In this document: positions 1-62,993 of the stretch, in pieces
How the letters are laid out: each line of letters opens with the position of its first letter
Position numbering within the stretch: the first letter of the stretch is position 1
Origin: Tagaea sp.
GTDB lineage: Bacteria > Pseudomonadota > Alphaproteobacteria > CACIAM-22H2
Assembly: GCA_044356395.1 (NCBI GenBank)
Contig: JBIKWI010000003.1
Span: 1 to 62,993 of the forward strand
DNA: 62,993 nucleotides
Reading direction: 5' to 3'
Notes under the pieces: generated by a model
Databases searched by the model: none
What the model saw: the letters and a program-made list of their open reading frames with translations, nothing else
What the model was told of the DNA's origin: nothing
Program-made: the position numbers and the translations under genes

Positions 1-249
1 GGCACGGCCGAGGTGCGCTTCAAGGTGACCGATCTCGAGAACGCCATCCCCGTGGCCTATGTCGGCGTGCTGCCCGACCTGTTCCGCGAAGGGCAGGGCG
101 TGGTCGCCAACGGCAAGCTTGCGGCCGACGGCACGTTCCGCGCCGGCGAGGTGCTCGCCCGCCACGACGAGAACTACATGCCTGCCGAAGTCGCCGAGGC
201 GCTCAAGCGCTCGGGCCGCTGGCAGGAAACGATGGGAGCCGGCAAGTGA
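1..249 (+). CDS. ccmE: Cytochrome c biogenesis heme chaperone CcmE, C-terminal part (5' end lies outside the window)
   Basis: Frame-1 translation ..[48 protein letters not shown] carries the CcmE heme-binding HDExYMP tail. It is followed directly by ccmF. Confidence 0.85.
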
Positions 250-2279
250 TCGCGGAACTCGGCCACTACGCGCTCGTCCTGGCGCTTTGCGTCGCACTCG
301 TGCAGTCGGTGCTGCCGCTCGTCGGCGCGCAGACGGACGAGCCCGCCCTGACCGCGATCGCCAAGCCCGCCGCCCTGCTCCAGTTCGCGCTCGTGGCCCT
401 CGCCTTCGGCTGCCTCGTCTACGCGTTCATCGTGTCGGATTTCACCGTCAAGAACGTCGTGATGAACTCGCACTCGGCCAAGCCCATGCTCTACAAGGTG
501 TCGGGCGCGTGGGGGAACCACGAAGGCTCGATGGTGCTGTGGTCGCTGATCCTGGGCATGTTCGGCGCGATGGTCGCGGCCTTCGGGCGCAACCTGCCGC
601 CGGGCCTCAAGGCGCGCACGCTCGCCGTCCAGGGCATGGTCGGCGTGGCGTTCCTCGCCTTCATCGTCTTCACGTCGAACCCGTTCGAGCGCGTGATGCC
701 GCCGCCGGCGGACGGCAACGACCTCAACCCGCTTCTCCAGGATCCGGGCCTCGCCTTCCATCCGCCGTTCCTCTATTTCGGCTATGTCGGCTTCTCGATC
801 GTCTTCGCCTTCGCGATGGCAGCGCTCATCGAAGGGCGCGTGGATGCCGCGTGGGCGCGCTGGGTGCGTCCGTGGACGCTCGCCGCGTGGGCGGCCCTCA
901 CGCTGGGCATCGCACTGGGTTCGTGGTGGGCCTACTACGAGCTCGGCTGGGGCGGCTGGTGGTACTGGGACCCGGTCGAGAACGCGAGCTTCATGCCGTG
1001 GCTGGTGGGCTGCGCGCTGCTGCATTCGGCCATCGTCGCGGAGAAGCGCGACGCGCTGAAGACCTGGACGATCCTTCTCGCCATCCTCGCCTTCGGGCTG
1101 TCGCTGGTCGGCACGTTCCTCGTGCGCTCGGGTGTGCTCACCTCGGTGCACGCCTTCGCGGTCGATCCGGAGCGCGGCGTGTTCATCCTCGCCATCCTCG
1201 TCGTCACCATCGGCGGATCGCTCGCGATGTACGCGTGGCGGGCTCCCATGCTGAAGGGCGGCGGCCTGTTCCAGCCGATCAGCCGCGAAGGGGCGCTCGT
1301 CCTCAACAACGTGCTGCTCGCCACGGCGGCGGCGACGGTGTTCATCGGCACGCTCTATCCGCTGTTCCTCGAAGCGGTGGGCGGCGCCAAGGTCTCGGTC
1401 GGCCCGCCCTTCTTCAACGCCACGTTCGTGCCGCTGATGATCCCGCTCCTGCTCGCCGTGGGCATCGGCCCGATGATGGGCTGGAAGCGCGGCGATCTGG
1501 GCGGAGCGCTCCAGCGCCTGCGCGCGGCGATCTTCATCTCGATCGCCATCGTCGGCGCCGTCTACTGGACCGACGACCGCCGTTCGGTCTACGCCGCCCT
1601 CGCGATGGGGCTTGCGGCATGGCTGTTCTTCGGCGCCGCCGTCGAGTGGGCCGAACGCGTGCGCCTGTTCCGGGCCCCCGCCGGCACCGTGCTGTCGCGG
1701 GCCCTCAACCTGCCGCGCGCGAGCTGGGGGATGACCATCGCGCATGCCGGCATGGGCCTGACCGTGATGGGCATCGCCGGCGTGACCGCGTGGCAGACCG
1801 AGGTGATCCGGCTGGCCAAGGCCGGCGACGCGTTCGACGTGGCGGGCTACAACTTCGTCTTCAAGGGTGCTTCGCGCGTCGAGGGGCCCAACTATTTCGC
1901 CGTGCGCGGCACGTTCGAGGTCTATCGCGACGACAGGCTCCACGCCGTGCTCGCACCCGAGCGCCGCTGGTTCCCGGTCGCGGGCACGGCGACGACCGAG
2001 ACGGCGATCCGAACCAATCTGCTCGCCGATCTCTACGCGACCATCGGCGATCCGGAACTCTCTTCGCCGGTCGGCAACATGCCGGCGTTCCTGGCGCCCA
2101 CGACGCCCGAAACGGCGTGGACGGTGCGCATCTATCACAACCCGCTCGTCCCGTGGATCTGGCTGGGGGCGTGCGCGATGGTGCTGGGTGGCATCGTGTC
2201 GCTGACCGACCGCCGCCATCGCGTGGGGGCGCCGCGCCGCACGGGCGACGGTGCGGCCTTGCCGTCGGCGGCGGAATGA
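246..2279 (+). CDS. ccmF: Cytochrome c heme lyase subunit CcmF
   Basis: 677-aa polytopic membrane protein with the Trp-rich heme-handling motif [15 protein letters not shown]. The GTG start overlaps the ccmE stop (GTGA). Confidence 0.95.
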
Positions 2280-2815
2280 AGCGGATCCTGTTCTTCGTAC
2301 CGCTGGCGCTGTTCGCGGTGCTGGCCGGCTATCTGGGCTTCGGCCTGACGCGCGATCCGCAGCATATCCCGAGCGCGCTGATCGACCGGCCAGTGCCGAC
2401 ATTCGACCTGCCGGCGGTCGCCGGCGTGGACCGGCCCGGCCTCGCGTCGTCCGCCCTCGCGCGCGAGGTGTCGCTCGTGAACGTGTTCGCGTCGTGGTGC
2501 CCGCCGTGCCGCGTCGAGCATCCGATCCTGATGCGCCTCGCGCGCGACGGCGACGTGCCGATCTACGGCATCAACTACAAGGACAAGGCGGCCGACGCCG
2601 CGCGCTGGCTGGGCGAGCTCGGCAACCCCTATCGCGCGATCGGCTGGGATTTCGAGAACCGCGTGGCCGTCGACTGGGGCGTGTACGGCGCGCCGGAGAC
2701 GTTCGTCGTCGACCGGCACGGCACGATCCGCTACCGCCATGTCGGCGCCATCACGCCCGACGTCCTCGAGCGCACGCTGATGCCGCTCGTCCAGAAGCTG
2801 CGGCGCGAGTCGTGA
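2276..2815 (+). CDS. ccmG: Thiol:disulfide interchange protein CcmG/DsbE
   Basis: N-terminal membrane anchor plus thioredoxin fold with WCPPC and GVYGAPETF. The ATG at 2276 overlaps the ccmF stop (ATGA). It lies in the frame of the artefactual long ORF 59..2815. Confidence 0.93.
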   Translation: MKRILFFVPLALFAVLAGYLGFGLTRDPQHIPSALIDRPVPTFDLPAVAGVDRPGLASSALAREVSLVNVFASWCPPCRVEHPILMRLARDGDVPIYGINYKDKAADAARWLGELGNPYRAIGWDFENRVAVDWGVYGAPETFVVDRHGTIRYRHVGAITPDVLERTLMPLVQKLRRES

Positions 2816-3279
2816 GATACGCGCTTGCCCTTCTCGCGTCGCTCTGGGCGGCACCGGCGCTGGCCGTCCTGCCGCACGAGATGCTCGCCGACCCCGCCCT
2901 CGAGGCGCGCGCGCGCGTGGTCGGCCAGGAGCTGCGCTGCCTCGTGTGCCAGAACCAGCCGATCGACGATTCGAACGCGCCGCTCGCCGCCGACCTGCGC
3001 CGCCTTGTGCGCGAGCGCATCGCCAAGGGCGACAGCAACGAGGCCGTGCTTGCCTACGTCACCCAGCGCTACGGCGACTACGTGCTGCTGAAGCCGCCGG
3101 TGCGCGTCGATACCTACGCGCTGTGGTACGGCCCGTTCGCGGTGCTGGCACTGGCTGCGGCCGGCGCCTTCGTCTATCTGCGCCGCCGGCGGCCGGTGGC
3201 CCATGTCGCACCGGCACCGCTCTCCGCCGACGAAGAGAAACGCCTTGCCGCCCTTCTCGAAGAGGAAGCGCGCAAGTGA
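2812..3279 (+). CDS. ccmH: Cytochrome c-type biogenesis protein CcmH
   Basis: Signal peptide, LRCLVCQNQ CXXC motif and a C-terminal TM segment. The GTG at 2812 overlaps the ccmG stop. Confidence 0.9.
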   Translation: MRYALALLASLWAAPALAVLPHEMLADPALEARARVVGQELRCLVCQNQPIDDSNAPLAADLRRLVRERIAKGDSNEAVLAYVTQRYGDYVLLKPPVRVDTYALWYGPFAVLALAAAGAFVYLRRRRPVAHVAPAPLSADEEKRLAALLEEEARK

Positions 3280-4700
3280 CACAGGCGATCCTCGGGGCGC
3301 TCACCGTCCTCGTCATGGCGCTGCTCGTGTGGCCGCTGCTGCGCCGCGCGGCACCCGTTCCCACGCGCGCGGCGTTCGACATGGAGATCTACCGCGACCA
3401 GCTCGCCGAGATCGCCCGCGATCTCGAACGCGGGACGATCACCCCGGACGAGGCGCGGGCCGCGCGCGCCGAGATCGGCCGGCGCATGCTCGCACTTGCC
3501 GACGGCGCTAGCACGCAGCCCGATTCCGGCGCGCCTGCCGACGCCAACGGCATCCGCTTCGTGGCCGTGGCGCTGGCGATTGTCGTGCCGGCGATCGCGT
3601 TCTCGGTGTACGGACGGCTGGGGTCGCCGACCCTGCCGGGCATGCCGATCGCCGAGCGGCGCGCGGTGGAACCCGCCCAGGGCCTGCCCGACCGCCAGCT
3701 TGCCGCCTTCGCGCGCGCGATGTTCGAGCGCGTCGGACGCGACCCCAAGGACCTGGAAGCATGGGTGCGTCTGGCGCAGGCGTCCGCCGCGATGAACCTT
3801 GCCGCCCAGGCGCTCGACGCGTGGCGCAAGGCCGACGAGATATCCGGCGGCCAGCCCGAGATCGCCGGCCTGCTCGGCGAGACGGCCGTCGCCGTTGCAA
3901 ACGGCGTGGTGACGCCGGAAGCCGAAGCCGCCTTCGCGCGCGTGCTGTCGGCCGACCCCGGCGATCCGCGCGCGCGCTACTATGCCGGTCTCGCGCGTGC
4001 GCAGGCCGGCGACCGGACCGACGCCGTGCGCGTGTGGTTCGACCTGATCGCCGCCTCGCCGCCCGATTCGCCGTGGGTGCCCACGGTGCGCGAGGCGATG
4101 GAACGCACCGCGCGCGAGGCGCGCATCGACCTGAAGCAGATGACCCCGTCGATGAAGAACCCGCCGGCCGTCGTGCGGCTCGGCGGCCCGCGCGTCGGCG
4201 GCGGCGGCGAGACCGTACCCGATCCCGGCGCGCTTGCCGCCCTTCCCGAAGGCGATCGGCTGGCGGCGATCCGCAGCATGGTCGACGGTCTTGCGGCGCG
4301 CCTCGAGACCCAGCCCGACGATCTCGACGGCTGGCGCCGGCTGGCGCGCTCGCGAAAGGTGCTGGGCGAGTCCGACAAGGCGCTTGCCGCCCACGCGCGC
4401 GCCGCGGCGATCGCCCCCGACGACGTCGAGGTGCTGCAGGACTATGCCGGCGCGCTGATCGACCTGCACGATCCCGAAAAGCCGCTCGACCCGCCCGCGC
4501 GTGCGGCGGTCGCCAACCTGTTGGCGAAATCGCCGAACGAAAGCGTGGCGCTGTGGCTGCTCGGCCAGGACGAGGCGCTCGCCGGCAAGGACATGGCCGC
4601 GACCGCGCTCTGGCAGCGCCTGCTGGCCCAGCTTCCGGCCGACAGTCCGGCCCATGCCGACCTGTCCGCCCGCATCGCGAAGCTGAAGGGCCGGAACTGA
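3276..4700 (+). CDS. ccmI: Cytochrome c-type biogenesis protein CcmI/CycH (TPR-containing)
   Basis: N-terminal TM helix and the DMEIYRDQLAEIARDLERGTI motif, followed by TPR-like repeats. The GTG at 3276 overlaps the ccmH stop. It is the last gene of the ccm cluster. Confidence 0.85.
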   Translation: MTQAILGALTVLVMALLVWPLLRRAAPVPTRAAFDMEIYRDQLAEIARDLERGTITPDEARAARAEIGRRMLALADGASTQPDSGAPADANGIRFVAVALAIVVPAIAFSVYGRLGSPTLPGMPIAERRAVEPAQGLPDRQLAAFARAMFERVGRDPKDLEAWVRLAQASAAMNLAAQALDAWRKADEISGGQPEIAGLLGETAVAVANGVVTPEAEAAFARVLSADPGDPRARYYAGLARAQAGDRTDAVRVWFDLIAASPPDSPWVPTVREAMERTAREARIDLKQMTPSMKNPPAVVRLGGPRVGGGGETVPDPGALAALPEGDRLAAIRSMVDGLAARLETQPDDLDGWRRLARSRKVLGESDKALAAHARAAAIAPDDVEVLQDYAGALIDLHDPEKPLDPPARAAVANLLAKSPNESVALWLLGQDEALAGKDMAATALWQRLLAQLPADSPAHADLSARIAKLKGRN

Positions 4701-4716
4701 CGCGGATCGCCGCGCT

Positions 4717-5175
4717 TCAGCCGCGCTTGTCGACCCTGTAGGCCGCCGCGAGGATGAAAGCGACGTCGCCCTTGGCGCCGGCGAGCGGCAGCGACAGGCG
4801 TTCCCACGTCTGCGGTTCCTCGCCCGGCCCGAACCAGCCGGCATAGACGCGCCAGTACGGGCGCTGCGTGCGGCGCACGAGCCGGTATTCGGCCGTCAGC
4901 AGGCTTGCCTGCTCGCTCGGCAGGTCCTCGACCGCCGTGCCCGTGAGATCGACGCCGAATGCCTTTCGGAATGTCGTCCCGTAGAAGCCGTAGCGGAAGC
5001 GCGACTGCGCCTTGACCTCGATGATGACGAGGTTGGCCGCCCATTCGGCCAGCCCCTCGACCGGGAATCCCTTGGTGCGCGGCGGCCCGCCGGAAGCCGG
5101 CGTCTGGTCGAGCCAGAAGCGGAACAACCGCCGCAGCACGTCGCTGTCGATGGTGCGCAGAAGCTCTTCGCTCAT
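4717..5175 (-). CDS. PAS_5/DUF1457-type PAS domain protein
   Basis: 152 aa. The FRFWLD..P.R..F..E.L..W..NLVIIEV....RFRYGFYG pattern recalls the small stand-alone PAS_5 proteins of alphaproteobacteria. A paralog lies at 51649..52176. Confidence 0.7.
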   Translation of the reverse strand: MSEELLRTIDSDVLRRLFRFWLDQTPASGGPPRTKGFPVEGLAEWAANLVIIEVKAQSRFRYGFYGTTFRKAFGVDLTGTAVEDLPSEQASLLTAEYRLVRRTQRPYWRVYAGWFGPGEEPQTWERLSLPLAGAKGDVAFILAAAYRVDKRG

Positions 5176-5246
5176 CGCAAATTCCGCTGTCCGTCCTGCA
5201 AATGGTGACTATCATCGGGATGTAGCAGCAAACCCGAACGGCCGCC

Positions 5247-6575
5247 ATGCAGAACCCGACGAAACCCAAGAAGACCCAGATCGTCGTCGTCGGCGGCGGG
5301 GCCGGCGGTCTCGAACTCGTCGCGCGCCTGGGGGCCACGTACGGGCGCGAGGAATACGACATCATCCTCGTCGAGCGGAACCGCACGCATGTCTGGAAGC
5401 CGCTGCTCCACGAAGTCGCGGCCGGCTCGCTCGACGCCAATCTCGACGAGGTCGGATATCGCAGCCACGCCTATCGCTGGGGCTACCGCTTCTTCGACGG
5501 CACGCTCGAGGGCATCGACCGCGAGACGCGCCACGTCGTGATCGCCCCCATGCTCGACGAGAAGGGCGTCGAGATCGTCGCCCGCCACCGCATCCGCTAC
5601 GACTATCTGGTGATCGCGGTGGGCTCCGTCTCCAACGATTTCGGCACGAAGGGCGTGCGCGCCAACTGCATCTTCCTCGACGAGCGGTCGCAGGCCGACC
5701 GCTTCCGCCAGATGCTGCTCAGCCAGTGCCTGCGCGTGTCGCGCGGCATGGCGGCCGACCCGCAGGCCGACCTGCATGTCGACGTCGCCATCGTCGGCGG
5801 CGGGGCGACGGGCGTGGAACTGGCGGCCGAGCTCTACAGTGCGGCCGCCGCCTTGCGCTTCTACGGTCTCGAGGTGTTCGACGAGAGCCGCCTGCGCATC
5901 ACGCTGGTGGAAGCGGGTCCGCGCATCCTGCCGGCCCTGCCCGAGAAGCTGGCGCAAGCCGCGCACGCGGAACTCGAAGCGCTCGGCGTGCGCGTGCTGA
6001 CCGGAACGCAAGTGACCGAGGTGGACGCGCGCGCCATCGTCACCAAAGGCGGCGAACGCATCGAGGCGGACCTTCGCGTGTGGGCCGCCGGCGTCAAGGG
6101 GGCCGAGTTCCTGAAAGACATCGGCGGGCTCGAGACCAACCGCAACAACCAGCTCGTCGTGCGGCCGACCTTGCAGACCACGCGCGACGAGCGCGTCTTC
6201 GCGATCGGCGACTGCTGCACATGCGTGCTGCCCGGCAGCGAGCGGCCCGTACCGCCGCGCGCCCAGTCGGCCCACCAGATGGCGTCGACCGCGTTCGAGA
6301 ACATCCGCCGGCTGATCGCCGGCCGGCCGCCGGTCGATTTCGTCTATCGCGACCACGGCTCGCTGGTCAGCCTCGCGCGCTACACGACGGTGGGAAGCCT
6401 GATGGGCAATCTCGTCGGCGGGCGCATGGCGGTCGAAGGGCGGCTCGCGCGACTCGTGTACGTATCGCTCTACCGGATGCACCTGATCGCGATCCACGGC
6501 TGGCTCAAGGGCCTGCTGCTGATCGCGGTCGGCCACGTCAACCAGGTGATCCGGCCGAAGCTGAAACTGCACTGA
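5247..6575 (+). CDS. ndh: Type II NADH:quinone oxidoreductase (NDH-2)
   Basis: 442 aa with two Rossmann GxGxxG motifs (VVVGGGAGG, IVGGGATGVE) and an NDH-2-like C-terminal region. Confidence 0.9.
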   Translation: MQNPTKPKKTQIVVVGGGAGGLELVARLGATYGREEYDIILVERNRTHVWKPLLHEVAAGSLDANLDEVGYRSHAYRWGYRFFDGTLEGIDRETRHVVIAPMLDEKGVEIVARHRIRYDYLVIAVGSVSNDFGTKGVRANCIFLDERSQADRFRQMLLSQCLRVSRGMAADPQADLHVDVAIVGGGATGVELAAELYSAAAALRFYGLEVFDESRLRITLVEAGPRILPALPEKLAQAAHAELEALGVRVLTGTQVTEVDARAIVTKGGERIEADLRVWAAGVKGAEFLKDIGGLETNRNNQLVVRPTLQTTRDERVFAIGDCCTCVLPGSERPVPPRAQSAHQMASTAFENIRRLIAGRPPVDFVYRDHGSLVSLARYTTVGSLMGNLVGGRMAVEGRLARLVYVSLYRMHLIAIHGWLKGLLLIAVGHVNQVIRPKLKLH

Positions 6576-6605
6576 AAACAGGTATGCCGCGACGGGCGGG
6601 CGGGA

Positions 6606-6681
6606 TGGTGGAGCCGATCGGGATCGAACCGACGACCTCCTCATTGCGAACGAGGCGCTCTCCCAGCTGAGCTACGGCCCC
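6606..6681 (-). tRNA. tRNA-Ala (anticodon CGC)
   Basis: The reverse complement reads GGGGCCGTAGCTCAGCTGGGAGAGCGCCTCGTTCGCAATGAGGAGGTCGTCGGTTCGATCCCGATCGGCTCCACCA. It has a G3:U70 identity pair, anticodon loop TTCGCAA, a TPsiC arm and an encoded CCA; 76 nt. Confidence 0.95.
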
Positions 6682-6818
6682 ACACGCCCGTCGAAAGGCG
6701 GGCGATAATGCGTTCGACCCCCCGCCCTGTCAAGCGACGGATTTACCAGACCTTGCAGGGGCTTGTGCCCATCGTGTACGGTTCCCGGCCTGTCCGCAAC
6801 AAGAGGGCTTCGGCCGCC

Positions 6819-7097
6819 ATGAACGCGCTCGGTTCGCTGCTCGTCTCCGCCATCCAGATCTATATCTGGCTGCTTGTCGGCTCGGCCCTGCTGTCGTGGC
6901 TGCTCGCCTTCAACGTGCTCAATCCGCGCAACCAGGTCGTCTACACGATCGCGGACTTCCTCCACCGCGTGACCGAGCCGGCCTTGCGCCCGATCCGGCG
7001 CTTCGTGCCCAATCTGGGCGGCATCGACATCTCGCCGGTCGTGCTGATCCTGCTGCTGATCTTCGCGCAGAACCTGATCTACGAATACTGGTTCTAG
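6819..7097 (+). CDS. yggT: YggT family membrane protein
   Basis: 92 aa starting at [19 protein letters not shown], with two hydrophobic segments and [21 protein letters not shown] typical of YggT. Trimmed from ORF 6708..7097. Confidence 0.8.
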
Positions 7098-7102
7098 GCG
7101 CC

Positions 7103-7414
7103 ATGGCGGCGGTCGGAGCGACACCGCTGACGGCCGTCCCCGACGGGGTCTATCTCAGCGTGCGCGTGAGCCCGCGTTCGCGCCGGCCCGGCATCGGCGG
7201 CGTGGCCGAGGACGGCGCGCTTGCCGTGGCGGTCGGTGCCGCACCCGAGGGCGGCCGGGCGACCGAGGCCACCGTCGAGCTGCTCGCCGCGCATTTCGGC
7301 CTGCCCAAGCGCGCCTTCGTGCTGACGCAAGGGGCAAGCGCGCGGCGCAAGCGCTTCAAGATCGAGGGTGCGCCCGCCGAACTCTACGCCGCGATGAAGG
7401 CGCGCCTGCCATGA
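7103..7414 (+). CDS. DUF167 (YggU) family protein
   Basis: Sequence ..[20 protein letters not shown]...[38 protein letters not shown]. The yggT-DUF167 adjacency is a conserved arrangement. Confidence 0.8.
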
Positions 7415-8286
7415 CCGCACGCCGCATCGACGGCAAGGCGATCGCGGCCGACCTGCGCGCGGCGGTGGCGCTGGAGGTCGACGAGATCGAGGAGAAGCAC
7501 CGCTTCACGCCGGGCCTTGCCGTGGTGCTGGTGGGTGCCGATCCCGCAAGCCAGGTCTATGTCGGGGCCAAGCACAAGGCGACGCTCGAAGCGGGCATGA
7601 AGAGCTTCGAACACAGGTTGCCCGCCGACACGAGCGAGGCCGCCCTGCTCGAACTCGTCCAGCAGCTCAACCGCAGCGACGACGTGGACGGCATCCTCGT
7701 CCAGCTGCCGCTGCCGGCGCACATCGACGCGGGCAAGGTGCTCGACGCGATCGATCCGAAGAAGGACGTCGACGGATTCCACGCGGTCAATGCGGGGCTG
7801 CTCGCCACGGGGCGCGCCGCACTGGTGCCCTGCACGCCGGCGGGCGCCATGCGCCTGATCCGGCACGCGGTGCCCGACCTCGCCGGCCTTCATGCCGTGA
7901 TCGTCGGCCGTTCGAACATCGTGGGCAAGCCGATGGCCCAGCTGCTGCTCGCCGCCGACTGCACGGTCACGGTGGCGCATTCCAGGACGCGCGACCTGCC
8001 TTCGGTCGTCCGCCAGGCCGACATCGTCGTCGCGGCCGTCGGCCGGCCCGAGATGATCCGGGGCGACTGGATCAAGCCCGGTGCCACGGTCATCGATGTG
8101 GGCATCAACCGCCTGCCGGCAGGCGAAAGCGGAAAGGGAAAGCTCGTGGGCGATGTCGCCTTCGCCGAGGCCGAACAGGTCGCAGGCGCGATCACGCCCG
8201 TTCCCGGCGGCGTGGGGCCGATGACCATCGCGTGCCTGCTCGCCAACACGATCCAGGCCGCCAAGGCGCGCCGTTCGATTTCCTAG
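7411..8286 (+). CDS. folD: Bifunctional methylenetetrahydrofolate dehydrogenase/cyclohydrolase FolD
   Basis: 291 aa with IDGKAIA...[23 protein letters not shown] and [15 protein letters not shown]. The start overlaps the upstream stop. Confidence 0.95.
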
Positions 8287-8539
8287 GTTTTCGCCCGCAG
8301 CCGGATCACGCCGCGCACGTCTTCGGGATCCTCGACCGGCTTGCCCTTGCGCAGGATCTCGATCTTGCCTTCGAGCATCAGCGCCACGGCGCGTGACCGT
8401 ACCTTCGTCAGCAGCGACTGCCATTTGCCGTCGGGCTGGAGTGCGATCGCCACTTCCGACGGACTGATCGAACTGCGCGGACCGCGCGCGGCCGTCAACT
8501 CGAGGATCGAGCGGTCGATGTCGTCGGCGACGCGGTCGC

Positions 8540-8543
<4 letters not shown>
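8283..8543 (-). CDS. DUF3253 domain protein
   Basis: 86 aa with ..[22 protein letters not shown]...G.IEI.RKGKPV.. The GTG start overlaps the argG stop. Confidence 0.65.
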
Positions 8544-9754
<1,211 letters not shown>

Positions 9755-9869
9755 CTGATTTCCCGCCGCGACCTGGAGCCCTTGAAAACGCGCGGGAGTA
9801 TAAGGATTGCGCCGCCGCCTGCAAGCGCTGCTAGACTGGACGCACCCCCCGGATTCCGAGGAACCGTCC

Positions 9870-10574
9870 ATGCTCGATCTTTACGTCTGGCCGACCCCCA
9901 ATGCCTACAAGGTCTCGATCCTGCTGGAGGAGCTGGGCCTCGCCTACAACGTCCATGCGGTCGATATCGGCAAGGGCGAGCAGTTCAAGCCGGATTTCCT
10001 GAAGATCAGCCCCAACAACAAGATGCCCGCCCTCGTCGACAGCGACGGGCCGGGCGGCAGGCCCTATTCGGTGTTCGAATCGGGCGCGATCCTGATGTAT
10101 CTGTGCGACCGGTCGGGGGCAGCGGGCGAACGCTTCTTTCCCTCGGACACGCGGGCCCGCTACGACGTGATCCAGTGGCTGATGTTCCAGATGGGCGGCG
10201 TGGGGCCGATGTTCGGCCAGGCCCACCATTTCCGCCAGTACGCGCCCGAGCCGATCAAGTACGCGGTCGACCGCTACACGAACGAGACGGCACGGCTCTA
10301 CGGCGTGCTCGACCGGCGGCTCGCCGGAGTTCCCTTCCTCGCCGGCGAATACTCGATCGCCGACATGGCCGTGTTCCCGTGGACGCGCAGCCACGAACGT
10401 CAGGGCCAGAAGCTCGAGGACTTCCAGAACGTGAAGCGCTGGTTCGACGCCATCGATGCGCGCCCGGCGGTGGTGAAGGGCCTCAAGCTGCTGGAGGACC
10501 GCCGGCGCGTCGGTCCGATGGACGACAAGCAGAAGGAAGTGCTGTTCGGCGCCACCCAGTACCAGAAGCGGTAG
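9870..10574 (+). CDS. yfcG: Nu-class glutathione S-transferase (YfcG/YghU-like)
   Basis: [46 protein letters not shown]...[29 protein letters not shown] closely parallels E. coli YfcG as I recall it. Confidence 0.85.
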
Positions 10575-10578
10575 ACAG

Positions 10579-11316
10579 ATGATTTCCGCGAAGCTCGTCG
10601 ATCTCTACGCAAGCTATGGCTTCCAGATCCGCTCCAGCATGTCGCCGTTCCTGCTGACGAAGATATCGAACAGTCCCGCCGAGGACGGCACCTTCACCTA
10701 CGCGATCAAGGACGGCGTCAATATCGGCCATTCCGGCGGCGGCATCAGCCTGTCGGAAGTGGCGCTGATGGAGGATATCGGCCAGGTCTATGCGCCGCAG
10801 CGCATCTTCGCGATCGGCTGCTCGTTCGGCTGGAGCACGCTTGCCCTCGCCATGGCGATGCCCAAGGCGAAGATCGTCGCCATCGACATCGGCCTCGGCA
10901 TGGGCAAGGAAGGGCTCGAACTCACCAACCGGATCGCGACGGAGCGGAACTACAACGTCACGGGCGTGCTGGGCGCCTCGCCCGCCGACGTGCCCGCGAC
11001 GGTCGCGGCCCATCTCGACGGGCCGGTCGACATGGTCTTCATCGATGCCGACCACACCAACGAGGCGCAGACGGCCGACTTCGAGGGCATCCTGCCCTTC
11101 TGCGCGCCCGACGCCGTCTTCGTCTTCCACGACGTGATGGTCTGCCAGATGCTGGACTCGTTCCGGGCGATCGCGGCCCGGCTACCCGGCCACAAGGCGC
11201 GCATCCTGACGCGCACGGCATCGGGCATGGGCGTGCTCGCACCGTCGGGCAAGTTGCCCGAACTGCACCACATCCTCGATATCTATTGCGACACGTTCGG
11301 CGTCGTCGCGGTCTGA
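10579..11316 (+). CDS. Class I SAM-dependent methyltransferase (Methyltransf_24-like)
   Basis: 245 aa with [25 protein letters not shown]...[19 protein letters not shown]...VFVFHDV, a Rossmann-type MTase core. Confidence 0.7.
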
Positions 11317-12458
11317 ACGGCGGCACTCCGGCGCACGCGCTCGCTCGCACTCTTGAGCTGGCCGCACGCCGCGAAGATGTCGCTGCCGCGCGGCTTGCGC
11401 ACGGGGCTGGGGTAGCCCGCGTCGTTGACGATCTGGGCGAATTTCTCGATCGCATCGGCGGACGAGCATTCGAACGGGGCGCCGGGCCACGCGTTGAACG
11501 GGATCAGGTTGATCTTGGCCGGGATGCCGGCGATGAGCTTGACCAGGGCGCGCGCATCCGCCGGGCTGTCGTTGACGCCCTTCAGCATCACGTACTCGAA
11601 CGTGATGCGCCGGGCGTTTGACAGCGTCGGGTACGAGCGGCACGCATCCAGCAGTTCGGCGATCGGATACTTCTTGTTGAGCGGCACGATCACGTCGCGC
11701 AGCTCGTCGGTCACCGCGTGCAGCGAGATCGCCAGCATCACGCGCAGCTCCTCGCCGCAGCGCCGGATCATCGGCGCCACGCCCGACGTCGACAGCGTGA
11801 TCTTGCGCCGCGACACCGCGATGCCGTCCGGGTCCATGATGATCTTCAGCGCCTTGGCCACGTTCTCGTAATTGAACAGCGGCTCGCCCATGCCCATCAT
11901 CACGATGTTGGTGAACTTGCGGCCGGTCTCGGGTCCCGGCCATTCACCGAACGTGTCCTTGGCGAGCATGACCTGGCCGACGATCTCCTCCACCGTCAGG
12001 TCGCGCACGAGGCGCTGGGTCCCGGTGTGGCAGAACTTGCAGGTCAGCGTGCAGCCGACCTGGCTCGACACGCACAGCGTGCCCCGGTCTTCCTCGGGGA
12101 TGTGGACGGTCTCGATCTCCTGCCCGTCGGGATAGCGCAGCAGCCACTTCTTCGTGCCGTCGATCGATTCCTGCAGGCGCGCCACCTCGGGCCGGCGCAT
12201 GGCGTATTTCGTCTCGAGCTTGGCGCGCAGCTTCTTCGACATGTCGGTCATGTCGGCGAAATCCCGCGCACCCTTGCAGTAGATCCAGCCCCAGAGCTGG
12301 CGCGCGCGGAAGGCGGGCTCGCCCATCTCGGCGAAGATCTTCGCCAGTTCCTCGCGCGAGACGCCCACGAGATTGGCGCGGCCGTCCGGGCTTGCCGGTG
12401 CGGGCAGCGCCTCCTTGAAGGGGGCGAGTTCGGGTTTGGGGACGATGGGCTCGAGCAT
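11283..12458 (-). CDS. rlmN: 23S rRNA/tRNA (adenine-C2)-methyltransferase RlmN (radical SAM)
   Basis: Starts MLEPIV...[11 protein letters not shown], carries the radical-SAM motif [18 protein letters not shown] and ends ..AACGQLKS. Trimmed from ORF 11283..12920. Confidence 0.93.
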
Positions 12459-12514
12459 GGCGCCTATATAGGCGCTCAGGCCCAGCCTGTCACCGGCGGA
12501 CGGCGCCCGCTTAC

Positions 12515-13114
12515 TTACCGCCGGACGGCGCAGGCCTTGTCGATGTCGGCAAGGCCGCGCGCGAAGCCGGCAAGTGCAAAATGGTCGGTCGTCTCCGTGC
12601 CGCGCCCGGAAATGCCGCGCACGAGCGCCACCGTGTTGGCCGGCGCCTGACGCATCGCGTCGATCGCCTGGCGGTTGCCGACCTCGTCGCGCGTCCACGC
12701 CTTTTCCGAGTTGGGCTGGTTCAGGTTCGACAGCGGCACCTTGACCCGGCCGACCTCGATCTCCATCGGCCCGTTGTCGCGCAGCGCATAGCCGGCGACC
12801 CACGTGACCTCGTTGGTGCGGTTGGCGCCCGGATAGTGCGCGATGGTCATCGAGATCTCGCCCCGGCGTGCGTTGGCGGGCTTGCTCTCCGATTTCGTCG
12901 GCCGGCCGACGAGGTAGCACACGCGCGTGGGCCCGGTCCCGGCCTCGACCGCGATCCAGCCGTCATGCGCGCCGAGCTGGCGCGGCAGGCCGGCCCCGGG
13001 CGCCGGCTGTGCCGGAGCGGAAGGTGCCGGGGCAGCCGGGCGCTGCTGGGCCTGCACGCTGCCCGCAGCAACAAGGAACGAAGCGGCAACGACGATGTGA
13101 AATCGAGGTTTCAT
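12515..13114 (-). CDS. Invasion-associated locus B (IalB) family secreted protein
   Basis: Signal peptide [22 protein letters not shown] followed by ..GWIAVE....RVCYLVG.P...... typical of IalB-family proteins. Confidence 0.7.
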
Positions 13115-13123
13115 GGCGATCCG

Positions 13124-13150
13124 TGATCCGGGCTGGATGACCTTGCGTAT
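13124..13150 (+). promoter_or_regulatory. Possible ECF (RpoE-ChrR type) autoregulated promoter
   Basis: TGATCC (13124-13129), 16 nt, then CGTAT (13146-13150), about 160 nt upstream of the sigma factor ATG. TGATCC is the -35 element I recall for the RpoE-ChrR regulon. My memory of the -10 part is uncertain. Confidence 0.3.
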
Positions 13151-13307
13151 CGCACTGAGCATGTTTGACGTCAACCGCCGACAACCGATCCGCCGGACCC
13201 CCGGCCCGACAGGCAGGACCGCAAGCCTTCCGGCCGGTCTGCTGGCATGTCGGCTGCTGGCACCCCGGCAGTTTGCGATCCGGCCGCCGGCCTCTATACA
13301 GGGCGCG

Positions 13308-13877
13308 ATGCGTTCCCAATCCGACCTCTCCGCTCTCGACGCCCAGATCCGCGACATCGCGGCGGTCGCGCGCTTCCAGGACCGCGCCGCGTTCGCGCGC
13401 CTGTTCGACCATTTCGGCCCGCGCGTGAAGGCCTATCTGCTGCGGCTGGGGGCGGACAAGGGCCAGGCCGAGGACCTGACGCAGGAAGTGATGCTGACCG
13501 TGTGGCGCAAGGCGCCGGCCTACGAGGCCAAGCTCGCCAGCCCCGCGACCTGGATCTTCACCATCGCGCGCAACCGGCGCATCGATTCGCTGCGCCGCGA
13601 CAAGCGCACGCGGCTGGATGTCGACGATCCGGGACTGATGCCCGAGCCCGAGGCGATGCCCGACCGCACGCTCGATGCCGGGCGCTGGGAAAAGCGGCTC
13701 GCCGCCGCCCTCGACGAACTGCCGGCCGAGCAGGCGCAGATGCTGCGGCTCGCCTACTACGAAGACCGCTCGCACGGCGACATCGCGCAGAGCCTGCGCC
13801 TGCCGCTGGGCACCGTGAAATCGCGCCTGCGGCTTGCCGTCGCACGCCTGCGCACTATGTTCGAGTCCGACCGATGA
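13308..13877 (+). CDS. rpoE: ECF RNA polymerase sigma factor (RpoE of the RpoE-ChrR pair)
   Basis: Sigma-70 region 2 (FARLFDHFGPRVKAYLLRLG...AEDLTQEVMLTVW) and region 4 (..YYEDRSHGDIAQSLRLPLGTVKSRLR). Trimmed from ORF 13113..13877. Confidence 0.9.
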   Translation: MRSQSDLSALDAQIRDIAAVARFQDRAAFARLFDHFGPRVKAYLLRLGADKGQAEDLTQEVMLTVWRKAPAYEAKLASPATWIFTIARNRRIDSLRRDKRTRLDVDDPGLMPEPEAMPDRTLDAGRWEKRLAAALDELPAEQAQMLRLAYYEDRSHGDIAQSLRLPLGTVKSRLRLAVARLRTMFESDR

Positions 13878-14533
13878 CACAGCCCCGCCCCCTTTCCGAC
13901 GAATGGCTCGTCGACTACGCCGCCGGCTCGGCACCCGAGCCGGTTGCCGTCCTGCTCGACGCGCATGTTTCGTTGTGCCCGGAAGCCCGCGCGACCGTGG
14001 CGCGGCTCGATGCCGTGGGCGGTACCTTGCTCGACCGGCTGGAGCCGGCCCCGCTCGCCCCCGACGCACTGGAGCGCATGCTTGCCCGGCTCGACGGACC
14101 GGCACCGGCCCCGACGGCTGCCGCCCCGCGCGCGCCGCACAAGCTGCTGCCCGATTCGATCTTGCCTTACACGGGCGGCGATCTCGAAAAGCTCGCCTGG
14201 TCGCGGATCGTCAAGGGCGTGGAAGAAGTGACGCTGCCCACCGCCGCGTCTGCCTCGCACCGGATGAGCCTGCTGCGCATCGCCGGCGGGCGCGCGATCC
14301 CGGCGCACACCCATTACGGCGACGAACTGCTGCTGGTGCTCGACGGCGGCTTCGAGGACGGCCGCGGTCACTATGTGCGCGGCGACGTCTGCGCGGCCGA
14401 CGAGACGGTCAAGCACGCCCCCACCGCCGACCGCGCGAAGGACTGCCTGTGCCTTGCGGTCACGACCGGTCCGATCAAGCTGACCGGCGGCTGGGGCCGC
14501 CTGCTCAACCCGCTGCTGCGCCTGCGCGGCTGA
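13874..14533 (+). CDS. chrR: Anti-sigma factor ChrR (zinc anti-sigma domain + cupin)
   Basis: N-terminal DEWLVDYAAGS..EPVAVLLDAHVSLCPEAR and a C-terminal cupin (HTHYGDELLLVLDGGFEDGRGHY.RGD). The ATG overlaps the rpoE stop. Confidence 0.88.
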   Translation: MTQPRPLSDEWLVDYAAGSAPEPVAVLLDAHVSLCPEARATVARLDAVGGTLLDRLEPAPLAPDALERMLARLDGPAPAPTAAAPRAPHKLLPDSILPYTGGDLEKLAWSRIVKGVEEVTLPTAASASHRMSLLRIAGGRAIPAHTHYGDELLLVLDGGFEDGRGHYVRGDVCAADETVKHAPTADRAKDCLCLAVTTGPIKLTGGWGRLLNPLLRLRG

Positions 14534-14534
14534 A

Positions 14535-14623
14535 CCGTCATGCCCGGCCTCGTGCCGGGCATCCACGACTTGGATTGCGGCGAACGAAGTCGTGGATGCC
14601 CGCGACAAGCGCGGGCATGACGG
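14535..14623. repeat. Nested palindromic intergenic element, family B, copy 1
   Basis: The outer 12-bp stem CCGTCATGCCCG/CGGGCATGACGG encloses three hairpins: GCCCGGC..GCCGGGC, ATCCACGACTT..AAGTCGTGGAT and GCCCGCG..CGCGGGC. A near-identical copy lies at 17351..17433. Confidence 0.85.
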
Positions 14624-14642
14624 CAAAAGCGGTCTTCCGTTA

Positions 14643-15176
14643 CTAGGTCTTCTTCCTCAGCACCGGGCCGCCGGACACGTGCCTGCGGCGCGTCGAGACC
14701 GTCGGCCCGCCCGGCAGGATGGGCCGAGCCTCGTGCTGGCCCATCGACAGCACGCGGTCGTACATGACGAGCGCGCCCGCCAGCGACACGTTGATGCAGA
14801 ACTTCGTCGGGATCTTGACCACATGCTTGCAGCGCGCGGTCGTCTCGGGCGACAGCGAGCCGCGCTCGGGGCCGAGGATGTAGGCTGCCGCGCGCGGATG
14901 GCGGAAGCTCGGCAGTTCGACCGCGTCGGGCGTCAGTTCGATGCCGACCAGCACGCAGCCCACCGGCAGGCGCATGTCGTCGAGCGTGGCCCAGTCGTAG
15001 ACCGGCATGCTGTCCGACGCGTCGGACGTGTCGGCGCGGTTGGCCTCGGTGCGGTCGAAGGCGGCTGCGAGCGTGAAGGCGAACGACGCGCCGAAGGCGT
15101 GGGCCGTGCGCGCCAGCGCCCCCAGATTCATGGGCTTGGAAATGCCCTCGACGCCGATGCCGAAATAGCCGCGCAT
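14643..15176 (-). CDS. SpoU/TrmH-family RNA 2'-O-methyltransferase
   Basis: 177 aa with GIGVEGISKPMNLGALARTAHAFGA...YILGPERGSLS......V.IP....INVS.AGALVMYD (SPOUT knot motifs). Confidence 0.8.
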   Translation of the reverse strand: MRGYFGIGVEGISKPMNLGALARTAHAFGASFAFTLAAAFDRTEANRADTSDASDSMPVYDWATLDDMRLPVGCVLVGIELTPDAVELPSFRHPRAAAYILGPERGSLSPETTARCKHVVKIPTKFCINVSLAGALVMYDRVLSMGQHEARPILPGGPTVSTRRRHVSGGPVLRKKT

Positions 15177-15226
15177 GATCGCGGGAACTTGCCTTGCGCG
15201 TGCGCAAGAGGCAAGTTCCGAAGATC

Positions 15227-16228
15227 ATGTCCAAACCCCTGATCGTCGAAGTCACCCGCGGCAGCCTCGTCGAAAGCCGCCACCGTGCCGCAATCGCCGT
15301 CGTTTCGGCCGACGGCACCCTGATCGAATCGCACGGCGACATCGCAAGGCCGGTCTTCCCGCGCTCGGCGATCAAGCCGATCCAGTCGCTGGGCCTGATC
15401 GAGACCGGGGCCGCCGACGCGTTCGGCTGCTCGACGGCCGAGATCGCGATCTCCTCGGCCAGCCATGGCGGCGAACCCATGCACACGCGCACGGTCGTGG
15501 CGTGGCTCAACCGCATGGGGCTCGACGTGGGCGATCTCGAGTGCGGCGCGCATCTGCCCACCCATGCGCCCAGCGCCAACCTGCTGATCCGCGCTTTCGA
15601 GGAGCCCGACGCCTCGCACAACAACTGTTCGGGCAAGCACACCGGCATGCTCGCCGTGTGCAAGCACATGGGCTGGCCGCTGAAGGGCTATATCGATCCC
15701 GCACACCCGCTGCAGAAGCGCATCGTCGAGACATATGAAGCGATGCTCGGCCTGTCGCTTGCCGATGCGGCGACCGGCCTCGACGGCTGCTCGCTGCCGC
15801 AGGTCGCCGTGCCCGTGCGCAATCTCGCCCTTGGAATCGCGCGCGTGGGTTCGCCCGACGGGCTGCCGGGCGAGCGTGCTTCGGCCTGCACGCGCATGTC
15901 CGCGGCGATCCGCGAAAACCCGTTCATGCTGGCGGGCACGGGGCGCTTCTGCACGCGCGCGCTGATCGCCGCGCGCGGCCATGCGGTGCTCAAGACCGGG
16001 GCCGAAGGCGTCTACATGGCGGCGGTGCCGGCGAGGAAGATCGGCATCGCGCTGAAGATCGAGGACGGCAACGGGCGCGGGGCCGAAGTGGCGATGGCGC
16101 ATTTCCTCGAGAAGTACGGCGGCTTTGCCGACACGCCGCGTGCCGAGATCGACGCCCTTCTCAATCCGAAGATCACCAACGCCGCCGGCCGCACGGTTGG
16201 CGACATCCGTCCGGCGCCCAACTGGTGA
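15227..16228 (+). CDS. Asparaginase II family protein (PF06089-like)
   Basis: MSKPLIVEVTRGSLVESRHRAA..FPRSAIKPIQ...SHGGEP.H......NNCSGKHTGMLA is the pattern of the Rhizobium-type thermolabile asparaginase family. Confidence 0.8.
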   Translation: MSKPLIVEVTRGSLVESRHRAAIAVVSADGTLIESHGDIARPVFPRSAIKPIQSLGLIETGAADAFGCSTAEIAISSASHGGEPMHTRTVVAWLNRMGLDVGDLECGAHLPTHAPSANLLIRAFEEPDASHNNCSGKHTGMLAVCKHMGWPLKGYIDPAHPLQKRIVETYEAMLGLSLADAATGLDGCSLPQVAVPVRNLALGIARVGSPDGLPGERASACTRMSAAIRENPFMLAGTGRFCTRALIAARGHAVLKTGAEGVYMAAVPARKIGIALKIEDGNGRGAEVAMAHFLEKYGGFADTPRAEIDALLNPKITNAAGRTVGDIRPAPNW

Positions 16229-16232
16229 GCCG

Positions 16233-17348
16233 ATGAGCGCCGACGACGTCGAGAACGCGGAGCGCATCGCCCGCCTGCTGCACGCGCGCGCCGACCTCGC
16301 CCCCGGCGAACCGGTCGCCCCGCCCATCGTGATGGCGAGCTCCTACCATCTGCCCGGCTTGCCGGCCGACGCCCCGTTCCAGTACGGGCGCTTCCACAAT
16401 CCGAGCTGGGATGCCGTCGAGCACGCGCTGGCGATCCTCGAGGACGCGCCGGTCGTCGCGTTCCCGTCGGGCATGGCCGCCATCGCCGCCGTGCTCTATT
16501 CGCAGCTGCGCGCGGGCGACCGCGTGCTGCTGCCGTCCGACGGCTACTACACCACGCGGGCACTGGCCGAGAAATTCCTGGGTCCGCTCGGCGTGTCGTT
16601 CGACCTGCGCGCGACCGCCGACTTCATGGCGGGCGGCTTTGCCGGCTACCGGCTGGTATGGATCGAAAGCCCGTCCAACCCCGGGCTCGACGTGTGCGAC
16701 ATCGCGGCCGTCGCGGCCGCGGCACACGCCGCCGGAGCGAAGGTCGCCGTCGACAACACGACGATGACGCCGCTGGGCCAGCGCCCGCTCGACCTTGGCG
16801 CCGATTTCGTCGTGGCCGCCGACACCAAGGCACCCGGCGGCCATGCCGACGTGCTGTTCGGCCATGTCGCGTCGCGCGACAAGGCCCTGCTCGATGCGGT
16901 GCGCGACTGGCGCAAGCTATCGGGCGCGATCCCCGGCCCGTTCGAGGCGTGGCTCGTCCATCGCGGGCTGGAAACGCTGGAGCTGCGCTTCTCGCGCATG
17001 TGCGATTCCGCCGTCGAGATCGCGCGCCGGCTGGCGGTGCACGAAGGCACCGTGTCGGTGCGCCATCCGGGGCTCGGCAACGATCCCGCGCACGCCATCG
17101 CGCGAAAGCAGATGGCGAAGTTCGGCAGCCTCGTCGGCGTGACGTTCGCGAGCGAGGCGCTGGCGGAGAAGTTCATCGCCTGCCGCTTCATCCGGCCGAG
17201 TACCAGCTTCGGCAGCGTGCATACCAGCGCCGAGCGCCGTGCGCGCTGGGGCGATGCTGTGGCCCCGGGTTATGTGCGCCTGTCGGTCGGCTGCGAGCCG
17301 CTCGAAGCGCTGTGGGCGGCGATGGAAGAGGCCCTGAAGGGCGGCTGA
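16233..17348 (+). CDS. Cys/Met-metabolism PLP-dependent enzyme (cystathionine gamma-synthase/lyase family)
   Basis: 371 aa with ..YGRFHNPSWDAVE.ALA.LE.A..VAFPSGMAAI...ESPSNPGL.V.DI....DNT..TP......GAD.VV.ADTKAPGGHADVL. The substrate is not assignable. Confidence 0.8.
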   Translation: MSADDVENAERIARLLHARADLAPGEPVAPPIVMASSYHLPGLPADAPFQYGRFHNPSWDAVEHALAILEDAPVVAFPSGMAAIAAVLYSQLRAGDRVLLPSDGYYTTRALAEKFLGPLGVSFDLRATADFMAGGFAGYRLVWIESPSNPGLDVCDIAAVAAAAHAAGAKVAVDNTTMTPLGQRPLDLGADFVVAADTKAPGGHADVLFGHVASRDKALLDAVRDWRKLSGAIPGPFEAWLVHRGLETLELRFSRMCDSAVEIARRLAVHEGTVSVRHPGLGNDPAHAIARKQMAKFGSLVGVTFASEALAEKFIACRFIRPSTSFGSVHTSAERRARWGDAVAPGYVRLSVGCEPLEALWAAMEEALKGG

Positions 17349-17350
17349 AC

Positions 17351-17433
17351 GCGTCATGCCCGGCCTTGTGCCGGGCATCCACGACTTACCGTCTGGCAAA
17401 GACGTGGATGGCCGGGACAAGCCCGGCCATGAC
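17351..17433. repeat. Nested palindromic intergenic element, family B, copy 2
   Basis: GCGTCATGCCCGGCCTTGTGCCGGGCATCCACGACTT...GACGTGGATGGCCGGGACAAGCCCGGCCATGAC has the same architecture as 14535..14623. Confidence 0.85.
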
Positions 17434-17438
17434 AGTGA

Positions 17439-17822
17439 TCAATACGCCGGCAGATGCGGGTCGAGGCTGAAGCCCGCGAATCGGCCTTCGACGTGATCAT
17501 GGCGTGTCGCGGAAATCCCGCCCGCATCGTCGAGCGTGCCGACGGCAAGATCGATCGTCGCGTCGCCGTCGCGCTGCCAGAACAGCGTCGACCCGCACGA
17601 AGCACAGAACGAGCGGGTCGCGAAGCCCGACGCCCGGTATTCGGCCGGCCTTCCGTTCAGTTCGAATCCGGCGAGCGGCACGGTCGCCCAGGTCGCGGCG
17701 ATCGCACCGCTCGTACGCCGGCACATGTCGCAGTGGCAGTGGTTGACGCGCGCGACCGGACCGCGCGCCGAATAGCGCACGGCCTTGCACAGGCATCCGC
17801 CGAGGAGCGGTGCAGCGCTCAC
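17439..17822 (-). CDS. GFA (glutathione-dependent formaldehyde-activating / CENP-V) family protein
   Basis: GGCLCKAVRY...CHCDMCRR.SG......FC..CGS.LF Cys-rich zinc motifs. The GTG start at 17822 was chosen; the ORF upstream of it is Arg/Pro junk. Confidence 0.75.
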   Translation of the reverse strand: MSAAPLLGGCLCKAVRYSARGPVARVNHCHCDMCRRTSGAIAATWATVPLAGFELNGRPAEYRASGFATRSFCASCGSTLFWQRDGDATIDLAVGTLDDAGGISATRHDHVEGRFAGFSLDPHLPAY

Positions 17823-18049
17823 GCGCGCCAGACCGGCTTTTCGATCTCGCGCGACACGTCGGCGCGGCTGAGGCCCATGTCCTTCAGGGCCGCATCGTCC
17901 AGCGCTTCGAGCCGCGTGCGGTCGCGCGCGCGTTCCTGCCACACGACGACGGCCAGCAGGCTGGTACCCAGCGCCGTCCCGACGGCGGCGAACGCCGTGC
18001 GCCAGGCCGTCCGGAAATCGACATCTCCGTTTACCGTCAGACAGACCAT
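17819..18049 (-). CDS. DUF1127 domain small protein
   Basis: The C-terminal LEALDDAALKDMGLSRADVSREI matches the DUF1127 signature. AAGAGGA precedes the ATG at 18049, and the stop overlaps the GFA start (GTGA). Confidence 0.65.
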   Translation of the reverse strand: MVCLTVNGDVDFRTAWRTAFAAVGTALGTSLLAVVVWQERARDRTRLEALDDAALKDMGLSRADVSREIEKPVWRA

Positions 18050-18157
18050 GACCAAATCCTCTTCATGTGCAGACCTTGGAAACGATGCGAATTTGCCGGT
18101 AAAATGGGGCCCATACAAACGACCTTATCTCGGGCGATGCATAAGGAAACCTAAGAC

Positions 18158-19168
18158 ATGGCGACCACCCGCCTGCCGCCGCTCAACGGCCTGCGCGCCT
18201 TCGAGGCGGCGGCCCGGCATCTGTCGCTGACCAGGGCCGCCGAGGAACTCGGCGTCACGCAGGCCGCGGTCAGCCATCAGGTGAAAGGGCTGGAAGACGC
18301 CCTCGGCACCAAGCTCTTCCGCCGCCTGACGCGCGCGCTCGCCCTCACGTCGGCGGGTGCCGCACTTGCCCCCGAACTCAACGCCGCCTTCGTGCGCATC
18401 TCGATGGCGGTCGACCGCGCGCGCGAGCGCGAGGCCAAGGGCACGATCCGGCTCAGCCTGCTGACGACGATCGCGCTGACGTTCCTGGTGCCGCGGCTGG
18501 GCCGGTTCGCCGCCCGCCATCCGGCCATCGAACTCAGGCTCGAGACGTCCGCCCGGCTCGTCGATTTCGACCGCGAGCCGGTCGACGCGGCGATCCGCTA
18601 CGGCACGGGCGACTACCCGGGGCTGCATGCCGACCGTCTGTTCGACGACACGCTGACGCCGCTGTGCGCGCCGGCCCTCGCCAAGAAGATCCGCAAGCCG
18701 GCCGACGTGCTGGCCCATCCGCTTCTCGACGACCACATCCTCTACGACGAATGGGGCGTGTGGCTTGCCGCCGCCGGCATCCCGGTGCGCCAGCCGCGCA
18801 AGCGCGCCGCCGTGTTCGACTCGACGCGCGTGGCCGTCGAGGCGGCGATGGAAGGCATGGGCATCGCGCTTGGCGCGCCGTTCCTGTTCTCGGCCGAGAT
18901 CGCGTCGGGGCGGCTCGTGCAGCCGCTGCCGCTGGTCGTGCCGGCGGGCAAGTCCTACTGGCTCGTCTGCCGCAACCAGGACGTCGAGCGGCCGACGGTC
19001 AAGGCGTTCCGCGACTGGATGCTGGAGGAGACGGCCGAACTGCGCGCCGCGACTACGCCGCCGGCGGCACCTCGCGCAGGTAGTACATCAGGTCGAGCGG
19101 CGGCGGCGGCACGTCGGTCTGGGAAAGCAGCCCGTGCGTCTGGCCACGATGGTGGGTCTGGTGGTTGA
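18158..19168 (+). CDS. LysR-family transcriptional regulator (GcvA-like)
   Basis: N-terminal wHTH LPPLNGLRAFEAAARHLSLTRAAEELGVTQAAVSHQVKGLE. The Ala/Gly/Arg-rich last ~30 codons overlap the convergent DinB gene and may not be genuine protein. Confidence 0.85.
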   Translation: MATTRLPPLNGLRAFEAAARHLSLTRAAEELGVTQAAVSHQVKGLEDALGTKLFRRLTRALALTSAGAALAPELNAAFVRISMAVDRAREREAKGTIRLSLLTTIALTFLVPRLGRFAARHPAIELRLETSARLVDFDREPVDAAIRYGTGDYPGLHADRLFDDTLTPLCAPALAKKIRKPADVLAHPLLDDHILYDEWGVWLAAAGIPVRQPRKRAAVFDSTRVAVEAAMEGMGIALGAPFLFSAEIASGRLVQPLPLVVPAGKSYWLVCRNQDVERPTVKAFRDWMLEETAELRAATTPPAAPRAGSTSGRAAAAARRSGKAARASGHDGGSGG

Positions 19169-19559
19169 ACATGTGCGTCAGCACCCAGCGGATCGGCATG
19201 GCCTGCGCCTCGCCGGCCATGTTCTTGTAGCGCAGCGTCGTGTTGACGGTCGGCTCGTCGAGCGCGTCGCAGTAGGTGACGATCTGCGCGTCCTCGGCGA
19301 CACGCGCCACGTTGAGCCCGATGAAGTCGCCGTACAGGATCTCGTCGAGCCCCGTGACCGCCGCCGGATGGCCGGTCAGGCGGCCCATCCAGATGCGGTC
19401 GGCGACGAGGATGTGGTTGAGCGTGGCGTGGATCGACCCGAAGAACGACGGGCGCTGCATGAAAAGCTCGTTGTCGTGCAGCTTGCCGCAGACGGCGTAG
19501 AGCCGCTCGTTGGCCCACTGGTTGTAGCGCGCGAGCACGCGGAAATGATCGGGCTTCAT
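19053..19559 (-). CDS. DinB-family (damage-inducible) metal-dependent protein
   Basis: MKPDHFRVLARYNQWANERLY.......GSIHATLNHILVADRIW..R.....H.FNHQTHHRGQ four-helix DinB motifs. Trimmed from ORF 19053..19880. Confidence 0.8.
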   Translation of the reverse strand: MKPDHFRVLARYNQWANERLYAVCGKLHDNELFMQRPSFFGSIHATLNHILVADRIWMGRLTGHPAAVTGLDEILYGDFIGLNVARVAEDAQIVTYCDALDEPTVNTTLRYKNMAGEAQAMPIRWVLTHMFNHQTHHRGQTHGLLSQTDVPPPPLDLMYYLREVPPAA

Positions 19560-19625
19560 GGCGGTCGACTCCGTCTGTAACGATAGGCAGCGATAATGCG
19601 CCGATTCCCGGCGGAAGGAAATTCC

Positions 19626-20597
19626 ATGCGTCTTGCCATCTCCCTTGCGGTCCTGCTGGCGGCACTGCCCGCCGCCGCGTTCGACCTGCAGGGCCATCGC
19701 GGTGCCCGGGGCCTCGCGCCCGAGAACACCCTTCCCGCCTTCGCGACGGCCCTTTCGCTGGGCGTGTCGACGCTCGAGCTCGACCTTGGCGTCACGCGCG
19801 ACGGCGTTGCCGTCGTGGCGCACGACCGCCGGCTCAATCCCGACATCACGAAGGGGCCGGACGGCATGTGGATCCCGCATCCCGGTCCGCGCGTGCGGGA
19901 CCTGACGCTGGCCGAGCTGCAGCGCTTCGAAGTGGGCACGATCCGGCCCGACATCGACTACGCGCGCACGTTCGCAAGCCAGAAGGCCATCGCGGGAACG
20001 CGCATGCCCACGCTCGATGCGGTCTTCGATCTGGTGCGCCGGTCGGGCAACACGGACGTGCGGTTCAACATCGAGACGAAAATCTCCCCGCTTTTCCCCG
20101 ACGAGACGCTGCCGCCCGACGAATTCGCGCGCGTCGCCATCGCGGCGATCGACCGCGGCGGCATGCGGGCACGCGCCACGCTGCAGTCCTTCGACTGGCG
20201 TACGCTGGCGGTCGCAGCCCGCGAAGCCCCCGATCTGTCACGCGCCTATCTCACGATCGAACGCGGCAATGGCGACAATGTGTGGAGAGGTCGCGGGAAA
20301 AGCCCGTGGACCGGGCTGGATGCCGCCGCCCACGGCAATTCGGCGCCGCGGCTGGTCAAGGCGGCGGGCGGGATGATCTGGTCGCCGTTCTTCCGCGACC
20401 TGACGGACTCGGCATACGCCGAAGCGAAGGGACTGGGCCTGACGGTGATCCCGTGGACGGTCAACGATCCGGCCGACATGGCAAGGCTGGTCGATCTGGG
20501 CGTGGACGGCCTGATCAGCGACTATCCCGACCGGCTGCGCGCCGTGCTGGCGGCCAAGGGCAAGGCGCTGCCGGCGCCGGCGCCGGTCGGGCCCTGA
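19626..20597 (+). CDS. Glycerophosphodiester phosphodiesterase family protein (secreted)
   Basis: Signal peptide [18 protein letters not shown] followed by [18 protein letters not shown]...GV..LELDL..T.DG..VV.HD (GDPD catalytic motif). Confidence 0.85.
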
Positions 20598-20676
20598 AAC
20601 GGGAATTGCGGGCCTTGATTCCCGCTCCCGGTCTTGTTGTACTCGGGACCGCCGAATCACGCACATCGAGGGACAG

Positions 20677-21378
20677 ATGAAGAAAATTCGCAAGAACGCG
20701 GCAGAGGCGCTCGATGGCCTGCTGTTCGACGGGATGAAGATCGCCGCCGGCGGCTTCGGCCTGTGCGGCATTCCCGAGCTGCTGATCGCGGCGATCCGAG
20801 ACGCGGGGACGAAGAACCTGACGGTCGCGTCCAACAACGCGGGCGTCGACGGCTTCGGCCTCGGCATCCTGCTCGGCACGCGCCAGATCAAGAAGATGGT
20901 TTCCTCGTACGTGGGCGAGAACGCGGAGTTCATGCGCCAGTACCTGGCGGGCGAACTCGAGCTCGAATTCAACCCGCAGGGCACGCTGGCCGAGCGCATG
21001 CGCGCGGGCGGTGCCGGCATTCCCGGCTTCTACACGCGCACCGGCGTGGGCACCGTGATCGCGGAAGGCAAGGAGCACAAGGAGTTCGACGGCCAGACCT
21101 ATATCCTCGAGCGCAGCTACGTCGCCGATCTTTCCATCGTCAAGGCGTGGAAGGCCGATCCGTCGGGCAACCTCGTGTTCCGCAAGGCGGCGCGCAACTT
21201 CAATCCGCCGGCCGCGACGTGCGGCAAGGTGTGCGTCGCCGAGGTCGAGGAGATCGTGCCGCTGGGCGCGCTCGATCCCGACCACATCCACCTGCCCGGC
21301 ATCTACGTGCACCGCATCGTGCAGGGCAAGCACGAGAAGCGCATCGAACAGCGCACCGTCCGCAAGCGCGCGGCCTGA
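20677..21378 (+). CDS. scoA: Succinyl-CoA:3-ketoacid CoA-transferase subunit A
   Basis: 233 aa with [13 protein letters not shown]......[15 protein letters not shown]...QIKKM.SSYVGEN. Confidence 0.92.
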
Positions 21379-21389
21379 GGAGAGAACGC

Positions 21390-22019
21390 ATGCCCTGGAA
21401 CCGCGATCAGATGGCCGCACGCGCCGCGAAGGAACTGCAGGACGGCTGGTACGTCAATCTCGGCATCGGCATTCCGACGCTGGTGTCCAACTACATCCCC
21501 GAGGGCGTCGAGGTGACGCTGCAGTCGGAGAACGGCATGCTCGGCATGGGCCCGTTCCCGTTCGAGGGCGAGGAAGACCCCGATCTCATCAATGCCGGCA
21601 AGCAGACGATCACCGAGCTGCCGCAGACGTCGTTCTTCGACTCCGCCCAGAGCTTCGCGATGATCCGCGGCGGCAAGATCGCCATGGCCATCCTCGGCGC
21701 CATGGAAGTATCGGAGACCGGCGACCTCGCCAACTGGATGATCCCGGGCAAGCTCGTCAAGGGCATGGGCGGCGCCATGGACCTCGTCGCCGGCGTGGGC
21801 CGCGTTGTGGTGGTGATGGACCACACCAACAAGGCCGGCGAGTCCAAGGTCCTCAAGGCGTGCACGCTGCCGCTGACCGGCAAGGCCGTGGTCAACCGGA
21901 TCATCACGAATCTCGGCGTGATGGACGTGGTGCCCGGCGGGCTCAAGCTCGTCGAGCTGGCCGACGGCGTGACCGAGGCGGAGTTCCGCAAGGCGACCGA
22001 GGCACGGCTGGTCGCCTGA
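21390..22019 (+). CDS. scoB: Succinyl-CoA:3-ketoacid CoA-transferase subunit B
   Basis: [32 protein letters not shown]....LQSENG (catalytic Glu motif SENG). It starts 12 nt after scoA. Confidence 0.92.
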
Positions 22020-22130
22020 CCCTCCGGGCACGCCGAGACCTGTGCGTCGGGCAATCCTGCATTGACCGGAAATAGGCGCGCGCGGGCGGCGCGGCTGGGC
22101 TAACCTGCCGGCTGAGAGGAATTCGCCTGC

Positions 22131-23072
22131 ATGTTCGAGGGGTCTCGCGACCGGTACCGGGGGCTGCCCGGCCCGATCCAGGGTGCCATCCTGATGACCG
22201 TCGCCGCCGTCGCTTTCGCGGGGATGAACATCATCATCCGGGCGCTGAGCTTCGAACTCCATTCCTTCCAGATCTCGTTCCTGCGCATCGTGGTCGGCAT
22301 CGTCTTCATGCTGCCATGGCTGGCGCGCGTGGGCCTGGGCGGCCTCGCCACCGCCAGCCACAAGCTCTATCTGAGCCGCTCGCTGCTCGGCTACGCGTCG
22401 ATGCTGTGCTGGTTCACGGGCCTCGCCAGCCTCGAGATCGCGGAGGCGACGGCGCTGGGCTTCACCTCGCCGCTGTTCGCCACCGCCGCCGCGGCACTGC
22501 TGCTGGGCGAGGTCGTGCGCGCGCGCCGCTGGACCGCCACGCTGATCGGGCTTTCCGGCGCCATGATCGTCATCCGGCCGGGCTTCGGCGAACTCGAGTT
22601 CGCGCATCTGCTGGTGCTCGCGTCGGCGGCACTGGGCGGCTGGAACGCGATCACGGTCAAGCAGCTCACGCGCACCGACAACACGAACGCGATCATCGTC
22701 TACATGTCGCTCTACATGCTGCCGGTGGCGCTCCTGCCGGCGCTGTTCGTCTGGCGCTGGCCGTCGGCGGACGCGCTGGTGCTGGTCGGCCTGCTCGGCG
22801 TGTGCGCCACGATCGGCCACCAGTGCTTCACGCGCGCGATGGCCGCGTGCGAGGCGTCCTACGTGCTGCCGTTCGAGTTCGCGCGCCTGCCGATCTCGGC
22901 GACGATGGCCTATTTCATCTTCGCCGAGCAGCCCGACATCTACACGTGGATCGGCGGCAGCGTGATCGTCGGATCGACGTTCTACATCGCCCAGCGCGAG
23001 GCCTACATCGCGCGCAAGGCCGCCGAGCTCGGGCGTGCGCCGCCCGTGCGCAAGCCCGAGCCGCCGGCATGA
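22131..23072 (+). CDS. DMT-superfamily (EamA) transporter, paralog 1
   Basis: 313 aa, ~10 hydrophobic segments, two EamA repeats, and the conserved LGEVVRARRWTATLIGLSGAMIVIRPG junction shared with the next two genes. Confidence 0.85.
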   Translation: MFEGSRDRYRGLPGPIQGAILMTVAAVAFAGMNIIIRALSFELHSFQISFLRIVVGIVFMLPWLARVGLGGLATASHKLYLSRSLLGYASMLCWFTGLASLEIAEATALGFTSPLFATAAAALLLGEVVRARRWTATLIGLSGAMIVIRPGFGELEFAHLLVLASAALGGWNAITVKQLTRTDNTNAIIVYMSLYMLPVALLPALFVWRWPSADALVLVGLLGVCATIGHQCFTRAMAACEASYVLPFEFARLPISATMAYFIFAEQPDIYTWIGGSVIVGSTFYIAQREAYIARKAAELGRAPPVRKPEPPA

Positions 23073-23956
23073 CCGCGACCGGCCGGCGCAATCTCGAAGG
23101 TGCCTTGTGGATGATCGCCTCGGGCATCGTGTTCTCGGCGCAGGGCGCCATCGTCAAGCTGCTCGGCATGCGGCTCGACTCCTTCGAGATCGCGTTCTTC
23201 CGTTGCGTGTTCGGGCTCCTCGTCGTGCTGCCGTTCGTCTTTCGCGGGGGCACGGCGCTTTTCATGACCGGGCGGCCGGGCCTGCACGTCGTGCGCGCCC
23301 TCGTCGGCGTGTCGGGCATGTTCTGCGGCATGTACGCGCTCACCCGCCTGCCGCTCGCCGACGCGACCGCCATCTCGTTCGCCAAGCCGCTGTTCGCGGT
23401 GGTGCTGGCCGCGACGTTCCTGGGCGAGCTGGTGGGCTGGCGGCGCTGGACGGCGACCGCGGCGGGCTTCGTCGGCGTGCTCGTGATCGTGCGGCCGGGC
23501 ACCCAGACGTTCGAACTGGCGCATGTCGCGGCCCTGCTGGGCGCCTTCCTGATCGCCGACGTGATCGTGCTGGTCAAGAAGCTGCAGGGCAGCGAGAAGA
23601 ACGCCACGATCATGGCCTATTTCGGCATCGTCACGTCGATCGCGAGCCTCGGGCCCGCCCTGCTCGTCTGGCAGACGCCGACCTGGACCGAGCTTGCCCT
23701 GCTCGCCGGCATCGGTGCTTCGGCGAGCACCGGGCAGTGGATGGCGCTCAAGGCCTTCCGGGCGGCCGAAGCCTCGGCCGTCGTGCCCTACGACTATCTG
23801 CGCCTCGTCTTCGCGATCCTCTATGGCTGGCTGTTCTTCGCCGAGGTACCCGACGGCTGGACGCTGGCCGGTTCCGCGATCCTGATCGGCGCCACGCTCT
23901 ACATCGCCTATCGCGAGATCCGGCTGGGCAAGGCGCCCGCCGTGGGAAGCGGCTGA
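23069..23956 (+). CDS. DMT-superfamily (EamA) transporter, paralog 2
   Basis: The ATG at 23069 overlaps the paralog-1 stop. It carries the LGELVGWRRWTATAAGFVGVLVIVRPG junction and the FFRC.F motif near the N-terminus. Confidence 0.85.
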   Translation: MTATGRRNLEGALWMIASGIVFSAQGAIVKLLGMRLDSFEIAFFRCVFGLLVVLPFVFRGGTALFMTGRPGLHVVRALVGVSGMFCGMYALTRLPLADATAISFAKPLFAVVLAATFLGELVGWRRWTATAAGFVGVLVIVRPGTQTFELAHVAALLGAFLIADVIVLVKKLQGSEKNATIMAYFGIVTSIASLGPALLVWQTPTWTELALLAGIGASASTGQWMALKAFRAAEASAVVPYDYLRLVFAILYGWLFFAEVPDGWTLAGSAILIGATLYIAYREIRLGKAPAVGSG

Positions 23957-24867
23957 TGCGCAAGCGGCTCTCGGACTGGGCGCAGGCGCTGCCCGGCAAC
24001 GCGCGCGGCTGCCTGTGGGCCTTCGCGGCGATGCTGCTGTTCGGCTCCATGGAAGCGACGATCAAGGCGATGGGCTCGACGATGCACCCGCTGCAGATCG
24101 CCTTCTTCCGCTGCCTGTTCGCGTTCCTGATCATGGCGCCCCTCGTGCTGGGCTCGGGCGGCCTTGCGCAGGTGGCGACACGGCGCATCGGCGCGCATTT
24201 CGCGCGCACGCTGCTGGGCTATTGCGCGATGGCGACCGGGTTCGTCGCCATCACGCGCCTGCCGATCGCCGACGCGGTGGCGTTGGGCTACGTGCGCCAG
24301 CTCTTCGTGGTGGTGCTCGCGGTCGTGTTTCTCGGCGAAGTCGTGCGCTGGCGGCGCTGGACGGCGACGGCGGTCGGCTTCCTGGGCGTCGTCGTGATGG
24401 TGCGCCCCGGTGCCGGCGTGCTCGACCCGTTTGCGCTGGTGGCGCTGCTCAGCGGCTTCTTCGTGGCGTGCGTGACGGTGGCGCTCAAGCGCCTGAGCGA
24501 GACCGAGACGGCCGTGAGCACGGTCTTCTGGTTCAGCCTGTTTTCCACGCTCGTGTCGTTCGGACCGGCCCTTGCGGTGTGGCGCTGGCCCGAGCCGGTG
24601 GAATGGGCCGGCGCGGCCGCACTGGGGGCGATGGGGGCCAGCGGGCAGTTCTGCACGATGCGCGCCTACCGGATCGCGGAAGCGACCGCGATCGAGCCGG
24701 TCGATTACGGGCGGATGGTGCTGGCCGCCGCGTTCGGCCTGTTCGTGTTCGGCGAGGCACTCGACATGTACACGCTTACGGGTGCCGCGATCATCGTGGC
24801 GAGCACGCTGTACATCGCGCGCCGCGAAGCGGCCCTCGGCGTCAGGACCAGACCGCCAGCAGGCTGA
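23956..24867 (+). CDS. DMT-superfamily (EamA) transporter, paralog 3
   Basis: The ATG at 23956 overlaps the paralog-2 stop (ATGA). It carries the LGEVVRWRRWTATAVGFLGVVVMVRPG junction and IAFFRCLFAF. Confidence 0.85.
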   Translation: MRKRLSDWAQALPGNARGCLWAFAAMLLFGSMEATIKAMGSTMHPLQIAFFRCLFAFLIMAPLVLGSGGLAQVATRRIGAHFARTLLGYCAMATGFVAITRLPIADAVALGYVRQLFVVVLAVVFLGEVVRWRRWTATAVGFLGVVVMVRPGAGVLDPFALVALLSGFFVACVTVALKRLSETETAVSTVFWFSLFSTLVSFGPALAVWRWPEPVEWAGAAALGAMGASGQFCTMRAYRIAEATAIEPVDYGRMVLAAAFGLFVFGEALDMYTLTGAAIIVASTLYIARREAALGVRTRPPAG

Positions 24868-25285
24868 AGGCGAGGGCCAACACCACGAGCGCCGACAGGG
24901 GCCGGCGCAGCTGCAGGTACCAGCCCGGAAAGCGGCCGGCGGCGACCGCGCGCATGTCGACGATGAAAGCCGCCCAGAAGCCGACGATCAGCAGGATCAG
25001 CGCCGGGGCCGGCTCCATCCACGCGGCGGCAAGCCAGCCCAGCAGGGCGGGCACCACGCTCCAGCCCGGCACCGGCTCGCCGGGGCCGGCGAGGGCGCGG
25101 CCCCAATGCACGCCGCCGAGGAACGACAGGATGACCGCGCCATAGGCGAGCTGCGCGGACAGCGCGAACGGATAGGCCTCGGGGTTCGCCCAGATCGCGG
25201 CAACCGCCAGCCAGAACGGCAGCACGCCGCCGAAGCCGAGCCAGACGGCGGAACGCGGCACGCCGGCGAGTGAAAATGCGGTCAT
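24842..25285 (-). CDS. DUF3429 family membrane protein
   Basis: 147 aa with 4 TM segments and the FLGGVHWG motif. Confidence 0.65.
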   Translation of the reverse strand: MTAFSLAGVPRSAVWLGFGGVLPFWLAVAAIWANPEAYPFALSAQLAYGAVILSFLGGVHWGRALAGPGEPVPGWSVVPALLGWLAAAWMEPAPALILLIVGFWAAFIVDMRAVAAGRFPGWYLQLRRPLSALVVLALAFSLLAVWS

Positions 25286-25353
25286 TGGCGGCCATCCTCG
25301 AATCCGCTAGAGGGGAGCTGGAAACTGGACCGCCGGGCGGAAGGAATCAAGCC

Positions 25354-26115
25354 ATGGACATCAAGGGCGAAGCGGCGATCGTGACGGGCGGCGGCTCGGG
25401 CCTCGGCGAAGGTACGGCACGAGCACTAGCCAAGGCGGGTGCCAAGGTCACGGTCCTCGACGTCAACATCGATGCCGCGAAGCGCGTGGCCGCCGAGATC
25501 GGCGGACTGGCGCTTGCCTGCGACGTGTCGTCGGCCGACGCCGCCGCCGCGTGCGTGAAGCAGGCGCGCGAGGCGCACGGGGCCGCGCGCGTACTGGTCA
25601 ACTGTGCGGGCGTGGCGCCCGCCGCGCGCATCGTCGGCAAGGACGGGCCGCTGGCGCTGGACGCGTTCCGCCGCACGATCGAGATCAACCTGATCGGCAC
25701 CTTCAACATGATGCGGCTTGCGGCCGCCGACATGCAGGCGCTTTCCGCCAATGCCGACGGCGAGCGCGGGCTTGTGGTGATGACCGCGTCCGTCGCCGCT
25801 TTCGAAGGGCAGATCGGCCAGGCCGCCTATGCCGCGTCCAAGGGCGGGGTCGCGGCGCTGACGTTGCCGGCCGCGCGCGAGTTCGCGAAGTCGGGAATTC
25901 GCGTGATGACCATCGCCCCCGGTCTGTTCGGCACGCCGATGCTGCTGGGCATGCCGCAGCCCGTCCAGGACAGCCTTGCCGCACAGGTCCCGTTCCCGTC
26001 GCGCTTCGGCCGGCCGGACGAGTACGCGGCCCTCGTGATGCACTTCCTTGCCAACACGATGCTGAACGGCGAGACCGTGCGTCTCGACGGCGCCATCCGC
26101 ATGGGACCCAAATGA
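25354..26115 (+). CDS. Short-chain dehydrogenase, 3-hydroxyacyl-CoA dehydrogenase type-2-like
   Basis: TGGGSGLG cofactor motif, catalytic YAASKGGV, and C-terminal LNGETVRLDGAIRM typical of HSD17B10-type SDRs. Trimmed from ORF 25270..26115. Confidence 0.88.
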   Translation: MDIKGEAAIVTGGGSGLGEGTARALAKAGAKVTVLDVNIDAAKRVAAEIGGLALACDVSSADAAAACVKQAREAHGAARVLVNCAGVAPAARIVGKDGPLALDAFRRTIEINLIGTFNMMRLAAADMQALSANADGERGLVVMTASVAAFEGQIGQAAYAASKGGVAALTLPAAREFAKSGIRVMTIAPGLFGTPMLLGMPQPVQDSLAAQVPFPSRFGRPDEYAALVMHFLANTMLNGETVRLDGAIRMGPK

Positions 26116-26702
26116 CGCTGCAGAACCGCGTCACGCCCTTCTCGACGATCGAGGCCGATCCGGCGCGCGGCCTGTTCATGGGTAATCGCGGCTGCCTGCA
26201 CGGCGAACACCGCAATCTCGAAGTCGAGACGACGCGCGAGAAGCGCTGGCTGATCTGCCAGCTCAATTTCAAGGGCCGCAAGCGGCGCATCATGCATCCC
26301 GGCCACTACACCGAGCTGTTCTTCCTCGACGAGGCGACGGCCCTTGCCGCCGGCCACCGCCCGTGCGCGGAATGCCGGCGCGGGGCCTATGACAGTTTCC
26401 TGAAACTGTGGCCCGGGAAAAAGGCCGACGCGAACAAGCTCGACATCGCGCTGGCAAGCGACCGCTGCCGCCCCTGGCCCGCGACCTTCGGCGAACTGCC
26501 CGACGGGGCGATGTACGCGCACGACGAGGCGGCGTATCTCAGATGGAGCGGCAAGGCGTGGCGCTGGTCGCATTCCGGCTATTCGCCGGCTGAAATCCCC
26601 GACGGCCAGATCGAGGCGCTGACGCCGGAAGGAACGGTCGAGGTCTTGCGCGCCGGCTACAAGCCGCTCGTGCATCCGAGTGCCAGATACCCCTCACCCT
26701 AA
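26112..26702 (+). CDS. Conserved hypothetical protein (unknown function)
   Basis: 196 aa; the ATG overlaps the SDR stop. It has GC3-rich codons and a GNRGCLH...YTELFFLDEATALAAGHRPCAECRR motif. The last 4 codons and the stop lie in repeat A1. Confidence 0.6.
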   Translation: MTLQNRVTPFSTIEADPARGLFMGNRGCLHGEHRNLEVETTREKRWLICQLNFKGRKRRIMHPGHYTELFFLDEATALAAGHRPCAECRRGAYDSFLKLWPGKKADANKLDIALASDRCRPWPATFGELPDGAMYAHDEAAYLRWSGKAWRWSHSGYSPAEIPDGQIEALTPEGTVEVLRAGYKPLVHPSARYPSP

Positions 26703-26783
26703 CCCTCTCCCCGGAGGGGAGAGGGGATCGCACCGGCCGAGTCCGTCCCCTCTCCCGCTTGCGGGAGAGGGCCAGGGTGAGGG
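26691..26783. repeat. Nested palindromic intergenic element, family A, copy 1
   Basis: Outer inverted repeat CCCTCACCCT/AGGGTGAGGG enclosing two hairpins: CCCTCTCCCC-GGAG-GGGAGAGGG and CCCCTCTCCC-GCTTGC-GGGAGAGGG. Confidence 0.9.
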
Positions 26784-27071
26784 CTACGCAACCCCATCCA
26801 TGAACTTCGCCAGCTCGATATCCCGCATCGTCAGCCCGCCGGCGTCGTGCGTGGACAGCACCACGTCGATCTTGTTGTAGACGTTGAACCACTCGGGATG
26901 GTGGTCCATCTTCTCGGCCTTCAGCGCCACGCGCGCCATGAAGGCGAAGGCGGCGTTGAAGTCGGCGAACTTGTAGGATTTCGCGATCGCGTCGCGGTCG
27001 GGCAGTTCGGCCCAGCCGTCGAGCCCGGCAAGGGCGTCGTTGCGCGCGGTACCTGTCAGTCTTCCGGCCAT
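26784..27071 (-). CDS. phhB: Pterin-4-alpha-carbinolamine dehydratase
   Basis: 95 aa with ..L.GW........I...[26 protein letters not shown]...L.THD.GGLT..D. Confidence 0.88.
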
Positions 27072-27130
27072 CCCGCTCCCCCACGTCGCTTGGCACGGCC
27101 GTTCGCCGCGCGCTAGGCTCGCAGCCGACC

Positions 27131-27532
27131 ATGACCGAGCCGCCGCGTCCAGCACCCGATCTTGCCGAGATCGAACGTCTTGCCGAAAAGGCGATGGCGA
27201 CGATCCCGGCCGAACTGCGCAAACACGCCGGCAACATCGTGCTGCGCGTCGAGGATTTCTGCGACGAGGAGACCGAGAAGGAGATGGACCTGGAGAGCCC
27301 GTGGGAGATCATGGGCCTCTATCGCGGCGTCGACATGATCCGCGATTCCACGTCCACCGTGCGCACCCAGCCCGACATGATCTTCCTCTACCGCCGGCCG
27401 CTGCTCGACTACTGGTGCGAGACGGGCGAGGATCTCTACACGATCGTGCGCCACGTGATGATCCACGAGATCGGCCATCATTTCGGCTTTTCCGACGCCG
27501 ACATGGAACATCTGGAGTCGCTGGCCGAATGA
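27131..27532 (+). CDS. Zincin-like metallopeptidase family protein (DUF1025/Zincin_1)
   Basis: 133 aa with C-terminal [14 protein letters not shown] (HExxH) and the N-terminal fold typical of this small family. Confidence 0.75.
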
Positions 27533-28008
27533 GCAGGGACGGCGACGAAGCACCCGACGGCAACGGCGGCGGAATTCCGGCAAGTGCGGCGGACCTGGAA
27601 CTGGTCGAGGCGGCGCGCGCCGCGATCGCCCGGCTCTATGCCGAGAACCGCCACCATATCGGCTCGGCGCTGCGCACGCGCTCGGGGCGCGTGTTCACGG
27701 CCGTCCATCTCGACACCTATGTCGGGCGCGCCTCGGTGTGCGCGGAAGCCGTGGCGCTGGGCCGCGCCATCGCCGAGGGCGAGAGCGACATCGAAACCAT
27801 CGTTTCGGTGCGCCATCCCCGCCCGGCCGAGACCGACCGGACGATCCGCATCGTCAGCCCGTGCGGGATCTGCCGCGAGATGCTTTCGGATTTCGCACCC
27901 GGCTCGAAGGTCCTCGTGCCGGGCGAGGACGGGCCGGTCGGCGTGCCGGTCGATGTGCTTCTGCCGCGCAAATATTCCGTTCCGAAGCGTCGCAATCCGC
28001 GGAGCTGA
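27529..28008 (+). CDS. Cytidine/deoxycytidylate deaminase-fold protein (blasticidin-S-deaminase-like)
   Basis: Zinc motifs VCAEAVAL and SPCGICREML. The ATG overlaps the upstream stop. Confidence 0.7.
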   Translation: MSRDGDEAPDGNGGGIPASAADLELVEAARAAIARLYAENRHHIGSALRTRSGRVFTAVHLDTYVGRASVCAEAVALGRAIAEGESDIETIVSVRHPRPAETDRTIRIVSPCGICREMLSDFAPGSKVLVPGEDGPVGVPVDVLLPRKYSVPKRRNPRS

Positions 28009-28052
28009 ACACAAATGTAATTGTTATCAATATGTTGTCCGGCGCCGGTCAG

Positions 28053-28079
28053 TTGACCTATTAACGAATCTGGTATAAT
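28053..28079 (+). promoter_or_regulatory. Sigma-70-type promoter with extended -10
   Basis: TTGACC (28053-28058), a 15-nt spacer, then TGGTATAAT (28071-28079, i.e. TGnTATAAT), in a visibly AT-rich stretch upstream of the small ORF at 28152. Confidence 0.5.
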
Positions 28080-28151
28080 ATTCTTCAAATCTGCTTCGAT
28101 GTTGTGCGTTTCGAGAATCTAGCCTATCTGACTAAAAAGAAAGGCCAGTCC

Positions 28152-28397
28152 ATGTTCGGCCGCCAGAGGAATGCAATGGCTTTACCACCCAGACCAGGCA
28201 TGCCGGGAAAGCCCGGGGCCGCACCGTCCAACAAGATGCCGCTCGGCACGTTGATCGTGACCGGCCAGACCTGCCCGGAAAGCGGGATCTGGGAAAGCCA
28301 GGGGACACCATCGGGCCGCTCGTCGTTCCCGAAGGGCACGCGCATGCCGGCGTATGACAAGAAGTCGTGCGTCTGGAAGCTCGTCCGTTACCCCTGA
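28152..28397 (+). CDS. Small hypothetical protein (81 aa)
   Basis: AGAAAGG sits 7 nt before the ATG. The protein has a Pro/Gly-rich N-terminus and then ..GQTCPESGIWESQG....FPKGTRMP.....C.WKLV. I see a weak resemblance to YjzC-like small proteins but cannot verify it. Confidence 0.45.
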   Translation: MFGRQRNAMALPPRPGMPGKPGAAPSNKMPLGTLIVTGQTCPESGIWESQGTPSGRSSFPKGTRMPAYDKKSCVWKLVRYP

Positions 28398-28413
28398 GCC
28401 GGAGCCGGCCCCG

Positions 28414-28527
28414 ATGCGTCTTTTCGCTCTCCTGATTCTCGCCTTCACGCTTGGCGTGGCCGGCCTCCAGATGATGGCCGAAGACGGCCAAGCCCGCGCG
28501 CAGGCACCGGCCCAGCAGGCCGAATAG
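28414..28527 (+). CDS. Possible 37-aa membrane/secreted micropeptide
   Basis: MRLFALLILAFTLGVAGLQMMAEDGQARAQAPAQQAE. A GGAG lies 9 nt upstream. It is below the ORF-track length cut-off and there is no homology evidence. Confidence 0.25.
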   Translation: MRLFALLILAFTLGVAGLQMMAEDGQARAQAPAQQAE

Positions 28528-28551
28528 CACCACCGCCGGCCGCAACGAAAA

Positions 28552-28590
28552 ACGGGCGGGACCTGGAAAAGGTCCCGCCCGTTTTCTTTT
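28552..28590. terminator. Bidirectional intrinsic terminator
   Basis: Perfect 12-bp stem ACGGGCGGGACC / GGTCCCGCCCGT with loop TGGAAAA, an A-run upstream and TTTCTTTT downstream. It sits in the tail-to-tail gap before the sdhB stop (28606). Confidence 0.8.
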
Positions 28591-28605
28591 GGAATTGTCG
28601 CGCGA

Positions 28606-29382
28606 TTACTGGCGAGCGACCATCAGCTTCTTGATCTCGGCGATCGCCTTGGCGGGGTTGAGACCCTTCGGGCACGTCTTCGTGCAGTTCATGATCGTGT
28701 GGCAGCGATAGAGGCGGAACGGATCCTCGAGATTGTCGAGCCGTTCGCCCGTCGCCTCGTCGCGGCTGTCGGCGATCCAGCGATAGGCCTGCAGCAGCAC
28801 GGCCGGCCCCAGATAGCGGTCGCCGTTCCACCAGTAGCTCGGGCACGAGGTCGAGCAGCAGAAGCACAGGATGCATTCCCACATGCCGTCGAGCTTGGCG
28901 CGCTCCTCCGGGCTCTGCGGGCGTTCGCGGTCGGGCGGCGGCGTCTCGCTCTTCAGCCACGGCTCGATCGAGCGCAACTGCGCGTAGGCCTGGCTGAGGT
29001 CCGGCACCAGATCCTTGATCACCGGCATGTGCGGCAGCGGATAGATCTTCACGTCGCCGGCGCACTCGTCGATGCCCTTGGTGCAGGCGAGCGTGTTCGT
29101 GCCGTCGATGTTCATCGCGCACGAACCGCACACGCCCTCGCGGCACGAGCGGCGGAAGGTCAGCGTCGGGTCGATCTCGTTCTTGATCTTGATCAGCGCG
29201 TCGAGAACCATCGGCGCCGTCTGGTCGAGATCGAGCGTGTAGACGTCGACGCGCGGGTTCGCACCCGTGTCCGGGTCCCAGCGGTAGATCTTGAACGTCT
29301 TGGTCCGCTTGGCGCCCGACGGCGGCGGGAACGTCTTGCCGGTCTGGACCGTCGAGTTCGCGGGAAGCGTGAATTCGGCCAT
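28606..29382 (-). CDS. sdhB: Succinate dehydrogenase iron-sulfur subunit
   Basis: 258 aa with the three Fe-S Cys clusters ([36 protein letters not shown]). Confidence 0.97.
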
Positions 29383-29408
29383 GGGTGTCGCTCAGCCTTT
29401 CGGGAACT

Positions 29409-31223
29409 TCAGTAGACGCGCGCCTTGGGCGGGAAGGACTGGACCTCGTTGGTCAGCGAGGTCAGCACAACGGGGCGGTAGGCGAAGTCGACCTTCCCCT
29501 TGGCGTCGAGCCACGCGATCGTGTGCTTCATCCAGTCCTTGTCGTCGCGGTTCGGGTAGTCTTCGCGGGCGTGCGCGCCGCGGCTTTCCTTGCGGTTGAG
29601 CGCCGACTCCAGCGTGACGACCGCCTGCGCGATCAAATTGTCATACTCAAGGGACTCGACGAGGTCGGAGTTCCACACCAGCGAGCGGTCGGTGACGCCG
29701 ATGTCGCCGTTCTTGGCGAATGTCGCCGCGATCAGCTTCGAGCCTTCGGCCAGCACGTCGCCGGTGCGGTAGACCGCACAGTTGTTCTGCATGATGCGCT
29801 GCATCTCGGCGCGCAAGGCGGCCGTGGGGGCCGGACCCTTGGCGTGGCGCATGCGATCGAAGCGCGCGATGGCCGCATCGCCGGCCTTCGCGGGCAGCGG
29901 CTTGTGCGGCTTGCCGGGCTGTACGAGTTCGGCCGCGCGGATGGCGGCCGCGCGCCCGAAGACGACGAGATCGAGCAGCGAGTTGGAGCCGAGCCGGTTG
30001 GCCCCGTGGACCGACACGCACGCCGCCTCGCCGATCGCCATCAGGCCGGGCACGACGGTCGCCGTGCCGTTCTTCATCGTGACGACTTCGCAGCGGTGGT
30101 TGGTCGGGATGCCGCCCATGTTGTAGTGCACGGTCGGCAGGACGGGGATCGGCTCCTTCGTCACGTCGACATTGGCGAAGATCTTCGCGGTTTCCGAAAT
30201 GCCGGGCAGGCGCTCGTGCAGCAGCTTGGCGTCGAGATGCTCGAGATGGAGATGGATGTGGTCCTTCTCCTTGCCCACGCCGCGGCCCTCGCGTATCTCC
30301 ATCGTCATCGCGCGGCTGACGACGTCGCGCGAGGCGAGATCCTTGGCCGACGGCGCGTAGCGCTCCATGAAGCGCTCGCCGTTGGAGTTGGTGAGGTAGC
30401 CGCCCTCGCCGCGCGAGCCTTCGGTGATCAGGCAGCCCGCCCCGTAGATGCCGGTCGGATGGAACTGGATGAACTCCATGTCCTGCAGCGGCAGGCCGGC
30501 GCGCAGCGCCATCGCGTTGCCGTCACCCGTGCAGGTGTGGGCCGACGTCGCCGAGAAATACGCGCGCCCGTAGCCGCCGGTGGCGAGGGCGACGAGATGC
30601 GCGTGGAAGCGGTGCAGCGTGCCGTCCAGCAGGTTCCACGCCATCACGCCGCGGCACTGGCCTTCCTCGTCCATGATGAGGTCGAGGGCGAAATACTCGA
30701 TGAAGAACTCGGCGTTGTTGCGCAGGCTCTGCTGGTAGAGCGTGTGCAGGATCGCATGCCCGGTGCGGTCGGCGGCGGCGCACGTACGCTGGGCGACACC
30801 CTTGCCGTAGTCGGTCGTCATGCCGCCGAACGGGCGCTGGTAGATCTTGCCCTCGGTCGTGCGGCTGAACGGCACGCCATAATGCTCGAGCTCGATGATC
30901 GCCGGGATGGCTTCCTTGCACATGTACTCGATCGAGTCCTGATCGCCGAGCCAGTCGGACCCCTTGACCGTGTCGTACATGTGCCAGCGCCAGTCGTCGG
31001 CCCCCATGTTGCCGAGAGCCGCCGAAATGCCGCCCTGTGCGGCAACCGTGTGGCTGCGCGTCGGGAACACTTTCGAGATGCACGCGGTCTTGAGGCCCTT
31101 GGCCGCCATGCCGAACGTGGCACGCAGGCCCGCACCGCCGGCCCCCACGACGACGACGTCGTACTGGTGGTCGACGACCTTGTAGGCCTGTCCGCCCAGC
31201 GACGGGGACGAAGCATCGGGCAT
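29409..31223 (-). CDS. sdhA: Succinate dehydrogenase flavoprotein subunit
   Basis: 604 aa with the FAD motif [12 protein letters not shown], the covalent-FAD His in [11 protein letters not shown], and a C-terminus ending KARVY. Confidence 0.97.
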
Positions 31224-31226
31224 GGA

Positions 31227-31619
31227 TCAGCCTCCGAAAGCGAGCTTGAGGATCGAGAAGGCGGCGATGGCGCCGAACAGGAGTGCCGCCCCGTTGACCG
31301 CGAGCAGCAGGGCCACCTTCACGCCTTCATGATGGACATAGTCCTCGATGACGACCTGCACACCCAGCCGCGCGTGCTGGAATGTCGCACCCACGAGGAT
31401 CAGCAGCAGCACGGCGACGACCGGCGAGGCGACCCATGCCTGCAGCTCGATCAGCGGTGCGCCGGCGAGGCCGATCACGCTGGCGACGAACCAGACCGTC
31501 AGCGGCACGAGGGCGATCGCGGTGACGCGCTGCGCCCACCAGTGATGCGTGCCGTCCTTGGCGGAGCCCAGACCGCGCGCGCGGCCGAGCGGCGAGCGGA
31601 GCGATTTTCCGGTTTCCAT
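31227..31619 (-). CDS. sdhD: Succinate dehydrogenase membrane anchor subunit SdhD
   Basis: 130 aa with 3 TM segments, GTHHWWAQRVTAIAL and the heme-ligand region. It lies between sdhC and sdhA. Confidence 0.88.
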   Translation of the reverse strand: METGKSLRSPLGRARGLGSAKDGTHHWWAQRVTAIALVPLTVWFVASVIGLAGAPLIELQAWVASPVVAVLLLILVGATFQHARLGVQVVIEDYVHHEGVKVALLLAVNGAALLFGAIAAFSILKLAFGG

Positions 31620-31622
31620 TTC

Positions 31623-32042
31623 CTAGCGCCCTCCCAGCACGGCAAGGCCCAGCGCCCAGGCGAGGATCGTCGCGGCGGCCGTGAACGCGATCACGGCCCA
31701 GCCGGATTTTTCCATCGTCGGCAGATCGAAGCCGTAGCCTGCGTCCCAGAACAGGTGCCGGATGCCGTTGGCGAGGTGATAGAATAGCGCCACCGACCAG
31801 CCGAACAGCAGCACCATGCCGATGCCCGAGCCGAGAAACGCGTTGACGCGCGCGAACGGCGTTTCGCCCGTCGCGGCAGCAACCAGCCAGATCGCCAGCA
31901 TCAGTGTGCCGACCGCCAGCGCCACGCCCGTGGCGCGATGGGTGATCGACAGGATCGACGTCATCTGCGGGCGGTAGACCTGCAGGTGCGGCGAAAGCGG
32001 TCGCGGATGCGATTTGACGGTGGTCTTCGATTCTGCGGCCAT
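31623..32042 (-). CDS. sdhC: Succinate dehydrogenase cytochrome b556 subunit SdhC
   Basis: Starts MAAESK..RPLSPHLQVYRPQMTSILSITHRATG. Trimmed from ORF 31623..32141. Confidence 0.9.
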   Translation of the reverse strand: MAAESKTTVKSHPRPLSPHLQVYRPQMTSILSITHRATGVALAVGTLMLAIWLVAAATGETPFARVNAFLGSGIGMVLLFGWSVALFYHLANGIRHLFWDAGYGFDLPTMEKSGWAVIAFTAAATILAWALGLAVLGGR

Positions 32043-32112
32043 GGCCCCTCGGTGTTCCTGATTGCGTGGCCGGTATTTGGCGGCCTTCGCAATTCTTCCC
32101 GGCAGGCTTAAG

Positions 32113-32141
32113 GATTTAGACCGTGCATCCGGGCGCGTCAA
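32113..32141 (-). promoter_or_regulatory. Candidate sdhCDAB promoter
   Basis: On the minus strand: TTGACG (32141-32136), a 17-nt spacer, TAAATC (32118-32113). This is ~70 nt upstream of the sdhC ATG. Confidence 0.4.
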
Positions 32142-32336
32142 TTGATGGGTTTGCCGCGCGCGACGAGAAGCTTACCGCATCTGCGAACGTTTCGCTGTGG
32201 ATTGACCTGTGGAAGAAGTGTGCGTGGATTGTGACTAACGCGGATTTCCATCAACAAGATTCTGGGGTCGTGCGGCGGATTCGGATTGGCTGCCATGCGC
32301 GAGTTTGAGACCATCATCTCCGGTAAGCGAAAGCGG

Positions 32337-33108
32337 GGAGCGACAAGACGGCAGCGATCCTTCTCCAGCGTGTCCGGTAGCTAGGACGCGATCCACTGGC
32401 AGGAGCCGCCCCCGAAAGGGTGGCGGCGCGGGAAGGACGGGGTCGGGGCGTCGCTCCGGAGCGGTCGCCGGAAGCACGGCGCAAGCCGGGCAAAAGGCGG
32501 CAACTCCTTTCCCTTCGTGACGGTCGGTCGGCTCCCCTGGGGGCTTGCCCACGTCAGCGCGGAGGGACGGCGTCGACGGATCCGCGCGGTGCGGGGATCC
32601 AGGCCGACGGTCGGGGTCGCGAGGGTCCCGCAAGGGACCGGCGGGTACGGCGGTGACGGCGGGGCGGACCCAAGGGGTCCAGGAACCCGCGACCGGCGGA
32701 CCGGCTGCGAGGCACGCGAAGGCAGGTGCGAAAGCGCCGCCCGGCGAGGCTCGCGCGAGGCCCGGGTCAGGTCTGGGGCCGTGTTGCAGGCAAGGGTCGG
32801 ACGTCTCGGGTTCGGGTTCCGGCGGGCCGCGCGTGGCCATCGGGACCCTCGTCGGGGGGACGCGGACGGGACGGGCGGACCAGGGCCTGACCGGACGTGC
32901 GAAGCAGGCCTCCCGAAGGAAGACCCGGGTTTTCGGCTGCCATGGGGCGGCCGGCGTCTCGCGCAGGCGGGGTGTCGGTGGTGTCGGATGCGGGCGTGCA
33001 CGCCTGCTTCGACGGTCCTCGCGAGGCGTCAGGGAGCCCTTTGTCCCGCCCGGACATCGGCCGATCGCAAGATCGCCCCTGACGCCTCTTCATTTTTGGG
33101 GATTTTTT
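32337..33108 (+). ncRNA. Candidate large structured non-coding RNA (unclassified; boundaries approximate)
   Basis: No credible ORF. There is plus-strand G>C skew, nested long-range helices, at least five GNRA-capped hairpins in plus sense, and a terminal 11-bp helix followed by T5/T6 runs. Details are in the findings. Confidence 0.3.
33024..33108 (+). terminator. Terminator-like three-way structure followed by T-runs
   Basis: AGGCGTCAGGG (33024-33034) pairs perfectly with CCCTGACGCCT (33077-33087). It encloses hairpins TGTCC-CGCCC-GGACA and CGATC-GCAA-GATCG and is followed by CTTCATTTTTGGGGATTTTTTGGGG. Confidence 0.35.
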
Positions 33109-33537
33109 GGGGATCGGAGGGCGAGGTGGTGCCGACGGCCCCCTCGCGAAGACCGCCGGCACCCCATCGGCACGTCGGAGCCTGATGTCCCGCCCGGACA
33201 ACTCGGCGCGAAGGCTAGAAGACTTCGCTTTCCTGACGGAATTTGCGTAACACGCCCCCTCCCCCCCGCCAATCGGATTTTGGGAAATTTGCCATTCTCA
33301 ATTATATCAATAGCTTGACGAAAATACCCCGCGGCTGCGGCCTCGCGTCGGGGGTCGAGTCGCTTTTCCGGCCTCATCGCGTCGGCCATTGAATTAATTC
33401 GATAATCCGCTCTCGGCCGGCCGGTGACGGGGCCGGTGCCGACAAAATCCGGGGCGGCCGGCAAAACCTGTCAAGTGTCGGGACCGGCAGAGGTTTCGCT
33501 TCGCCGCCGCCCGGATCGCGGCTACACCTCGCCCCCC

Positions 33538-34800
33538 ATGGAAGAAACGGTCGAACTGGAAATCCGCAAGCTGGGTGCAAGCGGCGACGGCATCGCCGAC
33601 GGCCCGCTTTTCGTGCCCGGCGCCCTGCCCGGCGAGCGCGTACGCGCCCAGCGCTTCGGCAAGGACCGCGCGCGCGCGGTGGAGATCCTGACGAAGTCGC
33701 CCGACCGCGTCGACCCGCCCTGCCCGCATTTCCATTCGTGCGGCGGCTGTGCGGTCCAGCATCTGGCCGAAGCACCCTACGTCGCGTGGAAGCAGGGGCT
33801 GCTCGTCGCGGCACTTTCCGCGCGCGGCCTCGACATCAAGCCTGCCCCCATGCTGCGCATCGCGGGCGGTACGCGCCGGCGCGCGGAGCTTTCCGCCCTG
33901 CGCACGCAAGGCGGCGTCACGCTCGGCTTCCACACCGAAGGAAGCGGCGAGCTTGTCGACATCCAGTCGTGCCTGGTGCTGCTGCCGAAAATCGTGTCGC
34001 TGCTGCCGGCACTGCGCGCTTTCCTGATCGATTTCCTGCGGACCGCCGAGACGTTCGACATCCACGTGACGGCCGCCGACAACGGCATCGACCTTCTGCT
34101 CACCGGACGCAGCCCCGATGCGCGCAAGCGCGCCTCGCTCGCCGACTTCGCCGCTGCCAACGGCATCGTGCGCATCGCCTGGCGGCGCGAAGCAGGCGAA
34201 GAGCCGGAGATCGTCGTGCTGCACGAAAGCCCGCGCGTTTCCTTCGGCACGGTCGAGGTGGTCCCGCCGCCCGGCGCCTTCCTGCAGGCCGCACGCCCCG
34301 CCGAACTCGCCATCGCGTCGGAGATCGCAGCATCCGTCGGCCGCGCCAAACGCATCGTCGATCTCTATGCCGGGCTGGGCACGTTCTCGTTCCCGCTCAC
34401 CGGCCGCGTGCACGCGGTCGAGGGCGATGCGGCGGCGAGTGCGGCCATGCAGGCGGGGGCGCGCGCCGGCTTCCGTGCGGGCCGCGTGACGTGCGAGGCG
34501 CGCGATCTCGAGCGCCGGCCGCTGCTGGCCGAAGAACTCGACGAATACGACGCGGCGATCTTCGATCCGCCGCGCGAAGGGGCACGCGAGCAGGCGACGT
34601 ATCTCGCCGCTTCGTCCGTACCCGTCGTCGTCGCGGTGTCGTGCAATCCGGCGAGCTTCGCGCGCGACGCGCGCGTGCTGGTGGACGGCGGCTACACGCT
34701 GGCGCGCGTCGTGCCCGTCGACCAGTTCCTGTGGACGGGCCACCTCGAACTGGTCGCGACCTTCACGAAGCCCAAGAAGGCCCGCGTCCCGCGGCGTTAG
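33538..34800 (+). CDS. Class I SAM-dependent RNA (uracil-5-)methyltransferase, RlmD/RumA-TrmA family
   Basis: TRAM-like N-terminus (GDGIADGPLFVPGALPGERV), Fe-S Cys cluster CPHFHSCGGCAVQHL, a SAM motif DLYAGLGTFS and catalytic VSCNPASFARD. Trimmed from ORF 33424..34800. Confidence 0.85.
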   Translation: MEETVELEIRKLGASGDGIADGPLFVPGALPGERVRAQRFGKDRARAVEILTKSPDRVDPPCPHFHSCGGCAVQHLAEAPYVAWKQGLLVAALSARGLDIKPAPMLRIAGGTRRRAELSALRTQGGVTLGFHTEGSGELVDIQSCLVLLPKIVSLLPALRAFLIDFLRTAETFDIHVTAADNGIDLLLTGRSPDARKRASLADFAAANGIVRIAWRREAGEEPEIVVLHESPRVSFGTVEVVPPPGAFLQAARPAELAIASEIAASVGRAKRIVDLYAGLGTFSFPLTGRVHAVEGDAAASAAMQAGARAGFRAGRVTCEARDLERRPLLAEELDEYDAAIFDPPREGAREQATYLAASSVPVVVAVSCNPASFARDARVLVDGGYTLARVVPVDQFLWTGHLELVATFTKPKKARVPRR

Positions 34801-34849
34801 ACCCTCACCCCACCCTCCCCCGCAAGCGGGAGAGGGTTAGGGTGAGGGG
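34801..34849. repeat. Nested palindromic intergenic element, family A, copy 2 (short form, one inner hairpin)
   Basis: ACCCTCACCCC..CCCTCCCCC-GCAAGC-GGGAGAGGG..TTAGGGTGAGGGG. It fills the tail-to-tail gap between stops at 34800 and 34852. Confidence 0.85.
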
Positions 34850-34851
34850 TG

Positions 34852-35634
34852 CTAGCCGTTGCCCATCGCCTTCTTCGCATCGGCCACCTCGGCCAAGGCC
34901 GAGCGGCGCATCAGCGTGTATTCGGTCGATGCGATGATGAACGAATAGCCGCGCTGGAACAGGGCCGCCGTGCTGAACTTGCCGTAGGGCACGGTGCAGC
35001 ATGGCTTGCCCGCCTTCGTCGCGGCGGCAAGGATGCGGTCCATCGCGGCCAGATGATCGGGATGGTCGAACTGGCCCACGATGCCCATCGAGCCCGAGAG
35101 GTCGTTGGGCCCGATGACGAGCAGGTCGATGCCGTCGACGCGGGCGATCGCCTCGGCATTGGCCATCGCCTCGACCGATTCGATCTGCACCATGATGAAG
35201 AGATTTTCGGCCATGTGGGCGCGGTAGTCGTCGATCGACACGCCGTTGGCCATCGCGCGCCACGGCCCGATGCCGCGCGAACCCTTGGGCGGATAGCGGC
35301 AGGCATCGACGACGGCACGCGCCTGGTCGGCCGTATGGATCATCGGCACCATGACGCTGTCCGCACCCATGTCGAGAAGCTGCTTGAAATAGACCGGATC
35401 GCCGATGGGTACACGCACGCCGATGCCCAGATCGTAGGGCACGCTCGCCTGCAGCATGGCGTGCGTGGCCTGCAGGCTGGCGGGGCCGTGCTCGTTGTCG
35501 ATGATGAGCGCGTCGTAGCCCACGCCGGACAGCACCTCGACCGCCATCGGGCTTGCGGTATGCAGCCAGGCACCGAAGGCCTTGCGGCCGCCGGCAAGCC
35601 GGCGCTTGAGCTGGTTGGGTTTCAGGACTGGCAT
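34852..35634 (-). CDS. HpcH/HpaI family aldolase
   Basis: MPVLKPNQLKRRLAGG...G.WL....P...E.L...GYD.L.ID.EHGP....MVP....A..A...V.A.RYPP.G.RG. Trimmed from composite ORF 34852..36507. Confidence 0.85.
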   Translation of the reverse strand: MPVLKPNQLKRRLAGGRKAFGAWLHTASPMAVEVLSGVGYDALIIDNEHGPASLQATHAMLQASVPYDLGIGVRVPIGDPVYFKQLLDMGADSVMVPMIHTADQARAVVDACRYPPKGSRGIGPWRAMANGVSIDDYRAHMAENLFIMVQIESVEAMANAEAIARVDGIDLLVIGPNDLSGSMGIVGQFDHPDHLAAMDRILAAATKAGKPCCTVPYGKFSTAALFQRGYSFIIASTEYTLMRRSALAEVADAKKAMGNG

Positions 35635-35703
35635 TTTTGCGTTTCCCCCTGACGCATCATCGACGCTTGCGCCGGTCACGAGCAAGCCCCTAAAACAGCT
35701 TTT

Positions 35704-36474
35704 GTGGGCCTTTTGAGCATCCTTTTTCCGAAACCGCGCGGCGCCAAGCGCACCGACGCCCGTAGCAAGGATGGGCGCGACAGGACCGTCGCGGTCGAGG
35801 GCCTGCTCGCCCCCGGCGAAACCACCGACGTGCGCGTGCGCCGCAACCCGCGCGCGCGGCGTATCTCGGTGCGCGTCGATGCCGCCGACGGCGCCATCGC
35901 GTTGACCGTGCCGTGGCACACGCCGGTCGAGGAAGGCCTGCGCTTCGCGCGCCGGCAGGGCGACTGGCTGCGCGCGCGGCTGGCGGCCGTTCCCGCGCGC
36001 GTCGAGTTCGCCTGCGGAACCAGCTTCGATTTCCAGGGCACGAATCTCACCGTGCGCCACGTGCCGGGCCGGCTGACGCGCCGCGAGGGTGACACGCTGC
36101 TGGTGGGCGGCGCGCCCGAGTTCGTCGCGCGCCGCGTGCGCGACTGGCTGAAACGCGAGGCACGCACGATCCTGACGGCCAAGGCGCATGCGCTGTCGCA
36201 GGGCATCGGGCGCAAGCTGAAGGCCGTGCGCATCGCCGATCCACGCACGCGCTGGGGCAGTGCCGCTTCCGACGGCACGCTCGCGTTCTCCTGGCGGCTC
36301 GTGCTCGCCCCGCCCGAGGTGCTCGACTATGTGGTCGCGCACGAGGTGGCCCATCTGCGGCACATGAACCACGGGCCGCTGTTCTGGGCGCTGGTCGGCG
36401 AGCTTGCCGGCGACGTGTCGGCCCCGCGCGCGTGGCTTGCCGCGAACGGCGCGAAGCTGCTGCGCCATGGCTGA
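35704..36474 (+). CDS. M48-family metallopeptidase (YgjP/DUF45-like)
   Basis: 256 aa with C-terminal VVAHEVAHLRHMNHGPLFWALV (HExxH) and WGS....G.L.FSWRL, typical of YgjP. Confidence 0.8.
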   Translation: MGLLSILFPKPRGAKRTDARSKDGRDRTVAVEGLLAPGETTDVRVRRNPRARRISVRVDAADGAIALTVPWHTPVEEGLRFARRQGDWLRARLAAVPARVEFACGTSFDFQGTNLTVRHVPGRLTRREGDTLLVGGAPEFVARRVRDWLKREARTILTAKAHALSQGIGRKLKAVRIADPRTRWGSAASDGTLAFSWRLVLAPPEVLDYVVAHEVAHLRHMNHGPLFWALVGELAGDVSAPRAWLAANGAKLLRHG

Positions 36475-37675
36475 AACGCCGGCGGCGCGGGCCACGCCCG
36501 GCGCCATCCTCCTGCTGACCTCGATGGTGATGCTCGGGCAGATGTCGATCTCGCTCTACATCCCGTCGCTGCCGTCGCTGGCCGAAGCGCTCGCGGCGCG
36601 CCCCGAACACGTCAAGCTGACGATGACGCTCTACCTTGCGTGCTTCGCGCTCTCGCAGCTCGTCTGGGGGCCGCTATCGGACAGGTTCGGCCGCCGCCCG
36701 GTGCTGTTCGCCGGCATCGCCGTGTATCTCGCGGGCACGCTCGCCTGCGCGCTGGCGCCGAACATCTGGGCGCTGGTCGCCGCACGCGGGCTGCAGGGGA
36801 TCGGCGCGTGCGTCGGGGCGACCGTCTCGCGCGCCTACACGCGCGACCGCTTCGGACGCGGCGAGGCTGCGCGCACGCTTGCCTATATCGGCATCGCGAT
36901 GGCGCTGGGCCCCGCCCTCGCACCCGTGCTCGGCGGCCAGCTCCAGACCTGGTTCGGCTGGCGTTCGGCGTTCCTTGCCCTCGCGTTCTTCGGGATCCTC
37001 GTCGCCTGCGCGACGTATCTCCGGCTGGAGGAGAGCAACCGCAATCCCGATCCGCACGCGCTGGAGCCCAGGCGCCTGCTGGGCGCGTTCGCGACCCTGC
37101 TGACGAGCCGCATCTATCTGGGCTACGCGATGACGATGTCGGGCACCTTTGCCGGCCTGATGGCCTACACGACGGGCATCCCGTTCGTGTTCATCGACCT
37201 GTTCGGCGTCTCGCCCGCGATGTTCGGCTTCGTGCCGACCTTCACGGTGATCGGCTACCTGTCGGCATCGCTCGTGGCGAGCCGGCTGGCGCACCGGGCG
37301 GTCGGCTCGCGTCTCGTCGCCGTCGGTTCGGCGATCTGTGCGGCTTCCGGCATCGCGTTCGTCGCCATCGTGCTCGCCGGGCTGTCGAACCCCGTCACGG
37401 TCGTCGCCCCGATGGTCGTGTTCATGTTCGGCTTCGGCATCGCGATGCCCAACGCGATGGCCAACGCCATGCAGCCCTTCCCGCGCATCGCGGGTTCCGC
37501 CGCCGCCCTGCAGGGTTTCCTGCAGATGACCATCGCGGCAGCGGGCACGGTCGGCGTCGCCGCCCTTTCCGACGGCACGCCGCTGTCGACGGCGCTGGGC
37601 GTGTGCGGCGGCGGCCTGCTCGCCGCGACCGGCTATTTCCTGCTCGCCCGCCCGGCCGAGAAGAAGGCGGCATGA
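36467..37675 (+). CDS. Bcr/CflA-family MFS drug efflux transporter, copy 1
   Basis: 12-TM MFS with SISLYIPSLPSL and GPLSDRFGRRPVL motifs. The ATG overlaps the upstream stop. Confidence 0.88.
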   Translation: MAETPAARATPGAILLLTSMVMLGQMSISLYIPSLPSLAEALAARPEHVKLTMTLYLACFALSQLVWGPLSDRFGRRPVLFAGIAVYLAGTLACALAPNIWALVAARGLQGIGACVGATVSRAYTRDRFGRGEAARTLAYIGIAMALGPALAPVLGGQLQTWFGWRSAFLALAFFGILVACATYLRLEESNRNPDPHALEPRRLLGAFATLLTSRIYLGYAMTMSGTFAGLMAYTTGIPFVFIDLFGVSPAMFGFVPTFTVIGYLSASLVASRLAHRAVGSRLVAVGSAICAASGIAFVAIVLAGLSNPVTVVAPMVVFMFGFGIAMPNAMANAMQPFPRIAGSAAALQGFLQMTIAAAGTVGVAALSDGTPLSTALGVCGGGLLAATGYFLLARPAEKKAA

Positions 37676-38889
37676 ACACCACGCCGCCGCCACCCGCCAG
37701 CCGCATGCTGCTGGGCCTGATCATCGCCCTCGTCGCGATCGGCCCGCTGTCGACCGATCTCTATCTTCCGTCGCTGCCGGCCATCGGGCGCGACCTTGGC
37801 GCCGACGTTGCCGCCACGCAGCTGACGCTGTCGATGTACATGGTGGCGTTCGCACTGGCCCAGCTCGTCTACGGGCCGCTCTCCGACCGCTTCGGCCGCC
37901 GGCCGGTGGTGATCGGCGGCATGGCGATCTATGCCGTGGCGTCGGTCGCGTGCGCGTTCGCGGCCAGCATCGAACAGCTCATTGCCGCCCGCGCGTTGCA
38001 GGCCACGGGGGCGTGTGCGGGCGTCGTGCTCGGACGCGCCATCGTGCGCGACGTCTACGGACGCGAAGGGGCCGCGCGCATGCTCGCCCTCGTGGGTTCG
38101 GTGATGGCGTTCGCACCCGCCTTCGGCCCGGTGCTGGGCGGGATCGTCGAGGTCAATTTCGGCTGGCGGTGGAACTTCTCGCTGCTCGTCGCGTTCTCGG
38201 TCGTGCTGCTGGCGCTGCTGGCGGGCAGGCTGGTCGAGACGAACCGGCTGCGCGACGAAAGCGCGCTCGATCCCGTGCGCATGCTGCGCAACTACGCCAC
38301 GCTCCTCGCCGACCGGCGCTATCTGGGCTATGCGCTGTGCGTGGCGTTCGGCTATGGCGGGCTGTTCGCGTTCATCTCCGGCTCGTCCTTCGTGCTGATC
38401 GACGACCTGGGACTCAGCCCGGACGTATACAGCTGGTACTTTGTCATGTGCGTCGTGGGATTCTTCACCGGCGCGCAGGTGGCCACGCATTTCACGCTCC
38501 GCCTCGGCATCGACCGCATGCTGGTGCTGGGTGCGTCGATCAACGTCGCGGGCGGGGCGGGCATGCTGGCGGTGGCGCTTTCGGGCCTTGCCACGCCCGA
38601 CGCGCTCGGGGCGGCGTTCCTCGTCTTGCCCATGGCGGTCTTCGTGCTCGGCATGGGGATCAACATGCCCAATGCGCAGGGCGGCGCGCTCGGCCCCTAT
38701 CCGCACATGGCCGGATCGGCATCGGCGCTGATGGGCTTCATCCAGATGTCGTGCGCGGCACTCGTCGGCATGGCGTTCGGCTGGCTGCATGAAGGCACGC
38801 CCGTCGTGCTCGCTGGCCTGGTGCTGTTCTGCGCGCTGGCCCTGACGGCGAGCCTCGCCTTCCTCGTGCGGCCGTTCGCGAAGCGCTAG
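37672..38889 (+). CDS. Bcr/CflA-family MFS drug efflux transporter, copy 2
   Basis: STDLYLPSLPAI and GPLSDRFGRRPVV motifs. The ATG overlaps the stop of copy 1 (ATGA). Confidence 0.88.
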   Translation: MNTTPPPPASRMLLGLIIALVAIGPLSTDLYLPSLPAIGRDLGADVAATQLTLSMYMVAFALAQLVYGPLSDRFGRRPVVIGGMAIYAVASVACAFAASIEQLIAARALQATGACAGVVLGRAIVRDVYGREGAARMLALVGSVMAFAPAFGPVLGGIVEVNFGWRWNFSLLVAFSVVLLALLAGRLVETNRLRDESALDPVRMLRNYATLLADRRYLGYALCVAFGYGGLFAFISGSSFVLIDDLGLSPDVYSWYFVMCVVGFFTGAQVATHFTLRLGIDRMLVLGASINVAGGAGMLAVALSGLATPDALGAAFLVLPMAVFVLGMGINMPNAQGGALGPYPHMAGSASALMGFIQMSCAALVGMAFGWLHEGTPVVLAGLVLFCALALTASLAFLVRPFAKR

Positions 38890-41003
38890 CGTTCCTGGTT
38901 CTGGCGCAGCATCGGGTCGTTGGCGAAATCGTAGGTGCCCGATGCCGGCCGCGTCGCGACCGGGACCGGCGTAACCGGGGCCGATGCCGGGAAGCTGCCG
39001 ATCAGGCGGGCGAACCAGCCCGGCGCTTCGGGCGCGACCGCGCCGGGCAGCGCCCTGGCCGGCATGCCCTTGTGCGCTTCGAGCATCACGGCCTTCCACA
39101 GGCGGGCGGGCAGCGAACCGCCGGTCGTGCGCTCCATCTCGTCGCCGTCGTCGTTGCCGAACCACGCCCCGCCGACATAGTCGGACGTGAATCCCACGAA
39201 CCACGCGTCGCGATAGTCGTTGGTGGTGCCCGTCTTGCCGCCGGCCGGCCGGTCGCCGAGCGACGCCGCCCGGCCCGAGCCTTCCCGCACGACGGCCTGC
39301 ATGAGGTCGGTCATTGTCGCGAGTGCTGCCGGCGTCATCACCGGGCCGGGGCCGGAGCCCGCGCGCCGGTAGAGCGTCTTGCCGGCCGGATCGCGGATCT
39401 CGAGGATCGCGTGCGGCAGCACGCCGTTGCCGCCGTTGGCGAAGGAAGCGTAGGCACCGGTCAGTTCGAGGAGGCTCACTTCCGACGTGCCCAACGCGAT
39501 CGAGAGATTGCGCGGGATCGGCGTGGAGATGCCGAGTGCCCGCGCCTCGCGCACGACGCTGTCCACGCCCACGCGCTGGGCCACGCGCACGGCGGCCGTG
39601 TTGACCGAACGCGCGAAGGCGTCGCGCACGGAAATCTCGCCGAACACCTTGTTGTCGAAATTGCGCGGCCGCCACGTGGCAAGCTGGATCGGCGTGTCGG
39701 CAATGCTCTCGTCGGGCCGCAGGCCCTGCTCGGCGGCGGCGAGATAGACGAACGCCTTGAACGCCGAGCCGGGCTGGCGGCGCGCGTCGACCGCGCGGTT
39801 GAAAGAGCTCTTCGCGTAGTCGCGCCCGCCGACCATCGCCTGCACCGCACCGTCCGGGCGCATCAGCACGAACGCGCCCTGGCCGACGCCGACCTTGGGC
39901 CCGTCGCGCGCGAGGATGTCTTCCAGCGCCGTTTCCGCCACGCGCTGCAGGCGCGCATCCATCGTCGTGACGACGACGAGATCCTGCGTCTGGTAGCCGA
40001 CGAAACCCTGCACCTGTTCGGCGAGCCAGTCGGTGAAATAGCGGCTGCCGCGCTGCGCCACCGTGGCCCCCGCCGAGGCGATGGGCAGGCGTGCGGCCGC
40101 GGCACGCTGGGCGGGCGTGAGGAACCCCGCCTCGACCATGTTGTCGAGCACGTCGCTGGCGCGCTCGCGCGCGCGCTCGATGCTGGCGGTGGGCGCCAGA
40201 CGCGAGGGGGCCTTCAGCAATCCTGCGACGATCGCGGCCTCGTGCGCGTTCACCTCGCGCGCCGACTTGCCGAAATAGCGCCGCGACGCGGCTTCCACAC
40301 CGTAGGTGCCCGCCCCCAGATAGACGCGGTTGAGATAGATCGTCAGGATCTCGTCCTTGGAGAGGGCGCGCTCGAGCCGGAAGGCGAGCAGCATCTCCTG
40401 GATCTTGCGCCGGTAGCTGCGGTCGTTCGTCAGGAACACGTTTTTCGCGAGCTGCTGGGTGATCGTCGAACCGCCCTGCACGACGCGGCCTGCGCGGAAA
40501 TTGGCGAGGGCGGCGCGCGCCAGCCCCTGCGGATCGACGCCGAAATGCGCGTAGAAGCGCCTGTCCTCGGTCGCGAGCACGGCCATCGGCAGCCAGGGCG
40601 GCATCTCGTCGAGGCGCACGAGGCCCCCGTAGAGATCGCCATAGGTGGCGACCGTCTCGCCGCCGCGGTCGACGAAGACGAGGCTGGGCCGGCGTTCGAA
40701 CCTGTTGATCGCGTCGATCGGCGGCAGCGTGATCCAGAAGACCGCGAGCACGCCGGCGACGGCGACCGCACCCCAGATCGACGCGACGAGGCCCCACTTG
40801 ACCGCGAAGCCCGCCGCCTTGCGCACGAGACCGGGACCGGATCGGGCCTTCTTCGGTTTCTTCGCCGGTCCGGACGCGCGCGACGGCCTTGCGCGCGCGT
40901 CGGGATCGGCGCGCAAGGCCTCGTCGTGCGGCCCGTCGTCCGCCGCGTCGCGTCCAAGGCGCGGCTCGCGGCGCGCGCGGGAACCGGGCGTGCGACTCGT
41001 CAT
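38886..41003 (-). CDS. Bifunctional class A penicillin-binding protein (glycosyltransferase + transpeptidase), PBP1 family
   Basis: 705 aa with an Arg-rich cytoplasmic tail and a TM anchor. GT51 motifs are ATEDRRFY.H.G.D and GGSTITQQLAKN. Transpeptidase motifs are SAFK, an SxN-type motif (SVN) and KTGTT. Confidence 0.9.
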   Translation of the reverse strand: MTSRTPGSRARREPRLGRDAADDGPHDEALRADPDARARPSRASGPAKKPKKARSGPGLVRKAAGFAVKWGLVASIWGAVAVAGVLAVFWITLPPIDAINRFERRPSLVFVDRGGETVATYGDLYGGLVRLDEMPPWLPMAVLATEDRRFYAHFGVDPQGLARAALANFRAGRVVQGGSTITQQLAKNVFLTNDRSYRRKIQEMLLAFRLERALSKDEILTIYLNRVYLGAGTYGVEAASRRYFGKSAREVNAHEAAIVAGLLKAPSRLAPTASIERARERASDVLDNMVEAGFLTPAQRAAAARLPIASAGATVAQRGSRYFTDWLAEQVQGFVGYQTQDLVVVTTMDARLQRVAETALEDILARDGPKVGVGQGAFVLMRPDGAVQAMVGGRDYAKSSFNRAVDARRQPGSAFKAFVYLAAAEQGLRPDESIADTPIQLATWRPRNFDNKVFGEISVRDAFARSVNTAAVRVAQRVGVDSVVREARALGISTPIPRNLSIALGTSEVSLLELTGAYASFANGGNGVLPHAILEIRDPAGKTLYRRAGSGPGPVMTPAALATMTDLMQAVVREGSGRAASLGDRPAGGKTGTTNDYRDAWFVGFTSDYVGGAWFGNDDGDEMERTTGGSLPARLWKAVMLEAHKGMPARALPGAVAPEAPGWFARLIGSFPASAPVTPVPVATRPASGTYDFANDPMLRQNQER

Positions 41004-41114
41004 GCGCCGGATTCTACACGCGAATGCGGCAGGCGTGCGGCGACGGCGAGGCGGCTTTGCGGATCAGGCGGTTAGGCGGCCCGGCCGGGCGCGTTGCCCG
41101 GCCGGAAACCCGCT

Positions 41115-42170
<1,056 letters not shown>

Positions 42171-42293
42171 CTTCGTTTCGCTCCCAGGTTTCCACGCCTG
42201 CCACTGACGGTCAGGATCGGGGCGCGCGACGGCGGGTTTCGCCCCTGTTATGCCGCGCGCGGGATCGAATGTAGTCGGATACGCCGGACGGCA

Positions 42294-42659
42294 TCAACCC
42301 CGGAAAACCGCGCTCAGCTTGTTGCCGTCGGGGTCGCGCGCGTAGGCGGCGTACCAGTCCGGGGCGTAGCGGCGGATGCCCGGCGGCCCTTCGTCGGTGC
42401 CACCGTGGGCCAGACACGCGGCGTGGAAGGCGTCGACGGCGGCACGGCTGGGGGCCGTGAAGCAGACCATCGTGCCGTTGCCGAAACTTGCCTTGCCGCC
42501 GTCGAACGGGTTGCCGAGCCACAGGCGTGTCGGACCGCCGGGCGGGCCGAAGCCGCCATGGTCGCCGAGCGGCACGTAGCCGAGCGGGGCGAGGATCGCG
42601 GTGTAGAAGGCCTGTGCGGCCGCCTCGTCGTCGGTGCCCAGGCACACATAGTTGATCAT
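42294..42659 (-). CDS. VOC (glyoxalase/bleomycin-resistance) family protein
   Basis: 121 aa with MINYVCLGTDD..AA..FY.........GPPG...YAAY.RDPDGNKL. Confidence 0.75.
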   Translation of the reverse strand: MINYVCLGTDDEAAAQAFYTAILAPLGYVPLGDHGGFGPPGGPTRLWLGNPFDGGKASFGNGTMVCFTAPSRAAVDAFHAACLAHGGTDEGPPGIRRYAPDWYAAYARDPDGNKLSAVFRG

Positions 42660-42734
42660 GCGAGTCTCCGGAACGAAGAAGGGCGCGGGATCGAAATCCC
42701 GCGCCCCTCGTACGTCGTCAGATCGGAAGAAAGC

Positions 42735-43025
42735 TCAGACGGCTTCCTTGAGATCCTTCGCGGCGCGGAAGGCAACCTTCTTCGACGCCTTGATCTTGAT
42801 GGCTTCGCCCGTCGCCGGGTTGCGGCCCATGCGGGCCGGGCGCTTGCGCACCTGGAAGATGCCCAGGCCCGGAACGCGGATCTTCGCGCCCTTCTTGAGG
42901 CTCTTCGTCAGGGCGGCCACGAAGCCGTCGAGGACTTCGACCGACTGCTTCTTGGAGATCTCGTGCTTCTCGGCGAGCTCGTAAGCGATCGCCTTCAGCG
43001 TCACAACTTCTTGCTTCTCGGCCAT
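42735..43025 (-). CDS. hupB: HU-family nucleoid DNA-binding protein
   Basis: 96 aa with ..LTKSLKKGAKIRVPGLGIFQVRKRPARMGRNPATGEAIKIKASKKVAFRAAK. Trimmed from ORF 42735..43076. Confidence 0.9.
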   Translation of the reverse strand: MAEKQEVVTLKAIAYELAEKHEISKKQSVEVLDGFVAALTKSLKKGAKIRVPGLGIFQVRKRPARMGRNPATGEAIKIKASKKVAFRAAKDLKEAV

Positions 43026-43340
43026 TTGAGGATAGGCCTCCTCTTGAGGGTTCTTGGTTGTCGACGGTCCTCGCAACGCGGGCGCGGAGACCCTCGGGGG
43101 CGGGACGTCGCGCGCACCAGTTCGGGGACGTCCCGGTTGGCGTACGCGCCGCCGCCGGACGATCCGTTCGAAGCGCCTTGCGGGCGACTCGATGGCGAAT
43201 CGGCCATGCGGTTGAGACTCGGTATGCCGCTTCGACCGAATCTTGGCAAGCAGGAAAATTGTGAAAATGCCGATGGAATCGGCATCGCGCGACGGTCGGT
43301 CTTCAAAAAGCGAGGAAATCCGCGCTTTTGGGAGTACCGC

Positions 43341-43670
43341 TCAACTATTGGGACGCGCGCAGCGTCGCCAGATCTGCGCCTGGCTGTCGCCGTCGGGTCT
43401 GAACTGCACGGCTGTTTCGCCCATCAGGCGCATCTCGATACGCTTGCCCGCTTCGGGTTCGCGCGCCGGCGCCACATAGTCGAATGTATGTCGGGTGTAG
43501 CTGCCCTCGATGCGCGCACCGGTCGGCGTGACGATGCGCGGCCCGTCGATGGAAAGATGCCGCGCACCGTTGGGCGAGCACCAGTCGCCGTCGATCGCGT
43601 CGGCGAACGCGGGCGGAAGCCCCGCGAAGCAAAGCCCGGTCGCGACGATGAAAACCTGCAGCCCGCGCAT
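43341..43670 (-). CDS. Hypothetical secreted protein
   Basis: Signal-peptide-like MRGLQVFIVATGLCFAGLPPAFA followed by a ~85-aa domain with two Cys. I recognise no family. Confidence 0.5.
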   Translation of the reverse strand: MRGLQVFIVATGLCFAGLPPAFADAIDGDWCSPNGARHLSIDGPRIVTPTGARIEGSYTRHTFDYVAPAREPEAGKRIEMRLMGETAVQFRPDGDSQAQIWRRCARPNS

Positions 43671-43724
43671 GTCGGCCTCCTCGATGGGACAGGCCGTCAT
43701 CTTCGTCCGCGGGCGGCGGCCTGT

Positions 43725-44282
43725 CTAGAACTCCAGCGTGAGGACTTCGCAGTTCTGGAAGTGCCGGCCGGTCAGTCGGTTGAGGAACGTGCCGTGGCCC
43801 ACGACGGCGATCTCGCGCTCGCGCCGCTGGACAAGCCAGTCGCGGAACGCTTCCACGCGGCCCAGCAGATGGTCCTCGCTCTCGACCGCGATCGCGTCGG
43901 GGCGGGCCGGGTCGTGGTGCCACCACGGATCTTCCAGATGGTCGAAATCCAGATGCGGGAAATCGGCCTTCAGCGCGTGCGTGCGCCGGCCGATGTCGCC
44001 CGAATGCTCGGCGCGCTCGCGATGCAGCGCTTCGACGCGCCAGGGCACCTTGTGCCCGTCGAAGGCGAGATGGGCGGTCTCGATGGCGCGCGTCAGCGGC
44101 GAGGCGACGACGAGCTCGACCTTCGCCCAGCGGTTGGGGCAGGCGAGTGATGCTGCCTGCGTGCGGCCAAGCTCGGTCAGGCGCGGATCGAAGATCATCG
44201 GATCGACGCGCTTGATGCTGTCGAACGCGGCGTTGAACTGGGACTGGCCGTGGCGGATGAGATGGACGGTCGTGCGTTGCAT
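43725..44282 (-). CDS. Histidine phosphatase (phosphoglycerate mutase) family protein
   Basis: Starts MQRTTVHLIRHGQSQFN (RHG catalytic motif), then ..SPL.RA.ET and ..VVGHG.F. Trimmed from composite ORF 43725..45761. Confidence 0.85.
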   Translation of the reverse strand: MQRTTVHLIRHGQSQFNAAFDSIKRVDPMIFDPRLTELGRTQAASLACPNRWAKVELVVASPLTRAIETAHLAFDGHKVPWRVEALHRERAEHSGDIGRRTHALKADFPHLDFDHLEDPWWHHDPARPDAIAVESEDHLLGRVEAFRDWLVQRREREIAVVGHGTFLNRLTGRHFQNCEVLTLEF

Positions 44283-44329
44283 GGCGAAGCGGATAGCCGA
44301 TCCCGTGTCGCGGGGAAAGCCGAAAACGA

Positions 44330-44869
44330 TTACCGCGCGGCCCCCATCGCCGCGGCAAGTCCCATCCCTTCGGCATAGGCTTCCGAGAACAGCGACATCG
44401 GGTCGGGATAGGGCACGGCGAGCTTCGCCCACACCTGGCCGTCCTCGAAATCGAGCTGGCCGTGGAACTTGTCGGCCATGCGGCGCATCGGCTGGTTGTC
44501 GATCAGGCAGATCATGTGGAGCTTGCCGATCAGGCGGTTGCGCGCCAGCAGGATCGTGCGGCGCAACAGCTCGCTGCCGATGCCGCGGTTGCGGTAGGCG
44601 GGCGCCACCGTCACGGCGAATTCGCCGCCGCGCGACGGCGCGCCGAAATCGGCGTGCAGCTCGGCGACCGCGCACAGCTGCCTTGCGTCGAAGCAGCCCA
44701 GCAGGCAGGCGGTCGGCCAGTCGACGGACGCGGCATAGGCCGCGACGACCTCGTCGGCGACGTTGCCGGAAAAGCGGGCACGCCGGTCGGCGGCGTCCAG
44801 TTTCAGCAGATGCGCCTTGAAGTCGGCGGCGTCGAAGCTGCGGAGTTTGCGATAGTAAAGCATTGGCAC
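44330..44869 (-). CDS. GNAT-family N-acetyltransferase
   Basis: 179 aa with the acetyl-CoA motif V.PAYRNRGIGSELLRR. Confidence 0.7.
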   Translation of the reverse strand: MPMLYYRKLRSFDAADFKAHLLKLDAADRRARFSGNVADEVVAAYAASVDWPTACLLGCFDARQLCAVAELHADFGAPSRGGEFAVTVAPAYRNRGIGSELLRRTILLARNRLIGKLHMICLIDNQPMRRMADKFHGQLDFEDGQVWAKLAVPYPDPMSLFSEAYAEGMGLAAAMGAAR

Positions 44870-45071
44870 ATCTTTCCTTCGTCCGAAGACGGGTCCGGCA
44901 GATGCGCTTCACTCCCCAACTTGGAGAGAACCATATCGCAAGAATAGAGCCGGAATTGTGACGGACCGGACGCATCATTGCTGCCATGCGAACGATGCGT
45001 TGCGGGCATACATCTGGAAAAACGGCGCGGATGCGTCCAAATAACGGGCGAACCGACGAAGGATCCGGACC

Positions 45072-45923
45072 ATGACCGACATCGAAACCGACGCGCGCGA
45101 ACGTGCCGTCGTCCGCATCGTGAAGGGCCAGCCGACCAGCGACGGCGCCGGCGTGCGCCTCAACCGCGTGATCGGCACGCGGGCTTTGCCCGACCTCGAC
45201 CCGTTCCTGATGCTCGACGAATTCGGCTCGGACGATCCGGATGCCTATCTCGCCGGTTTCCCCGATCATCCGCATCGCGGCTTCGAGACGGTCACGTACA
45301 TGCTCGACGGGCGCATGCGCCACGGCGACAACAAGGGCAATGTCGGCCTGCTCGGCCCCGGCTCGGTCCAGTGGATGACCGCCGGTCGCGGCATCGTGCA
45401 TTCGGAAATGCCCGAACAGGAAGAAGGGCTGATGCGCGGCTTCCAGCTGTGGGTCAACCTGCCGGCACGCGACAAGATGTGCGCGCCCGCCTACCAGGAC
45501 CTGCCGGCCGACGCGATGCCGGTCGTCGAGCTTGGCGACGGCTCGAGCGTCAAGGTGATCGCCGGGCGCTATGCGGGCGCGCAAGGGCCGGTGCGCACCG
45601 GTGCAACCGAGCCGCTCTATCTCGACGTCGTCCTCGCTCCGCAGGCGAGCGTCGCCGTTCCGGTCGCCGCCGGGCACAACGCGTTCCTCTATGTCTACGA
45701 AGGCATCGCCGTCGCCGGCCCCACGCCGCTGTCGAAGGGCGAGATGGGCGTGCTGTCGCAAGGCGACCGCGTGACGCTGCGCACCGGCGACGAACCCGCG
45801 CGCGCCATCCTCGTGGCCGGCAAGCCCTTGGGCGAACCGGTCGCCAAATACGGCCCGTTCGTGATGAACACCGAAGCCGAGATCCGCCAGGCGATCGACG
45901 ATTTCCGGGCGGGGAGGTTCTAG
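45072..45923 (+). CDS. Pirin family protein
   Basis: 283 aa with GFPDHPHRGFETVTYMLDG...H.D..GN.G.L..G.VQWMTAGRGIVHSE. Confidence 0.92.
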   Translation: MTDIETDARERAVVRIVKGQPTSDGAGVRLNRVIGTRALPDLDPFLMLDEFGSDDPDAYLAGFPDHPHRGFETVTYMLDGRMRHGDNKGNVGLLGPGSVQWMTAGRGIVHSEMPEQEEGLMRGFQLWVNLPARDKMCAPAYQDLPADAMPVVELGDGSSVKVIAGRYAGAQGPVRTGATEPLYLDVVLAPQASVAVPVAAGHNAFLYVYEGIAVAGPTPLSKGEMGVLSQGDRVTLRTGDEPARAILVAGKPLGEPVAKYGPFVMNTEAEIRQAIDDFRAGRF

Positions 45924-45926
45924 ACA

Positions 45927-46024
45927 CCCTCACCCCGCGACGTATACGTCGCGCCTCTCCCGCAAGCGGGAGAGGGGGACGTTCTTGTCCCCTCTCCCCT
46001 CCGGGGAGAGGGCTAGGGTGACGG
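45927..46024. repeat. Nested palindromic intergenic element, family A, copy 3 (with extra 16-bp palindrome)
   Basis: CCCTCACCCC + GCGACGTATACGTCGC (perfect palindrome 45937-45952) + two CCTCTCCC/GGGAGAGG hairpins + CTAGGGTGACGGG. It contains the ABC-F stop codon. Confidence 0.88.
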
Positions 46025-47824
46025 GTTCTCGATCTCTTCCCGCAGCATCTCCAGCTCCAGCCATTCGTCCTCGGCGGCCGCGAGATCGGCTTCGGCTTTG
46101 GCAAGGGCGGCCGTGTGCCGGTCGAAGGCCGCGCGGTCGCGGGCGTAGAGGCCGGCGTCCGCCAACGCCGCGTTCGCGGCCACGATCGCGGCGCGCAGCT
46201 TTTCCATCTTCGCCGGCAGCGTTTCGAGCGCGTGCTTCTGCTTGAAGCCCAGGCGCTTCTTCGGCTCGTTCGAGGCACGCGGCTTTTCGGGCGTGCGCGT
46301 GGGTGCAAGCGACACCGGGATCGACTTCGCCTCCACGCCGCGGCCGCGCTGGGCGAGCATGTCGGTGTAGCCGCCGGCATATTCGCGCCACAGCCCGTCG
46401 CCTTCCGCGACGATGGTGGAGGTTGCCACCCGGTCGAGGAAGTCGCGGTCGTGGCTGACGACCAGCACGGTGCCCGTGTACTCGGCGAGCACTTCCTGCA
46501 GCAGATCCAGCGTCTCGATGTCGAGATCGTTGGTCGGCTCGTCGAGCACCAGCAGGTTGGAAGGCTTCGCCAGCGCGCGCGCCAGCATCGCGCGGCCGCG
46601 CTCGCCGCCCGACAACGCCGCCATCTTCGTGCGCGCCTGCGGGGCCGCGAAAAGGAAGTCCTTCATGTAGGCCAGCACGTGGCGCGTGGTGCCGCCCACC
46701 GACACGGTCTCGCCGTGGCCGCCGGTCAGCGTGTCGGCAAGGCTCATCTCCGGGTCGAGCGATTCGCGCCGCTGGTCGAGCGTGACCATCGCGAGGCCCG
46801 TTCCGAGGCGAACCTCGCCGGTATCGGGCGCAAGCTGGCCGACCAGCATGTTGAGCAGCGTCGTCTTGCCCGCCCCGTTGGGGCCCACGATGCCGATGCG
46901 GTCGCCGCGCAGGATGCGGATCGAGAAATCGCGCACGACGGCAATGCCGCCATATTCCTTGGTCACGCCGTCGGCCGCGATGACGAGCGTGCCCGACCCG
47001 TCGGCGGCGAACGCCGACATCGTCGCCTTGCCGGCGGCGGCCACGCGCTCGCGCCGCTGCTTGCGCAAGCCCTGCAGGTCGGCGAGCCGCTTGACGTTCC
47101 GCTTGCGCCTTGCGGTCACGCCGTAGCGCAGCCAGTCTTCCTCCCGCGCGATCTTGCGGGTGAGCTTGTGGGCCTGCGTTTCTTCCTGCGTCAGGATGTC
47201 GTCGCGCCATTCCTCGAACGCGGCGAAGCCCTGTTCGAGCCGGCGCGTGGTGCCGCGGTCGAGCCACACCATCGCGCGCGACAGCGACTGCAGGAAGCGC
47301 CGGTCGTGGCTGATCGTGACCATGGCGCCGCGCAAGCTCGCCAGTTCGGCCTCCAGCCACGCGATGGCGGGAAGATCCAGATGGTTGGTCGGCTCGTCCA
47401 TCAGCAGGATGTCGGGCGACGGGGCCAGCACGCGCGCCAGTGCCGCGCGGCGCGCTTCGCCACCCGACAGGTGGGCGGGGTTTTCTTCGCCCGTCAGGCC
47501 GAGGCGCTCCAGCAGGTAGCGCGCGCGGTAATGGTCCTGGTCGCCGACCAGCCCCGCCTCGACATACGCAAGTGTGGTTTCGAAACCCGAGAGGTCGGGC
47601 TCCTGCGGAAGGTATCTCAGGGTGGTACCGGGCTGGACGAAGCGCGTCCCGCCGTCGGGCGTGACGAGCCCTGCCGCGATCTTCAGCAGCGTCGACTTGC
47701 CCGAGCCATTGCGCCCGACCAGCGCCAGCCGTTCGCCCGGCCCGACCGAGAGGGTCGCACCGTCGAGCAAGGGCGGATCGCCGAAGGCGACACGTATGTC
47801 CTGGAGGATCAGAAGCGGCGGCAT
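46013..47824 (-). CDS. ABC-F family ATPase (Uup-like, two ABC domains)
   Basis: Starts MPPLLILQDIRVAFG. It has two Walker A motifs (GRNGSGKST, GPNGAGKTT), two LSGGE signatures and a C-terminal coiled coil. Trimmed from ORF 46013..48358. Confidence 0.9.
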   Translation of the reverse strand: MPPLLILQDIRVAFGDPPLLDGATLSVGPGERLALVGRNGSGKSTLLKIAAGLVTPDGGTRFVQPGTTLRYLPQEPDLSGFETTLAYVEAGLVGDQDHYRARYLLERLGLTGEENPAHLSGGEARRAALARVLAPSPDILLMDEPTNHLDLPAIAWLEAELASLRGAMVTISHDRRFLQSLSRAMVWLDRGTTRRLEQGFAAFEEWRDDILTQEETQAHKLTRKIAREEDWLRYGVTARRKRNVKRLADLQGLRKQRRERVAAAGKATMSAFAADGSGTLVIAADGVTKEYGGIAVVRDFSIRILRGDRIGIVGPNGAGKTTLLNMLVGQLAPDTGEVRLGTGLAMVTLDQRRESLDPEMSLADTLTGGHGETVSVGGTTRHVLAYMKDFLFAAPQARTKMAALSGGERGRAMLARALAKPSNLLVLDEPTNDLDIETLDLLQEVLAEYTGTVLVVSHDRDFLDRVATSTIVAEGDGLWREYAGGYTDMLAQRGRGVEAKSIPVSLAPTRTPEKPRASNEPKKRLGFKQKHALETLPAKMEKLRAAIVAANAALADAGLYARDRAAFDRHTAALAKAEADLAAAEDEWLELEMLREEIENPSP

Positions 47825-47875
47825 TAACAGTTCGGCAACAGGTTTGGCCGACACTTGCCCTCGGAACCGGGGGCA

Positions 47876-48514
47876 ATGCAAGAACTCGTTCGCAAGTACA
47901 TCGCCGGCGCGTACGTCTTCCGCGAAGGGGAAGTGGGCAACGACGCCTTCCTTCTCAAGACCGGCAAGGTGCGGCTGTTCCGCGTCCTGGGCCCGCGCGA
48001 GGTCGTCCTCGACGAGTTGCTGGAAGGCCGTCTTTTCGGCGAGACCGCGCTTGTCGAGCGCGTGCCCCGCACCGCATGCGCCATCGCGACCACGGGCAGC
48101 GAATGCTACGCCTTCCACCGGCGCGACTACAACGCGCGGATCGCGCGGCTCGAAGCACCGGTGCTGCGGGCCCTGCGCAACCTCCACATCTTCGTCCACC
48201 GCGTGAAGCTGCACGACCTCGACGGCAAGCGCATCGTCGGCCGGGTGCCCGAAGATGTCGAACGCACCGTGCGCGCCCTGCTCGATTCCGAAATGGTCGC
48301 GGCACTGGCGAACACCGGCGACGAGCTCGTCGACCTCGTCGCCGAACAGGTCATCCACGAAGCCAAACGCCGCCTCCCCGCCCCGCCGGAAGACGAAGAG
48401 ACCGCAAGACAGCGCGACCGGCTGAAGCCGACCCCCTCACCCCGCCCTCTCCCCGGAGGGGAGAGGGGGAAGAAAGCGATCCCCTCTCCCGCTTGCGGGA
48501 GAGGGTCAGGGTGA
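47876..48514 (+). CDS. Cyclic-nucleotide-binding-domain protein; 3' end runs through repeat A4
   Basis: cNMP-binding-fold-like N-terminus (YVFREGEVGNDAFLLKTGKVRLF...LFGETALV...R.A.A.A...). The final ~27 codons (..PTPSPRPLPGGERGKKAIPSPACGRGSG) and the TGA are encoded by the repeat. Confidence 0.65.
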   Translation: MQELVRKYIAGAYVFREGEVGNDAFLLKTGKVRLFRVLGPREVVLDELLEGRLFGETALVERVPRTACAIATTGSECYAFHRRDYNARIARLEAPVLRALRNLHIFVHRVKLHDLDGKRIVGRVPEDVERTVRALLDSEMVAALANTGDELVDLVAEQVIHEAKRRLPAPPEDEETARQRDRLKPTPSPRPLPGGERGKKAIPSPACGRGSG

Positions 48515-48517
48515 GGG
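48432..48517. repeat. Nested palindromic intergenic element, family A, copy 4
   Basis: CCCCCTCACCCC..CCCTCTCCCC-GGAG-GGGAGAGGGGG..CCCCTCTCCC-GCTTGC-GGGAGAGGG..TCAGGGTGAGGG. Its hairpins and outer inverted repeat closely match copy 1 (different inter-hairpin spacer). Confidence 0.9.
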
Positions 48518-48534
48518 TACGTGGGCCTATTTTC

Positions 48535-48563
48535 TTGACAACCGGAACGTGTTCCTTCAATAT
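48535..48563 (+). promoter_or_regulatory. Orphan sigma-70-like promoter
   Basis: TTGACA (48535-48540), a 17-nt spacer containing the GGAAC-GT-GTTCC palindrome, then CAATAT (48558-48563). No plus-strand ORF follows. Confidence 0.4.
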
Positions 48564-48703
48564 CGCGGAAGATCCGCCGTGCTCTTTGACAAGTGAATAT
48601 GTTCGGGAAGTGGCACCGCAAAGCATGCGTTGCACGAAGTAGACGTCCGGTTACAAGCGTGCAACTTCAACGGGATAAATAGGTTACCGTAACCTGTCGT
48701 AAC

Positions 48704-49591
48704 CTATTGTTTGATCCAGCCGCCGCCATACAGGTCGGTGCGCCGGTCGGCGAGGTTGCGCACCGTGCCGCCGGTGCGCGCGGCATCCAAGGCGGCGAGA
48801 TCGAGGTCGGCGAAGATCAGCGTCTCGATTCCCGCCGGAGCGATCTCGACCAGCCCGTCGCGCGCGAAAGGCACGTCGCACGGTGCGATCAGGCAGCTCT
48901 CGGCGTACTGGATGTCCATGTTCTCGACGAACGGGAGATTGCCCACGTTGCCGGCCAGCGCCAGATAGCACTGGTTCTCGACCGCACGGGCCTGCGCACA
49001 GTGGCGCACGCGCATGTAACCGCGCCGGTCGTCGGTGCAGAACGGCACGAGGATGAGCCTGGCCCCCTCGTCGACCAGATGGCGCTGCAACTCGGGGAAC
49101 TCGACATCGTAGCAGACCGTGACGGCGACCGGGCCGAACGCGGTCATCACCGGCATCGCCGTGTCGCCGCCGACGATGCCCCACGTCTCGCGCTCGCTTG
49201 GCGTCGCATGGATCTTGGCCTGCGCGTGCAGCGTGCCGTCGGGCAAAGCGAGGAACGACACGTTGCGCGGGATCCCCTTCTCGTCGCGCAGGAAGTGCGA
49301 GCCGCCGCAGATATGGATCTTGTGGCGCTTGGCAAGCGTGGCAAGGCTCGTCTTGAAGCGCGCGGTGTAGGCGTCGAGGCCGGCGACGACCTGTGCGGGC
49401 GGCACGCCGCGATGCTTCACGGTCAAAAGCTGCAGCGTGAACATCTCGGGGAACACGACGAAGTCGGCGCGGTAGCTTGCCGCTACGCGCACGAAATAGG
49501 CGAGCCGCTCCTCGAACGCCTCGTAGCTGTCGATGGCGCCCTGGCCATACTGCACGCACGCCACGCGCGCGGACGGGCGGAATTCCGCCAC
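48704..49591 (-). CDS. Carbon-nitrogen hydrolase (nitrilase superfamily) protein
   Basis: ~295 aa with FPE (catalytic Glu) in VVFPEMF, and CYDVEFPE (catalytic Cys). The GTG start at 49591 is 2 nt after the upstream stop. Trimmed from composite ORF 48704..50545. Confidence 0.8.
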   Translation of the reverse strand: MAEFRPSARVACVQYGQGAIDSYEAFEERLAYFVRVAASYRADFVVFPEMFTLQLLTVKHRGVPPAQVVAGLDAYTARFKTSLATLAKRHKIHICGGSHFLRDEKGIPRNVSFLALPDGTLHAQAKIHATPSERETWGIVGGDTAMPVMTAFGPVAVTVCYDVEFPELQRHLVDEGARLILVPFCTDDRRGYMRVRHCAQARAVENQCYLALAGNVGNLPFVENMDIQYAESCLIAPCDVPFARDGLVEIAPAGIETLIFADLDLAALDAARTGGTVRNLADRRTDLYGGGWIKQ

Positions 49592-49593
49592 GG

Positions 49594-50538
49594 CTAGAAC
49601 CCCACCTTGTCGCCGCCCTTGAGGGCGAGGATCAGCCTCGCCTCGTCCGGCGTGGCGACCGACAGGCCCAGCCCCTCGATGATTCCGCGCACGCGCGTCA
49701 CCTGCTCGGCGTTTGTTTTCGCAAGCTGGCCCGGGCCGATCCACAGCGAGTCCTCGAGACCCACGCGCACGTTGCCGCCCATCGCGGCGGCCTGTGCCGC
49801 GATCGCCAGCTGGTGGCGGCCCGCCCCCAGCACCGACCAGCGATAGGCATCGCCGAACAGCCGGTCGGCGGTGCGCTTCATGTGCAGCACGTCCTCGGGA
49901 TGCGTGCCGATGCCGCCCAGGATGCCGAACACCGACTGCACGAAGAAGGGCGGCTTGACGAGACCCTTCTCGACGAAATGCGCCAGCGTGTAGAGATGCC
50001 CGATGTCGTAGCACTCGATCTCGAAGCGTGTACCATTGTCCGCACAGGTGCGCAGGATGAGTTCGATGTCCGCGAACGTGTTCTTGAAGAAGCCGGTGCG
50101 CGAGCCTTCCAGATAGGGCCGCTCCCAGTCGTGCTTCAGGTCCTTGAAGCGCTCGAGCATGGGAAACAGTGCGAAGTTCATCGTGCCCATGTTGAGCGAG
50201 GCGACCTCGGGCTTGAACGCGGCCGCGGGCTTCAGCCGCTCTTCCACCAGCATCGTGGGCGAGCCGCCGGTCGTGAGGTTTACGACACAGTTCGACGACT
50301 GCTTGATGATCTTCAGGAACGGGGCGAACGCCTCGGGCGACTGGTCGGGCTTGCCGGTCTTGGGATCGCGCGCATGCAGGTGGACGATCGCAGCCCCCGC
50401 CTCGACGGCACCGAGGGCCGCATCCGCGATCTCCTGCGGCGTCACCGGCAGATAGGGCGACATCGACGGCGTGTGGATCGCCCCCGTCACCGCACAGGTG
50501 ATGATGACCTTGCGGCCCTTCTTCGCGTCGCTCGCCAT
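49594..50538 (-). CDS. BKACE family enzyme (3-keto-5-aminohexanoate cleavage enzyme-like, DUF849)
   Basis: MASDAKKGRKVIITCAVTGAIHTPS....P.TP.EIA..A..A..AGAAIVHLHARD...G and ..NVRVGLEDS.. are hallmarks of the beta-keto acid cleavage enzyme family. Confidence 0.85.
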   Translation of the reverse strand: MASDAKKGRKVIITCAVTGAIHTPSMSPYLPVTPQEIADAALGAVEAGAAIVHLHARDPKTGKPDQSPEAFAPFLKIIKQSSNCVVNLTTGGSPTMLVEERLKPAAAFKPEVASLNMGTMNFALFPMLERFKDLKHDWERPYLEGSRTGFFKNTFADIELILRTCADNGTRFEIECYDIGHLYTLAHFVEKGLVKPPFFVQSVFGILGGIGTHPEDVLHMKRTADRLFGDAYRWSVLGAGRHQLAIAAQAAAMGGNVRVGLEDSLWIGPGQLAKTNAEQVTRVRGIIEGLGLSVATPDEARLILALKGGDKVGF

Positions 50539-51617
50539 CACGCACTCCCGATCAGTGCCGCGACCGCCTTGCCGCATTCTTCCGTGCCAAGCGTGCCGCC
50601 GAGATCGCGCGTGCGCGTGGCGGGATCGGACAGGGATTTCTCGACCGCCTTCTCGATGGCGAGTGCAGCTTCGCTCTCGCCCAGATGCTCGAGCATCATC
50701 GCGGCCGTCCAGATCTGGCCGACCGGATTGGCGATGCCCTTGCCCGCGATGTCGGGGGCCGAACCGTGCACAGGCTCGAACAGCGAGGGGAACTTGCGCT
50801 CCGGGTTGATGTTTGCCGAGGGTGCGATGCCGATCGTGCCCGTGCAGGCGGGGCCGAGGTCGGAGAGTATGTCGCCGAACAGGTTGGACGCGACGACCAC
50901 GTCGAAACGGTCGGGATTGAGCACGAAGTGCGCGGTCAGGATGTCGATATGGTACTGGTCGACGGCGACATCCGGATAGGCCTTCGACATCTCCTTCACG
51001 CGGGCATCCCAGTACGGCATCGAGATCGAGATGCCGTTGGACTTGGTGGCGGAGGTGAGCTTCCTGCGCTTGCGCTTCTTCGCCAGCTCGAAAGCGTAGC
51101 GCAGGATGCGGTCGACGCCGATGCGCGTGAACACCGTTTCCTGCACGACCATCTCGCGCTCGGTGCCCGGAAAGATCGTGCCGCCCAGCGACGTGTACTC
51201 GCCCTCGGTGTTCTCGCGCACCACGTACATGTCGATGTCGCCGGGCTTGCGGCCCGCCAGCGGGCACGGTACGCCGGGCATCAGGCGCACGGGGCGCAGG
51301 TTCACGTACTGGTCGAACTCGCGGCGGAACTGCAGCAGCGAGCCCCACAGCGACACGTGGTCGGGCACGATGGCGGGCCAGCCGACGGCGCCGAAGAACA
51401 GCGCGTCATGGCCGCCGATCTGCGCCTTCCAGTCGTCCGGCATCATCTTGCCGTGTTTGGCCCAGTAGTCGCAGCTTGCGAAATCGAAATCGTCGAGCTT
51501 CAGGTCGAAGCCGAATTTCGCGGAGGCCGCGCGCAATGCGCGCACGCCTTCGGGCACGACTTCCTTGCCGATTCCGTCGCCGGTAATCACCGCGATGCGG
51601 TAGTTGCGATTTGTCAT
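50538..51617 (-). CDS. Tartrate dehydrogenase/decarboxylase-like (isopropylmalate/isocitrate dehydrogenase superfamily)
   Basis: 359 aa with IAVI.GDGIGKEV.PE, VRENTEGEY and NLFGDILSD. The stop overlaps the BKACE start. Confidence 0.85.
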   Translation of the reverse strand: MTNRNYRIAVITGDGIGKEVVPEGVRALRAASAKFGFDLKLDDFDFASCDYWAKHGKMMPDDWKAQIGGHDALFFGAVGWPAIVPDHVSLWGSLLQFRREFDQYVNLRPVRLMPGVPCPLAGRKPGDIDMYVVRENTEGEYTSLGGTIFPGTEREMVVQETVFTRIGVDRILRYAFELAKKRKRRKLTSATKSNGISISMPYWDARVKEMSKAYPDVAVDQYHIDILTAHFVLNPDRFDVVVASNLFGDILSDLGPACTGTIGIAPSANINPERKFPSLFEPVHGSAPDIAGKGIANPVGQIWTAAMMLEHLGESEAALAIEKAVEKSLSDPATRTRDLGGTLGTEECGKAVAALIGSA

Positions 51618-51648
51618 CTGTCCGTCCTGCTGGAAATGCCGACGGACT

Positions 51649-52176
51649 TTAGCCGCCATGCCCGGCAAGTGCACGCGCCGCGTCGGCCTCGGCGGCGGTC
51701 GCGTCGACGCGCACGTGGCAGGCGAAGACCATGTCGACATTGCGCCCGTCGCGCGCCAGCGGCAACGCGAGGCGCTGCATGCGGATGTACTGGCGCCCGG
51801 CGGTCCACATCTGGTTTTCCCAATAGTGCGCGACGCGCCCGCGGGCGACCTCGGACAGGGCCGCGTTGACCTGCTCCCGGCGCTCGGGCAGCACGAACTC
51901 GTCGATGAAGCGGCCGGCGGGGGCGGCCCCCATGATGTCGACCAGCATCTCGCCCGCCACGCGGATGCGGAAGCGCGGCCCCGCTTCGCCGGGAACGACG
52001 TCGTAGAGCACGACGCTGGCGATGATCTGCGGGATGTCGACCAGCGGGTCGATATGCTGGCGGCCGGGCAGTGCCGCCGGCGGCGCCGCCTTGCGCCAAT
52101 AATCGTAGAACAGCCGGAAGTCCGGATGGACAGCCGCGGCCGGAAGCTCCGGAAGCTGGATCGAAGGATCGCGCAT
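51649..52176 (-). CDS. PAS_5/DUF1457-type PAS domain protein (paralog of 4717..5175)
   Basis: Starts MRDPSIQ..FRLFYDYWRKAAP...LPGRQHIDPL..IP.....VVLYDVV.....RFRIRVAGE. The longer ORF start would run into tRNA-Leu, so I chose 52176. Confidence 0.7.
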   Translation of the reverse strand: MRDPSIQLPELPAAAVHPDFRLFYDYWRKAAPPAALPGRQHIDPLVDIPQIIASVVLYDVVPGEAGPRFRIRVAGEMLVDIMGAAPAGRFIDEFVLPERREQVNAALSEVARGRVAHYWENQMWTAGRQYIRMQRLALPLARDGRNVDMVFACHVRVDATAAEADAARALAGHGG

Positions 52177-52210
52177 GGCGTCGTTCCGGGCGAATTGCGG
52201 TGCCGGCCGG

Positions 52211-52296
52211 TGGTGCCCCAGGTCGGACTTGAACCAACATGCCCTTGCGGGCAACAGATTTTGAGTCTGCCGCGTCTACCGTTTCGCCACTGGGGC
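52211..52296 (-). tRNA. tRNA-Leu (anticodon CAA)
   Basis: The reverse complement reads GCCCCAGTGGCGAAACGGTAGACGCGGCAGACTCAAAATCTGTTGCCCGCAAGGGCATGTTGGTTCAAGTCCGACCTGGGGCACCA. It has a 7-bp acceptor stem, anticodon loop CTCAAAA, a long variable arm and CCA. Confidence 0.93.
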
Positions 52297-52384
52297 ACCG
52301 GGCCGGACGGTCGGCGCGGATCATAGGGGCCAAATCGCCCGGGTCAACTGCCGCCGGGCTTGGGCGGCGGGCCGCATCCGGCCT

Positions 52385-52903
52385 ATGTTCCCCGGCATGC
52401 GTCCCTTCGATCTGCCCGTCCGCACGCTCGCCGCCGCCGTCGCCCTCGGCAGTGCCGCCGTGCTCGGCACTGCCCTCGCCTTCCAGCATCTGGGCGGGCT
52501 TGCGCCCTGCGTGCTGTGCTACTGGCAGCGTTATCCCTATTGGGCGGCGATCCCGCTTGCCCTGCTTGCCGCGCTCGTCGCCGGCGCGAACCGGCGTCTT
52601 GCCGCGGCACTGCTCGCACTGGCCGCGGCCTGTCTCGTCGTCGATGCCGGCATCGCCGCCTTCCATGTCGGGGTCGAGTTCAAATGGTGGGAAGGGACAT
52701 CCGAGTGCGGCGGGACCAGGCCCGCATCGGGCAGCCTCGAGGAGCTCCGCGCGCGCCTGCTCGCGGCCCCCGTCGTGCGCTGCGACGAACCCGCCTGGAC
52801 GCTGTTCGGCCTGTCGATGGCAGGCTACAATTTCTTCGCGGCCCTCGGCCTTGCCGCACTGGCGGCGCTGGGTGCCGCGCGCGCACGCGACGGAGAACGA
52901 TGA
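52385..52903 (+). CDS. dsbB: Disulfide bond formation protein B (DsbB family)
   Basis: 172 aa with 4 TM segments, a first Cys pair CVLC and a second pair in the periplasmic loop (..SECGG...VRCDE). Met-5 (52397) is an alternative start. Confidence 0.8.
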   Translation: MFPGMRPFDLPVRTLAAAVALGSAAVLGTALAFQHLGGLAPCVLCYWQRYPYWAAIPLALLAALVAGANRRLAAALLALAAACLVVDAGIAAFHVGVEFKWWEGTSECGGTRPASGSLEELRARLLAAPVVRCDEPAWTLFGLSMAGYNFFAALGLAALAALGAARARDGER

Positions 52904-53457
52904 TGGACCACGCCCGCACGATGGGACTGCCCGGCGAGCCGGCCGGCGACAAGCTGGTCGACCGCGTGCTGCGCGTCGACCATGCCGGCGAGTACGGCGC
53001 CGTGCGCATCTACGAAGGCCAGCTTGCCGTGCTCGGCCGCGACAGCGCTGCCGGCGCCGCCATCGCCCACATGGCCGGGCAGGAGCGCCGCCATCTCGAC
53101 ACGTACGAGAAGCTGCTGCCCGAGCGGCGCGCGCGCCCCACGCTGCTGCAGCCCTTCTGGCACGCGGCCGGGTTCGCCCTGGGTGCCGCGACCGCGATGC
53201 TGGGGCCCAAGGCCGCGATGGCCTGCACGGTCGCGGTCGAGGAAGTGATCGACGAGCACTACCGCGAGCAGATCGAATCGCTGCCCGAGTCGGAAGCCGC
53301 CCTCAAGGCCACGCTCGAGGAGTTCCGCCGCGAGGAAGTCGAGCATCGCGACGAGGCGCTGTCCCATCAGGCGCTGGACGCGCCCGGCTACGAGGTGCTC
53401 TCCGGCGCCATCAAGGCGGGCTCGCGGCTGGCGATCTGGCTCTCGTCGCGGATCTGA
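52900..53457 (+). CDS. coq7: Demethoxyubiquinone hydroxylase Coq7
   Basis: Di-iron carboxylate motifs VDHAGEYGAVRIY, ..EE..H.., AVEEVIDEHY and EFRREEVEHRD. The ATG overlaps the dsbB stop. Confidence 0.92.
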   Translation: MMDHARTMGLPGEPAGDKLVDRVLRVDHAGEYGAVRIYEGQLAVLGRDSAAGAAIAHMAGQERRHLDTYEKLLPERRARPTLLQPFWHAAGFALGAATAMLGPKAAMACTVAVEEVIDEHYREQIESLPESEAALKATLEEFRREEVEHRDEALSHQALDAPGYEVLSGAIKAGSRLAIWLSSRI

Positions 53458-53526
53458 ATCGCGGACGGCGGCAATAATTCACCGGACTGCCGCTATTTCG
53501 CCACGCTTGGCGGCGATAAGGCGGTT

Positions 53527-53700
53527 ATGCCGAAGCCGGAACCGAACCCGAACCTGCGTCTCGACGAGGAACCGCACCTCGGCGAACTCGTCGACGACCC
53601 CGTGACGCGCGCCGTGATGGCCCGCGACGGCGTGACGCGCGCGGAACTCCTCGAACATATCGCGGCCGCGCAGGCGAGGCTGTTCGCACTCGAGGCCTAG
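53527..53700 (+). CDS. Small hypothetical protein (57 aa)
   Basis: MPKPEPNPNLRLDEEPHLGELVDDPVTRAVMARDGVTRAELLEHIAAAQARLFALEA. Third codon positions are G/C-rich like real genes here, and AAGG lies 6 nt upstream. It is below the ORF-track cut-off. Confidence 0.5.
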   Translation: MPKPEPNPNLRLDEEPHLGELVDDPVTRAVMARDGVTRAELLEHIAAAQARLFALEA

Positions 53701-53748
53701 AGCGGCAGGGCATGGACCGGCGGCCCCCGGCCCGCTAACTTGGCCGCC

Positions 53749-55167
53749 ATGATCCGCCGGTCCGCCGCCTTCGTCGTGCTCATGTCGCTTGCTGGCGCAG
53801 GCGCGCAGGCCGCGTCGCCCGGCGACGGCGCCTATCGCGGCACGGTGGAGTGCGCCGGCATCGGCGCTTCGCCCGGCTTCCGCCAGTCGGTCGCGGTCGT
53901 CGTGCGCGACGGCCGCTTCGCCCTCCAGCGCGGCATTCCCGACGAGGACGGGTCGGAGACGCTCGTCGGCAGCGTCGCAGCCGACGGGGGCGTGCGCGTC
54001 GAAGGCAGCTATCGCGCCGAGACCGTCAAGAACGTCCTGTACGAAGGCCGCATCGAGGACGGCCGCCTGCGCGCCGAAGGCATGCGCGGCCCGCGCAGGT
54101 GCAAGGTGGCGCTCGACGGCGCGCCCTCCGCCGGAATCGAGCCGCCCTACAAGCGCCTGCCCGAGATCGAGGCGCGCCGCGCGGCGGTCGGCGCCCGGAT
54201 CGCCGGAACCTTCGCGTGCGCCGAGCCCCCGGTCCCCGTGCGCGACGTGACGGTCGAGTCGTTCTACCGGCGCGACGATCCGAGCTTCTCGATCGTCGAT
54301 CCCGAAGCGCTCGCCGCGCGCAACCGCGCCACGGCACCGCTTGCCGCCCTTGCCAGTGGCATTGCGCGCATGGGCGACCGGTATCTCGGGGCAAGCCCGC
54401 GCAACCCCGCGGTCGCCGCCTGCATGGCCGGCTGGCTCGACCGGTGGGCGGGCGAAGGCGCCATGCTCGGCCGCGTCACGATGCAGGGTATCTACGAGCG
54501 CAAATGGACGCTCGCCACGCTGGCGCTCAACTACGCGCTGCTAGCCGACGCGCCGGAGATCGACGCCGCGACGCGCGCGCGCATCGAAGGCTGGCTGCGC
54601 GACCTCGCCTGGGCGACGGTTCCGGACTATGCGCGCAAACCCTTCGCCGATCAGAACAACCACCTGAACTGGGCGGCCCTCGCCGTGCTCGCAGCCGCCG
54701 TCGCGACCGACGACGCGGCGCTGTTCGACTGGGGGATCGCCGCAACGCGTGGCGCGCTGGCGGTCGTCGCCGCCGACGGCTCGCTGCCGCGCGAACTGGC
54801 GCGCCGCTCGAAGGCACTCCACTATCACCGCTTCGCGCTGGAGCCGCTTGTGCTCGCCGACGCGCTGGCCGCGGCCAACGGCATCGAGCTTTCGGAACAG
54901 TCCGGCGATGCGTTGGCCAGGCTCGCCGCCTTCACGCGCGACGGGTTCGAGAACCCCGAGTCGGTGGCGAAGCGCGCGGGCGTTGCCCAGGAAGGCGTGG
55001 GTTCGGAACTTGTGTCGCCGTCGTCCTATGCCTGGGCCGAGATCTATCTCGCCCGCCACGAAGACGAGAAGCTTGCCGCCGCCGTCGACCGCGTGCGCGG
55101 CCGCGCGCTCGCATCGACATGGCTCGGCGGAAACCTGACGCTGCGCTTCGGCCCGGTGAAGCGCTAG
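53749..55167 (+). CDS. Alginate-lyase-fold (PL5/AlgL-like) secreted protein with N-terminal extra domain
   Basis: Signal peptide MIRRSAAFVVLMSLAGAGAQA. The C-terminal ~300 aa carry NNHLNWAA and LHYHRFALEPL, resembling the alginate_lyase family. The first ~130 aa are unassigned. Confidence 0.65.
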   Translation: MIRRSAAFVVLMSLAGAGAQAASPGDGAYRGTVECAGIGASPGFRQSVAVVVRDGRFALQRGIPDEDGSETLVGSVAADGGVRVEGSYRAETVKNVLYEGRIEDGRLRAEGMRGPRRCKVALDGAPSAGIEPPYKRLPEIEARRAAVGARIAGTFACAEPPVPVRDVTVESFYRRDDPSFSIVDPEALAARNRATAPLAALASGIARMGDRYLGASPRNPAVAACMAGWLDRWAGEGAMLGRVTMQGIYERKWTLATLALNYALLADAPEIDAATRARIEGWLRDLAWATVPDYARKPFADQNNHLNWAALAVLAAAVATDDAALFDWGIAATRGALAVVAADGSLPRELARRSKALHYHRFALEPLVLADALAAANGIELSEQSGDALARLAAFTRDGFENPESVAKRAGVAQEGVGSELVSPSSYAWAEIYLARHEDEKLAAAVDRVRGRALASTWLGGNLTLRFGPVKR

Positions 55168-55802
55168 ATCGGATCCAGTTCGGTGTCCCAGTAGAGGAAG
55201 TCGCGCCAGCTCTCGTGCAGGTAGTTGGGCGGGAAGGCGCGGCCGTTTTCCTGCAGCTCGGTCGAGGTCGGCTGCACCGCCTTGTTGCGCGGGAACATCT
55301 TCGCCTCGCTCGGCAGCCGGCTGCCCTTGACGAGATTGCAGCACGAACACGCGGTGACGACGTTCGTCCAGGTCGTGCGTCCGCCGCGCGAACGCGGGAT
55401 CACGTGGTCGAAGGTGAGCTCGGGTGCCGGGAAGCCGTCGCCGCAGTACTGGCACTCGAACCGGTCGCGCAGGAACACGTTGAAGCGCGTGAAGGCCGGA
55501 CGGCGGGCGGCCGGCACGTACTCCTTGAGCGAGATGACCGAAGGCAGCCGGAACGCCTGGGAAGGCGAGCGCACGATGCGGTCGTACTCGTGCACGACGT
55601 TGACGCGGTCCTGGTAGACCGCCTTGATCGCGTCCTGCCACGACCAGACCGACAGCGGGAAATACGAGAGCGGGCGGAAATCGGCATTGAGGACCAAGGC
55701 CGGACAGGCTTCGGCGTTGACCGAATGGCCGTTCACGGGAACGAACGGCACATGCGCCGGATCGATCGGCTCGCTCAGCGAACTATGCGCTTGCAGACTC
55801 AC
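55164..55802 (-). CDS. HNH endonuclease family protein
   Basis: CQYCG.....LTFDHVIPRSRGG.TTWTNVVTAC..CN..K (HNH/His-Me finger). It has a GTG start. Confidence 0.8.
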   Translation of the reverse strand: MSLQAHSSLSEPIDPAHVPFVPVNGHSVNAEACPALVLNADFRPLSYFPLSVWSWQDAIKAVYQDRVNVVHEYDRIVRSPSQAFRLPSVISLKEYVPAARRPAFTRFNVFLRDRFECQYCGDGFPAPELTFDHVIPRSRGGRTTWTNVVTACSCCNLVKGSRLPSEAKMFPRNKAVQPTSTELQENGRAFPPNYLHESWRDFLYWDTELDPI

Positions 55803-55965
55803 GCGCGACCCCTCCGCCTCCGTTTCCGGTGCGGCAGCCGCCCTTGTCGTTCAGGTCCGGGCGAGCCACGGCACGAGATTCGACGCAAAACTATCAATCA
55901 ATTGATAGGCGATCCGGCGAAGGAACACAATATCCAGCGTATTGCAGCGCGATGACGTTTCGCGC

Positions 55966-56637
55966 TCACGCGGCGAGCGTGGTTCCCAGACGCTCGACCA
56001 GGAATTCGGCGCCGGCCTGCAGCCCCGCCTCGTCGATCGAGTGCGGCAGATCGGGGCAGGTCAGCGTCTCGACCGCGATACCCGCCGCGTCGAGTGCCGT
56101 TGCCGCCTGCGCCATGCGCTCGTACGGCACGATCGGATCGGCATCGCCGTGCACGAGCAGCACCGGCGGACGCGAGCGCGCTTCCGTCGACATCAGCTCG
56201 GCGCCGACGAGTGCGCCGGAAAAGCCGACCACGCCGGCGATGGCGAACGGGCGGCGCGGGGCGACGAACAGCGACATCATCGTGCCCTGGCTGAATCCCA
56301 CCAGCGCCATCCGTTCGGGCGGCAGGTCGTGGCGCGCCAGCTCGGCATCGAGGAACGAGTCGAGGATGGGGGCCGCCGCCTGCACGCCCGCCAGCACGCG
56401 CGCCGGCGTGCGGTCGAGTAGGCTGAACCATTGGCGGCCATAGGGCGCCATGTCGCACGGAAAGGGCGCGTGCGGCGAGACGAACGCCGTGTTCGGCAGC
56501 ACGCGCGCCCACAAGGGTGCGAGCGAGATGAGGTCGTTGCCGTCGGCGCCCAGCCCGTGCAGCAGCACGACCACGCTTCTGGCCTTGCCGCCGGCCTGCG
56601 GGGCCAGCCGCGGCCCGTCGAGTTCGAAAAACGCCAT
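55966..56637 (-). CDS. Alpha/beta hydrolase (phospholipase/carboxylesterase family)
   Basis: 223 aa with VVLLHGLGADGNDL, the nucleophile elbow GFSQG and VHGDADPIVP. Confidence 0.88.
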   Translation of the reverse strand: MAFFELDGPRLAPQAGGKARSVVVLLHGLGADGNDLISLAPLWARVLPNTAFVSPHAPFPCDMAPYGRQWFSLLDRTPARVLAGVQAAAPILDSFLDAELARHDLPPERMALVGFSQGTMMSLFVAPRRPFAIAGVVGFSGALVGAELMSTEARSRPPVLLVHGDADPIVPYERMAQAATALDAAGIAVETLTCPDLPHSIDEAGLQAGAEFLVERLGTTLAA

Positions 56638-56681
56638 GCGCGATTTGGTACCAGTGCGGCCATGCTACTGTCGAGACCGCA

Positions 56682-57518
56682 ATGACCGTCACTCGCTTCG
56701 CCCCCTCGCCCACCGGGCGGCTGCATCGCGGGCACGCCTTTTCGGCGCTGTTCGCGTGGCAGGCCGCGCGCGAGGCCGGCGGCCGCTTCCTGCTGCGCAT
56801 CGAGGATACCGACCGCACGCGCTGCCGGCCCGAGTTCGAGGCCGGCATCCTCGAGGATCTCGCGTGGCTCGGGCTCGACTGGGAACGCCCGGTGCGCCGA
56901 CAGTCGGACCACATGGCCGAATATGCCGCTTCACTCGCGAAACTCGACGGCAGGGGACTTCTCTACAAGTGCTTCTGCACGCGCGCCGACATCGCGCGCG
57001 AGATCGAGGCGGCCGGTGGTGCACCGCACGGCGATGCCGCGATCTATCCGGGCACCTGCCGGCACCGCAGCGCCGACGACGTGGCCGCGCGCGTCGCGTC
57101 CGGGGCGGCCTATGCGCTGCGCCTCGACGTCGCGAAGGCCGTTTCGCAGACCGGACCCCTCGACTGGCGCGACAGCGATGCTGGTGTCCAGCCCGCCAGG
57201 CCCGAGGCGCTCGGCGATGCCGTGCTCGCGCGCAAGGAGTTCCCGGCGAGCTATCACCTTGCCGTCGTTCACGACGACCATGTGCAGGGCATCGATCTCG
57301 TCACGCGCGGCACCGACCTGTTCGTCGCCACGCACCTGCACCGCCTGCTCCAGGCCCTGCTCGGCCTCGACGTGCCGGCGTATCGCCACCACCGGCTGCT
57401 GCTCGACGCCGACGGCAGACGGCTGGCCAAGCGCGTCGGCTCGGCCAGCCTTGCAGACCTACGGGAAGCAGGCGAGAACCCCAGAAAAATATTTACGGAT
57501 CTTGGGTTTAAGATATAA
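56682..57518 (+). CDS. gluQ: tRNA glutamyl-Q(34) synthetase
   Basis: 278 aa with TRFAPSPTGRLHRGHA (HIGH-type), LLRIEDTD and a truncated GluRS catalytic domain lacking the anticodon-binding part. Confidence 0.9.
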   Translation: MTVTRFAPSPTGRLHRGHAFSALFAWQAAREAGGRFLLRIEDTDRTRCRPEFEAGILEDLAWLGLDWERPVRRQSDHMAEYAASLAKLDGRGLLYKCFCTRADIAREIEAAGGAPHGDAAIYPGTCRHRSADDVAARVASGAAYALRLDVAKAVSQTGPLDWRDSDAGVQPARPEALGDAVLARKEFPASYHLAVVHDDHVQGIDLVTRGTDLFVATHLHRLLQALLGLDVPAYRHHRLLLDADGRRLAKRVGSASLADLREAGENPRKIFTDLGFKI

Positions 57519-57520
57519 AA

Positions 57521-57549
57521 TTGAGTTTGATTAAAATTAACTGTAAATT
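57521..57549 (+). promoter_or_regulatory. Candidate promoter in AT-rich islet
   Basis: TTGAGT (57521-57526), a 17-nt spacer, TAAATT (57544-57549). It overlaps an AT-only inverted repeat TTAAAATT-N7-AATTTTAA (57531-57553). Confidence 0.35.
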
Positions 57550-57579
57550 TTAATCTTCCGCCTGCCGAAAGGCTCGCCA

Positions 57580-57768
57580 ATGTCCAATTTTCTTCTCGCC
57601 ATCGCGATCTATTTCATCCTGCCCTTCGGCGTCGGCGCGCTGGCCGTCACGCTGCGCGCGCTCGTCGACGGGCTTGCCTGGCTGATCCACGGGCCACCGG
57701 CGTCCGACCCGGCGGCACCGCCGGAATCCCGCATCCCGATCCCGCTCGCGCGGCTGGAAACCCGGTGA
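57580..57768 (+). CDS. Small hypothetical membrane protein (62 aa)
   Basis: Hydrophobic N-terminus MSNFLLAIAIYFILPFGVGALAVTL followed by a Pro-rich tail. Third positions are G/C-rich, and AAAGG lies ~8 nt upstream. Confidence 0.45.
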   Translation: MSNFLLAIAIYFILPFGVGALAVTLRALVDGLAWLIHGPPASDPAAPPESRIPIPLARLETR

Positions 57769-57772
57769 CGCG

Positions 57773-58603
57773 TCAGCCCTTGGCCGGTGCCGGGACGCGC
57801 GGGGCCGGCCGGTAGAAATCCTGCCCGACCGTCGTGCGCGATGCCGACGCGAGGACGGCGCTGTCGGGCAGCTTGTGCAGCTTGCGGTAGGACGGATGCG
57901 AGGTCTCGCGGTACGGGCTGTTGCGCGCGGCGTTGTAGCAGCACAGCAGCACGTTGCGCGACTTCTCCGACCGGTTCTGTCCCGACGTGTGCAGCGTGTT
58001 CGAGTGGAAGAACAGCGCGTCGCCCGGCGCCTGCTCGACATGGACATGTTCGAGCACCTTCATCGCGGCCTCGACGCGCTCCATGTCGGCACCCACCTGC
58101 CCGCCCACGACGCCGTGCTCGAGCCGGCCCAGAAGGTGCGAACCCCTCAGCACTTCGAGGCAGCCGTTCTCGCGCGTCGAGGGATCGACCGAGATGAACA
58201 CGCTCGCCATCAGCGGGAACAGGCAGTTGTTCTTGTACCAGTAGCCGTAATCCTGGTGCCAGTCCCACGCCCCGCCGACCTTCGGGCGCTTCATCGTCAG
58301 CTTCGAATGCCAGTGATAGACCTCGCCGCCGAGCAGCTTCTCCATCGAATCGACGATCCGCGCCGACCGCGCGACGGCGCCGAACACGTCGTCGCCGGGA
58401 TGGTTCCACAGCGCGAGCTCGGTCGAGGCCCCCTTGCTGTCGGGGCGCACGTAGGTGTTCTTCGCGATCGCCGGATCGTTGACGATCGCGTCGGACAGCA
58501 TCGCGATTTCCTCGCGCGCGAACAGCGCGCGGCGCAGCACGTAGCCGTCGCGATGGAACGCGGCGATTTCCGCCTCGGTCAGGCTCAGGTCGGGAGCGGC
58601 CAT
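57773..58603 (-). CDS. Phytanoyl-CoA dioxygenase (PhyH) family Fe(II)/2-oxoglutarate oxygenase
   Basis: FHRDGYV..., the WHQD facial-triad region (WDWHQDYGYW) and ..LFFHSNTLHTSG.N.S. GGAGGA precedes the ATG at 58603. Confidence 0.85.
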   Translation of the reverse strand: MAAPDLSLTEAEIAAFHRDGYVLRRALFAREEIAMLSDAIVNDPAIAKNTYVRPDSKGASTELALWNHPGDDVFGAVARSARIVDSMEKLLGGEVYHWHSKLTMKRPKVGGAWDWHQDYGYWYKNNCLFPLMASVFISVDPSTRENGCLEVLRGSHLLGRLEHGVVGGQVGADMERVEAAMKVLEHVHVEQAPGDALFFHSNTLHTSGQNRSEKSRNVLLCCYNAARNSPYRETSHPSYRKLHKLPDSAVLASASRTTVGQDFYRPAPRVPAPAKG

Positions 58604-58631
58604 GTGTTTCCTCCGGATTGCCGGCAAGCTA

Positions 58632-59477
58632 TCAGCGCCGCAGGCCTGCGACAATGTCGAGATAGTCGCCGCGACCGGGATCGACCAGCCCGTGGCGAAC
58701 AAAGAAGTCGATCAGCACGAGATTGCAGTTGAACTTGAATTCGCGCGTTTCGGAAACCACCTCGGCCGCCTTGCGCCACGGCCATGCGAAGAACTCGTCG
58801 ATCTCGCCGTCGGTGTTGCGCGGCACGAAATCGGCCGGCAGTTCGAGGTCGAAGCAGAACTGCACGTCGGGCTTGAGGCCGTCCTCGGCATCCATCCGGT
58901 AGGTGATGGCACCCGTGCACACGGCCTTGCGCGCGAGATCTTCGGGGATCCCGGCCTCTTCCCAGCACTCCTTGACCATGTTGTCGTGCAGGCCGAGGCC
59001 GACGGGCTGGCCGCCGGCAACCGTGTTGTCGAGCATGCCCGGATAGGTCGGCTTGTTCCTCGCACGCCGCGCCACCCAGATCAGCGGGCCGTCTTGCGTG
59101 CGCACATAGCCCGTCATGTGGACGCCGTACGAACGGATGCCGAAATGCGGGGCCGCCGCGCGCTCGATGCGCAGGAGCGGCGCCTCGCCCCAGTTCACCA
59201 GCACCGGGTAGGCCTCGTCGCGCCGGCCGCGCACGATGCCGTCGGCCTCCAGCACGCGCACCACGCGCTCGACCGCCTGGCTGCGCTGGTCGGCGTCCTT
59301 GAATGCGTCCGACAGGTGGACGGCGTTTTCCGAAACCGCGAAGACATTCGGGAAATCGCGCAGCCGCTCGGCCAGCCGGTGCCGGACGGCGCCGATGGCG
59401 TGGCCCGCACAGGTGAGCGCGCGATAGGCGGCGGGATCGTGGGCATTGCACTCTGCGATTCGATCGAGAAACGACAT
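58632..59477 (-). CDS. NUDIX hydrolase with N-terminal DUF4743-like domain
   Basis: Nudix box region GGQPVGLGLHDNMVKECWEEAGI. Trimmed from ORF 58632..59567. Confidence 0.8.
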   Translation of the reverse strand: MSFLDRIAECNAHDPAAYRALTCAGHAIGAVRHRLAERLRDFPNVFAVSENAVHLSDAFKDADQRSQAVERVVRVLEADGIVRGRRDEAYPVLVNWGEAPLLRIERAAAPHFGIRSYGVHMTGYVRTQDGPLIWVARRARNKPTYPGMLDNTVAGGQPVGLGLHDNMVKECWEEAGIPEDLARKAVCTGAITYRMDAEDGLKPDVQFCFDLELPADFVPRNTDGEIDEFFAWPWRKAAEVVSETREFKFNCNLVLIDFFVRHGLVDPGRGDYLDIVAGLRR

Positions 59478-59526
59478 GGCGGGCCCGCTTGTGGTGGAAC
59501 GCGAAAACGCTCTATAGCATGCGCGC

Positions 59527-61158
59527 ATGGACCGCCGCATCGAAGAGGCGCTAGCCGCCGCCCGCAACTACGAATCCGCCGCCCGCACGCGGTTCGCTAA
59601 CCTTCTCGTGCGCGACGGCCGCGTCGATCCGGCAATGCTGGAGACCCACCAGAGTGCCGCGCACGGCTTCGCGTGGCTGGCCGCGAGCGTGGCCGCCCTC
59701 GACGGGCTGGCGAAGTGGTCCGACACACTTGCCGCACAGGGCCGCGGCGATGCGCGCGTGCCGCTGATGCTGCGGCTGGGCTTCGGCGAGTACCTCGCCC
59801 GTCTCGCCTATGGCCTGCCGCTCGCGCAGAACGAGACGCTGCGGCCTGCCGAGATGGGTCTTGCGGCCGAAGCAGCCGCCCTCGCCGCCGATCCGGCGGT
59901 CGCCTCGTTCCTGGCCGGCGACGATCTGGCCGCCTCGCGCGCGGCACTGGTCGACCTGCTCGACGGCTCGCTTGCACCCGACGCCGACGAGGCGGACGAA
60001 ACGCTGGCCGAGATGCGCAGCCAGCTGCGGCGCTTCGCCGCGGCGAAGATCGACCCTTACGCGCAAGGCTGGCATCGCGACGACGCGATCATCCCGCTGT
60101 CGGTCGTGGAAGGTCTGGCGGAGCTCGGCGTGTTCGGCCTTTGCGTGCCCGAGGAATATGGCGGATCGGGACTGGGCAAGGTCGCGATGTGCACGACGAG
60201 CGAGGAACTGTCGCGCGCCCACCTCGCCACCGGCTCGCTCGCCACGCGCTCGGAGATCGCCAGCGAACTCGTTCGGCTGGGCGGCACGGCCGCACAGCGC
60301 GCGCACTGGCTGCCGAAGATCGCCGACGGCTCGTGCCTGCCCACGGCCGTGTTCACCGAGCCGGATACGGGTTCCGATCTTGGCTCGATCCGCACGCGTG
60401 CGGTGCGCGACGGGGCGGTGTGGCGCATCACGGGTGCGAAGACCTGGATCACGCACGCCGCACGCGCCGACCTGATGACCGTGCTGGCGCGCACCGATCC
60501 GGCCTCGAAGGACCATCGCGGGCTTTCGATGTTCCTGGCCCCTAAGCCGCGGGGGACCGACGCCGATCCCTTCCCCGTCGCGGGCCTGACGGGCAGCGAG
60601 ATCCACACGCTCGGCTATCGCGGCATGAAGGAATACGAGCTTGCCTTCGACGGGTTCGCCGTACCAGCCGACGGCCTGCTCGGCGGCACCGAAGGCGAGG
60701 GCTTCCGCCAGCTGATGGCGACGTTCGAGTCCGCGCGAATCCAGACAGCCGCGCGTGCCGTGGGCGTGGCGGAAGCGGCCACGCTCGAAGCGCTGTCTTA
60801 CGCTCGCCAGAGAAAGCAGTTCGGCAAGGCGATCGCCGCGTTTCCGCGCGTGCATGCGAAGATCGCGATGATGGCGGTCGAGACGACGATCGCGCGCGTG
60901 CTGACGCGGGCAGCCGCGCGCGCCAAGGACGAAGGAAGGCGCTGCGACGTGGAAGCCGGAATGGCCAAGCTCGTCGCCGCGCGCGCGGCGTGGACCGCCG
61001 CAGACGACTGCGTGCAGATCCACGGCGGCAACGGCTATGCCGAGGAATATGCCGCCTCGCGCCTGCTTGCCGACGCGCGCATCCTCAACATCTTCGAGGG
61101 TGCGGCCGAGATCCAGGCGCAGGTGATCGTGCGCGGCCTGCTCGAGAAACGGAACTGA
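59527..61158 (+). CDS. Acyl-CoA dehydrogenase family protein (long form)
   Basis: 543 aa. The C-terminal ~380 aa carry ACAD motifs (TEPDTGSDLGSIRT, ..GG.GY..EY...R...DARI..I.EG..EIQ). The N-terminal ~150-aa extension is unassigned. Confidence 0.88.
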   Translation: MDRRIEEALAAARNYESAARTRFANLLVRDGRVDPAMLETHQSAAHGFAWLAASVAALDGLAKWSDTLAAQGRGDARVPLMLRLGFGEYLARLAYGLPLAQNETLRPAEMGLAAEAAALAADPAVASFLAGDDLAASRAALVDLLDGSLAPDADEADETLAEMRSQLRRFAAAKIDPYAQGWHRDDAIIPLSVVEGLAELGVFGLCVPEEYGGSGLGKVAMCTTSEELSRAHLATGSLATRSEIASELVRLGGTAAQRAHWLPKIADGSCLPTAVFTEPDTGSDLGSIRTRAVRDGAVWRITGAKTWITHAARADLMTVLARTDPASKDHRGLSMFLAPKPRGTDADPFPVAGLTGSEIHTLGYRGMKEYELAFDGFAVPADGLLGGTEGEGFRQLMATFESARIQTAARAVGVAEAATLEALSYARQRKQFGKAIAAFPRVHAKIAMMAVETTIARVLTRAAARAKDEGRRCDVEAGMAKLVAARAAWTAADDCVQIHGGNGYAEEYAASRLLADARILNIFEGAAEIQAQVIVRGLLEKRN

Positions 61159-61159
61159 G

Positions 61160-61594
61160 ATGCGCCGCTGGCTCGCCGTCCTCTTCGCCGCGCTCGTCGT
61201 CCTGGCGCTGCCGGCTGCGGCCGGCGAGGCCGACTGGCGAAGATTCGCGCGCGAGATGCGCCTTGCCGACGTCGACGGCTTCGTCGAGACGGTGCGCAGC
61301 GTGCGCGAGACCGGCCGCCTGCCGGCGCGATACATCGACAAGAACGCCGCCGCGAAGCTGGGCTGGCGGCCGGGCGACGACCTTTGCCGCGTGGCGAAAG
61401 GCCGTTCCATCGGCGGCGACCGGTTTGCCAACCGGGAGGGACGCCTGCCGGCGGCGTCCGGCCGGCGCTGGACCGAAGCCGATCTCGATTTCGACTGCGG
61501 CCGGCGCAACGCCCGGCGCCTCGTCTTTTCCAGCGACCGCCTGATCTACGTGACCGTCGACCACTACGAAACGTTCCGCGAGGTACCGCGATGA
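61160..61594 (+). CDS. Secreted barnase/RNase Sa-family ribonuclease
   Basis: Signal peptide MRRWLAVLFAALVVLALPAAAG, then GGDRFANREGRLP...W.EADLD......R.A.RLVFS.D.LIYVTVDHYETF (microbial guanyl-specific RNase motif). Confidence 0.85.
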   Translation: MRRWLAVLFAALVVLALPAAAGEADWRRFAREMRLADVDGFVETVRSVRETGRLPARYIDKNAAAKLGWRPGDDLCRVAKGRSIGGDRFANREGRLPAASGRRWTEADLDFDCGRRNARRLVFSSDRLIYVTVDHYETFREVPR

Positions 61595-61860
61595 AGCGCG
61601 CCCGGCTCGACGAGACCCACGACAGCATGGAAAAGGTCTACGCGAAGCTCGCGGCCGACCTCGCGTTTCCCGCGTATTTCTCCGCCAATCTCGATGCGCT
61701 GTGGGACGTGCTGCTGCGCGACGTGCCCGGCCCGTTCGAGATCGTCTGGCCGGGGGCCGCGAAGGCGGGGGCGGCGATCGGCCCCAAATTCAAGGCCCTG
61801 CTGGCGCTGCTCGCCGAGCTCGAGGAAGCGCGCGGCGACTTCCGCTTCAAGCGGCGCTAG
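61591..61860 (+). CDS. Barstar-family ribonuclease inhibitor
   Basis: 89 aa with ..LA..L.FP.YF..NLDALWDVL.....P..I.W. The ATG overlaps the RNase stop (ATGA). Confidence 0.85.
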   Translation: MKRARLDETHDSMEKVYAKLAADLAFPAYFSANLDALWDVLLRDVPGPFEIVWPGAAKAGAAIGPKFKALLALLAELEEARGDFRFKRR

Positions 61861-61893
61861 ACGCGGCGCCCGGCGCGCACTAGGTATCTGGCG

Positions 61894-62106
61894 ATGGAGA
61901 TCCTTCTCAAGGTCATGCCCTATGTGATCGGCCTCGTCGTGCTCGGCGTGGTCGCGTCGCTTTTCACGGGCCTCGGCGGCGTGGCGCAGGGCGGCGACTT
62001 CAACCGCCGCCACGGCAACCGGATGATGCGCTGGCGCGTCGGCCTGCAGGCGCTCGCACTCGTCCTGCTCGCACTCTACGCCTGGCTGCGCAACATCCAT
62101 GGTTAG
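61894..62106 (+). CDS. Twin-transmembrane-helix small protein (HIG1-domain)
   Basis: 70 aa with two TM helices separated by the ..N.MMRWRV.LQ motif. Confidence 0.75.
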   Translation: MEILLKVMPYVIGLVVLGVVASLFTGLGGVAQGGDFNRRHGNRMMRWRVGLQALALVLLALYAWLRNIHG

Positions 62107-62665
62107 GCTCACGCGCATCTACACCAAGGGCGGCGATACCGGTCAGACGTCGCTGGGCGACGGCACGCGCGTCCAGAAGTTCGACGCGCGCGTGGCCGCC
62201 TACGGCACGGTCGACGAGGCAAATGCCTGCATCGGCCTTGCGCGCCTGCATGCGCAGGGGTCCATCGACGCGATGCTGGCCGCGATCCAGAACGACCTGT
62301 TCGACCTGGGTGCCGACCTGTGCACGCCCGAGGCTACCGATCCCAAGTATCCGCCGCTCCGGATCAGCGAGGCGCAGGTCGAGCGCCTCGAACGCGAGAT
62401 CGACGCGATGAACGCGAAGCTCGCCCCGCTCGATTCCTTCATCCTGCCCGGCGGATCGGCCGTCGCCGCGCACCTGCATCTGGCGCGTACCGTGGCGCGG
62501 CGGGCGGAGCGCGAGATCGTGCGCCTGGCCACGACCGAGACGGTCAATCCGGCGGCCATCCGCTACATCAACCGCCTGTCGGACCATCTGTTCGTGCTCT
62601 CGCGCCACGCCAACGGCGACGGGTCGGGCGACGTGCTGTGGGTGCCGGGCAAGAACCGCACCTGA
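62099..62665 (+). CDS. pduO: ATP:cob(I)alamin adenosyltransferase, PduO type
   Basis: IYTKGGDTGQTSL..G.RV.K...RV.AYG.VDE.N..IG and ..FILPGG....A.LH.ART..RRAER. Confidence 0.9.
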   Translation: MVRLTRIYTKGGDTGQTSLGDGTRVQKFDARVAAYGTVDEANACIGLARLHAQGSIDAMLAAIQNDLFDLGADLCTPEATDPKYPPLRISEAQVERLEREIDAMNAKLAPLDSFILPGGSAVAAHLHLARTVARRAEREIVRLATTETVNPAAIRYINRLSDHLFVLSRHANGDGSGDVLWVPGKNRT

Positions 62666-62749
62666 CCCGCCCGGCACGTTGACGCAAAGCGGCCCAGCAC
62701 CTATTGTCCGGCACCTTCTGCCGTCATTCGAAAGGTGCGGATTTCCGAG

Positions 62750-62993
62750 ATGAAAGTGCTGGTCGCGGTCAAGCGGGTTGTCGACTACAACGTCAAGATC
62801 CGCGTGAAGGCCGACAAGTCGGGCGTCGAGCTCGCCAACGTCAAGATGTCGATGAACCCGTTCGACGAGATCGGGATCGAGGAAGCCGTCCGCCTGAAGG
62901 AAAAGGGCATCGCGACCGAAGTCATCGCGGTCTCGCTGGGCGTGGCACAGTGCCAGGAGACGCTGCGCACCGCACTCGCCATGGGCGCCGACC
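62750..62993 (+). CDS. etfB: Electron transfer flavoprotein beta subunit, N-terminal part (3' end outside window)
   Basis: [53 protein letters not shown] is a canonical EtfB N-terminus. Confidence 0.93.

Follow-up and report, generated by a model that had tools for sequence, protein, structure and literature searches.

What lies in the long interval between sdhC and the gene that points away from it? In the window, meaning the whole 62,993-nt stretch of Tagaea sp. DNA analyzed here, the start of sdhC (32042, minus strand) is separated by 1495 bp from the next gene (33538, plus strand), which encodes an RlmD/RumA-like methyltransferase. The preliminary description had reported a gap of about 1.4 kb without a recognizable gene, in agreement with this measurement. 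Besides sdhCDAB and the rlmD-like gene, the neighborhood comprises an HpcH/HpaI-family gene, a YgjP-like gene and MFS transporter genes. The block has a G+C content of 72.7% and a G-skew of +0.14, and the 772-nt frames covering it show the strongest G-skew of the entire window. The flanking spacers are the parts of the region with the lowest G+C content. Three base compositions that had been counted by hand (G30/C17, G29/C18 and G31/C19) proved exact on recount. Conservation, covariation, the absence of a coding signal and the lack of an Rfam match suggest that positions 32322–33097 of the plus strand, about 776 nt, form a stand-alone gene for a large, highly structured non-coding RNA, a reading to which we assign a probability of roughly 0.8.

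Since gene callers annotate open reading frames at this locus, a protein-coding gene or its decayed, Pro/Arg/Gly-rich remnant had to be considered. Long open frames occur in all six frames of the block; a 201-aa ORF (32235–32840, minus strand) was called on 24 contigs and other ORFs were called in relatives. However, long ORFs arise by chance at 73–76% G+C. Between close relatives, the 772-nt block contains 7–9 single-base indels per relative, while gap openings in the flanking genes range from none (sdhA in L011; the methyltransferase gene) to two (sdhC). Because 1-nt indels shift every frame, the frames are not kept between relatives, and no single reading frame runs through their whole alignment. 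Substitutions are distributed evenly over the three codon positions (21/22/17, 23/23/23 and 29/32/26 in close relatives). When two long frames were searched against 5.8 billion proteins, the only matches were ORFs that had been predicted at this very locus in relatives, with neither a pseudogenized coding sequence nor a Pfam domain among the results for the block frames. The coding hypothesis was rejected on ORF persistence, indels, codon periodicity and two protein searches, and its probability is close to nil; the earlier non-coding reading of these ORFs stands, as the frameshifting indels and flat codon-position counts exclude a coding sequence. The "hypothetical protein" ORFs of 201–398 aa that public assemblies carry on either strand at this locus are almost certainly spurious.

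Conservation in relatives, which had been left to be checked, is as high as in the neighboring coding genes. The RNA element (32322–33097, plus strand) retains 88–92% DNA identity among Tagaea relatives, about the level of the flanking sdhC and rlmD-like coding DNA. In L011, L013 and L012, respectively, identity is 91.8, 90.2 and 87.8% for the RNA element, 93.6, 84.0 and 85.3% for sdhC, and 91.5, 87.3 and 87.1% for the methyltransferase gene; the flanking spacers are lower, at 85, 81 and 80%. This was counted as evidence for purifying selection on the RNA element. The limits proposed earlier for the block, 32337–33108, enclose a real element, but conservation places its start about 15 nt further upstream, near 32322, and its 3′ end is placed within the first U-run, at about 33097, rather than at 33108.

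Folding of the single sequence gave a minimum free energy of −446 kcal/mol for the plus strand (z = −3.6 versus shuffles), whereas the minus strand (−364, z = −1.5) was not better than shuffles. RNAalifold applied to an 11-species alignment returned 248 consensus pairs, 53 of them with compensatory changes, with the qualification that the statistics were computed on structures predicted from the same alignments and that only about 5–6 independent lineages are represented, many "compensatory cells" being inherited events. Within these terms, 95.8% of the cells are paired, compared with 37–48% when the partners are slid, and double changes affect 53 pairs versus 10–17 in the slid controls. The covariation score of 0.204 compares with 0.04–0.07 in controls and is reached by 0 of 500 shuffles. 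The compensation thus lies far above controls that preserve relatedness, and the result for the 3′ third of the RNA, for which 16 sequences were available, is alike. The paired columns contain 347 G-U/U-G cells versus 23 A-C/C-A cells; therefore, the plus strand is taken as the RNA strand, in line with the fold z-scores and with the earlier claim of a plus-sense structured RNA. Likewise, a U-tract follows the terminal helix in the plus sense only. Compensated structure, an absent coding signal and a defined strand are generic marks of a structured RNA gene, and all three are present at this locus. Every refuting condition named in the preliminary description that was put to the test spoke for a plus-sense structured RNA.

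The same asymmetry bears on the idea that the block acts at the DNA level, as a REP/BIME-like palindrome cluster, a mobile-element remnant or a CRISPR-like array. Such an origin would account for the many G+C-rich hairpins, for a 15-nt hairpin core that occurs twice, at 33042 and 33186, and for a weak likeness, below threshold, to a CRISPR repeat model (E = 0.09). Yet the strong excess of G-U over A-C cells indicates selection on one RNA strand and not on duplex DNA. Apart from the 15-nt core, no part of the block was found repeated, in tandem or dispersed, within the 63 kb window or among 110 loci; over this range it does not resolve into the dispersed repeats that had been considered as a possible explanation. 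Each locus has a single copy, in a fixed syntenic position, and viral contigs gave no real matches. We consider a DNA-level feature extremely improbable.

The predicted RNA fold is multi-domain. A long-range helix (32333–36/33017–22) closes it, and it contains about 16 hairpins, several of them with GNRA loops. Most of the individual elements read earlier from the sequence are indeed there: the helices 32337–44/32450–57 and 33024–34/33077–87 are perfect complements, and the GNRA hairpins at 32477–88, 32624–39, 32725–38 and 33062–75 as well as the T5 and T6 runs are all present. One helix had to be replaced: the pairing 32360–68/32396–405 is not conserved, and in its place relatives have a UCC-ACUGGCA-GGA hairpin. 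In the conserved fold, 32356–65 pairs with 32430–38. The ACUGGCA loop of this hairpin (32395–32401, plus strand) never varies, while its 3-bp stem covaries, with UA exchanged for GC and CG for UA in five sequences. Two further unpaired motifs lie at 32877–32908 (plus strand), namely GGACCAGGG in the loop 32877–85 and GUGCGAAGCAGG in the internal loop 32897–908. Both are identical in 29 of 29 Tagaea-clade loci, and the surrounding helices covary. They are candidate sites for tertiary contacts or for binding of a ligand or protein. A long-range pairing of 32893–909 with 33002–18, proposed by a repeat finder, was discarded because it is lost in relatives, where a local hairpin covaries instead.

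At the 3′ end, a three-way junction (33023–33088, plus strand) is predicted. It consists of a 12-bp outer helix (33023–34/33077–88), hairpin A (UGUCC-CGCCC-GGACA, 33042–56) within a GCC/GGC helix, and hairpin B (CGAUC-GCAA-GAUCG, 33062–75). In the Tagaea clade this junction is essentially invariant, with few differences, e.g., U-A/U-G at 33029/33082 and a change at 33057. More distant lineages retain the sequence of the outer helix except that an A-U pair is exchanged for G-C; their hairpin A also persists, its loop being rich in pyrimidines, and their hairpin B shows covariation. A U-rich tract, read from the sequence as UUCAUUUUU GGGGA UUUUUU, follows at 33089–33108 (plus strand). The G+C-rich outer helix directly followed by UUCAUUUUU has the two components of an intrinsic terminator, and we infer that it serves as one in the Tagaea lineage. 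A simple terminator scan did not report this structure because its "loop" is a branched insert of 42 nt. The terminator resemblance noted earlier holds for the Tagaea and L027 types, in which helix and U-rich tail are both kept, but not for the Pelagibius type, which is without the U-tract; the junction is therefore not universally a terminator.

Upstream of the RNA, a conserved block (32196–32256, plus strand) contains TGTGGA boxes at 32196–201 and 32208–213, TGTG at 32219–22, TGTGAC at 32230–35 and an inverted ATCAACA box at 32250–56. It varies little or not at all between Tagaea-type, L027-type and Pelagibius-type loci and is likely an array of operator or regulator-binding sites belonging to the RNA promoter. 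A putative sigma-70-type promoter follows at 32286–32314 (plus strand), with a −35 element TTGGCT (32286–91), a 17-nt spacer, TG at 32306–07 and a −10 element GACCAT (32309–14). In the cross-genus alignment, TTG is kept, followed at fixed spacing by a G.GA...T motif with invariant A2 and T6, and the pattern TTGnnn-N17/18-GAnnnT is kept directly upstream of the first invariant RNA bases. The invariant RNA sequence begins at CGGTAAGCG, and the start of the RNA is predicted near G32322, at the GYAMGCGARAGCG motif. A strict sigma-70 consensus scan found no promoter at the locus, and the proposed −10 element is weak; promoter and start point are deduced from the alignment.

The TGTGGA/TTATSMACA boxes could also be read as DnaA boxes, with the G-rich transcript forming R-loops or titrating or regulating DnaA, for which ColE1 RNA II priming and the datA/DARS loci are models. 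The upstream boxes do have a DnaA-box core (TGTGNATAA / TTATNCACA), perfect 9-mers occur in some lineages (e.g., TTATGCACA in L024 and L025), and the G-rich transcript is flanked by the least G+C-rich spacers. Against this, only one site (32230–38) is within 1 mismatch of TTATNCACA, the TGTGGA boxes have 2 mismatches, the number of boxes is below chance expectation over the window, no GC-skew switch was found at the locus, and G-richness is ordinary in structured RNAs. An origin of replication or DnaA-box cluster was accordingly discarded on the missing skew switch and weak box matches. A replication- or DnaA-linked element is a low-probability alternative, and because of the perfect boxes in some other lineages the DnaA idea is kept as a lead only. 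ColE1 RNA II, a structured, G-rich transcript of several hundred nucleotides that starts beside protein-binding repeats, offers a resemblance but differs in its setting, as the sdhC-side RNA has neither a plasmid or origin context nor a GC-skew switch.

On its other side, the intergenic region holds conserved sdhC-side boxes, GTCAATTGA and GGATTTAGACC, at 32098–32146, so that the sdhC and RNA promoter regions stand back-to-back within about 180 bp. This arrangement, and the fact that the RNA directly adjoins the upstream side of sdhC, in divergent orientation, wherever flanking sequence was available, would suit a cis-acting partner of sdhCDAB, either a divergent promoter-associated transcript or a local RNA that tunes succinate dehydrogenase. 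Nevertheless, transcription alone would not select about 250 covarying pairs and invariant loops over 776 nt, and the RNA has no overlap with sdhC. A gene of about 1 kb in L059 parts the upstream block from sdhC and not from the RNA, and the RNA is kept. The synteny may merely reflect vertical inheritance of a conserved sdh-citE neighborhood. A cis-acting role is improbable, though less so than the DnaA-linked one.

A stand-alone RNA gene, by comparison, is consistent with the distribution of its counterparts. These are 0.6–1 kb long, share with the RNA of the window its 5′ start, its upstream block and its terminal junction, and likewise diverge from sdhC. Of 80 sdhC loci, 12 carry both the upstream block and the terminal junction, spaced and oriented alike on the upstream side of sdhC. 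The lineages concerned are Tagaea, the clade of L027/L040/L059, L024, Kiloniellales and Pelagibius, each with the RNA once per locus, in a constant syntenic position. A covariance model built from the 5′ domain detects L059 (E = 6 × 10−5) and L027 (E = 0.47) at the expected place but did not reach the Pelagibius type; homology of the RNA bodies across the whole family is therefore unproven. The bodies of the Tagaea and Pelagibius types are not alignable, and the latter is assigned to the family by its upstream block, 5′ start, terminal junction and synteny rather than by the core. The Pelagibius-type RNA is itself strongly structured (z = −5.1), with 66 of 308 pairs compensated among three sequences of its clade. 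The pattern is best explained by a family that has been handed down vertically at this site upstream of sdhC within several Rhodospirillales-type lineages.

By contrast, the gene downstream of the RNA differs between lineages and is different or convergent in L102/L103/L107, L027 and L040. This is relevant to the possibility that the RNA serves the RlmD-like methyltransferase gene as a long leader, either riboswitch-like or an attenuator. The two share their orientation, the intervening terminator-like structure could attenuate, and the smtA "Soda Lake" RNA likewise lies upstream of a SAM methyltransferase gene (PMC11109978). However, only some members of the Tagaea clade have the methyltransferase gene behind the RNA, its start codon is about 440 bp away from the terminator, with a separate conserved element in the interval, and 776 nt is far above any riboswitch size. 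A leader is thus very unlikely. Because the downstream gene varies and the promoter block in L059 goes with the RNA and not with sdhC, the RNA is regarded as a separate gene.

The RNA matches no described family and is absent from Rfam. In a search of the whole window with Rfam 15 (4227 families) at gathering thresholds, only two tRNAs matched; the models covered include RNase P, tmRNA, 6S, SRP, OLE, GOLLD, ROOL, HEARO, raiA, group I/II introns, riboswitches and alphaproteobacterial sRNAs. In E-value mode, the best hit in 32000–33600 was a CRISPR-DR20 fragment (22.5 bits versus a threshold of 42, E = 0.09), and the Pelagibius counterpart gave nothing meaningful in Rfam. The earlier statement that no known core is recognizable is borne out by this search. 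No description of an RNA at the sdhC locus or in these taxa was found in the literature. The RNA is best explained as a member of a previously undescribed family of 0.6–1 kb RNAs.

To our knowledge, bacterial non-coding RNAs that exceed about 500 nt and adopt complex, conserved folds are rare. The known large classes are few, namely ribosomal RNAs, RNase P, tmRNA, group I/II introns, OLE, GOLLD, ROOL and HEARO. Some of these are catalysts and machines of ancient origin, and the others are puzzles still to be solved, in which unexpected architectures have lately come to light. This rarity makes a further class worthwhile for structural and functional work. The likeness to OLE, GOLLD and ROOL drawn in the preliminary description is apt as a description, and homology was neither claimed there nor found here. 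GOLLD and ROOL are typically prophage-associated and near tRNA genes, in which they differ from the sdhC-side RNA with its fixed chromosomal slot by sdhCDAB and its nearest tRNAs more than 19 kb away. Their models gave no match to it. GOLLD and ROOL, first seen in lake or environmental metagenomes, are about 580–800 nt long and form ornate, tetraloop-rich multi-domain folds (PMC12286853); size class, fold type and an environmental metagenome origin are common to them and the sdhC-side RNA. Regarding phage association, a terminal-junction pattern scan of IMG/VR viral contigs gave three unrelated hairpins, and this idea was dropped.

OLE RNA (Rfam RF01071), a bacterial non-coding RNA of about 600 nt, combines covarying helices with invariant unpaired stretches and is chromosomal, single-copy and vertically inherited within its clade, its biochemical function being unknown (PMC9723947, PMC12286853). 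All of these structural and genomic traits are common to the sdhC-side RNA. OLE, however, is found in Firmicutes, where genes for its protein partners (oapA and others) accompany it, whereas the sdhC-side RNA is alphaproteobacterial, has no dedicated protein gene that accompanies it across loci, and has no membrane-protein partner gene (oapA/oapB/oapC) conserved with it. No sequence or structure match between the two was found with the Rfam models. The smtA motif ("Soda Lake RNA") of Thioalkalivibrio is a high-ranking candidate for a large structured non-coding RNA of more than 350 nt, backed by covariation; it occupies the intergenic space between divergent genes, ahead of one for a SAM-dependent methyltransferase, and has no known function (PMC11109978). 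Compared by description only, it resembles the sdhC-side RNA in being lineage-restricted, large, covarying, divergent and methyltransferase-adjoining. It differs in its gammaproteobacterial host and in having half the size, and the methyltransferase neighbor is not conserved in the sdhC-side family.

In outline, transcription of the RNA would run away from sdhCDAB, starting at a dedicated promoter, TTGGCT-N17-GACCAT, that lies behind the TGTGGA/TGTG array. The 5′ end of the RNA would be clamped, within a multi-domain structure, to the region directly before the 3′ three-way junction, where the RNA would end, the junction doubling as an intrinsic terminator in the Tagaea lineage. The invariant unpaired motifs ACUGGCA, GGACCAGGG and GUGCGAAGCAGG may be its functional sites. 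The likeliest mode of action, put at less than even odds, is that of a stable, trans-acting RNA that works through its three-dimensional fold, probably as a ribonucleoprotein. More broadly, we tentatively propose, at somewhat less than even chance, a new large ornate RNA class (0.6–1 kb), of which this RNA would be the first example and which would have been long maintained beside sdhCDAB in several Rhodospirillales-type families. It would have a biochemical role of its own, as an RNP machine, a ribozyme or a self-assembling architecture, and thus rank with OLE, ROOL and GOLLD; it would also have a satellite small RNA sharing its recognition hairpin, and control through the TGTGGA (DnaA-box-like) array that ties expression to the cell cycle or respiration. 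Clear covariation, a promoter-like block, invariant single-stranded motifs and a companion element with a common hairpin are assets for its study, and since at least one family member is present in a cultured isolate, Pelagibius sp. 7325 (L029), the family is testable at once.

The companion is a conserved non-coding element of about 170 nt, block 2 (33116–33290, plus strand), which is kept in Tagaea-type and L027/L040/L059 loci and absent from Pelagibius-type loci. No Rfam match was found for it. In L103, a 414-aa gene lies between the large RNA and block 2, showing that the two elements are separable. MAFFT/RNAalifold gave no compensatory pairs for block 2 because a variable hairpin was misaligned; the single-sequence folds agree on its architecture, in which a stem GGUGCCG/CGGCACC closes the variable hairpin and a GCGAAG/CUUCGC hairpin and a C-rich tract are also present. 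Block 2 is probably a companion small RNA. It holds a second copy (33186–200) of the GCC-UGUCC-CGCCC-GGACA-GGC module that forms one hairpin of the terminal junction, and this 3′ hairpin module, UGUCC-CGCCC-GGACA, may be a recognition site common to both elements.

The host of the window is a freshwater Tagaea-like alphaproteobacterium, with Tagaea MAGs as its nearest genomes in an SdhC-based genome scan, and an identical SdhC occurs in many metagenome contigs from JGI, ENA and NCBI. A gap of 1495 bp separates the sdhC start (32042, minus strand) from that of an RlmD/RumA-like methyltransferase gene (33538, plus strand). We put the probability that positions 32322–33097 of this gap are a structured non-coding RNA gene at roughly 0.8–0.9. 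The preliminary description had read the block as a candidate large structured plus-sense RNA, and this is supported: the element is conserved, non-coding, plus-strand and highly base-paired. Its G and C counts for three lines of the block proved exact on recounting, and the perfect helices and GNRA hairpins that it quoted are present in the sequence, as are the T5 and T6 runs after the final helix. The G+C content of the block is 73–77%, and its G-skew is the strongest anywhere in the 63 kb window. The plus-strand fold is better than that of shuffled controls (z = −3.6), while the minus-strand fold is not (z = −1.5).

Homologous loci were gathered through the SdhC-based genome scan, through contigs carrying the spurious ORFs of the region and through one metagenome DNA-pattern scan. 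The block is 91.8, 90.2 and 87.8% identical to that of three Tagaea relatives, which is at least the conservation of the sdhC and methyltransferase coding DNA, while the adjoining spacer is clearly less conserved at 85, 81 and 80%. Against each relative the block carries 7–9 single-base indels, compared with gap openings in the flanking genes that range from none (sdhA in the relative L011, and the methyltransferase gene) to two (sdhC). Furthermore, substitutions are evenly spread over the three codon positions, and the open frames shift between relatives instead of being held in register. These indels and the lack of codon periodicity rule out both a coding gene and a decayed one. When the two longest frames were translated and searched against 5.8 billion proteins, every match was to an ORF called at this locus in a relative, and no domain was detected. 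Public gene calls nevertheless place ‘hypothetical proteins’ of 201–398 aa over the RNA on either strand, in this species and its relatives (P0002–P0009). These include the minus-strand calls at 32235–32840, a 201-aa ORF annotated on 24 contigs, and at 32381–33001; all of them are almost certainly gene-calling artefacts. Apart from one 15-nt hairpin core, that of junction hairpin A, nothing in the block is repeated elsewhere in the window.

An RNAalifold consensus of 11 species (66–92% identity) contains 248 pairs, of which 53 show compensatory double changes, compared with 10–17 in controls whose 3′ partners were slid by 1–3 columns; since the structures were predicted from the alignments also used for covariation, and five or six independent lineages only were sampled, these counts exceed the true number of independent events, yet the margin over relatedness-preserving controls is large. 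In the same comparison, 95.8% of the cells are paired (37–48% in the controls) and the covariation score is 0.204 (0.04–0.07), with none of 500 shuffles reaching the observed values. Re-alignment of the 3′ third with 16 sequences gave 97.2% pairing and a covariation score of 0.241 against at most 0.08. G-U/U-G cells number 347 in the paired columns and A-C/C-A cells only 23, which identifies plus as the strand under selection. This asymmetry and the single copy per locus make DNA-level repeats very unlikely; beyond the 15-nt hairpin core, no further copies were seen in the 63 kb window or in 110 loci. Most helices of the preliminary description were kept in the comparison, but that of 32360–32368 with 32396–32405 is not conserved; relatives have in its place a small hairpin with an invariant ACUGGCA loop and stem changes from UA to GC and from CG to UA. 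All 29 Tagaea-clade loci share two further invariant unpaired motifs, the GGACCAGGG loop and GUGCGAAGCAGG. Complementarity also exists between the invariant loop ACUGGCAG and the conserved CUGCCA in the GGCUGCC hairpin (window 32938–32943 and 32397–32404), and the L107-type variant UUGCCG is still able to pair with the loop via wobbles. The two might form a tertiary kissing contact.

Invariant sequence starts with CGGTAAGCG (32320–32328), preceded by a variable stretch. At the other end, a three-way junction (33023–33088, plus strand) hardly varies within the Tagaea clade; a U-rich tract comes next, after which conservation falls for about 20 nt. The RNA is therefore about 776 nt long (32322 to about 33097). 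Just upstream of the invariant 5′ start, a cross-genus alignment shows TTGnnn, followed after a spacer of 17–18 nt by a G.GA...T motif in which A2 and T6 never change. Their window counterparts are TTGGCT (32286–32291) and TG-a-GACCAT (32306–32314) on the plus strand. They form a putative sigma-70-type promoter, a weak one that would start transcription near 32322 and that a scan with the strict sigma-70 consensus did not flag. We infer that the RNA is transcribed independently from a regulated promoter of its own and that, in the Tagaea lineage, it ends at an intrinsic terminator. Read on the minus strand, the conserved boxes GTCAATTGA and GGATTTAGACC (32098–32146) give a −35 hexamer TTGACG and a −10 hexamer CTAAAT. 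They likely form an sdhC promoter that lies back-to-back with the promoter region of the RNA, about 65 nt ahead of the sdhC start codon.

Upstream of the putative RNA promoter, an array conserved across genera (32196–32256) comprises TGTGGA-N6-TGTGGA, two more TGTG units and an inverted ATCAACA/ATGCACA box, with the TGTGGA/TGTG repeats spaced by 10–13 bp. Its core is DnaA-box-like, and some other lineages have perfect TTATGCACA boxes. A DnaA- or R-loop-related element is suggested by the box core TGTGGA/TTATNCACA, but neither box quality, with only one site in the window array within one mismatch of the consensus, nor GC skew supports it.

Three more distant genomes of one clade (L027, L040 and L059) likewise carry the 15-nt core of hairpin A of the junction (TGTCCCGCCCGGACA) upstream of sdhC; they share the upstream block, the 5′ start (CCGGTACGCGA) and the junction with Tagaea and have a shorter body. 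Searching with a covariance model built on the 5′ domain of Tagaea recovered L059 (E = 6e-5) and L027 (E = 0.47), each where expected. A looser search recovered the TGTGGA-N6-TGTGG block and an analogous junction in Pelagibius (L017, L029), L025, a Kiloniellales MAG (L038) and L024, at matching distance and orientation upstream of sdhC. Both are present in 12 of the 80 fetched sdhC loci. In these lineages, the junction outer helix keeps its sequence save one A-U to G-C exchange, the hairpin A stem is kept with a pyrimidine-rich loop, and hairpin B covaries. The Pelagibius-type body of about 0.95 kb cannot be aligned to that of Tagaea and lacks an Rfam match, but shows strong structure of its own (z = −5.1, with compensation in 66 of 308 pairs across three sequences), and no U-tract follows the junction. 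The element has defined, conserved ends and forms a family in several genera.

The RNA lies next to sdhC throughout, which suggests that it might control sdhCDAB in cis. However, this leaves the selection on about 250 pairs unexplained, and it is weakened by L059 (~1070–2300), where a membrane-protein-like coding region of about 1 kb separates sdhC from the upstream block, which still adjoins the RNA. The downstream gene varies by lineage, which excludes a leader of the methyltransferase gene. Together with the L059 insertion, this variation identifies the upstream block plus RNA as the inherited unit, set in a conserved sdh/HpcH-HpaI-family neighbourhood.

A second conserved non-coding element, block 2 (33116–33290, about 170 nt, plus strand), begins about 25 nt past the terminator. 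Its features include a variable hairpin closed by a stem, a hairpin GCGAAG/CUUCGC and the C-rich tract CCCCCUCCCCCCC. Loci of the Tagaea and L027 types have it, those of the Pelagibius type do not, and Rfam contains no match. In L103 an inserted 414-aa gene (3813–5057, minus strand) parts the RNA terminator from block 2; the two elements are therefore separable, and block 2 is probably a companion small RNA of its own. The module GCC-UGUCC-CGCCC-GGACA-GGC occurs first in the terminal junction and again in block 2, which suggests one binding partner for both.

The large RNA matches no curated RNA family, and no description of it was found in the literature searched. Like OLE, GOLLD, ROOL and the smtA ‘Soda Lake’ motif, it is large, has an ornate architecture with covarying helices and lacks an assigned function, but it differs from them on every testable point of membership (model match, partner genes, phage or tRNA context). 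We accordingly class it as a new family of large structured bacterial non-coding RNAs of unknown function, belonging to no described family. New classes of large RNA are rare, and this one offers, besides strong comparative support, experimental entry points in the promoter array, the invariant loops and the shared hairpin, as well as a cultured isolate that carries a relative; its distribution is restricted to few alphaproteobacterial lineages. As a tentative best guess, which we hold to be rather less than an even bet, the RNA would be stable and trans-acting, working through its tertiary fold and probably in a ribonucleoprotein; its invariant loops would be functional sites and its 3′ module a recognition element in common with the companion RNA.

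The Pelagibius and Kiloniellales counterparts (L029 4685–5665, minus strand; L017, L025, L038, L024) are longer or differently built, with many UUCG-type loops, neither U-tract nor block 2, and a conserved GATTCAACTAAATTTTGTGGTG stretch afterwards. Their UGCGAAG motif seems to occur also within the Tagaea GUGCGAAGCAGG motif. In another alphaproteobacterial MAG, L048 (5134–5264, minus strand), a weak match to the 5′-domain covariance model (E = 1.7) about 740 nt upstream of sdhC may represent a further diverged family member.
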